NCBI GenBank assembly: GCA_028717445.1 | Contig: JAQUNU010000001.1 | Span: 1 to 33,424, forward strand | Direction of reading: 5' to 3' | Length of the DNA: 33,424 nt | Source: Candidatus Portnoybacteria bacterium | GTDB taxonomy: Bacteria > Patescibacteriota > Minisyncoccia > Portnoybacterales > GWB1-42-6 | Shown here: one piece after another, positions 1-33,424 of the stretch | Position numbering within the stretch: the stretch's first letter is position 1 | Layout: the number at the start of each line of letters is the position of its first letter | The notes under the pieces: model-generated | Seen by the model: the letters and a program-made list of their open reading frames with translations, nothing else | What the model was told of the DNA's origin: nothing | The model's database searches: none | Translations under genes and position numbers: made by a program

Positions 1-612
1 CCCAAACGCCTGGCCGCCTGGAAAAAATTTCAAGACATGATTTCGGAACTTCGGGAAATTTCAAAAATCCTGCCGCTTTCCCAGGTCATGAATCAAATTA
101 TCAAAAAAATCGGCATGGAAGCGTATCTGCGCGACGGTTCCGAACAAGGAGAGATAAGATGGGAAAACATCAAAGAACTTTTTACGGTCATTAAAAAATA
201 CGATCCTCTGCCGCCCGAAGAAGCCGCCAGCGCTTTCCTCGAGGAAGTCGCCCTGCTTTCAAACCAAGATGATGTTGAAACAGAAAAAGATCTGGCCAAT
301 TTAATGACCGTCCACTGCGCCAAAGGCCTGGAATTTCCCGTGGTTTTCATGGTCGGCTGCGAAGAGGGTCTTTTTCCGCATTCGCGGGCCATGCTGAACG
401 CTTGGGAAATGGAAGAGGAACGCCGGCTTTGCTATGTCGGCATGACGCGCGCCAAAATCAGACTGTATCTTTCCTGGGCCAACCAAAGGAATCTTTACGG
501 CAGCATCCAGATCAATCCGCCATCGCGGTTTCTGTTCGACATCCCGCAAAATCTGACAAAAATGCAGGGGCAAACGGAAAGTTTAAAATACTATGATTTT
601 AACGATTTATAA
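1..612 (+). CDS. UvrD/PcrA-family DNA helicase, C-terminal fragment (5' end lies outside the window)
   Basis: Frame 1 is open from base 1 into the tracked ORF 37..612. The C-terminal helicase motifs are recognisable: TVHCAKGLEFPVVFMVG and RRLCYVGMTRAK. The stop lies 2 nt before the rsmA start. Confidence 0.85.
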   Translation, partial: PKRLAAWKKFQDMISELREISKILPLSQVMNQIIKKIGMEAYLRDGSEQGEIRWENIKELFTVIKKYDPLPPEEAASAFLEEVALLSNQDDVETEKDLANLMTVHCAKGLEFPVVFMVGCEEGLFPHSRAMLNAWEMEEERRLCYVGMTRAKIRLYLSWANQRNLYGSIQINPPSRFLFDIPQNLTKMQGQTESLKYYDFNDL

Positions 613-614
613 AC

Positions 615-1439
615 ATGGACTTATTTTCGCCTTCGAAAATCAAAGAATTATTGGCTGAATACGGCGCCGCACCCTTAAAAAGCTTGGGCCAAAATTTTTT
701 GATTAATGCCCAGGTGCTTGAAAAAATCATTCAAGCCGCGGAGCTAAAAACAGGGGACATTGTTTTAGAAATCGGGCCCGGACTGGGAGCGCTGACGCGC
801 GAATTGGCCAAAAAAACCAAAAAGGTTTTTGCGATCGAAAAAGATAGAAAATACGCTGAAATTTTAAAAAATATTTTTGCGGACTTTAAAAATGTTGAAA
901 TAATTCATGGGGACGCGCTTGATATCGACGCTTCGAGCTTGATCGAGCCGAATCAAAGATATAAGATCGTCGCCAATCTTCCTTACAACATCACATCTCC
1001 TATTATCAGGAAATTTTTGGAAACGCAGAATCAACCCGAATTAATGGTTCTAATGATCCAAAAAGAGGTGGCCAGACGAATTTGCGCCAAACCGCCGGAA
1101 ATGTCGCTTTTGGCTGTCTCGGTCCAATTTCATGGCGAACCAAAGATAATCGAATATGTTTCAAAAGGAAATTTCTGGCCCCAGCCGAAAGTTGATTCGG
1201 CAATTTTAAAAATCTTGCCGCATTCAAAATTCAGCAAAATTGATAGGCCGAAATTTTTTGCGATTGTCCGCGCCGGTTTTTCAGCGCCAAGAAAACAGCT
1301 TGCCCCGAATTTGGCCTCCAAATTAAAAATCAGCCGCCAGATCGTCGAGGAAACGCTTAAAAAGCAAAAAATCGATCCCAAACAAAGAGCAGAAACCCTA
1401 AACATCGATGACTGGACCAATATAAATCTTTCTTTCTGA
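615..1439 (+). CDS. rsmA: 16S rRNA (adenine1518/1519-N6)-dimethyltransferase RsmA/KsgA
   Basis: 274 aa carrying LGQNFLIN, the SAM-binding EIGPGLGALT and the catalytic NLPYNITSPI motif typical of the KsgA/Dim1 family. Confidence 0.92.
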   Translation: MDLFSPSKIKELLAEYGAAPLKSLGQNFLINAQVLEKIIQAAELKTGDIVLEIGPGLGALTRELAKKTKKVFAIEKDRKYAEILKNIFADFKNVEIIHGDALDIDASSLIEPNQRYKIVANLPYNITSPIIRKFLETQNQPELMVLMIQKEVARRICAKPPEMSLLAVSVQFHGEPKIIEYVSKGNFWPQPKVDSAILKILPHSKFSKIDRPKFFAIVRAGFSAPRKQLAPNLASKLKISRQIVEETLKKQKIDPKQRAETLNIDDWTNINLSF

Positions 1440-1461
1440 TATCGAAATCTAATATTTTTTG

Positions 1462-1503
1462 TGTGGATAACTGATGGAAAATCGGTTATTTTTTTGTGGA
1501 TAA
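1462..1503 (-). promoter_or_regulatory. Two perfect DnaA boxes (TTATCCACA, read on the minus strand) overlapping a TATAAT -10 region upstream of the 1555 operon
   Basis: tgtggataa occurs at 1462-1470 and 1495-1503, each preceded by a T-run (tttttgtgtggataa / tttttttgtggataa). TATAAT lies at 1512-1517, 8 nt after the second box, and the first gene starts at 1555. Confidence 0.55.
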
Positions 1504-1554
1504 ATTTAAGGTATAATTAAACTAAGAAAACACTAAATTTTTTGCCTAAATTTA

Positions 1555-2532
1555 ATGAGCCGTAAAAGAGTTAATTTTGCCCGAAATCAAGCCGGGAAAT
1601 TAGGGGTTTTTGTGGCGGTTTTGATATTGTTCGCCGGTCTGTTTTTGGGCGGCTATTTGGTCTTAAAAACAAAAGTCGGCTCCGCTGATGTCGCCTCGCA
1701 GCTGGAATCCGCTCTTGAAAAAACCGGCCTGAAGCAAGATCCCAACGCGGACGATGACGGCGACGGGCTCAAAAATTGGGAAGAAGAAAATTACCGCACA
1801 GATAAAAATAAAGACGACACCGACGGCGACGGCTACCTTGACGGCGAGGAAGTCCTGGCTGGATATGATCCGGCTAAAAAAGCGCCGGGCGATGAACTAG
1901 CCGGCGGCAATGCCAAGACCCCGCGGCCCCTGCCGCAAAACCTGACCAAAGCGCTCACAAATCAGCTGGCGCAGGGAATTTTGGAAGGCAAAATCAAAAC
2001 AATCGATCCGGAAACCGGCCAAACGCTTAAACCGGAAGAGTTTGAAAAAGAAGCCGGGATCGACGAAGCGATTGCCCAAGCGCTCGGCCAGCAATCCGAT
2101 GAATTTGCCATGCCCAAAATAGCCAACTCAGAATTGAGAATTTCAGCTGCCTCAAAAAGGATCGACTTGGCCGCCTATTTTTCAGAAATGTCTAAGATCC
2201 TAAACAAGATAGAAAAAACCGAAAAACCGGAGCTGGAGATCTTTGCCGAGGCCATTGAAAAAACCGATTTTGCCGAATTGGAAAAATATCAGCAAAGCTA
2301 TGTTGAGGCATACCAGGGAATGAAAAATATGACCGTGCCGGCGAACGCGACCGAAATCCACAAAAACATGATGGGATTTCTTTGGATAGTAAATAATATC
2401 TACTCGGCCGTCAAAACCTACGAAGATGACCCATTAAAAACCGCTGTCGCGCTGATCCATTATCAGAATTTAGGCGGCGAAATGAAAAATATTATTGTCA
2501 GAGGCACGGAATTAATAAAAAAGACAAATTGA
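1555..2532 (+). CDS. Membrane-anchored hypothetical protein with thrombospondin-type-3-like Ca-binding repeats
   Basis: 325 aa with an N-terminal TM helix (LGVFVAVLILFAGLFLGGYLVL). It carries tandem DxDxDG motifs (DDDGDGLKNWEE, DTDGDGYLDGEE). It is the first gene of the co-directional cluster, and its stop overlaps the next start (TGATG). Confidence 0.7.
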   Translation: MSRKRVNFARNQAGKLGVFVAVLILFAGLFLGGYLVLKTKVGSADVASQLESALEKTGLKQDPNADDDGDGLKNWEEENYRTDKNKDDTDGDGYLDGEEVLAGYDPAKKAPGDELAGGNAKTPRPLPQNLTKALTNQLAQGILEGKIKTIDPETGQTLKPEEFEKEAGIDEAIAQALGQQSDEFAMPKIANSELRISAASKRIDLAAYFSEMSKILNKIEKTEKPELEIFAEAIEKTDFAELEKYQQSYVEAYQGMKNMTVPANATEIHKNMMGFLWIVNNIYSAVKTYEDDPLKTAVALIHYQNLGGEMKNIIVRGTELIKKTN

Positions 2533-4112
2533 TGAAAAAGTTTGAGCTAAAAATATTTTTTAAAAAAGCTATCAGCGGCTGGCTGATCCTGACCACGCTC
2601 ATTCTTTGTTTTGCCGGAATGGCTTTGCCTGAAAAAAAAGCGGAAGCGGCCCTGGCCACCGAAGCGACGCAAGCCGCCCAAATGCTTCAGGATGGAGTTT
2701 TTTATTTTTCTGACGTTGCCTCAACCGTGGAAGACGAAGTTGTTCAAGGCGGCCAGCTTTCATTTCAGGGAATCATGTCCGCCATTGATGGCTGGTTTAA
2801 ATGGGACACTTTGATGGAAAGAGCCCTAAGATTGGCCTGGTATAAAATGAAGAGGCAAATTCTGCGGGACCTGGCCAATGCCATTCTCAACTGGGCCAAG
2901 GGGGAAGACGGAACTCCTGCTTTTGTCACGGATTGGAAGGGTTATTTATCGAATTTAGGCAAAAATGCCGTCACAAAACTGATCAATGACCAAATCAACA
3001 GCATTGCGATGTGCTTCAACTTTAGTCTCTCCCTAAAAGCCTGGATAAACTGGCAGGATATAAATCTAAATGACCAGCTGGCCTGCCCCATGACGCCGTT
3101 TGTTCTGCAGAACTTTTTATCCGATTTTCAGAGAGGCGGCTGGGACTCCTGGAAGAGCTTCATCAGCCCTTCGGGAAATATGTACGGCTCTTTTATGATC
3201 GTTTCGGACGAAATCCTCAAAGAAGAAGAAAGAGAACGCCAAGCGCAAACGTCCAAACTCATTGCCAATCAGGGATACAAAGGAAATGCGACCACGCCAG
3301 GCATTTTGCAAGCGCACGCGGTTAATGAGGCCGCAATGATGGAATGGACATATCTTATGAATTCCCAAGAGTTTGAAGAATTCGTTTTTGCTTTGGCTGA
3401 TGCCTTTATAATTCGCATTATCAGAGGCGGCGTTAGCGCCCTGCAAACAAACGACTATGACTATTCATCCGGACAGCCCGTAAGCGTCACTCCCCAAACA
3501 AACACCTATATCAACGCTTCCAGCGAAAAAGAAACGATCGATGAAATGAAAAACCGGCTAGCCCTGCTCACGGAAGCTCTGCAAGGGCTCCTGAATGAGC
3601 AAAATCAAAATTTATCCCTCATGCAGTCAATTAAAACAATCCAAAATACTCTGGCTTCGCGCGACTGCGCGCTAGCCTCTCTTCCCATCGATAACGAGCT
3701 CAACGCTTTAACAAACCAAATCAACCAAACACAAACAAGAATCAGCCAGGCCCAGCAAGCGGCTCTCGACAATGACGCTTTAATCAACGCCATCGCTTCG
3801 ATAGAGTCAGCGCAAGATTCGGGGGATCAAGCCGCGCTCGAAAGCGCTTCGACTGTTTATCAAACAACCAGAGAAAAAGCAGTCCAATCTTTCAGCGCTC
3901 TTCTGGGCAGCACTCAACGAGATCTAAATACTACTTTCAGCGAAATGAATTCCTATCTTCTGGCTGTCAACCGCCAGGCCAACACTTATTCCTCCAATCG
4001 TGGCATGGCAAGCATAGGCACAGGCCTGGAGGGCCGCCGCGCCGCGGAAAACCAGCTGCTTCTGGCCTGTCCGGAACCAATCGCCACCACAACGCCGAGT
4101 ATTTTATTTTAG
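2532..4112 (+). CDS. Hypothetical secreted or membrane-anchored protein with a Q/N-rich coiled-coil C-terminal half (T4SS-like cluster)
   Basis: The tracked ORF is 2529..4112 (TTG at 2529, ATG at 2532). There is an N-terminal hydrophobic segment (GWLILTTLILCFAGMALP). The C-terminal region is rich in Q, N, L and A heptad-like sequence. I recognise no family. Confidence 0.65.
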   Translation: MKKFELKIFFKKAISGWLILTTLILCFAGMALPEKKAEAALATEATQAAQMLQDGVFYFSDVASTVEDEVVQGGQLSFQGIMSAIDGWFKWDTLMERALRLAWYKMKRQILRDLANAILNWAKGEDGTPAFVTDWKGYLSNLGKNAVTKLINDQINSIAMCFNFSLSLKAWINWQDINLNDQLACPMTPFVLQNFLSDFQRGGWDSWKSFISPSGNMYGSFMIVSDEILKEEERERQAQTSKLIANQGYKGNATTPGILQAHAVNEAAMMEWTYLMNSQEFEEFVFALADAFIIRIIRGGVSALQTNDYDYSSGQPVSVTPQTNTYINASSEKETIDEMKNRLALLTEALQGLLNEQNQNLSLMQSIKTIQNTLASRDCALASLPIDNELNALTNQINQTQTRISQAQQAALDNDALINAIASIESAQDSGDQAALESASTVYQTTREKAVQSFSALLGSTQRDLNTTFSEMNSYLLAVNRQANTYSSNRGMASIGTGLEGRRAAENQLLLACPEPIATTTPSILF

Positions 4113-4133
4113 CTTCTTGCGCGCAAAAAATTA

Positions 4134-6425
4134 ATGCATAAATTGACACAAAAAAAGATATTGGGAATCGCCTGCATAGCCGCTTTTGCGTTTATGATTT
4201 TTTTGATGCCCGCAGCCGCACAGGCTCAATCTTTTGTTGGAGAATGGATATACGGCAATGTCTTAAAAGCAATCAGCTCTCTGCTTTATTACACTTTTTA
4301 TATTTTTGGCTGGCTGCTCTGGCTGGCCGCTGGTTTGCTTGATTTTGTTCTGACCAATCCGACTTTGCAAAAATTTACCAGCGCTCCCTTTGTCCAAGAC
4401 GGCTGGAAAATCACGCGCGATTTGGCTAATATGTTCTTTTCGTTGATTTTAATCGCCATCGCTTTTGCCACAATCCTGAAAATCGACACCTATGGCGTTA
4501 AAAACAATCTGAAAAACATAATTCTTATCGCTCTTTTAATAAACTTCAGCCTGGTTATCGCCGGGGTAATTATTGATTTTGCCCAAGTTTTGACAAATTA
4601 TTTTGTGACCGCCGCCAAAGGCGACAACGCCAGCATAACCGCGATGCTGGCCAACGGCCTGAATATAACCTCGGGATTTGATCCTTCAAAAGCGCCCCGA
4701 GATCTTGAGTTGAAAGATACGTTCCAAGGATTCCTGACTATAGGCCTTGGCCTTTTTGGCCAGACGATATTTGTCTTGGTGGCGGCTTTCACGATGTTTG
4801 CCGCGGTAATTTTTTTGATTGTCCGGTTTGTAGCCATCTGGTTCTTGCTTATGTTATCGCCCATTGTCTGGCTTTTTTATATTCTCCCCAATACCCGCAA
4901 ATATTGGAACCAGTGGTGGGAGGCATTTATGAAATGGGTTTTTTTCGCGCCGGCTTATACTTTTTTTCTTTATTTAAGCTTAATGGCCGTGAGCAAAGGG
5001 GCGCTTGTTTCGCAGGTTGGATTTGTCATGGATCAATCAGGCCAAACATTCATCGGCAAAAGTTTTGAAGTTATTATCAGCTATATAATTTTGATTGGAT
5101 TTTTGATCGCCTCGCTCATCGTGGCCCAAAAAGCCGGCGTGGCCGGAAGCCACGGCGTTATAGCCGTAGGCCGAGGGATGTCAAGAGCGGTCGGAGGCGC
5201 AGTAAGCAACTGGGCGGCCAGGGGAGCGGAAAAAGATATAACCGGAAAAGGATTTATTAGAGGCGCTGGAGCGGGGCTTCGTCGCGGCATTTCTTATTTA
5301 TCACCCGAAGCCTGGAAAACGGCTTGGCGACAACGGCAAGAACAGACCAAAAGAGAGAGCATCCCAATTGCCGCCGGCCGGCGGCAGGATTTGCTCAACC
5401 GAGTGCTTTCGTTAAGCTGGTTTAAGGGCCAGCCCGGCGAAAAAACCGACTACCGCGAAAGAGCGGCCAGATCCAGGCGCGCCGAAGAACGCAAAAATAT
5501 TTACACCAATAACGCCGAGGAATTAATCAGGGGGTTTTTGGACGCAAAAAAATCCGGCAACGCCAACAAAATGAACGCTTATGTCCAGGCCTTATCCGAG
5601 CAGAATGATCAAAACGAATTGTTCAAGGCTCTGAACAAAACCGAAGGCAAAAATTATGCCATGACTGCCCGCGGCGTTACTGACTTTGTCGAGGAGCAAT
5701 TAAAACCGGCCATGGGCGAACAGCAGGCTTATCGCTTCGGCCATGACATGATCAGGATGATGGAAAGCAATGGCCAGTGGATCGGCCGGCCTTTCGCGGC
5801 CAATGCCTCAGGCAAATACGAGCTTTCAGGCGTAGAGGGAGTTGCCGGCAAAAAAGCCGCCTGGGGCGACCTGAACGAGGAGCAAAAGAAAGCGGTCATG
5901 GAGTTGGCGGCCCAAAACGCCCACGTGGAATGGACCAAACAGGATCCGCAAAAACAGTCTATTAACACAGGGCGGTTTAGCTACATCGACGAAGAATATG
6001 AATTAGGGGCAAATGGGGAAATTGATACAATCGACGGTGGCCTTACCACGGCTGGCCTTCAGAAACTCTCAATGATTCAACCCAGCCAGGCAAATCGATT
6101 AAACACTCACAGCAAAGCCATGTTGATGACCTTCCATGCCGATGAATTCAAGAAGACCAACGCCGGCGTTTTTAACAAAATTATGGAAGACATGACCGCA
6201 GCCGTTAGAGGCATGGACAAACCGGGGATTGAAAACTTCGTCGCCAATTTTACCCAGCCCATTGCGCATATAACCAGCGTCATTCGGGACAAAAACGGCA
6301 AGGAGGTCCGCCGGGTCAGCGCCGATGAAGCAAGGGCTAATTTCGTAAAAATGATCGAAGACGCCCAGGCTGAAAAAGGAGACAACGCCAAGCCAAAAGG
6401 AGGGCCCGCTGGATTTAATCCCTAA
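4134..6425 (+). CDS. Polytopic membrane protein, VirB6/TrbL-like, with a long hydrophilic C-terminal domain
   Basis: 763 aa with a signal-like N-terminus (AAFAFMIFLMPAAAQAQS). At least 6 hydrophobic helices fill the first ~360 aa, followed by a ~400-aa charged soluble tail. The position and topology match VirB6/TrbL components of Gram-positive T4SS loci. Confidence 0.6.
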   Translation: MHKLTQKKILGIACIAAFAFMIFLMPAAAQAQSFVGEWIYGNVLKAISSLLYYTFYIFGWLLWLAAGLLDFVLTNPTLQKFTSAPFVQDGWKITRDLANMFFSLILIAIAFATILKIDTYGVKNNLKNIILIALLINFSLVIAGVIIDFAQVLTNYFVTAAKGDNASITAMLANGLNITSGFDPSKAPRDLELKDTFQGFLTIGLGLFGQTIFVLVAAFTMFAAVIFLIVRFVAIWFLLMLSPIVWLFYILPNTRKYWNQWWEAFMKWVFFAPAYTFFLYLSLMAVSKGALVSQVGFVMDQSGQTFIGKSFEVIISYIILIGFLIASLIVAQKAGVAGSHGVIAVGRGMSRAVGGAVSNWAARGAEKDITGKGFIRGAGAGLRRGISYLSPEAWKTAWRQRQEQTKRESIPIAAGRRQDLLNRVLSLSWFKGQPGEKTDYRERAARSRRAEERKNIYTNNAEELIRGFLDAKKSGNANKMNAYVQALSEQNDQNELFKALNKTEGKNYAMTARGVTDFVEEQLKPAMGEQQAYRFGHDMIRMMESNGQWIGRPFAANASGKYELSGVEGVAGKKAAWGDLNEEQKKAVMELAAQNAHVEWTKQDPQKQSINTGRFSYIDEEYELGANGEIDTIDGGLTTAGLQKLSMIQPSQANRLNTHSKAMLMTFHADEFKKTNAGVFNKIMEDMTAAVRGMDKPGIENFVANFTQPIAHITSVIRDKNGKEVRRVSADEARANFVKMIEDAQAEKGDNAKPKGGPAGFNP

Positions 6426-6445
6426 ACTTAAGAATAAACACCTAG

Positions 6446-7630
6446 ATGCCCTTAACCCGCGAACAACTTGATTTTTTCCAATACCAGGCCAATGCCAATA
6501 TTGATTCTCTTCTCCGGAAGGAATCGCTGTTTTTGGCCATGGAAATGGAACCGTTAATCTTAACCCAATCAGGGGGCAGCTACGACAATCTGTCTGAAGC
6601 AAAAAAATTGCTTTTCCAATTAAAATGGGTCGGCTGCGGCATAATCAGAGATGATAATGATTTTTATGACCTTGTTAAATATCATCTACTAGAAGGATTC
6701 GAGTTAAACAGACGCTTTGAATTTGACGCTTTCAGCGATCTTGTTTTTAGCAAATTAGCTAATCTTTTCGGATCAGGATTGCAGGAAATGACGCAAAATA
6801 TACTTTCCGCAACAAGAGAAAATAATCAAACCATCGGCGCGAATCCGATCATGGTCAAAAATGAAACCCGGGCCGTCCGGCCGACTGTCCGCCATTGGCT
6901 GATAGATTTTTTAAGAAGCTCTTCTGCGGAAAATCCAGGCGAAGTCCAGGAAACCGACTATCTTTTCAACAATCCGAATGCCAAAGCTCTTTCGGAAGAA
7001 GATAAAAAAACACTCGGCCAGGTTTTAGCTTTTTACGATACAATGCGTTTACTCTCAAAGGAGGTGGCTATGTCCGAAACTATGCCTCCAAGCGCCGCCG
7101 AAGAACGCCCGCTGATCGCTCCCTTGCGCCAGCAAACCGGAGATGAATTTCATTTTGAAGAACGGCCTCGGCCGTCCATGTCCGCTTTCTACGAAACCCA
7201 ACAACCATCGCCGCGCCCGATTCCGCCGCAACAATCTTTTTCCAACCCAGCCAGGACTTTTTCTCCGCCCCCGCCGCCAGCTCCTCGGCCGCAACCGGCC
7301 TGGCCGCCATCACCCGAAAAAAATTCCTACCAACCCAGGCCCGCCAGCCCGCCTCCTTCTTTGCCGATCCAGCCGCCATCAACGCCATCAAAGCCAATTC
7401 TTTCCAGAATCACTCCGCCTCAAACCCAACCAGTGACCGGACCTGCTTCTTTCAGGCCAGCTCCAATTCCGCCCCCAATTCCGGTCCGGCCAAATACCCC
7501 ACAACAAAAAAGCACCTACCGCGAGACGATCACCCCAGAAGATTTAGACGGTCCGCAGACGCCCCGAAAAACAGGGCCAAAACTAAATGGAAATGTAGTC
7601 AACCTTAAAGATTTTAACCGATCCAATTAA
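6446..7630 (+). CDS. Hypothetical protein with an extreme proline-rich C-terminal half
   Basis: 394 aa. Residues ~210-370 are P/S/Q-rich low complexity (PPPPPAPRPQPAWPPSPEKNSYQPRPASPPPSLPIQPPSTPSKP). No TM segment was seen. Confidence 0.6.
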   Translation: MPLTREQLDFFQYQANANIDSLLRKESLFLAMEMEPLILTQSGGSYDNLSEAKKLLFQLKWVGCGIIRDDNDFYDLVKYHLLEGFELNRRFEFDAFSDLVFSKLANLFGSGLQEMTQNILSATRENNQTIGANPIMVKNETRAVRPTVRHWLIDFLRSSSAENPGEVQETDYLFNNPNAKALSEEDKKTLGQVLAFYDTMRLLSKEVAMSETMPPSAAEERPLIAPLRQQTGDEFHFEERPRPSMSAFYETQQPSPRPIPPQQSFSNPARTFSPPPPPAPRPQPAWPPSPEKNSYQPRPASPPPSLPIQPPSTPSKPILSRITPPQTQPVTGPASFRPAPIPPPIPVRPNTPQQKSTYRETITPEDLDGPQTPRKTGPKLNGNVVNLKDFNRSN

Positions 7631-7646
7631 CCCTTATTGAAGAATT

Positions 7647-7931
7647 ATGCAATTTCACGTTCCTCAATTCCTCGATATTGAAGACAAAATTATCGGCCCT
7701 TTAACCCTTAAACAATTCGCCTACCTAGCCGGCGGGGGAGTCTTGCTTTTTATTCTGTCTAATTATGTAAAATTATGGCTTTTTTTGATAATCGCCGCGC
7801 CTTTGGCCGCGTTTTGCATGGCTCTGGCCTTTATCCGGGTCAACGGCCGACCATTTATTTCAATCTTTGGCGCTTTTGTAAATTACATGGTCAAGCCGAA
7901 GCTTTTTGTCTGGAAAAGAAAAGAAAAATGA
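7647..7931 (+). CDS. PrgI-family small membrane protein (VirB3-like T4SS component)
   Basis: 94 aa. The N-terminus VPQFLDIEDKIIGPLTLKQFAYLAGGG followed by two TM helices is the signature of the PrgI family (Pfam PF12666, recalled from memory). It lies directly upstream of the VirB4-like genes, as in Gram-positive T4SS loci. Confidence 0.7.
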   Translation: MQFHVPQFLDIEDKIIGPLTLKQFAYLAGGGVLLFILSNYVKLWLFLIIAAPLAAFCMALAFIRVNGRPFISIFGAFVNYMVKPKLFVWKRKEK

Positions 7932-7944
7932 GCTGTAAAAACAT

Positions 7945-8625
7945 ATGCCCGAACCACAATCAAACATTTTAAACAAAATACCAATCGCCGACATTCAGAA
8001 TGGAATCGTCTTCTTAAAAGACGGTTCGCTTCGGGGAGTTTTAATGGTTTCTTCCGTAAACTTTGCCCTGAAATCAACCGACGAACAGGACGCGCTGACC
8101 TTTCGCTATCAGCAATTTTTGAATTCCCTCGATTTTCCCATCCAAATCCTGATCATGACGCGGCGGTTTGATATCTCCGACTACATCGCCTTGATTGACC
8201 AAAAGAAAAAAGAACAGGAGAACGAACTGCTGCGGATCCAAACCGGTGAATATATTGATTTCATCAAAGGATTGACTCAAGTCGTCAATATTATGAGCAC
8301 TTTTTTTTATATCATCATCCCTTACGCCCAAAGCGAACCGGCCAAAGCGGCCATGGGCTTTGCGGACAAAATAACCAGAAAGATTTTCAGCCAGGAAACG
8401 AGTCAAAATCAAGAAAAACAATCCCTAGAACAAATGCAGACCGGGCTCTGGCAGCGCGTAAATTATATAATCTCCGGCTTGACCATGTGCAATTTGAAAA
8501 GCGCCATTTTAGACGACTTGGAATTAAAAGAGCTTTTTTACAAGCTTTACAATCCGCAATCAGAGCAAAGAGCCGAAACAGAATCTCCGTCAAGCAATCC
8601 AGGATTTAATTTCACCCAAAAATAA
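7945..8625 (+). CDS. Hypothetical protein; resembles a VirB4/TrsE N-terminal domain without an ATPase domain
   Basis: 226 aa. IADIQNGIVFLKDGSLRGVLMVSSVNFALKSTDEQDALTFRYQQFLNSLDFPIQILI resembles the start of VirB4-type proteins. There is no Walker motif. The stop lies 3 nt before the VirB4-like ATPase start. Confidence 0.5.
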   Translation: MPEPQSNILNKIPIADIQNGIVFLKDGSLRGVLMVSSVNFALKSTDEQDALTFRYQQFLNSLDFPIQILIMTRRFDISDYIALIDQKKKEQENELLRIQTGEYIDFIKGLTQVVNIMSTFFYIIIPYAQSEPAKAAMGFADKITRKIFSQETSQNQEKQSLEQMQTGLWQRVNYIISGLTMCNLKSAILDDLELKELFYKLYNPQSEQRAETESPSSNPGFNFTQK

Positions 8626-8628
8626 ATT

Positions 8629-10440
8629 ATGGATTTACCATTTTTTTCAAAACAAAAAAACAAAACAAAACAAACGCCCGAATCGAAGATTGCGGAAATA
8701 TTGGCGCCCTCAGCCATGAAAATAAACGCCAATTTCATCCAGCTCGGCGGCAAATTATGCCGGGTTCTTTTTGTTTTTACCTATCCAAGGAATCTCTCGA
8801 CTAATTGGTTCTCGCCGGTTCTCACCATGGATAAGGAGTTAAATATTTCGATGTTCATCAAGCCGGCCGAAACGCATCTCATCCTAAAACAATTAAGAAA
8901 AAAAGTCGCCCAGGTGCAATCACAGATTTCAGCCCAGCAGGAAAAAGGGAAAATCAGAGATCCCATCCTGCAAACCGCGCTTCAGGATATGGAAACGATG
9001 CGCGACACGCTCCAGCAGGGGACAGAAAGATTTTTTAATTTTGGTCTCTATATCGCCGCTTTCGGCAATTCGCCCCAGGAGCTTGACCAGATTGAGAATG
9101 AACTCCGGGCCGCGATGGAATCAAAATTAGTCTATGTCAAGCCCGCCACTTTCCAACAAGAAGCCGGCTTCACTTCAATTCTGCCGCTGGCCAAAGACGC
9201 TCTTTCGATTTCGACGCCGATGAACACGGCCCCGGTTTCCAGCACATTCCCTTTTGTCTCCTCGGATCTTTCTCAAAACAAAGGCATTCTTTATGGCATT
9301 AACCGACACAACAACAGCTTGATACTTTTTGACCGTTTTTCTTTGGAAAATGCCAATATGGTTATTTTCGCCAAGTCCGGCGCCGGAAAAAGCTATGCGG
9401 TCAAGCTTGAAATATTAAGATCGCTCATGATGGGATCGGACGTTATTGTGATCGATCCGGAAAACGAATATCAGTATCTTGCCGAAACAGTGGGCGGCTC
9501 ATATATAAAAATTTCGCTGACTTCGCCGCATCATATTAATCCTTTTGACCTGCCGATTCCCAGAAAAGATGAACGGCCAGGCGATATTTTACGCTCAAAC
9601 ATCATCAACCTGGTTGGCCTTATCCGAATAATGCTGGGCGGCTTGACCCCGCAGGAAGACGCTGTTTTGGATAAAGCCCTGACAGAAACTTATGCTTCGC
9701 GGGATATTACTCCTGAATCTGATTTTGCGAACATTACGCCGCCGCTCTTAAGCGATCTTAAAACCATCCTTGGCAACATGGAGGGCGGCCAATCCATGGC
9801 GCAGCGGCTCGAAAAATATACCAGCGGCTCATACGCCGGCTTCTTTAATCGGCCCACGAACGTGGCGGTCAAAAACCGATTGGTTGCTTTTTCCATCCGC
9901 GATATGGAAGAAGATCTCCGGCCGATGGCCATGTATGTTGTGCTCCATTATATCTGGAACCTGATCCGTTCGGAGATGAAAAAAAGAATTCTCGTCGTGG
10001 ACGAGGCCTGGGTCATGATGCGTTACGAAGATGCCGGTTCTTTTATGTTCGGCATTGCCAAAAGATGCCGTAAATATTTTCTTGGCCTAACCACGATCAC
10101 CCAAGATGTCGCCGACTTCATGGCCTCAACCTACGGCAAGCCAATCGTCACCAACTCCTCCATCCAGCTCCTGATGAAACAATCGCCAGCCACTATCGAA
10201 ATTATCCAAAACACCTTCAATCTGACCGACCAAGAAAAGTATCTTCTGCTGGAATGCAATGTCGGAGAAGGAATATTTTTTGCCGGCTTAAAGCACGTGG
10301 CCATCAAAGTTATCGCCTCCTACACCGAAGATCAGATTATCACCTCCGACCCGGCCCAGCTGCTTGAAATAGAAAAGGCTAAAGAAGAATTAACAGCGGA
10401 AGAAAACCAACCAACCGATAACAACTTGGACATTATTTAA
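8629..10440 (+). CDS. virB4: VirB4/TrsE/TraC-like type IV secretion ATPase
   Basis: 603 aa with Walker A FAKSGAGKSYAVK and Walker B RILVVDEAW. There is a downstream TTITQ sensor-like motif, and the N-terminal domain carries the YPRNLSTNWF motif typical of VirB4 homologs. Confidence 0.85.
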   Translation: MDLPFFSKQKNKTKQTPESKIAEILAPSAMKINANFIQLGGKLCRVLFVFTYPRNLSTNWFSPVLTMDKELNISMFIKPAETHLILKQLRKKVAQVQSQISAQQEKGKIRDPILQTALQDMETMRDTLQQGTERFFNFGLYIAAFGNSPQELDQIENELRAAMESKLVYVKPATFQQEAGFTSILPLAKDALSISTPMNTAPVSSTFPFVSSDLSQNKGILYGINRHNNSLILFDRFSLENANMVIFAKSGAGKSYAVKLEILRSLMMGSDVIVIDPENEYQYLAETVGGSYIKISLTSPHHINPFDLPIPRKDERPGDILRSNIINLVGLIRIMLGGLTPQEDAVLDKALTETYASRDITPESDFANITPPLLSDLKTILGNMEGGQSMAQRLEKYTSGSYAGFFNRPTNVAVKNRLVAFSIRDMEEDLRPMAMYVVLHYIWNLIRSEMKKRILVVDEAWVMMRYEDAGSFMFGIAKRCRKYFLGLTTITQDVADFMASTYGKPIVTNSSIQLLMKQSPATIEIIQNTFNLTDQEKYLLLECNVGEGIFFAGLKHVAIKVIASYTEDQIITSDPAQLLEIEKAKEELTAEENQPTDNNLDII

Positions 10441-10441
10441 A

Positions 10442-10843
10442 ATGGCCAATGAAATAAATAAAATAAGAAGGGATGATAGCAAGGAAAAAAAAGAAACAAA
10501 CATCAATAGCCCGAAATCCGACGTCACGAGTATCGAATTTGCCCTAATCGCCTTAGTCGCCGTAGGCAAAGACGGCTTGGATGCCGGAGCGACACTCTCG
10601 ATCATCGGAGTGCCTTTAACGCCCATATTAAATATCGGCGCGATAATGATTTTGTGGCTTTGGTGCGTAATGCGGCTAAAAGAATTCCCAACCAAAAGAT
10701 TCGCGGGTTCCGCCATGTTGGAATTCTTGCCTTTTTTGAACGCACTGCCGTTCTGGACGGCTTTCCTGATTCTTATTTATATCCAACAAAACTTTCCCAA
10801 TCTTTCAAAGTATATTCCGGGTTCGAAAGATGAAAAAAAATAA
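10442..10843 (+). CDS. Small integral membrane protein (hypothetical, T4SS-like cluster)
   Basis: 133 aa with a charged N-terminus followed by about 3 hydrophobic helices. It starts 1 nt after the VirB4-like stop. Confidence 0.55.
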   Translation: MANEINKIRRDDSKEKKETNINSPKSDVTSIEFALIALVAVGKDGLDAGATLSIIGVPLTPILNIGAIMILWLWCVMRLKEFPTKRFAGSAMLEFLPFLNALPFWTAFLILIYIQQNFPNLSKYIPGSKDEKK

Positions 10844-10852
10844 ATTGAAAAT

Positions 10853-11704
10853 TTGAAAATCACTAAATTTTTTTTCGCAAATATTTTGCCCGCTTTTTAT
10901 TTTCTCTCCTGCTCGACCGCATTTGCCCTGGAATATCCCTTCGGCAATCTGTCGGCCAATCCCACTCCCTGCGAATATATTAAAACGGCATACATTTGGG
11001 GTCTGGGGATTGTCGGCACTCTGGCGGTGGCCGTGATCGCTTTTGGCGGTTTTCTTTACATGGTGGGGAAAGTGGAGCAGGGCAAAGACTACATCACTTC
11101 GGCGTTTTTGGGAATACTGCTGCTTTTTGGCGCTTACCTGATTCTCTACACTATTAATCCGGAATTGGCACAGTTGAAGTGCGAGATAAAGAATATGCAA
11201 CCCTTGGGAACTCCGCCCACCGGCGCTTCGGTGCCAATAACACCTGGCTCAACCACCGGCACTTCGCTTGGAGAACAGGCGGCTCGGGGCGCTTTGGCCA
11301 GCGGCGTAGGCGTAAAAGACGCTTGTCCGCCTGGGCAGGCGACCGGATGCGTTAGAATGGAGGGGATGAAGGATACAACCGTTAACGAAATAAATGATTT
11401 AGCCGGCAAAGTTGGGCCTGAAAATATCTACATTTCAGGCGGCACCGAAGGGTGCGGCGCCACTGGCTCAACAATTCATTCAACCGGCTCAGTCAGCCAT
11501 TGTTCCGGCGATAAGTATGACATGAGACAGAATAACACCGTTAATAATTATATCGAAAACGCTTTTGTAAAAATGCCCAATCGAAAATACGATGGCGCCG
11601 AAATGTGGATGGACCCAAAAACCGGAACCACTTATGCCAAAGAAATGGGCGTTGTAGGAACGGTTAACGGACCACACTGGGACGTGGCTGTCCGGAAAAT
11701 TTAA
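10853..11704 (+). CDS. VirB2/TrbC-like 'T4SS pilin' N-terminal module fused to a putative LAS/M15-type zinc peptidase (cell-wall hydrolase) domain
   Basis: 283 aa with a TTG start. It has a signal-like N-terminus and then two TM helices (IWGLGIVGTLAVAVIAFGGFLYM and FLGILLLFGAYLILYTINP), as in the Patescibacteria T4SS pilin family. A Pro/Thr linker follows. The C-terminal domain carries SHCSGDKYD (H-x3-G-x3-D) and GPHWDVAVR (H-x-D) motifs. Confidence 0.6.
   Translation: MKITKFFFANILPAFYFLSCSTAFALEYPFGNLSANPTPCEYIKTAYIWGLGIVGTLAVAVIAFGGFLYMVGKVEQGKDYITSAFLGILLLFGAYLILYTINPELAQLKCEIKNMQPLGTPPTGASVPITPGSTTGTSLGEQAARGALASGVGVKDACPPGQATGCVRMEGMKDTTVNEINDLAGKVGPENIYISGGTEGCGATGSTIHSTGSVSHCSGDKYDMRQNNTVNNYIENAFVKMPNRKYDGAEMWMDPKTGTTYAKEMGVVGTVNGPHWDVAVRKI
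10923..11200 (+). repeat. Direct repeat copy A (278 bp, identical to 11797-12074)
   Basis: A base-by-base read of both copies shows identity. Both the sense and the antisense ORF translations are also identical across the repeat. Confidence 0.95.
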
Positions 11705-11735
11705 ATTATCAAATTCGGAAAAATCTAATAATATT

Positions 11736-12194
11736 GTGAAAAAATATTTTAAAATAATTTTTTCTTTGATCGGCCTAACCTTTCCGATTTTCTCCCTTGC
11801 CCTGGAATATCCCTTCGGCAATCTGTCGGCCAATCCCACTCCCTGCGAATATATTAAAACGGCATACATTTGGGGTCTGGGGATTGTCGGCACTCTGGCG
11901 GTGGCCGTGATCGCTTTTGGCGGTTTTCTTTACATGGTGGGGAAAGTGGAGCAGGGCAAAGACTACATCACTTCGGCGTTTTTGGGAATACTGCTGCTTT
12001 TTGGCGCTTACCTGATTCTCTACACTATTAATCCGGAATTGGCACAGTTGAAGTGCGAGATAAAGAATATGCAAAAATTTAATGAAGCGCCGCAACCGAC
12101 AAAAACGACGGACGAACCGCTCCCGCAATCGATGACCGAAAAAATAGATGCCGGCGCAACCAACCAAGACATAAAAGACGACATGTTAAAATAA
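11736..12194 (+). CDS. VirB2/TrbC-like 'T4SS pilin' paralog with a short hydrophilic tail
   Basis: 152 aa with a GTG start. Residues ALEYPFGNL...AQLKCEIKNMQ are 100% identical to the preceding gene. The signal peptide and C-terminal tail are unrelated to it. Confidence 0.7.
   Translation: MKKYFKIIFSLIGLTFPIFSLALEYPFGNLSANPTPCEYIKTAYIWGLGIVGTLAVAVIAFGGFLYMVGKVEQGKDYITSAFLGILLLFGAYLILYTINPELAQLKCEIKNMQKFNEAPQPTKTTDEPLPQSMTEKIDAGATNQDIKDDMLK
11797..12074 (+). repeat. Direct repeat copy B (278 bp, identical to 10923-11200)
   Basis: Same as copy A; the offset between copies is 874 bp. Confidence 0.95.
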
Positions 12195-12213
12195 ACCGCC
12201 TATTATTTTTTAA

Positions 12214-13311
12214 ATGAAGAAAAAAATCTTTGTCGCTTTAATAATATTTTTCGTCTTAAGCAGCGGCTCGCTGCTGATTTATAATTTCTTTTTCAAAGAG
12301 AAAACGGAGACAAAAATCGAGGAAAATAAAGAAAAAGCCGAGATAAAAGCGATCAGCGAAAAACAAGCGTTTGCCCCTTTTTTGGAGAACGGCCAAGTCA
12401 AATATTATCTGGCCCAAAACGGCCACGTCGTTCAGTCAAAATTTGACGGCACCCAAAAAAAGGAAATTTCCACGACAGATCTGAAAGATTTGAAAAAAGT
12501 GGCCTGGTCTCCTGATGGCAAAAAAGTCATCGGTTTTTACGGCGAAACAACCGGCAACGGGGTAAAAAAATCCGTTTTTGATTACATAACAAAAAAATCA
12601 TACCCGCTCGACGCCAACATCCGCTCGATCGCCTGGTCGCCGGACAGCAAAAAAATTATTTATCAATACTCCGATAATCAGGGGAATAACAACATCAGCG
12701 CGGCCAACCAGGATGGCTCTGGTTGGCATAATATTCTGCAGACTCGGCTGGGAAATTTGGTCGTCGAATGTCCGACGCCCGGCAAAATTTCCCTTCGGAG
12801 CGTGCCAAACAGCCAAACCAAGGGCTTTCTTTTTGTCCTTGAAGAAAAAACAGAAAATATAGTCGCGGTTCTGGATGATTTAAACGGCTTCTCGGCCAAA
12901 TGGTCGCCGGACGGACAAAAAATCCTTTATCAGACAACAAACGCCAAAGGCCAAGATTTGAAGCTCTTCGTCGCCGACAGCCAAGGCCAAAACAGCCTCC
13001 AGCTGCCCGCGATCACGCTGGTTGAAAAATGCGCTTGGTCCGCGAATAGCCAGAAAATCTTTTGCGCCGCGCCCCAAAATATCTCCGATAACGCAACTTG
13101 GCCTGAGGATTGGCTAGATGGACTCGTTTCCGTTAAAGACGATCTCTATGAGCTCTCTGCCGACGGCAAAGAAAAAACAAAAATCGTCGCTTCTGACGAA
13201 GCGCGATCTTTTGATGTAAATGAAATTATTGCTTCTCCCCAAGGCGACTACGTTCTATTTACCAGCCGCCGCGATGGCCTGCTTTGGAGCGTCGCCATTC
13301 CCAATAATTAA
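12214..13311 (+). CDS. Membrane-anchored PD40/TolB-like beta-propeller repeat protein
   Basis: 365 aa with an N-terminal TM helix. PD40 signatures recur: AWSPDGKKVIGFY, AWSPDSKKIIYQY, KWSPDGQKILYQT, AWSANSQKIFC, ASPQGDYVLFTS. Confidence 0.75.
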   Translation: MKKKIFVALIIFFVLSSGSLLIYNFFFKEKTETKIEENKEKAEIKAISEKQAFAPFLENGQVKYYLAQNGHVVQSKFDGTQKKEISTTDLKDLKKVAWSPDGKKVIGFYGETTGNGVKKSVFDYITKKSYPLDANIRSIAWSPDSKKIIYQYSDNQGNNNISAANQDGSGWHNILQTRLGNLVVECPTPGKISLRSVPNSQTKGFLFVLEEKTENIVAVLDDLNGFSAKWSPDGQKILYQTTNAKGQDLKLFVADSQGQNSLQLPAITLVEKCAWSANSQKIFCAAPQNISDNATWPEDWLDGLVSVKDDLYELSADGKEKTKIVASDEARSFDVNEIIASPQGDYVLFTSRRDGLLWSVAIPNN

Positions 13312-14544
13312 CGCCGCGGCCAAAGCGATCAAAACCCAAAAAATCAAAGCTAGGTCATTTTTAAAATAAGGCGTATCAGCCAAACCGTGAACGATAAAAT
13401 AAACCATAGGCAACAGCAAAATCAGCGCCAGCTGATTTTTCTGTTTAAATAAAAGGAAAAGCGTTTTTTTGAAAAAGGATATCAGCAACCAAGCGAATCC
13501 CGCCAAACCCAGAATCCCGGTTTGCAGCCAAAAGGCCAAAAAAATATTATGCGGTTGGGGCACGGCCCATTCAAGATAGGGAATGGGAAATTTAGACTGA
13601 TATTTCAAATAATAATCCTGGAACATCCCGGGCCCGATGCCCAAAAACGGATTTTCCTTTATAATTTCCGAGGCGGCTCTCCAGATCATCAAGCGTGATT
13701 GCCACGAGGAGCGGGGTGACGAAAAAAGATCATCTAGCTTAGAACTTCCGACCTGAAGAAAAAATATAAACATTAATAAAAGAAGGATGGCTCCAATCCT
13801 AAAACGATATCCGGAGGCGATAATAATCCAGAAAAAAACAGCAACCGCAACTCCCAGCCAGGCCGCGTAGGAAAAGGTCAGATACAAAGCGACGCCGGAA
13901 AAAACAAGGGAAAGCAAAAAAAGTGTCAGCGTCATCTTTCCTTTTTTTAAAATCGAATCCCAAAAAGCCAACCCGACCACAAAACCGGGCGACAGATACA
14001 TGGCCAGATAATTAGGCGAAAGAAAGAACGCGGCCAGACGGCCGTCAAAGGTCTTTTGCCCGGCCAGGAAAAAACACAACGAGATCAAGCCGACCGCGCC
14101 GACCGAAAGAATGAAAGAAAAAACAGCTTTTTCAAAAAAAGCGCGCCATCTGGCGGAAACGAATAACATCATCGCGAAAAGAACCGGCGCCAAAAACCAG
14201 CCTTTTAAAATTCCGGCGCTTATATTGATATTTTTCGAAAACAAGGTCGAGCCGGCCGCGCCGATAAAAATTAAAAGCGCGGGCAGGATAAAAAATTTTA
14301 TTTGGGCCAATGCCAAAAACCTGTATTGCTTTTTAAAGATCCAAATCGCCAAAGCCAAAAAAATCAGAATCTCAAGAACCGAAAAGGGGATAAAAAAGAT
14401 TCTAATTTTGAGAAGATAAAGAGGCGCCAAAAAAATTATAGAGCAAAGGGCCAAATCGAATCTCTTGACGCCAACCAAGACAAAACTGGCCAAACCGAGC
14501 GCCAGAAAAAATATTTCCCAAAATGAATTAAGCAGAATATTCAT
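13255..14544 (-). CDS. O-antigen ligase/polymerase-like (Wzy_C family) polytopic membrane protein
   Basis: 429 aa with about 10 or more TM helices and a central loop. It is tandem with a clearer paralog. Its 3' end overlaps the convergent PD40 gene by 57 nt. Confidence 0.6.
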   Translation of the reverse strand: MNILLNSFWEIFFLALGLASFVLVGVKRFDLALCSIIFLAPLYLLKIRIFFIPFSVLEILIFLALAIWIFKKQYRFLALAQIKFFILPALLIFIGAAGSTLFSKNINISAGILKGWFLAPVLFAMMLFVSARWRAFFEKAVFSFILSVGAVGLISLCFFLAGQKTFDGRLAAFFLSPNYLAMYLSPGFVVGLAFWDSILKKGKMTLTLFLLSLVFSGVALYLTFSYAAWLGVAVAVFFWIIIASGYRFRIGAILLLLMFIFFLQVGSSKLDDLFSSPRSSWQSRLMIWRAASEIIKENPFLGIGPGMFQDYYLKYQSKFPIPYLEWAVPQPHNIFLAFWLQTGILGLAGFAWLLISFFKKTLFLLFKQKNQLALILLLPMVYFIVHGLADTPYFKNDLALIFWVLIALAAALIIGNGDAPKQAIAAAGK

Positions 14545-15895
14545 GATTTTTAACGTTCCTTGCCAAGGCTAGAATAATTAAAAAAAAGGAAATAATCACA
14601 GGATTAAAAACCGCCGATTCAAAAAGGGAGTGGGAAAAAAAATAAACAAGCGAACCAAAAAGACCGATTGCCAAAAAAGAGGAATGTTCGCTTTTTCGGC
14701 TCCTGATAAATTTCAGAAGCTGATAAAAGCTTCCCGCCAGGAGTAAAAACCAGGCAAAAAAACCCAGAATCCCGGTCTCAACTAAAAGATCAAGATAAAG
14801 ATTATGGCTGGTGATCGGGGTGCGGTAGGAAGCGAGCGGATCGGCATAGCGAGGATAATTGCCCAAACCTACGCCTAAAATCGGATTTGAAATGAAAACC
14901 TGCCAAGAATTTCGCCAAATCTCAAGACGAGAAATGGAAGAACCTTCCGATAAAAAGAAACTGGAAAAAAAGCGTTCAAGAACCGGCTGCGCCAGGGCAA
15001 TGATAAGAAAAAAAATCAATATTCCGGCCATTATTATTTTTACTTTCACTGGGCCGCTAAAAGATCGCCAGCCCAGAAAGATCATCGAAACAAAAGCCGC
15101 CACAATCCCTAAATAACCGCCCCGTGAAAAGGTTGCCAGCAGAACCAAAAAAATAAAACCAGCCAGAAAGAAAAGAAGAAGTTGATTTTTTTTTGATCCC
15201 ATGGCTCCGGCCACGACAAGCGGCAAAATCATTCCCAAAAAAAATGAAAGCATATGCGGATCAGGAAAAGAACCGAATGCCCGCATTATGTCTCCGCCGG
15301 CCAAAGCAACAAACCAGCTTGGATGCTGGCCAACCATGAGGGAAAAATTATTCCCCCATAAAAAAGGCCCGGCTTTTTGCAAATAAAAAGAAGATAAAAC
15401 CTCCGGACCAAACACGAATTGGGCTAAAAATTGCATCACTCCGGCTAAGGCCGCCAAAAAACCCAATCCAAAAATTATTTTAAGCACTTTCTGAAATCGA
15501 TTTTTATCCCTTAAAAAAGCCGAGGCAAAAAAGAATAAAGGAAAGACTGAGGCAAAAAAGAATAATTTCCTGATTCCCCATAGAAATTCCTGCGCTCCCA
15601 TTATAGAAAAAAGGGCAAAAATAAAAAACAACAACAAACCAAACCCCTGGAAAGAGAGCGTTTCTGAAACAAAAAAAGAGGGGAGAGACCACCTAAAAAA
15701 GAAGCCGCCGGCTAGCCAAAAAAGAAAAAAGACGGGAATCAGCACTCGTCCAGAAACCAGATCAATGTCACTGCTCAAATTCAAGGCAAATTGAAAAAAT
15801 AAAAGGAAAATTAAAACAAAAAAAGAAATATCAAAAAAATCCGGCTTCGTCTTTCGCCTGATGTTTAAGTCTCGCAGATAAGTTTCTGATTTCAT
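14528..15895 (-). CDS. O-antigen ligase/polymerase-like (Wzy_C family) polytopic membrane protein
   Basis: 455 aa, polytopic. The TFSRGGYLGI motif is characteristic of the O-antigen ligase domain. Confidence 0.65.
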   Translation of the reverse strand: MKSETYLRDLNIRRKTKPDFFDISFFVLIFLLFFQFALNLSSDIDLVSGRVLIPVFFLFWLAGGFFFRWSLPSFFVSETLSFQGFGLLLFFIFALFSIMGAQEFLWGIRKLFFFASVFPLFFFASAFLRDKNRFQKVLKIIFGLGFLAALAGVMQFLAQFVFGPEVLSSFYLQKAGPFLWGNNFSLMVGQHPSWFVALAGGDIMRAFGSFPDPHMLSFFLGMILPLVVAGAMGSKKNQLLLFFLAGFIFLVLLATFSRGGYLGIVAAFVSMIFLGWRSFSGPVKVKIIMAGILIFFLIIALAQPVLERFFSSFFLSEGSSISRLEIWRNSWQVFISNPILGVGLGNYPRYADPLASYRTPITSHNLYLDLLVETGILGFFAWFLLLAGSFYQLLKFIRSRKSEHSSFLAIGLFGSLVYFFSHSLFESAVFNPVIISFFLIILALARNVKNHEYSA

Positions 15896-17307
15896 ATTTC
15901 TCTCCTAAACAAGGCTTTTATTTCGGAAAATGAAATTCCGCGGAAAACAAAAATAGACAAAAGATATAAAATAAAGCCAGCCAAAGCCGGCAGGATCAGG
16001 CCGAATCCGGAAAGCGACCAAAGAATCAAAGCCATCACAGCTGAAGCGGCCAAAGATTTTAAAAAAATATTTAGTTGGGGGAAATATCGGGCTGTTTTAA
16101 AAACAAAAATAACCATAAAGACAGTCACCAACGCCTCGGTTAAAAGAGTTGAAAAAGCGGCCGCCCAATAAGAAAATCGCGGAATAAAAATAATATTAAC
16201 CGAAACATTAATGACCGCTCCGAGGCTGTAGATTTTTGCCAAAGCCTTCTGTTTTCCTAAAGCAATAATTATGTTTGAAAACAGAGCGCCAAAAAAAATA
16301 AAGCCGGTTGCCAAGATCAAAATTTTCAAAACGCCTTCAGATTGAGAAAAACCCTGACCGGCAATAAGCGAAATAATGCCGTCTGAAAGAAAAAATGTGC
16401 CCACTACAAGCGGAACGACAAAAATCATCAGAATATCGAAAGCTCTTTGGGAGACAAGCTTAAATTTTATCTCTTGAGTCCAGGCGTATTTGGAAAGAAG
16501 CGGCATAACCAGACCGACAAACATCGACGGGAAAAAAATCAAGCTTTCAAGGACCTTATAGGCGACGCTGTAAATACCGACATCGCCCGCTTCCTTCATC
16601 AAGGAAAGCATGACCGTGTCTAATTTAAAATAAATCATTACCAAAATAGCGGAAATAGCCAGCGGAAAACTTTCAGCCAAGGTTTTTTTCCAAGCGCGAT
16701 GATCCCAAATAAGCTTAAAATCGACCTGGCGACGGGCAAACAACCAGACCAGAATAAAATTGACGAAACTGCTGACGCTGAATGCGATAACAATGCTCAA
16801 GAAGCCAGCCTTCTGCCAAATAAAAAAGGCCAGGAGCAAAAGCTGGGCCACGCGGCCGCCTAATTCCGCCAAAGCCACCCGGTCCATTTTTAAATGTTTC
16901 TGAAAAATAGCCATCAAAACCTGGGCGTTTGAAAGAAACCAATAGCCAGCCGAAGCCAAAGCAATCCCGGCTTTCGTTTCAGATGAATAGGGGAATAGAA
17001 GAGCAATCAGAGGCGCCGCGGCAAAAATAAAAAAGCCCGCCCAGAATCTAAGCGAGAAGGCCTGACTGATGATTTCTTTTTCCTCCGCTCCGTCCCTAGA
17101 AACATCCCTGACCGCGATCGAATAAAGACCTAAGTCTGCCAAAACAGAAAAAATATAAAGAAAGGCCAAAACTGTGCTGTAATTACCAAACCCGCCCTGA
17201 CCCAAATATCTGGTAATAAGACCCACGGCCACGAGCGCCAGAGCCGTTGAAAGCACCCGGGAAGCGGCCGAAAGAAGAGTGTTGTAGGCGATCTTTTTTG
17301 CCAACAT
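15892..17307 (-). CDS. Oligosaccharide/polysaccharide flippase (MOP superfamily, Wzx/MurJ-like)
   Basis: 471 aa with about 12-14 TM helices and a typical Polysacc_synt N-terminus (KIAYNTLLSAASRVLSTALALV). Its stop overlaps the next start (ATGA). Confidence 0.7.
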   Translation of the reverse strand: MLAKKIAYNTLLSAASRVLSTALALVAVGLITRYLGQGGFGNYSTVLAFLYIFSVLADLGLYSIAVRDVSRDGAEEKEIISQAFSLRFWAGFFIFAAAPLIALLFPYSSETKAGIALASAGYWFLSNAQVLMAIFQKHLKMDRVALAELGGRVAQLLLLAFFIWQKAGFLSIVIAFSVSSFVNFILVWLFARRQVDFKLIWDHRAWKKTLAESFPLAISAILVMIYFKLDTVMLSLMKEAGDVGIYSVAYKVLESLIFFPSMFVGLVMPLLSKYAWTQEIKFKLVSQRAFDILMIFVVPLVVGTFFLSDGIISLIAGQGFSQSEGVLKILILATGFIFFGALFSNIIIALGKQKALAKIYSLGAVINVSVNIIFIPRFSYWAAAFSTLLTEALVTVFMVIFVFKTARYFPQLNIFLKSLAASAVMALILWSLSGFGLILPALAGFILYLLSIFVFRGISFSEIKALFRREI

Positions 17308-17317
17308 CGAAATAAAA

Positions 17318-17779
17318 CTATAGAACAGGCCTTATAATAATCCTCCTGTCTGGTCCAATGCCCGAGCTTTCCGCAATGACACCTTCCTGATCTTTCAGGG
17401 CTAAATGAATAATCCGCCGCTCAAAAGCGGACATTGCTTCTAAGATTTTTTCTTTTTTCCCGTCTCTCACTTCTTGAGCCACCCGCAAGGCCATCTCTTT
17501 TAAAAATCGGAGACGGGCAGATCGATAATTATTTATGTCAATGATAAAATGAGGACATTCAGGCCCGGTTTTTTTAGCCATCATTATTTTGGCCAGATAT
17601 TGCAAAGCCTCCAAGGTCTCTCCTCCCTGGCCAATTAAAAATCCCGCCTCATCGCTTTCAATATTAACCGTCAAAAAATCGCCTTCATCTATCTGAACAG
17701 GGCCTCTCGGCTCAAAATCCATCCGGGAAAGAAGATCATGAACCAAAGTTTTTAAATTTTCTTTAAGATTGCTTTCCAT
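17318..17779 (-). CDS. jag: RNA-binding protein Jag/KhpB (KH + R3H domains)
   Basis: 153 aa with a KH-like FLIGQGGETLEALQYL and an R3H-like FERRIIHLAL. It occupies the conserved position downstream of yidC. Confidence 0.85.
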   Translation of the reverse strand: MESNLKENLKTLVHDLLSRMDFEPRGPVQIDEGDFLTVNIESDEAGFLIGQGGETLEALQYLAKIMMAKKTGPECPHFIIDINNYRSARLRFLKEMALRVAQEVRDGKKEKILEAMSAFERRIIHLALKDQEGVIAESSGIGPDRRIIIRPVL

Positions 17780-18476
17780 TTTTTTTAAGAAAAAAATATT
17801 GCTGAATAATAGTTAAAATATTGCTGAGCGTCCAATAAAGCGCCAATCCCGCTGGAAATTTTATTCCAAGAAAAACCGTCATAACCGGAAAGACATAAAG
17901 CATCTGTTTATTCATCAGGCCGGCAAAATCGTTTTTTCCGGAAGCCGGCTTGTTCGTCATCATCATTTTTGACTGAATAAATTGAGTTATGCCAGCGAGC
18001 ACTCCAAAGATTATGCTGCCCTTGGCCAAATCCACTATCCCAAGGAAAAAATGATTAATTGTCTCAGGCCGTTCAATAAACCAATAAAGACTTTTAAGTT
18101 TTTCGGGATCAAGACCGGTGCGGAAAACGGTGAACATCGCGATTAATACAAGGAACTGGATGATTAACGGCAGGCAGCCGGCGGCTGGATTAACCTTGTG
18201 CTCCTTATATAATTCCATCATGGCCCGGCCCTGCTTCTCCCGATCGTTTTTATATTTCTCCTGAATTTCTTTTATTTTCGGCTGGATGGCCTGGGTCTCT
18301 TTCTGGGATTTTATGGCCTTCTGCGAAACTGGAAAAAGTATCAGTTTTATCAAAATCGTTAAAATGATAATGGCCAGCCCAAAATCATGCCCCGGGATTT
18401 GATTGTATAAAAAAATAAGGCTGTTGAAAAGCGGCCGATAAAGAACTTCATTAAAAAGATAGCTAAGAAATTCCAT
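17763..18476 (-). CDS. yidC: Membrane protein insertase YidC (short Gram-positive/CPR type)
   Basis: 237 aa with MMELYKEHKVNPAAGCLPLIIQ and FPAGLALYWTLSN motifs. It shows synteny with yidD, rnpA and rpmH. Confidence 0.9.
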   Translation of the reverse strand: MEFLSYLFNEVLYRPLFNSLIFLYNQIPGHDFGLAIIILTILIKLILFPVSQKAIKSQKETQAIQPKIKEIQEKYKNDREKQGRAMMELYKEHKVNPAAGCLPLIIQFLVLIAMFTVFRTGLDPEKLKSLYWFIERPETINHFFLGIVDLAKGSIIFGVLAGITQFIQSKMMMTNKPASGKNDFAGLMNKQMLYVFPVMTVFLGIKFPAGLALYWTLSNILTIIQQYFFLKKNGKQS

Positions 18477-18742
18477 TAAGGGAGGGGATCTAGGCCACCA
18501 TGATTAAAAGGATGACATCTGATGATCCTTTTAAAACTAAGCCAGAACCCTTTAAAAATGCCAAATTTTTCAAATGCAAGATAACTGTAATGCGAGCATG
18601 AAGGCCAAAACCGGCAAGTTTGTCTTCGATTCCTGAAAATCCCGCTCTCTGGAGATAAAAATATCTGATAGAATTTAATCAGAATCATAAATGGTTTAGC
18701 TGGCCAAAAGACCAACCCCCTCCAAAAGGCCGAGAATTTCAT
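18476..18742 (-). CDS. yidD: Membrane protein insertion efficiency factor YidD
   Basis: [46 protein letters not shown] matches the YidD consensus. The tracked ORF extends to 18802. I prefer the internal ATG at 18742 (or 18688) because the longer form overlaps rnpA extensively. The start is uncertain. Confidence 0.8.
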
Positions 18743-19037
18743 TTTCAATGTCCCGCTGGTTTTTTCCAATAATATTTTTTTTGGCGATAAGAGCATAGTC
18801 ATATTCGTTCAACCGGGGCAAAAGCCGAAAAAAAATTTCACTTAAATACCGCCTGATCTTGTTGCGTTCGTGGGCTTTTTTAGCTGTTTTAGCGCTAACC
18901 AAAAAAAGGAAGCGGGTCTGGCCGGGGCCGCTTTTAAAATATCTGATATCAACTAAATTGCCCTTGATTGACCGGCCGGCTTTCAATAAATTCTTAATTT
19001 CTTTTTCCCGGCTCAAACGGTTTTTTTTAGGGAGCAT
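18696..19037 (-). CDS. rnpA: Ribonuclease P protein component RnpA
   Basis: 113 aa, basic, starting [14 protein letters not shown] with an RNR-like KIRR motif. It lies immediately downstream of rpmH. Confidence 0.85.
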
Positions 19038-19038
19038 C

Positions 19039-19173
19039 TTAGACGGTTAATCTTTTTCTTTTTTTGGCTCTTCTTTTGTTTAAAACGCGGCGACCGCCAA
19101 ATTTGCCCATTCTCGCCAAGAATCCGTGCGTTCTCTTTCTTTTTTTCTTTTTTGGTTTATAAGTTTGGCTCAT
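19039..19173 (-). CDS. rpmH: 50S ribosomal protein L34
   Basis: Not in the ORF track (under 60 aa). The hand translation of the minus strand gives [44 protein letters not shown] (44 aa), which matches the L34 consensus. The stop lies 1 nt before the rnpA start. Confidence 0.9.
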
Positions 19174-19196
19174 AAAAATAAAAAATATTAGCTGCT

Positions 19197-19225
19197 TTGA
19201 CACCAAATTAAGTTTAGTATAGTAT
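19197..19225 (+). promoter_or_regulatory. Candidate dnaA promoter (TTGACA-17-TAGTAT, or 15-nt spacing to TATAGT), divergent from and overlapping the rpmH promoter
   Basis: ttgaca at 19197-19202 with tagtat at 19220-25 (or tatagt at 19218-23). The -10 match is weak. Confidence 0.3.
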
Positions 19226-19244
19226 TAAATAACCTCAAAGTCAA
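19216..19244 (-). promoter_or_regulatory. Candidate sigma70-type promoter for rpmH-rnpA (TTGACT-17-TATACT)
   Basis: The minus strand reads ttgact(19244-19239)-17 nt-tatact(19221-19216), about 40 nt upstream of the rpmH ATG. Confidence 0.45.
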
Positions 19245-19447
19245 TTTTTTGAATACAAAAAAGAGATTTGTAAAAATTCGCTCCTCCACAATATTTTCAC
19301 AACTTATCAACAAAACAAGTTATTTAACGGGCTTAAATTTACTTCCCATTAACTTTTTATTTTTGATATAATTCTATAAACGGCGAAAAGAGGCCTTGAA
19401 CAAAAGCGTGGCCTAAAATTTAAAAGCACGCACCGCAAAAAAATCAT

Positions 19448-20812
19448 ATGACCAATCAGGAACTTTGGCAGGCGGCCTTAGGAGAAATCGAACTAAATAT
19501 TTCCAAGACCAACTTCATAACCTGGTTCAAAAGCACCGAGATCGTCAAAATAAAGGATGGCGCGGTGACCGTTGGCGTGCCCAATGGCTTTGCTAAAGAA
19601 TGGCTGGAAAATAAGTATAACAAGCTGATCTTAAAGGCCTTAAGGAATATCTCGCCAGACACAAAGGAAATCGAATTCATTATCGGCGCCTTTTCTTCTC
19701 CGGATTCAGGCGACAGGCCTCTCAAGCTTAAAAAGAAAGAAACTGTTCTCGTGGGCCAGCCCTTCCAGGAGTTTGAGATCAACAAGGAAACCCACCTTAA
19801 TCCCAAATACACCTTCGATAATTTCATTGTCGGCTCATTCAATGAACTTGCGCGGGCCGCGGCCCAGGGCGTGGTCAAGAATTTGGGCGCTCTTTATAAT
19901 CCCTTCTTTATCTATGGGGGAGTGGGTCTTGGGAAAACCCACTTAATCCAGGCCATCGGCAACGAAACCGTCCGCCTTTATAAGAATGAAAAGAAGATCT
20001 GCTACATCAGTTCGGAAAAATTTACGAGCGAGCTAGTGGAATCTCTTTATAAAGGCCAGGTTGAAGAATTTAAAAACAATTATCGCCAAATCGATCTTTT
20101 AATTATCGACGACGTGCAGTTTTTAGCGGGCAAAGAAAAAACCCAGGAAGAATTCTTCCACACGTTCAACGCCCTTTATCAAAGCAACAAACAAATAGTC
20201 ATCAGCTCCGACCGGCCTCCAAAGGCCATCGCAACACTCGAAGAGCGGCTAAAATCCCGCTTTGAAGGCGGCATGATCGCCGATATCTCTTTCCCGGATT
20301 TTGAATCGCGCCTCGCGATTTTAAAAGCCAAGGTTATGGAAAAGAACTTTCAACTCTCGGAAGAAGTTCTTAATTATCTGGCTAATAACATCCAAAAAAA
20401 CATTAGAGAGCTGGAGGGGGCGCTGAACCGCTTGGTTATCTCCGAAAAGCTTAGCGGTTCAAGCGTTGACATTGACCAGGTCGCCAAGATTCTGACCGGC
20501 ATCAACTCCAGCCCCTCTAAAAAGATCAGCTTTAAGACCATCCTACAGGCTGTGGCCGAGTTCTACGACATCAACACCAGCCAGCTAATCAACCGCTGCC
20601 GGAAAAAAGAATTGGTCTACCCCAGACAGATCGCCATGTTTCTCATGCGCGAGGAATTGAAAAGCTCTTTTCCTTTCATCGGTGAAAAACTTGGCGGCCG
20701 GGATCACACCACGGTTATGTATGCCTGCGAAAAGCTGATCCGCGAAGTGGAAACAAACGAATCCCTCCAACAAGAGATTAATCTCATCAAAGAGCATATG
20801 TATAACAGATAA
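19448..20812 (+). CDS. dnaA: Chromosomal replication initiator protein DnaA
   Basis: 454 aa with Walker A GGVGLGKTHL, Walker B LLIIDDVQF and sensor/box VII motifs. The C-terminal DNA-binding domain reads GGRDHTTVMYACEKL. Confidence 0.97.
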   Translation: MTNQELWQAALGEIELNISKTNFITWFKSTEIVKIKDGAVTVGVPNGFAKEWLENKYNKLILKALRNISPDTKEIEFIIGAFSSPDSGDRPLKLKKKETVLVGQPFQEFEINKETHLNPKYTFDNFIVGSFNELARAAAQGVVKNLGALYNPFFIYGGVGLGKTHLIQAIGNETVRLYKNEKKICYISSEKFTSELVESLYKGQVEEFKNNYRQIDLLIIDDVQFLAGKEKTQEEFFHTFNALYQSNKQIVISSDRPPKAIATLEERLKSRFEGGMIADISFPDFESRLAILKAKVMEKNFQLSEEVLNYLANNIQKNIRELEGALNRLVISEKLSGSSVDIDQVAKILTGINSSPSKKISFKTILQAVAEFYDINTSQLINRCRKKELVYPRQIAMFLMREELKSSFPFIGEKLGGRDHTTVMYACEKLIREVETNESLQQEINLIKEHMYNR

Positions 20813-21052
20813 GCAAAAACGAAGGCCGAAGGATCGGGATAACCCAGTGGATAAAACATTAAAAACCACGGGAACAAAACAGGATAAAAAAAGATACAAA
20901 CAAAATCCTAATATTCTCCACCGATTTATTCACAGACCCGTTCATTAATTTTTCCGCTTCAGTAAAAGATATTTTTACTTTTCCACAGAATATAATTTCT
21001 TAATAATAATTCTTTTTTTTCTTAATAGACATATAAAGAATTATTAATCAGT
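20813..21052. other. Candidate oriC segment (dnaA-dnaN intergenic region) with three 8/9 DnaA boxes and an AT-rich tract
   Basis: TTATCCACT lies on the minus strand at 20846-20854. TTATTCACA is at 20926-20934 and TTTTCCACA at 20979-20987. An AT-rich stretch runs 20990-21050 (ataatttcttaataataattctttttttcttaatag...). Confidence 0.5.
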
Positions 21053-22156
21053 ATGAAAATCATCTGCCTTCAGGAAAATTTAAAAACCAGTTTAAATATC
21101 GCGCAGAATGTCGTCAGCCGGAATTTAACCCTGCCAATTTTGAACAACGTCCTGCTTGAAACTGAGAACGGCCGGCTGAAAGTTTCCTCTACCAATCTTG
21201 AAATAGGGATCAACACCTGGACCTCCGGAAAAATCGAAAAAACCGGCGCGATAACCTGTCCGGCCAAAACCCTAACCACTTTTATCAACAGCCTGCCTAA
21301 TAAAAAGATCGAGCTGGAAGTAAAAGGCGACAACCTGTCGATCAAATGCGAAACTTTTAAGGCCAGCATCAAGGGTTTACCCGCGGACGACTTTCCTTTA
21401 ATCCCTAAACTAAAAGAAAGGCCGATCTTTTCATTTAAAAACAACGAAATTTTTAAAAACGATCTGGCCCAAGTTATTGGCGCGGCGGCTGCTTCCGAAT
21501 CCCGGCCGGAGATATCGGGCATCTTTTTTAGTCTGGATAAAGAAGCGGTCAAAATAGTAGGCACGGACGGTTTCCGCCTGGCCGAGAAAACCATTCGGCA
21601 AAATAACGGGCCGGCCAGCCCTCTTTCCTTTATTGTTCCCCAGCGGACGATCCAGGAGTTGATTAGGATCTTAAGCGAAAAGGGAGGCCAGGAAATGAAT
21701 ATGGTTTTGGGCAGCAGCCAGATCCTGTTCGATATGGGCGACGTTCAGCTGATTTCCCGCTTAATAGACGGCCAATACCCGGATTACCAGCAGATTATCC
21801 CCAAGGGATTTGAGACCAAGGCCACGGTTTTAAAAGATGAATTTACCAATAACGTCCGGATCGCCAGCATCTTCTCAAGCAAGGTCAACGATATCCAGCT
21901 TACGCTCAAAGACAGCAAGATTGAATTTTCCGCGCAGGACGCGGATCTGGGAGAAAATAAATCCCAATTAGAAGCGCAGATCCAGGGCAAGGGCGTGCAG
22001 ATGAGTTTTAATTTCCGTTATTTGTTGGACGGTCTTTCAAATATCCCAACCAAGCAGGTTTTTGTCGGCCTGAACGCCGAAAACAGCCCGGCCATCTTAA
22101 AACCGGTGGGGGATGACAGTTTTTTGTATGTGATTATGCCGATAAAAACGGCGTAG
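21053..22156 (+). CDS. dnaN: DNA polymerase III beta sliding clamp DnaN
   Basis: 367 aa with a typical N-terminus (MKIICLQENLKTSLNIAQNVVS..LPILNNVLLE), an RLIDGQYPDY motif and a C-terminal YVIMPI. Confidence 0.95.
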   Translation: MKIICLQENLKTSLNIAQNVVSRNLTLPILNNVLLETENGRLKVSSTNLEIGINTWTSGKIEKTGAITCPAKTLTTFINSLPNKKIELEVKGDNLSIKCETFKASIKGLPADDFPLIPKLKERPIFSFKNNEIFKNDLAQVIGAAAASESRPEISGIFFSLDKEAVKIVGTDGFRLAEKTIRQNNGPASPLSFIVPQRTIQELIRILSEKGGQEMNMVLGSSQILFDMGDVQLISRLIDGQYPDYQQIIPKGFETKATVLKDEFTNNVRIASIFSSKVNDIQLTLKDSKIEFSAQDADLGENKSQLEAQIQGKGVQMSFNFRYLLDGLSNIPTKQVFVGLNAENSPAILKPVGDDSFLYVIMPIKTA

Positions 22157-22166
22157 AATTCTTTTA

Positions 22167-22301
22167 TGTTACTTTTCTGCTGTCAGAAAAGTAACATAAA
22201 GACTGCTTTGCCGGGCATAAAATTTTAAGAAAGATCGGATTCACTCCGCTCATCTCGATTTTCTGATAAAATTTTTGCCAGGCAAGATTGAAGAAAAGGC
22301 C
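22167..22301 (+). repeat. Intergenic repeat element, copy 1 (inverted partner at 27503-27637)
   Basis: About 135 nt and about 94% identical to the reverse complement of 27503-27637. It starts with a 15-bp hairpin (22165-22198) 9 nt after the dnaN stop. It contains an extended -10 (tgataaaat, 22264-22272) and the palindrome ttgccaggcaa (22275-22285). Confidence 0.9.
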
Positions 22302-22350
22302 AGATGCAGATATAGGATTTTTGAAACAAAAAAAGATAGACGTTTTTTCT

Positions 22351-22647
22351 ATGGCATGGACGGCTCTCAAAAGAATGTTGCCGGAAACGGTCCAAAAGTT
22401 GAATCTCGGGCCGGTTTTGGAATTTAATCAGTTGACAATCTGCTGGGACGGCATTTTAGCCGAAGAACTGGGCGAGCCATTCAGGAAAGTTTCAAAACCC
22501 ATCTCGCTTAAAAACAAAATTTTACTAGTGGACTGCTTAAACTCCACCTGGGCGCAAGAACTCCAATTCAAATGTGAGCCTATCAAAGAACGAGCCAACA
22601 AGCTGCTTCAAAAAGAAACAATCTGCCAGATTAGATTTATCAGCTAA
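22351..22647 (+). CDS. DUF721 / DciA-like protein (putative replicative helicase loader family)
   Basis: The tracked ORF is 22288..22647 (TTG start inside the repeat element). I prefer the ATG at 22351. ICWDGILAEELGEPFRKVSKPISLKNKILLVDCLNSTWAQELQF fits the DUF721 pattern, and the position after dnaN is typical. Confidence 0.7.
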   Translation: MAWTALKRMLPETVQKLNLGPVLEFNQLTICWDGILAEELGEPFRKVSKPISLKNKILLVDCLNSTWAQELQFKCEPIKERANKLLQKETICQIRFIS

Positions 22648-22653
22648 AAAAGA

Positions 22654-22674
22654 ACGGCCGAAAGGCTGTTTTTT
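22654..22674 (+). terminator. Rho-independent terminator after the DUF721 gene (also readable on the minus strand)
   Basis: acggcc-gaaa-ggctgt forms a stem with a GNRA loop, followed by tttttt. Confidence 0.6.
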
Positions 22675-22676
22675 CG

Positions 22677-23010
22677 AAACACTCAAAGGGATGGTCTGGT
22701 GAAGGAGATGGAAATGGCAAGAGCGAAACGGAGTTTGTTGGATCGGTTGTTCGAGAAAATGGGCGTGACGGATTCGACCGAATGGTCGAAGAAATGTGCC
22801 GCGCTATTGCGAGAATGAATCGGTGTGTGTCGGTCCTAATTGCGCGGCCAAAGATGCGCTGCTGACCGTGGGCGCCAAGCTCGCGGAAAGGCCCGATTCG
22901 GCGGGGAAGATCGCCTTCTTTTCATATTTCCAGGTCGTCAAGGAAGTGGCCGAATCATGAGCGGCCACGGGTTATTGCGGGGCCGGTTCGTAAGAGCCGG
23001 CCTTCTTTTT
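22677..23010 (+). other. GC-rich island with no convincing ORF; possible structured RNA or decayed foreign gene(s)
   Basis: It is visibly more GC-rich than its flanks. All three plus frames hold only 27-60-aa ORFs and the minus strand is closed. Local hairpins lie at 22773-22790 and 22945-22968. A strong terminator closes the region at 22981-23010. Confidence 0.3.
22981..23010 (+). terminator. Rho-independent terminator
   Basis: ggccgg(t)-loop-(g)ccggcc forms a GC stem immediately followed by ttcttttt. Confidence 0.6.
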
Positions 23011-23168
23011 GTCCTTAGACAGGGGACAATTATGGAAAAAGGGGATAAATATGTTGAGAACGAGGACGATGAAGCGGTGTATGAAAATATTTCTTCGTCC
23101 TCAAATCCGCAGGTTACTCACAGACGAAGAAATAAAGGTATTCTTCTTAAAGGGTGGATAAGAGAGGG

Positions 23169-23196
23169 TTGATGACGATAGTGAAATTGTTATAAT
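23169..23196 (+). promoter_or_regulatory. Candidate promoter TTGATG-16-TATAAT for the 23266 ORF
   Basis: ttgatg lies at 23169-23174 and tataat at 23191-23196. The downstream leader carries two hairpins (23223-23239 and 23241-23258), and the second includes the GGGAG Shine-Dalgarno. Confidence 0.5.
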
Positions 23197-23265
23197 AATA
23201 AAGGTCATAGTAAAAATCCCTCCCCGCCGAAGCGGCGGGACTCCCTTTAAAAAGGGAGAATAAAA

Positions 23266-23805
23266 ATGGATATTAAACTACAGGAAGCGTTTAAAAAAGC
23301 CCAGGCCGAAATCGAGTCGGCTGGGATCGCTGATCTGGAATTAAAAAAGATCGCTTTTGCCAAAGCGATTGATTATTTTCTAAAAAAGGAAGGAAGTTTG
23401 TTTCCGGCAAAGGAAAAGAGCGGCCTGGATTTTTGGCCTGCGCTTTCCAATTCCACCGGCTTTGAGGAAAGAAAGCTGAAAGATATTTACGCGGTTGACG
23501 GCGATCAGATCCGGCTGGTGATCGATAAAGAAAAAATTCCGGGCGAGCGCAAAAGCGAGAAACAGCGAAGCCTGGCCGCACTGGTTTTACTGGCTTATCA
23601 CAACGGCCTGGGTCAGGAATGGGTGGCCTCAAGCGTTCTGGCCGAAGCGGCCAAGCATTCCAAGCTCTATGACACGAGTAAGTATTCCAAAAATTTAAAA
23701 CACGAATGGTTTCGAGCGCAGGGGGTGCGCAAGGGTTTGGCCTGGCGGCTTTCGGCTTCGGGCCTCTCTCAGGTCAGATTTATTTTGCTGGCCATTGCCA
23801 AGTGA
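23266..23805 (+). CDS. Hypothetical protein (179 aa), no family recognised
   Basis: A clean ORF with an AGGGAG SD 7 nt upstream, its own promoter and a downstream terminator. It is predicted to be mostly helical. Confidence 0.6.
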   Translation: MDIKLQEAFKKAQAEIESAGIADLELKKIAFAKAIDYFLKKEGSLFPAKEKSGLDFWPALSNSTGFEERKLKDIYAVDGDQIRLVIDKEKIPGERKSEKQRSLAALVLLAYHNGLGQEWVASSVLAEAAKHSKLYDTSKYSKNLKHEWFRAQGVRKGLAWRLSASGLSQVRFILLAIAK

Positions 23806-23833
23806 AGCATGGTTAAAATTTTAAAAATCAAAA

Positions 23834-23863
23834 AACCGCCCTATAGCGAGGGTGGTTTTGTTT
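23834..23863. terminator. Bidirectional terminator between convergent genes
   Basis: aaccgccc-tatagcga-gggtggtt forms a hairpin flanked by an A-run upstream and a T-run downstream. It sits between the 23266 ORF (+) and the PBP gene (-). Confidence 0.6.
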
Positions 23864-23896
23864 GGTCAGACGAATTTAATTTATTACCCCATCGCG

Positions 23897-26515
23897 TTAT
23901 TCGATTTGAATTTCTGGCGAATTGATGAGCACGTCAATTAAAGCCTCTTTGCGGTTACAAAAACTATCATAAGCCACGGCTTTGATGGTGTGCATGCTGC
24001 CGTTAAGGCGGGAGGGGAGGCGGAAGGAAACCGAAGAGGGGTCTTTCGTATCGGCGCCGATGAGTTCATCGTCAAAAAAGAAATCAACCTGCTTTATGCC
24101 AAGATTTGAAACGGCTGAAGCGGAAACCTGTATCCTTCTTTGGGTGATGACCTGGTTTTGCAAGGGGGAGTTGATAGTTATTGAAGGTATATTTTCCTGG
24201 GTGTGGACATCGTCGGAGCTGTCGGGCTGCTGTTGGGGGACCCAACCGGAAGAAACAGCCCAGGCCCGGATCGGCGCTTCCCAATTGTTGAATTGCGGAT
24301 CAGCCGTCGGATCTTTTGGCGCGTCTCCGAGCGGATTGTCTTTATCGATGTAGAAAAGAATTGTATGGACTTCCGGATAAACTTTTTCTTCGATTAAATC
24401 CGGCGGAGTCATATCAGTGGCCAGCTTGCCGGAAATCTTGTCTATTTTGACTATTCTTTCAAAAACATAACTACCATTCAAGATTGATTTGGCGGCAGGG
24501 GTGGAATCCGGCTTGGTAAAGGCCTCGGGCTCGCTGGGCAGTATAAAACTATTTTCAGGCGCGTCTTGGCGGCTGGAAGCAATCTGATAAGCCTTTTTCA
24601 TAAAAGCGTTCCAAAGCGGCGCGGCGGCATACATGCCAGCCCCGGCTTTGGCCATGGGCGTGTTGTCGTTGTTGCCGGCCCAGACGCCAACCGCCAAAGA
24701 AGGAGTGTAGCCGATGGTCCAGGCGTCGCGATATTCTTGGGTGGTTCCGGTTTTGACCGCTGCCGGCCTCTCGGTTAAATAAAGGGGGGAGTTTGCGCCG
24801 AAAACCGGCGAGCGCGCTTCATTGTCAGACAGGATGTCCGTGACCATTCTTGATATTTGCGGATCGATAATTTTTGTCGGGTTTGACTCGTATTCTTCTA
24901 AGATTTTTCCTTTGCCGTCTTCTATTTTTAAGATGGCGGCCGTTTTGTTTTTTATGCCATCAGCCGCGAAAACACCAAAGGCGGCCGTTTCATCAAGGAG
25001 TTTGACTTCGCCGCCTCCCAGAACCAATGCCAGGCCGTAGCGGCTGCGGTCGTTCAGGGTGGTGATGCCCATAGATTTGGCGGTTTCAATGGTTTGATTA
25101 ATGCCGGCCAGATACAAAGTTTTGACCGAGGGAACGTTGAGCGATTGGGCCAGGGCTTCGCGCATGCTAACAGGCCCTCTGAATTTGCCATCGTAGTTGT
25201 CGGGGTTATAGCAGCGTTGACCCTCAAATTCTTGGGCCGTGGCCGAAGCCGGGCAGGCAGGGGCAAATTCAGTTTTTAAATCAAAGAGCATGGTTTCGGG
25301 AGTGAATCCTTTTTTAAAAGCGGTGGCGAAAGCGAATGGCTTGAAAGAAGAACCCGGTTGGCGGTCACGGATTGAAACATTGACGTAGGGCTCGTATCGG
25401 CAAGTATCGCCCGGAGTACAGCCGGTCGGAAGGGAGTCGGCTGTGTCATCGCGGGAACCGGCCATGGCCAAAATTTGGCCGGTCTTCGGGTCAACGGCAG
25501 TTAAGGCGGCGTTGTAGGCGCCATATTTTTTTTGATTGTCAGCTGCTCCTTGATTGATTATTTCTTGGGCTGCTTCTTGGAGTTCGATATCAAGCGTGGT
25601 GTAAACTTTAAGGCCGCCTTTTTCAACTGTTTCCTGGCCATATTTTTCTTCCAGATATTCTTTAATATACATAACAAAATGCGACGCCTTGATGGATTGG
25701 GCGGTTTTTGAAAAATTAAGCTGTTCTTTTTTGGCGGCCTCCGCTTCTTCGGCGCTGATATATCCCAGCTTTGCCATTCGGTCTAAAACATACTCCTGCC
25801 GGCTTTTAAGCTCTTCGGGATGGGAGCCAAACGGGGAATAATAGCTGGGGGCCTGGGGCAATGAAGCCAGAAGCGCGCCCTCGGCCAAATTCAGATCTTT
25901 GGCTGATTTATTGAAAAAAGTCTGGGCGGCCGCTTCAGCGCCATAGGCATTAGATCCATAAGGAATTTGATTCAAATAAAAACCAAGAATTTCATCTTTG
26001 GAATATTTAGCTTCGAGCTCAAGCGACAATATCCACTCTTTGACTTTTCTCGTATAAGACCTTTTGTCCGAGAAAAATGATTTTTTGATAAATTGTTGAG
26101 TGATGGTTGAGCCGCCTCCGGCTGAACGATTTCCCGTCAGGACGCCGATAATCGCCCGCCCGATACCCTTGAAATCAAGGCCGAAGTGATTATAAAAATT
26201 CGCGTCCTCCACTGAAATCGTCGCGTTTTTCAGATTTGGTGAAATTTGATCGAGCGCGACAATAGTCCTTTTTTCTTCGCCATGCACATCATAAAGAAGC
26301 ACTGTTCCGGTGCGATCGTAAATTTTAGTTGATTGGGTTATTTGTCGATGAGAAATTGTGCTCGGATCCGGCAGATCCTTGGCAAAATATGCAAAAGCGG
26401 CCGTGGCAACCAAAAGGCCGGCAAAAACAAAATATCCCGAGAGCTTCAGGATTCTTTTTAAACAAGCCTTTCTTTTTTTAATCGCGTTGTAATAAGGGCG
26501 ATAGTATTTCATCAA
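23897..26515 (-). CDS. Class A penicillin-binding protein (PBP1A-type glycosyltransferase + transpeptidase) with a C-terminal Ig-like extension
   Basis: 872 aa with an N-terminal TM helix. GT51 motifs are present (EDANFYNHFG, GGSTITQQ, RKVKEW), as are transpeptidase motifs SSFKP (SxxK), SLN (SxN) and KTGTT. An extra ~100-aa beta-rich C-terminal domain follows. Confidence 0.93.
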   Translation of the reverse strand: MMKYYRPYYNAIKKRKACLKRILKLSGYFVFAGLLVATAAFAYFAKDLPDPSTISHRQITQSTKIYDRTGTVLLYDVHGEEKRTIVALDQISPNLKNATISVEDANFYNHFGLDFKGIGRAIIGVLTGNRSAGGGSTITQQFIKKSFFSDKRSYTRKVKEWILSLELEAKYSKDEILGFYLNQIPYGSNAYGAEAAAQTFFNKSAKDLNLAEGALLASLPQAPSYYSPFGSHPEELKSRQEYVLDRMAKLGYISAEEAEAAKKEQLNFSKTAQSIKASHFVMYIKEYLEEKYGQETVEKGGLKVYTTLDIELQEAAQEIINQGAADNQKKYGAYNAALTAVDPKTGQILAMAGSRDDTADSLPTGCTPGDTCRYEPYVNVSIRDRQPGSSFKPFAFATAFKKGFTPETMLFDLKTEFAPACPASATAQEFEGQRCYNPDNYDGKFRGPVSMREALAQSLNVPSVKTLYLAGINQTIETAKSMGITTLNDRSRYGLALVLGGGEVKLLDETAAFGVFAADGIKNKTAAILKIEDGKGKILEEYESNPTKIIDPQISRMVTDILSDNEARSPVFGANSPLYLTERPAAVKTGTTQEYRDAWTIGYTPSLAVGVWAGNNDNTPMAKAGAGMYAAAPLWNAFMKKAYQIASSRQDAPENSFILPSEPEAFTKPDSTPAAKSILNGSYVFERIVKIDKISGKLATDMTPPDLIEEKVYPEVHTILFYIDKDNPLGDAPKDPTADPQFNNWEAPIRAWAVSSGWVPQQQPDSSDDVHTQENIPSITINSPLQNQVITQRRIQVSASAVSNLGIKQVDFFFDDELIGADTKDPSSVSFRLPSRLNGSMHTIKAVAYDSFCNRKEALIDVLINSPEIQIE

Positions 26516-26637
26516 TTCTTATTTTGACAAATATTCTAATATTTTTCAAGTTTAAAGAGAGATTATTGAGAGAGAATGAAAAAGATGGGACGGGGAGAAG
26601 GCGGGCGTCAATATTCTATTTCTATTCCGTTCGTTCT

Positions 26638-26684
26638 CTATCTAAATAAAACAACCCTTAAAAAGGGTTGTTTTATTTAGATAG
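26638..26684. terminator. 22-bp perfect hairpin (bidirectional terminator-like)
   Basis: ctatctaaataaaacaaccctt-aaa-aagggttgttttatttagatag. It lies 15 nt downstream of the acidic small ORF on the minus strand. Confidence 0.6.
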
Positions 26685-26698
26685 TTTAATCAGAAAAA

Positions 26699-26866
26699 TT
26701 AAATTTCTTCTTCTCCGGCAGCTTCTTCCTTGGGTTCGTCATCGCTTCCGGTTTCGTCGCCGTCTAAAGCCGCTGGCGCGTCTCCGCCTTCTACGTCCGT
26801 TTCTTCTTCTGACTCTTCGTCTAGAAGTTCTTCGTTATCAAGGTTTAAAAAGAGTTTCGCAGTCAT
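26699..26866 (-). CDS. Candidate 55-aa hyper-acidic small protein
   Basis: The hand translation gives MTAKLFLNLDNEELLDEESEEETDVEGGDAPAALDGDETGSDDEPKEEAAGEEEI. It is bracketed by a consensus promoter (26934-26962) and the 26638-26684 hairpin. There is no clear SD. The tracked plus-strand ORF 26668..26868 (R/L-rich) looks like its antisense artefact. Confidence 0.4.
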   Translation of the reverse strand: MTAKLFLNLDNEELLDEESEEETDVEGGDAPAALDGDETGSDDEPKEEAAGEEEI

Positions 26867-26933
26867 AAAATAAAATTTTAATTTTATTTCTCGCCTCGAC
26901 CTTTACCTTATAATTTATCTTTTTTGTGAAGTC

Positions 26934-26962
26934 ATTTTATTAATTTATTTTTGGCTTGTCAA
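26934..26962 (-). promoter_or_regulatory. Consensus-like promoter TTGACA-17-TAAAAT (minus strand)
   Basis: The minus strand reads ggggattgacaagcc-...-ataaaatg. It closely resembles the promoter at 30902-30930 (ggggttgacaagct-...-ataaaatg). Confidence 0.55.
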
Positions 26963-26990
26963 TCCCCAGACCCAAATTCGTAAAAATGGC

Positions 26991-27473
26991 TTATTTGGGC
27001 AGGGTCATTCGGCAATGCCCGGCGCAGATAGCGATTGCCAGAGCGTCGGCGGCGTCATCCGGTTTGGGAATTTCTTTTAGATTCAGAATGGCTTTGACCA
27101 TCTTTTGAACCTGTTGTTTTTCAGCTTTGCCGTATCCAGTGACCGCCTGTTTGACCTGCGGTGGAGTGAACTCCACGATCGGCAATTTTTCCAGGGCGGC
27201 GGCCAGCATCACGATTCCTTGCGCCTGGCTGACTTTAATGATGGTTTTTTGGTTCTTAAAAAAGAAGAGCGACTCCATGGCGATCGTCTCGGGTTTGTAT
27301 TTTTTGATGAGGGCAGAGAGCTCTTTAAAAATTTTTTCAAGGCGCAGGGCGGGCTTTAAATTTTTTTCGGTGGCAAAACAGCCATACTCAATGAACTTTA
27401 TTTTGCCGCCGAGGTCTTCGATGAGCCCGTAGCCCATGAGCGCGTTGCCGGGGTCAATGCCTAGTATTATCAT
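26991..27473 (-). CDS. ruvC: Crossover junction endodeoxyribonuclease RuvC
   Basis: 160 aa with IILGIDPGNALMGYG (catalytic Asp) and a C-terminal DAADALAIAICH-type motif. Confidence 0.92.
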   Translation of the reverse strand: MIILGIDPGNALMGYGLIEDLGGKIKFIEYGCFATEKNLKPALRLEKIFKELSALIKKYKPETIAMESLFFFKNQKTIIKVSQAQGIVMLAAALEKLPIVEFTPPQVKQAVTGYGKAEKQQVQKMVKAILNLKEIPKPDDAADALAIAICAGHCRMTLPK

Positions 27474-27502
27474 AAATTTTCAGACGAAAGATTTTCGGAA
27501 AA

Positions 27503-27637
27503 GGCTTTTTCTTCAATCTTGCCTGGCAAAAATTTTATCAGAAAATCGAGATGAGCGGAGTGAATCCGATCTTTCTTAAAATTTTATACCCGGCAAAGCA
27601 GTCTTTATGTTGCTTTTCTGCTGTCAGAAAACTAACA
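27503..27637 (-). repeat. Intergenic repeat element, copy 2 (inverted partner of 22167-22301)
   Basis: It is the reverse complement of copy 1 with about 8 substitutions, 4 of them in the hairpin loop. It lies between the yebC stop and the ruvC start, in the same orientation relative to local transcription as copy 1. The extended -10 is at 27532-27540 on the minus strand. Confidence 0.9.
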
Positions 27638-27646
27638 AGAGAACTT

Positions 27647-28375
27647 TTATTTCAAATTGGAATATATCTCGCTGACGTCGTCATTTTCTTCCAGCGCGTC
27701 CATCAGTCGCTCAATCTGGCCATGGGTTTTTTCGTCGACTATTTCGATCTGGTTTTTGGGCTTCCATTCAAGAGAAAAAGAACTGATTTTTAATCCGTTC
27801 CGTTCGAGTTTGTTTTTTACCTCGTCTAGTTTTTCCGGGGCTGTATAAATTTCAAGTGAATTTTCGTCTTGCCAATTCAGGTCCTCGGCGCCGCAGTCAA
27901 TCGTTGAAAGCTCAATATCGTCCTTTTTTGTTTGGGCTTCAATCAAATTCACGACCAGAGCGCCTTTTCTTTCAAAGAGCCAGTTGACGCTTCCTGGTTC
28001 GGCTATTTTGCCGCCTTTCTCGTTGACCAAAAATCTGACTTCTGAAAGCGTCCGGTTTTTATTGTCGCTGATCGCCTCAATCAATAGAGCGATGCCGCCG
28101 GGGCCGTAGGCTTCGATCAGTATTTCTTCCATCTTCGCGCCTTCAAGCTCGCCAGTGCCCTTTTTTATGGCCCGTTCGATATTTTCTCCAGGCATGTTTA
28201 GGGATTTGGCCTTTTCCACGATGATGCGCAACTGGGAATTAGTCGCCTGGGCGCCGCCTTTTTGACGGGCGGCGACGGTGATAAGGCGCGAAAGCTTGCT
28301 GAAAATTTTCCCTCGTTTTACATCGGTAATCGCTTTTTTATGTTTGATTTGACTCCATTTTGAATGTCCAGACAT
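27647..28375 (-). CDS. yebC: YebC/PmpR-family transcriptional regulator
   Basis: MSGHSKWSQIKHKKA... is the family-defining N-terminus. The tracked ORF extends 10 codons further upstream (28405), but the ATG at 28375 is preferred. Confidence 0.9.
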   Translation of the reverse strand: MSGHSKWSQIKHKKAITDVKRGKIFSKLSRLITVAARQKGGAQATNSQLRIIVEKAKSLNMPGENIERAIKKGTGELEGAKMEEILIEAYGPGGIALLIEAISDNKNRTLSEVRFLVNEKGGKIAEPGSVNWLFERKGALVVNLIEAQTKKDDIELSTIDCGAEDLNWQDENSLEIYTAPEKLDEVKNKLERNGLKISSFSLEWKPKNQIEIVDEKTHGQIERLMDALEENDDVSEIYSNLK

Positions 28376-28473
28376 GAGAAGCTTATAGCTTATAGCAAAT
28401 GGCAAATAGGCAGAACGTTTCGGTCTTCCTAGTCGCTAATGCTAACGGCGAATTTCCAATTTTCACTCTAAGA

Positions 28474-29823
28474 TTATCCCGCGTTTTTGCCGTTGTCAAT
28501 CGGATTTTTTCTTTTCCAAAAAATAAAACCCGAAGCGGTCAAAGAGGCAAAAACGATTAAGGCGGCTATTCGCGCAAAGAAGGCGGATTCTGTTTTTTGA
28601 CTTTCGTTATTTTTTGTCTCTTCAATTAATTTTGGATTTTGGAAAGAAATTGTGGCCGCGGTTAAATTATTGTCCGGTTGCGATTCCGGAGCAGCTTCCG
28701 GGGTTTTTGGGGTATTGTTTTCTGTTTGATCTGGAATGGCAGCTGCTGTTTCGATCAGTGAATTCAAAACAGGCTTGTCTTCTGGCGGCGTCTCCTTTGG
28801 CTTTTGGGTCGGCGCGTCTTTTTTGTTTTCTTTGGCGGGTGTGGGGCTGGCCCAGAGCCAGCTCTTATTAAAACGGCTGCAGGATTTTCCTTTCAGCGCT
28901 TTTTCGTAAGCGACCGCGTGCACAACTTGTTCGTCCGGCCAGAGCAGACGGATGGAATCGCCGTCGTTGTTTAAGATATTTTTATTTAGTTCAATGACCA
29001 GGATCTGGCCGGGCGCGATGACTGTTTCGGGAATTTCCTGGCCGGAACTTTCTTCGGCTTCGTCATCGATCTGCCAGCCGGCCAGGCTGACCGGTTCGCT
29101 GTCCGCGCTGATTATTTCGGCCCATTCCTTGCCTTCATCCGGCCAGGCCAGAAATTCGCTTAAAAAAATTTTATTGGAAAAATTTTTGAAAGAGGAAAAA
29201 GCCGTTTCGGTCGAAGAGGCGTTTGATCCGTTTTCTTCTCCGGCCGGAGCGGGGGAGAGGTCGTCTTCCGGCTCTTTTGCTTGGGCCGGAATGTTTGGCG
29301 CGCCGGGCGTGCCGCCAGCCAAAGAACTTTCTTTAAAAACGCTGCCGTTCCATTCCAGCGTTTTGCCGTTGCCGCCGGCGCCCATTTCTTTAGCATAAGC
29401 GGCGGAGGCCGTCAAATTTTTATTTTGATCAAGCAGATTTAAAGTCGCGGCCGTGTTCGGCAATTTCATCGCCGTGTCGATTATTACCCCGTCATAGCCC
29501 GTTAAGCTGTTTGCCAGGGCGTTGGCGTCTATCGCCAAAAGCAAATAGCCGGCCGGCGGCAAGATTAGCGAACCGCGGCTGCCGTTGTCCGGCGGCGCGA
29601 TCAGCGAATGATCGGAATCCGGGCCGTCATCGATTTTCCAACCGGTTAAATCTATTTCCGCCGGGCCGCTGTTGTAAAGCTCCACCCATTCCTTGTCGCC
29701 ATCCGCGTCCTCCAGGTCATACATTATTTCATTGATGACGATCTGGCCCTGAACGCGAAAAGGCCAAATAAAAAAGACCGCTGCAAGAACGGTCAACCAG
29801 ATTTTTATGCGAGAAAAAGACAT
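28474..29823 (-). CDS. Secreted, C-terminally membrane-anchored protein with two lamin-tail (LTD) domains
   Basis: 449 aa with a signal peptide. There are two LTD-like modules (IVINEIMYD..EWVELYN..DLTGWKIDD and IFLSEFLAWPDEGKEWAEII..SLAGWQIDD). A P/E/T-rich linker leads to a C-terminal TM helix (IAALIVFASLTASGFIFW). Confidence 0.7.
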   Translation of the reverse strand: MSFSRIKIWLTVLAAVFFIWPFRVQGQIVINEIMYDLEDADGDKEWVELYNSGPAEIDLTGWKIDDGPDSDHSLIAPPDNGSRGSLILPPAGYLLLAIDANALANSLTGYDGVIIDTAMKLPNTAATLNLLDQNKNLTASAAYAKEMGAGGNGKTLEWNGSVFKESSLAGGTPGAPNIPAQAKEPEDDLSPAPAGEENGSNASSTETAFSSFKNFSNKIFLSEFLAWPDEGKEWAEIISADSEPVSLAGWQIDDEAEESSGQEIPETVIAPGQILVIELNKNILNNDGDSIRLLWPDEQVVHAVAYEKALKGKSCSRFNKSWLWASPTPAKENKKDAPTQKPKETPPEDKPVLNSLIETAAAIPDQTENNTPKTPEAAPESQPDNNLTAATISFQNPKLIEETKNNESQKTESAFFARIAALIVFASLTASGFIFWKRKNPIDNGKNAG

Positions 29824-29878
29824 GGCTGAAACAAAAAAATAATTAAATCTGTATTAGCTATTATGGGCGCTAAGCAGT

Positions 29879-30892
29879 TTAGAGCAATTTTTTCTGCGCT
29901 GGCTCGGGAAATTTAAGGGAGAGATGAGCAAAGGCCTCTTTGGTTGCCATGCGGCCACGGGGCGTGCGAAGCAGGAAGCCGATGCGCATAAGATAGGGCT
30001 CATAGACATCGGTGATAGTGTCTTCGTCTTCACAGGTGGCGGCAGCGAGAGCCTGTAATCCGACCGGACCGCCGTCAAATTTTTCGGCGATAATGGAAAG
30101 GATCTGCCGGTCTATGGGCTCAAGGCCGAGCACGTCGATTTCTAGCATTTTAAAAGCCTCTTTAACAATTCCGCGCGTGATCTTGCCGCTGCCTCTCACC
30201 TGGGCGAAATCTCGGACGCGTTTGAGCAGGCGATTGGCTACCCGGGGGGTGAACCTTGAGCAGCAAGCAATGTCCGAAGCGGCATCGTGATCAATTTCAA
30301 TATTTAAAATTTTCGATGAGCGTTCAACAATTTTCTTGATATCTTCGGTTTCGTAAAAATCAAGCCGGAAAGAAAGGCCAAAGCGGGAGCGCAGAGGAGA
30401 AGAAAGAAGGGCTGGCCGGGTGGTGGCCGCGATTAAGGTGAATTTTGGTAGATCCAGCTGCAGAGTTCTGGCCGAAGGTCCTTTGCCAATGACAATGTCT
30501 AATCGAAAATCCTCCATCGCGGGATAGAGCACTTCCTCGATCATTTTATTCAGTCGGTGCGCTTCGTCTACAAAAAGAATGTCGCCATCCGAAAGATTGG
30601 TCAGGATTGAACCAAGGTCGCCGACGCGCTCAATGGCCGCGCCCGAGGTGGCCTTAATTGAGGATTTTGTTTCGTTGGCTATAATATGAGCTAAGGTTGT
30701 TTTTCCCAATCCGGAAGCGCCCGAAAGCAAAAGATGCTCAATTGGCTCGCCGCGTTTTTTAGCCGCTTGAATCAATATCTTTAAACTTTCTTTGGTTTTT
30801 GACTGGCCTTGGTAATCGTCAAAATTCCTGGGACGCAGGGTTCGGTCAAGAATCTCGTCTTCGGGAACAGATTTAGGGCAGATAATCGGCAT
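29879..30892 (-). CDS. ruvB: Holliday junction branch migration helicase RuvB
   Basis: 337 aa with LRPRNFDDYQGQ, Walker A GASGLGKTTLA, Walker B LFVDEAHRL and the RTPRGR motif. Confidence 0.95.
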   Translation of the reverse strand: MPIICPKSVPEDEILDRTLRPRNFDDYQGQSKTKESLKILIQAAKKRGEPIEHLLLSGASGLGKTTLAHIIANETKSSIKATSGAAIERVGDLGSILTNLSDGDILFVDEAHRLNKMIEEVLYPAMEDFRLDIVIGKGPSARTLQLDLPKFTLIAATTRPALLSSPLRSRFGLSFRLDFYETEDIKKIVERSSKILNIEIDHDAASDIACCSRFTPRVANRLLKRVRDFAQVRGSGKITRGIVKEAFKMLEIDVLGLEPIDRQILSIIAEKFDGGPVGLQALAAATCEDEDTITDVYEPYLMRIGFLLRTPRGRMATKEAFAHLSLKFPEPAQKKLL

Positions 30893-30901
30893 AGGCAGGG
30901 G

Positions 30902-30930
30902 TTGACAAGCTTAAAAATCTATGATAAAAT
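30902..30930 (+). promoter_or_regulatory. Consensus promoter TTGACA-17-TAAAAT (plus strand), pointing away from ruvB
   Basis: ttgaca lies at 30902-30907 and taaaat at 30925-30930. No protein-coding ORF follows on the plus strand. Confidence 0.55.
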
Positions 30931-30936
30931 GCTTTA

Positions 30937-31145
30937 TTCTTTCAGTTTTTTAAGCGTATTTTAAAAGATAGCGGTTTTTAACCTGTAGGCGGTCAAGGTC
31001 CTTATTTAAGCGGGGACTTATCGGGATTTTTCTTAGGCTCTAAAGGACGATTTGGTTTCGGCTGGATCGCTCCTCGGAAAAATTTTTACCCTCACGTTTA
31101 ACGCGAGGAGACTGCCTACAGATTAAAAGCCGCTATTTTATTTTG
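30937..31145 (+). ncRNA. Candidate ~200-nt structured small RNA (class unknown; 6S-like architecture possible)
   Basis: 30968-30994 pairs with 31110-31136 over 27 bp (24 Watson-Crick pairs, 2 G-U pairs, 1 C-A mismatch on the plus strand), enclosing 115 nt. A U-tract follows (attttattttg). The consensus promoter lies just upstream. The strand call is tentative. Confidence 0.4.
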
Positions 31146-31147
31146 TA

Positions 31148-32887
31148 TTATATTTCTGTTTCTGACAGTTCGCCCGTGACTCTTTCAATTTCTTCAATAC
31201 TGGTAATGCCGTCAACCGCTTTTAACAAGCCGTCTTGGCGCAGCGTGACCATTCCCGCCGCCTTGGCGGCTTTTTCTATTTCCAGCGTTTGAGTATTTTT
31301 GGCGATAAGCTCCTGAATTTTTTCGTCTTTGAAAAAAACTTCGTAAATGGCGATTTGGCCGCGGTATCCCAGGCCCTGGCATTCGTCGCAGCTGCCCGGC
31401 TGGAAAAATTCTAAATTATCCAAATTCTTTTCAATCGCCAAGCCCTTCAAATTCTCTTTGATTGCGTCCAGAACTTTTTTTTCGGGATGATACGGTTTTT
31501 TGCATTTCGGACAGAGCCGGCGGACTAAGCGCTGGGCCATAAAAAAATTCATGGCCAAAGCCAGATCTCCCGGTCCAATCCCGAAGTTAAAAAGACGCTG
31601 GACCGAGGCGGTGGCGTCGTTGGCGTGGAGAGTGGAAACAACTAAATGGCCGGTCAGAGAGGACTGGATGGCAACCTTGGCGGTCTCTTCGTCTCTGATC
31701 TCGCCGACCATGATTACATTCGGGTTTTGCCGCAAGATAGCCCGAAGCGCCTGAGCAAAGCTATATTTTTCTTGGGTGGTCGCTTGCAGCTGCCCCGAGG
31801 CGATCATGATTGGTCGGCTTGAAGACGTGTCTTTTTGGCTGACTTGTGTCTGGACGATGCCCGGTATCCGATATTCAACCGGATCTTCAATTGTGATTAT
31901 TTTTACTTTCGGATCATTAAGATAATTTAAGAACGCGTAAAGCGTGGTTGTTTTTCCGGAACCGGTCGGGCCGGTATTTAAAATAAGGCCATTGGGTTTT
32001 TTGATCGCGTGTTTTATGGTTTCAAGCAGTTTGCTTTCAAGCCCCAAGTTTTCAATCGATAATTTTTGGACGCCGATTCCCAGAAGCCGGATAACGATGG
32101 TTTCGTTTTCCGCTTCCGGCAAAATAGAAATTCTGGCTTCGATCTCTTTGATAATTTCTATCTGTTGGTTTTGTTTTTTGACGATCTGGATCGTGAAGCG
32201 TCCGTCTTGGCTGGTGTCATGCACATTGATTTTCATGTCAGAAAGAATTTTGATTCTTGTGAGCAGGGCTTGGTAGGCGCGGAGCGGAAAAGAGGAGATA
32301 TTCTGCAGAACGCCGTCGATCCGGTAGCGTAAGCGGATTTCGTTGGCCGGTTCGATATGGATGTCGCCGGCCTCGGCTTTTAGAGCTCCGGCGATGATGG
32401 TCTCCAAAAGTTCCGTTGTCGAGATCGAGTTAAAGGTGTCTTTCAGCTCGCTGACCTTTTTTATTCTTTGGTTGAATTGTTCAAGATTTTCCTGTTCGAT
32501 TCTGATTTTTCCGACAAGAGGCGCTTCTTTGGCGGCGCTTTGATAAAAATTCAAAGCGCGCTTGAGGCTTGAGGCCGAGATGATCGTTTTAGTCACCGAG
32601 AGGCCCATGTGTTCGAGCTGGCTGATTTTTGCCAGGGTGGTTTTATTTTCAGGATCGACTAAGCCCACGGTTATATCTTTATTGTTTCGTTTCAAAACCA
32701 CGATTTCTCCCTCTTGCGCTTCTAATCGCGGGATAGTGGAGAGGACGTCGGCGTTTATCGGAAAGATTTGCAGATTTAAATAAGGCAGATTTTTCTTCTT
32801 GGCGCTTCGCTCCGCCTCTTGTTCTTCTTGATCCCGGTGGATTTGTTCAATTTTTTCGCTGACTTTTAAATTTTTTTGTGTAGGCAT
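31148..32887 (-). CDS. pilB: Type IV pilus / type II secretion ATPase, PilB/GspE family
   Basis: 579 aa with Walker A GPTGSGKTTT, an Asp box IEDPVEY, Walker B IMVGEIRD, a His box TGHLVVSTLHAND and a tetracysteine CPKC...CDEC motif. Confidence 0.9.
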   Translation of the reverse strand: MPTQKNLKVSEKIEQIHRDQEEQEAERSAKKKNLPYLNLQIFPINADVLSTIPRLEAQEGEIVVLKRNNKDITVGLVDPENKTTLAKISQLEHMGLSVTKTIISASSLKRALNFYQSAAKEAPLVGKIRIEQENLEQFNQRIKKVSELKDTFNSISTTELLETIIAGALKAEAGDIHIEPANEIRLRYRIDGVLQNISSFPLRAYQALLTRIKILSDMKINVHDTSQDGRFTIQIVKKQNQQIEIIKEIEARISILPEAENETIVIRLLGIGVQKLSIENLGLESKLLETIKHAIKKPNGLILNTGPTGSGKTTTLYAFLNYLNDPKVKIITIEDPVEYRIPGIVQTQVSQKDTSSSRPIMIASGQLQATTQEKYSFAQALRAILRQNPNVIMVGEIRDEETAKVAIQSSLTGHLVVSTLHANDATASVQRLFNFGIGPGDLALAMNFFMAQRLVRRLCPKCKKPYHPEKKVLDAIKENLKGLAIEKNLDNLEFFQPGSCDECQGLGYRGQIAIYEVFFKDEKIQELIAKNTQTLEIEKAAKAAGMVTLRQDGLLKAVDGITSIEEIERVTGELSETEI

Positions 32888-32970
32888 AACTCCGAAACAT
32901 ATCGGTATGTCAATCCGTGGCTGGCGGATGAATATCGAGATGAAATTTGAATGGATATCTCTATTCTAAT

Positions 32971-33424
32971 TTACAACAAAGGAGTTAGCAAGGCCGAAAT
33001 TTTCTGTTTTGCTTCCGTAGCGTCGCAGGCGGCGATTTTGAACAGGCCGCGGCTGTTTTTGATCGTGCCGCCCAATTCAAGATGCAGCTTTTGAAGCAAA
33101 TCCGTTCTAGGCGAATGCGCCAAGATTGAAACTATGCCCGTTTCTTCGTAGTAAAAAATAAATGTTATTTTAAGCTGAGGCAAAAGATCTTTTACTTCCT
33201 CCAAGATGAAAAGCAGGTCTTTGGGGGAGGTTTGGGTCTCGGTGAAATCTTCATTTTTTGTTTCCAGCCAGGCGATATTTTTTTCGTTTTGCCATTCAAG
33301 GCCGCCCAGAAGCCGGCCCCAGAGCTTGAGCTGATTGAGCGGCTTGGTTTTGTAAAGGGCTTTGATGATTTTTTCCTTTTCGGCGCCTTGAGTTATCAGC
33401 CAGGAGGCCAGATTGAAAGTCTGG
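32971..33424 (-). CDS. DHH-family phosphoesterase (NrnA-like), C-terminal DHHA1 fragment (5' end outside the window)
   Basis: The minus-strand frame is open from 33423 down to the stop at 32971. It translates to ...LITQGAEKEKIIKALYKTKPLNQLKLWGRLL...VSILAHSPR.DLLQKLHLELGG..., matching the NrnA/DHHA1 C-terminal layout, although the usual GGGH is degenerate. Confidence 0.55.
   Translation of the reverse strand, partial: QTFNLASWLITQGAEKEKIIKALYKTKPLNQLKLWGRLLGGLEWQNEKNIAWLETKNEDFTETQTSPKDLLFILEEVKDLLPQLKITFIFYYEETGIVSILAHSPRTDLLQKLHLELGGTIKNSRGLFKIAACDATEAKQKISALLTPLL

What the first reader, a model, noticed from the sequence alone, without database searches (positions are those of the whole stretch)
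30893..31147. Consensus promoter drives a ~200-nt RNA closed by a 27-bp helix in the ruvB-pilB spacer
TTGACA-17-TAAAAT (30902-30930) faces away from ruvB into a region with no ORF. About 30 nt downstream, 30968-30994 (atagcggtttttaacctgtaggcggtc) pairs with 31110-31136 (gactgcctacagattaaaagccgctat). On the plus strand this gives 24 Watson-Crick pairs, 2 G-U pairs and 1 C-A mismatch. The minus strand would have 2 A-C mismatches, which slightly favours the plus strand.

The helix encloses 115 nt that contain further mutually exclusive pairings: ctcctcg at 31070-76 can pair with cgaggag at 31103-09 or with cgggga at 31011-16. An attttattttg tract follows. The layout is a long closing stem around a large asymmetric internal region, with a total of about 170-210 nt. 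That is reminiscent of 6S RNA but does not prove it.

The promoter shares an extended motif (GGGG-TTGACAAGC ... ATAAAATG) with the one at 26934-26962, suggesting a common regulon or strong housekeeping promoters. Alternatively the structure is a large bidirectional terminator or a ruvB leader on the minus strand.
Basis: seen in the sequence. Interest (0 to 1): 0.65.

Follow-up and report, generated by a model that had tools for sequence, protein, structure and literature searches.

The report
Uncatalogued structured RNA gene beside ruvB
The spacer between pilB and ruvB holds a gene for a roughly 170-210-nt folded non-coding RNA with its own strong promoter; the same RNA sits next to ruvB in nearly every related Parcubacteria (CPR) genome examined, matches no catalogued RNA family, and its function is unknown.

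Summary
Window 30965-31139 (+) folds into a 30-bp closing helix around three hairpins (z = -6.8). It lies downstream of one of only two perfect TTGACA-N17-TAnAAT promoters in the 33-kb window.

The element is a conserved RNA gene, not a chance palindrome. Covariance models find it just upstream of ruvB, on the opposite strand, in at least 58 of 80 Parcubacteria ruvB loci (about 71 of 76 assessable). A search that started from the RNA found 16 metagenomic members, all in the same place.

On 70 members, 87% of cells pair (43-47% when partners are slid), and 50 of 54 pairs show compensatory changes. G-U pairs outnumber A-C 536 to 118, which fixes the strand as window +. 51 of 54 loci carry a near-consensus promoter in the RNA sense.

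No Rfam 15 family matches at gathering thresholds, including 6S, SRP, Y RNA and RNase P, and no paper was found. The 6S reading fails: the "bubble" is made of covarying hairpins, and some members have no 5' side at all.

I favour a stable, highly expressed, protein-binding RNA of a new family. The function is not shown.

The parts
30902..30907 (+). -35 hexamer TTGACA of the RNA promoter, 9 nt from the ruvB start codon on the other strand
   Evidence: An exact TTGACA is present in the RNA sense in 53 of 54 homologous loci.
30922..30930 (+). extended -10 box TGATAAAAT; the predicted transcription start is about 30937
   Evidence: The start site is inferred from the spacing only; no transcript data exist.
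30937..30964 (+). A/U-rich 5' leader (predicted)
   Evidence: Leader length varies from 11 to about 300 nt among members.
30965..30994 (+). P1, 5' strand of the closing helix
   Evidence: All 22 modelled P1 pairs show compensatory changes in 70 members.
30996..31019 (+). H1 hairpin (8 bp, 8-nt loop). It is the variable arm and is absent in some members.
   Evidence: 7 of 7 pairs show compensatory changes. Members without H1: L123, L117, L124, L093.
31023..31086 (+). H2 long arm: an 11-bp basal stem, an asymmetric internal loop and an apical stem. The apical stem carries the most conserved motif: GG 31045-46 with CC 31072-73, U31053 G31054 G31055 U31056 pairing with G31061 C31062 U31063 G31064, and the UUCG loop 31057-60.
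   Evidence: In 70 members U.G occurs in 62, G.U in 67 and G-C in 70. In distant members a variable hairpin replaces the loop.
31090..31108 (+). H3 hairpin (CCUC/GAGG plus CGU/ACG)
   Evidence: 8 of 8 pairs show compensatory changes.
31110..31139 (+). P1, 3' strand of the closing helix
31137..31146 (+). U-rich tract UUUUAUUUUG directly after P1. It is the probable 3' end (P1 acting as the terminator stem) and lies 2 nt before the pilB stop codon (31148-31150, - strand).
   Evidence: 21 of 69 members have a U-run within 12 nt of P1, and at least 28 have a separate hairpin-plus-U terminator.
29879..30892 (-). ruvB, the invariant divergent neighbour (context)
   Evidence: Pfam RuvB_N, AAA_lid_4 and RuvB_C. 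Linkage is shown.
31148..32887 (-). pilB/GspE-type ATPase, the usual convergent neighbour (context)
   Evidence: Pfam T2SSE at 4e-107.

Best explanation
Window 30937-31146 (+) is the gene for a stable structured non-coding RNA of an uncatalogued family.

Shown:
- A near-consensus sigma-70 promoter precedes the element.
- The fold is conserved: a 22-30-bp closing helix P1 that pairs the two ends, then a junction carrying H1 (variable), a long H2 arm and a small H3 hairpin.
- The RNA lies on the strand opposite ruvB.
- Termination signals follow it in the RNA sense.
- It has a single, fixed genomic position, divergent from ruvB, across Parcubacteria.

Inferred:
- RNA polymerase starts at about 30937 and stops at the U-tract after P1, giving a transcript of about 210 nt.
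- The RNA acts in trans as a protein-binding or scaffold RNA. The almost invariant sites (the tandem U.G/G.U plus G-C step in the H2 apical stem, GG/CC below it, and CAA/UUG at the top of P1) would be the recognition surface. The covarying helices would only hold the shape.
- The paired termini and the consensus promoter point to an abundant, long-lived RNA of the housekeeping kind.

I put the existence of the RNA gene at about 0.9 and the protein-binding trans-acting mode at about 0.45.
For: - Fold: z = -6.8.
- Homologues: found at the same place in 55 ruvB loci with model R1 and 58 with R2. Weak full-length hits lie at the syntenic spot in 8 more loci, and 5 more are recognisable by fold or motif.
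- RNA-first search: 16 metagenomic members, all flanked by ruvB (divergent) and pilB (convergent) wherever the contig reaches.
- Negative control: 0 hits in 517 kb of viral contigs that matched the same pattern.
- Covariation on 70 members: 87.2% of cells paired against 43-47% when partners are slid; 50 of 54 pairs with compensatory changes; score 0.56 against 0.22 for shuffles (0 of 500 reach it).
- Strand: 536 G-U cells against 118 A-C cells.
- Promoter: at least 10/12 in the RNA sense in 51 of 54 loci, against 7-10/12 in the ruvB sense.
- Termination signals in the RNA sense.
- Independent MFE folds give the same closing helix plus three branches in 48 of 69 members.
- No Rfam family matches.
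Against: - There are no expression data, so the transcript, its ends and its abundance are predictions.
- No protein partner is known, and nothing here tests trans action.
- The strict linkage to ruvB is unusual for a trans-acting housekeeping RNA and could mean a local (cis) role.
- A near-perfect helix of 22-30 bp is a likely RNase III substrate, so the mature form may be shorter.
- The lower half of H2 is poorly supported in my alignment (59-69% paired).
- The alignment was fitted to the model, which inflates pairing percentages somewhat.
Confidence: 0.55

Rival explanations
1. Local regulator of ruvB (and sometimes pilB). The RNA gene and ruvB share a short divergent control region, and in this window the pilB 3' end abuts the RNA. 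Transcription from the strong RNA promoter, or the RNA itself pairing with overlapping ruvB 5' or pilB 3' transcript ends followed by RNase III cleavage, would set ruvB or pilB expression.
For: - Linkage to ruvB is invariant in every member found, including the RNA-first search. The RNA stays next to ruvB even where pilB is about 750 nt away or replaced.
- The RNA -35 box is only 9 nt from the ruvB ATG here and 5-35 nt away in many loci. No consensus promoter in the ruvB sense exists in the spacer.
- In the window, the minus-strand image of P1 is also followed by CUUUUAAAAU, so a pilB transcript could run through the antisense of the whole RNA.
Against: - A pure antisense or interference role does not need a covarying 4-way junction, invariant G.U pairs or paired termini.
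- Many loci have a bidirectional terminator between pilB and the RNA, which removes the overlap.
- Leader length and spacer length vary from 48 to 360 nt.
Confidence: 0.18
2. Functional analogue of 6S RNA. The rod-shaped RNA mimics an open promoter, sequesters the sigma-70 holoenzyme and is released by product-RNA synthesis.
For: - The size (about 170-210 nt), two long coaxial-looking helices (P1 and H2) around a central region, paired termini and a consensus sigma-70 promoter are 6S-like.
- From my own knowledge, 6S RNAs of some lineages carry small hairpins in the bubble strands.
- No canonical 6S was seen in the Parcubacteria DNA held here. That is only the 33-kb window plus about 123 kb of ruvB loci, so this is weak evidence.
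Against: - RF00013 and related models give nothing at E<=10 in three divergent members.
- H1 and H3 are real helices: 7/7 and 8/8 pairs show compensatory changes, and only 0-5 unpaired nt lie between helices.
- Members lacking H1 have about 2 nt on the 5' side, so there is no template strand for product RNA.
- The conserved bases lie in the H2 apical stem and at the top of P1, not in the central region where 6S RNA has its bubble.
Confidence: 0.12
3. Precursor with an RNase III processing stalk. P1 is cut away, as with the stems that flank rRNAs, to release a mature RNA of about 115-125 nt (H1-H2-H3) that is the working molecule.
For: - P1 keeps a nearly constant length of about two helical turns (17-26 bp in MFE folds, mostly 21-25) with very few bulges across the family.
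- The promoter is strong.
Against: - Nothing shows cleavage.
- Without P1 the three hairpins have no closing helix.
- The invariant CAA/UUG at the top of P1 suggests P1 belongs to the functional structure.
- This reading is compatible with the best explanation rather than opposed to it.
Confidence: 0.08
4. The element is only a large bidirectional terminator between the convergent pilB and RNA-promoter transcripts, or a ruvB 5' leader that acts on the minus strand.
For: - In this window P1 is flanked by an A-run and a U-run, so it could stop transcription in both directions.
- The minus strand also folds well, z = -5.5.
Against: - A terminator does not need 115 nt of conserved, covarying internal structure.
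- At least 28 of 69 members have a separate canonical terminator after P1.
- 536 G-U cells against 118 A-C cells, including G.U in 67 of 70 and U.G in 62 of 70 at fixed positions, would be mismatches on the minus strand.
- The conserved promoter faces the plus sense.
Confidence: 0.03
5. DNA-level element: a MITE or other mobile inverted repeat, or a cruciform that mimics a Holliday junction for RuvAB.
For: There is a 27-30-bp inverted repeat with a 115-nt spacer next to a Holliday-junction motor gene.
Against: - The element is single-copy in the window.
- It always lies at the same locus and diverges in step with the genomes, as vertical inheritance predicts.
- The strand-asymmetric G-U bias is an RNA signature.
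- The RNA-sense flanks examined show a promoter and termination signals, not other repeats; I did not look specifically for target-site duplications.
Confidence: 0.01

Closest known systems
6S RNA (ssrS, Rfam RF00013)
   Same: Size of about 170-210 nt, a rod-like overall shape with two long helices, paired 5' and 3' ends, transcription from a strong sigma-70-type promoter, and presumably high abundance.
   Different: No hit to the family model. The centre is a closed 3- or 4-way junction of covarying hairpins instead of a large open bubble. The 5' side is dispensable. The conserved bases lie in the H2 apical stem and at the top of P1. The gene is locked to ruvB.
Orphan structured bacterial ncRNA classes found by comparative genomics (e.g. 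raiA motif/ModT, OLE, ROOL, GOLLD; PMC10861870, PMC11706538, PMC5737381)
   Same: A lineage-wide, independently transcribed RNA with an elaborate covarying fold, a few invariant nucleotides, no coding potential and no known function. It was discovered from sequence alone.
   Different: The sequence and fold are different. The RNA is restricted (as far as seen) to Parcubacteria/CPR. It is much smaller than OLE, ROOL or GOLLD. Its synteny is unusually strict.
Bacterial Y RNA (YrlA) with Rsr/Ro
   Same: A long terminal helix formed by the two ends, plus a multi-hairpin module at its top.
   Different: No Rfam hit, no rsr gene nearby (the neighbours are always ruvB and usually pilB), and no T-arm-like loop.
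sRNA genes transcribed divergently from a functionally linked gene (oxyS/oxyR, gcvB/gcvA, sgrS/sgrR; from my own knowledge)
   Same: An RNA gene and a protein gene lie back to back with a short shared control region, and this arrangement is conserved in evolution.
   Different: In those cases the partner is the sRNA's transcription factor, and the sRNAs are small Hfq-dependent base-pairing RNAs. Here the partner is a DNA motor protein, and the RNA is large and highly structured.

Membership tests
6S RNA (RF00013 and related Rfam models) | Scores against the family covariance model | tested here: not met
   There are no hits at gathering thresholds in the window or in 20 homologous loci. No 6S hit appears even at E<=10 in the window member, L041 or L052.
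6S RNA (RF00013 and related Rfam models) | Large single-stranded central bubble (both strands open) between a closing stem and a terminal stem | tested here: not met
   The central region forms H1 and H3, with 7/7 and 8/8 pairs showing compensatory changes. Junction strands are 0-5 nt. Members without H1 have about 2 nt on the 5' side.
6S RNA (RF00013 and related Rfam models) | About 150-200 nt, paired termini, strong housekeeping promoter | tested here: met
   The core is 167 nt and the predicted transcript about 210 nt. A consensus promoter is present in 51 of 54 loci. These features are shared with many other RNAs.
6S RNA (RF00013 and related Rfam models) | Binds the sigma-70 holoenzyme and templates product RNA | not testable with these tools
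   This needs biochemistry.
SRP RNA (4.5S / Bacteria_small_SRP, large_SRP) | Domain IV: GNRA tetraloop with conserved symmetric and asymmetric loops (AGCA etc.), and a hit to the family model | tested here: not met
   There is no Rfam hit. The H2 loop is UNCG, or is replaced by a variable hairpin, and no AGCA motif is present. The domain IV consensus is from my own knowledge.
RNase P RNA | P4 core and conserved regions CR-I to CR-V; length 300-400 nt | tested here: not met
   There is no Rfam hit, and the RNA is 170 nt. CPR genomes have their own diverged type-A RNase P RNA (PMC8172020).
Bacterial Y RNA (YrlA) | Encoded beside rsr (Ro); tRNA-like module; hit to the family model | tested here: not met
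   The neighbours are ruvB in all members and a pilB-type ATPase in most. There is no Rfam hit.
Retron msr-msd ncRNA | Adjacent reverse transcriptase gene; occurrence as a mobile or defence island | tested here: not met
   The flanking genes are ruvB and pilB in all loci. The distribution is single-locus and looks vertical.
Intrinsic (bidirectional) terminator | Short GC-rich hairpin immediately followed by a U-run, with no further conserved structure | tested here: inconclusive
   P1 is followed by a U-run here and in 21 of 69 members, so it may end its own transcript. However, it encloses 115 nt of covarying structure, and at least 28 members have a separate terminator.
cis-regulatory leader or riboswitch | Lies upstream of, and on the same strand as, the regulated gene | tested here: not met
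   The downstream gene is convergent in 49 of 53 loci with a scored neighbour. The RNA strand is opposite to ruvB.
MITE / mobile inverted-repeat element | Multiple copies at unrelated sites; terminal inverted repeats with target-site duplication | tested here: not met
   The window holds one copy. The element is always at the ruvB locus.

The most novel reading that the evidence does not exclude
The RNA is the founding member of an undescribed RNA class, near-universal in Parcubacteria, whose function is tied to its invariant partner gene. It could be an RNA cofactor or riboregulator of the RuvB branch-migration motor, or of the type IV pilus DNA-uptake and recombination route on which these reduced-genome CPR bacteria are thought to depend. 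In that case it would not be a generic housekeeping RNA.
Probability: 0.15. Interest if true: 0.85.

Novelty: new variant of a known kind. Interest (0 to 1): 0.66.

Why it matters
Parcubacteria and their relatives make up a large, almost entirely uncultivated part of bacterial diversity, with tiny genomes and few recognisable regulators. I found no ncRNA class described specifically for this lineage in Rfam 15 or in the papers searched.

An RNA that is kept, with its fold, its consensus promoter and its exact position beside ruvB, across lineages whose RuvB proteins are only 52-75% identical to the window's is very likely important to these cells. It gives experimenters three things:
- a concrete, abundant target for metatranscriptomics, pull-downs and structure work;
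- a covariance model that can improve MAG annotation;
- a testable link between an RNA and the DNA-uptake and recombination genes.

If it proves to be a polymerase-, RuvB- or ribosome-associated RNA, it would add a new member to the short list of broadly conserved bacterial RNP RNAs.

Tried and rejected
- Rfam. I ran gathering-threshold scans of the window and of 20 homologous loci, and E<=10 scans of three divergent members. These gave only chance hits (miRNA and snoRNA models) and an unrelated DUF3800-V RNA in L052.
- tRNA/tmRNA. ARAGORN found none.
- Repeats and mobile elements. The arm sequence occurs only at this site in the window.
- Minus-strand RNA or ruvB leader. Rejected by the G-U/A-C counts and the promoter orientation.
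- rRNA fragment or 5S-like RNA. No local hit to any rRNA model at E<=10.
- RNase P. CPR genomes have their own.
They are not conserved in other lineages, by inspection of the alignments.
- A possible loop-loop pairing between the H1 loop and the H2 internal loop, and anti-SD-like CCUC motifs. These are seen in Moraniibacteriota but not in the window or in Sungii-type members, so I dropped them (alignment).
- Hand-adding the lower H2 helix to the MAFFT alignment. It gave only 59-69% pairing, so that part of the model is unreliable.
- Literature. Eight searches and six papers opened; none mentions an RNA at this locus or a ncRNA class specific to Patescibacteria.
- Source of the window.

Full report
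**1. The observation**

The window is a Patescibacteria/Parcubacteria-type sequence. Its RuvB is at most 75% identical to any species representative, and all of the close relatives are CPR MAGs. A run of minus-strand genes lies here: pilB/GspE ATPase 31148-32887, ruvB 29879-30892, an LTD-domain protein, yebC and ruvC. Inside this run there is a 255-nt spacer.

- TTGACA-17-TAAAAT lies at 30902-30930 with an upstream TG. It scores 11/12.
- A 27-nt arm at 30968-30994 has its partner at 31110-31136 with three non-Watson-Crick positions. No such pair appears in 100 shuffles.
- A U-rich tail follows.
- The helix is really 30965-30994 with 31110-31139.
- The plus strand folds at -79.7 kcal/mol (z = -6.83) and the minus strand at -62.6 (z = -5.53).
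- The fold is a closing helix P1 carrying three hairpins: H1 30996-31019, H2 31023-31086 and H3 31090-31108.

**2. It is a conserved RNA gene**

A single-sequence nhmmer search of 80 ruvB loci from GTDB species representatives found the element just upstream of ruvB, on the opposite strand, in six loci at E<0.01 and more weakly in five more. A covariance model built from 11 sequences (R1) raised this to 55 loci. A second model from 48 sequences (R2) raised it to 58.

With filters off, eight further loci give weak full-length hits at exactly the syntenic position. Five more show the fold, or the conserved H2 motif together with a TTGACA box beside ruvB. Four loci have too little upstream sequence to judge. 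That makes about 71 of 76 assessable loci.

The record titles span these groups: Moraniibacteriota, Sungiibacteriota, Yanofskybacteria, Nomurabacteria, Yonathbacteria, Paceibacterota, Minisyncoccota and "Parcubacteria group".

To avoid circularity I also searched metagenomes with a pattern taken from the RNA alone.
- Most of the 120 matches were chance.
- The model picked out 16 true members.
- In every one of them the RNA lies between a convergent pilB-type gene and a divergent ruvB, wherever the contig extends far enough.
- The same pattern in viral contigs gave 62 chance matches and no model hit in 517 kb. This serves as a negative control.

**3. Structure and strand**

Covariation was counted on 70 members aligned to R2.
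- 87.2% of pair cells are standard pairs, against 43-47% when partners are slid by 1-3 columns.
- 50 of 54 pairs carry compensatory double changes.
- The covariation score is 0.56, against 0.22 for shuffles (0 of 500 reach it) and 0.11-0.16 for slid versions.
- All pairs of P1 (22), H1 (7) and H3 (8) show compensatory changes.
- The lower part of H2 is poorly resolved (59-69% paired).

The alignment is fitted to the model, so the percentages lean upward. However, independent MFE folds of 69 members give the same closing helix (17-26 bp) with exactly three branches in 48 cases.

The family varies in informative ways.
- H1 ranges from 11 to 36 nt and is missing in some members (L123, L117, L124, L093), which leaves a three-way junction.
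- The H2 tetraloop (UUCG, UCCG or UACG) is replaced by an extra hairpin in distant members.

The nearly invariant positions are few.
- CAA/UUG at the top of P1.
- GG/CC in the middle of H2.
- The step U.G (62 of 70), G.U (67 of 70) and G-C (70 of 70) in the H2 apical stem.

These wobble pairs would be A-C mismatches on the other strand. Overall there are 536 G-U cells against 118 A-C cells. The RNA is therefore read from the window's plus strand, away from ruvB.

**4. Transcription signals**

In the spacer between the RNA core and ruvB, the RNA-sense strand has a promoter scoring at least 10/12 in 51 of 54 loci, and an exact TTGACA in 53. The ruvB-sense strand reaches only 7-10/12.

The leader between the -10 box and P1 varies from 11 to about 300 nt. 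After P1 there is either a U-run within 12 nt, as in the window (21 of 69), or a separate hairpin-plus-U terminator (at least 28 of 69 by a crude scan that misses several visible ones).

The gene on the 3' side is convergent in 49 of the 53 loci where a neighbour could be scored. Nine of the ten neighbours translated, including the ~860-aa doubled form, carry a PilB/GspE-type Walker A box (GPTGSGKTTT); the tenth is one of the few same-direction neighbours and is unrelated. So the RNA is not a leader for anything downstream. Where pilB is about 750 nt away or replaced, the RNA still stays beside ruvB. The invariant linkage is therefore with ruvB.

In the window this is one of only two perfect TTGACA-N17-TAnAAT promoters.

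**5. What it is not**

No Rfam 15 family reaches its gathering threshold in the window or in 20 homologous loci. Permissive scans of three divergent members yield only unrelated noise.

There is no model hit. There is also no open central bubble: the "bubble" strands are covarying hairpins, the junction strands are 0-5 nt, and members without H1 have essentially no 5' strand to act as a template.
- SRP RNA is excluded by the lack of the GNRA/AGCA domain IV.
- RNase P RNA is excluded by size and by the existence of diverged type-A RNase P RNAs in CPR genomes (PMC8172020).
- Y RNA and retron ncRNA are excluded by the neighbouring genes.
- A MITE is excluded because the element is single-copy and always at the same locus.
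- A minus-strand leader is excluded by the strand tests.
- Eight literature searches found no description of this RNA.

**6. How it most likely works**

Shown: a discrete gene with a strong promoter, termination signals, a conserved fold with paired termini, and a fixed position.

Inferred:
- The RNA is abundant and stable.
- The handful of invariant sites on an otherwise freely covarying scaffold are a recognition surface for a protein.
- The RNA therefore works as an RNP or decoy RNA in trans (about 0.45).

The main rival (0.18) is a local role. The RNA -35 box is 9 nt from the ruvB start codon here and 5-35 nt from it in many loci, and ruvB has no consensus promoter of its own in the spacer. 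The two genes must therefore share or compete for a control region, and transcript ends could overlap. Against a purely antisense mechanism stand the elaborate fold and the bidirectional terminators that separate pilB from the RNA in many loci.

A functional 6S analogue remains possible but unlikely (0.12). P1 may also be an RNase III processing stalk (0.08, and not exclusive of the best explanation).

**7. Novelty and verdict**

This is a real, previously uncatalogued structured ncRNA family that is near-universal in Parcubacteria and locked to ruvB. In kind it resembles other orphan structured bacterial RNAs, so I rate it a new variant of a known kind. Its function is open.

All expression-level statements are predictions. 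E-values from my models are rough because calibration was shortened. The taxonomic limits outside Parcubacteria were not explored.

Noticed in passing
window 22167-22301 (+) and 27503-27637 (-): Two inverted copies (94% identical) of a 135-nt intergenic module. Each starts right after a stop codon with a palindromic hairpin (GTTACTTTTCTG..CAGAAAAGTAAC), followed by about 100 nt with a TGATAAAAT box and a GCCGGGCA/TGCCAGGC pairing. Together they bracket a 5.2-kb segment (PBP1A, acidic ORF, ruvC). This could be a duplicated terminator-promoter cassette, a second small RNA, or the arms of an invertible segment.
   Followed up: partly
window 10923-11200 and 11797-12074: A 278-nt direct repeat, 100% identical, 874 nt apart, inside ORFs 10853-11704 and 11736-12194. 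It is either a very recent duplication or an assembly artefact.
   Followed up: no
window 26638-26962 (-): The only other perfect consensus promoter in the window (26962-26934) has the same flanks as the RNA promoter. It precedes a 56-aa extremely acidic ORF (start 26865, stop 26697-26695; MTAKLFLNLDNEELLDEESEEE...) that ends in a perfect 22-bp hairpin (26638-26684).
   Followed up: partly
L044, L051, L046, L026, L007, L036 (RNA-sense leader between promoter and P1): In Sungiibacteriota-type members a small GC hairpin followed by a U-run sits between the consensus promoter and the RNA core. It looks like a leader terminator or attenuator and is unexplained.
   Followed up: no
L040, L045, L016, L041, L035 (Moraniibacteriota members): The first transcribed bases are conserved (..AUUUCGCUUAACAA..) and can pair with GCGAAAU just 3' of P1 (a G.U in L035). 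This suggests an extra terminal helix and a longer RNA (about 230 nt) in this lineage.
   Followed up: partly
L052 4030-4129 (+): A DUF3800-V RNA (RF02964, 64 bits) lies just downstream of ruvB in a Patescibacteria MAG.
   Followed up: no
L049, L053, L054, L056, L058, L060, L061, L070, L071, L078 (about 1950-2690): In the Yonath-, Nomura- and Paceibacterota-type loci, pilB ends about 750 nt before the RNA gene, so something else is inserted between them. The RNA stays next to ruvB.
   Followed up: no
L041, L035, L042, L037 and others (about 3-2627): In many Moraniibacteriota the pilB-type neighbour is an approximately 860-aa protein made of two tandem PilB/GspE ATPase units (two GPTGSGKTTT Walker A boxes).
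   Followed up: no
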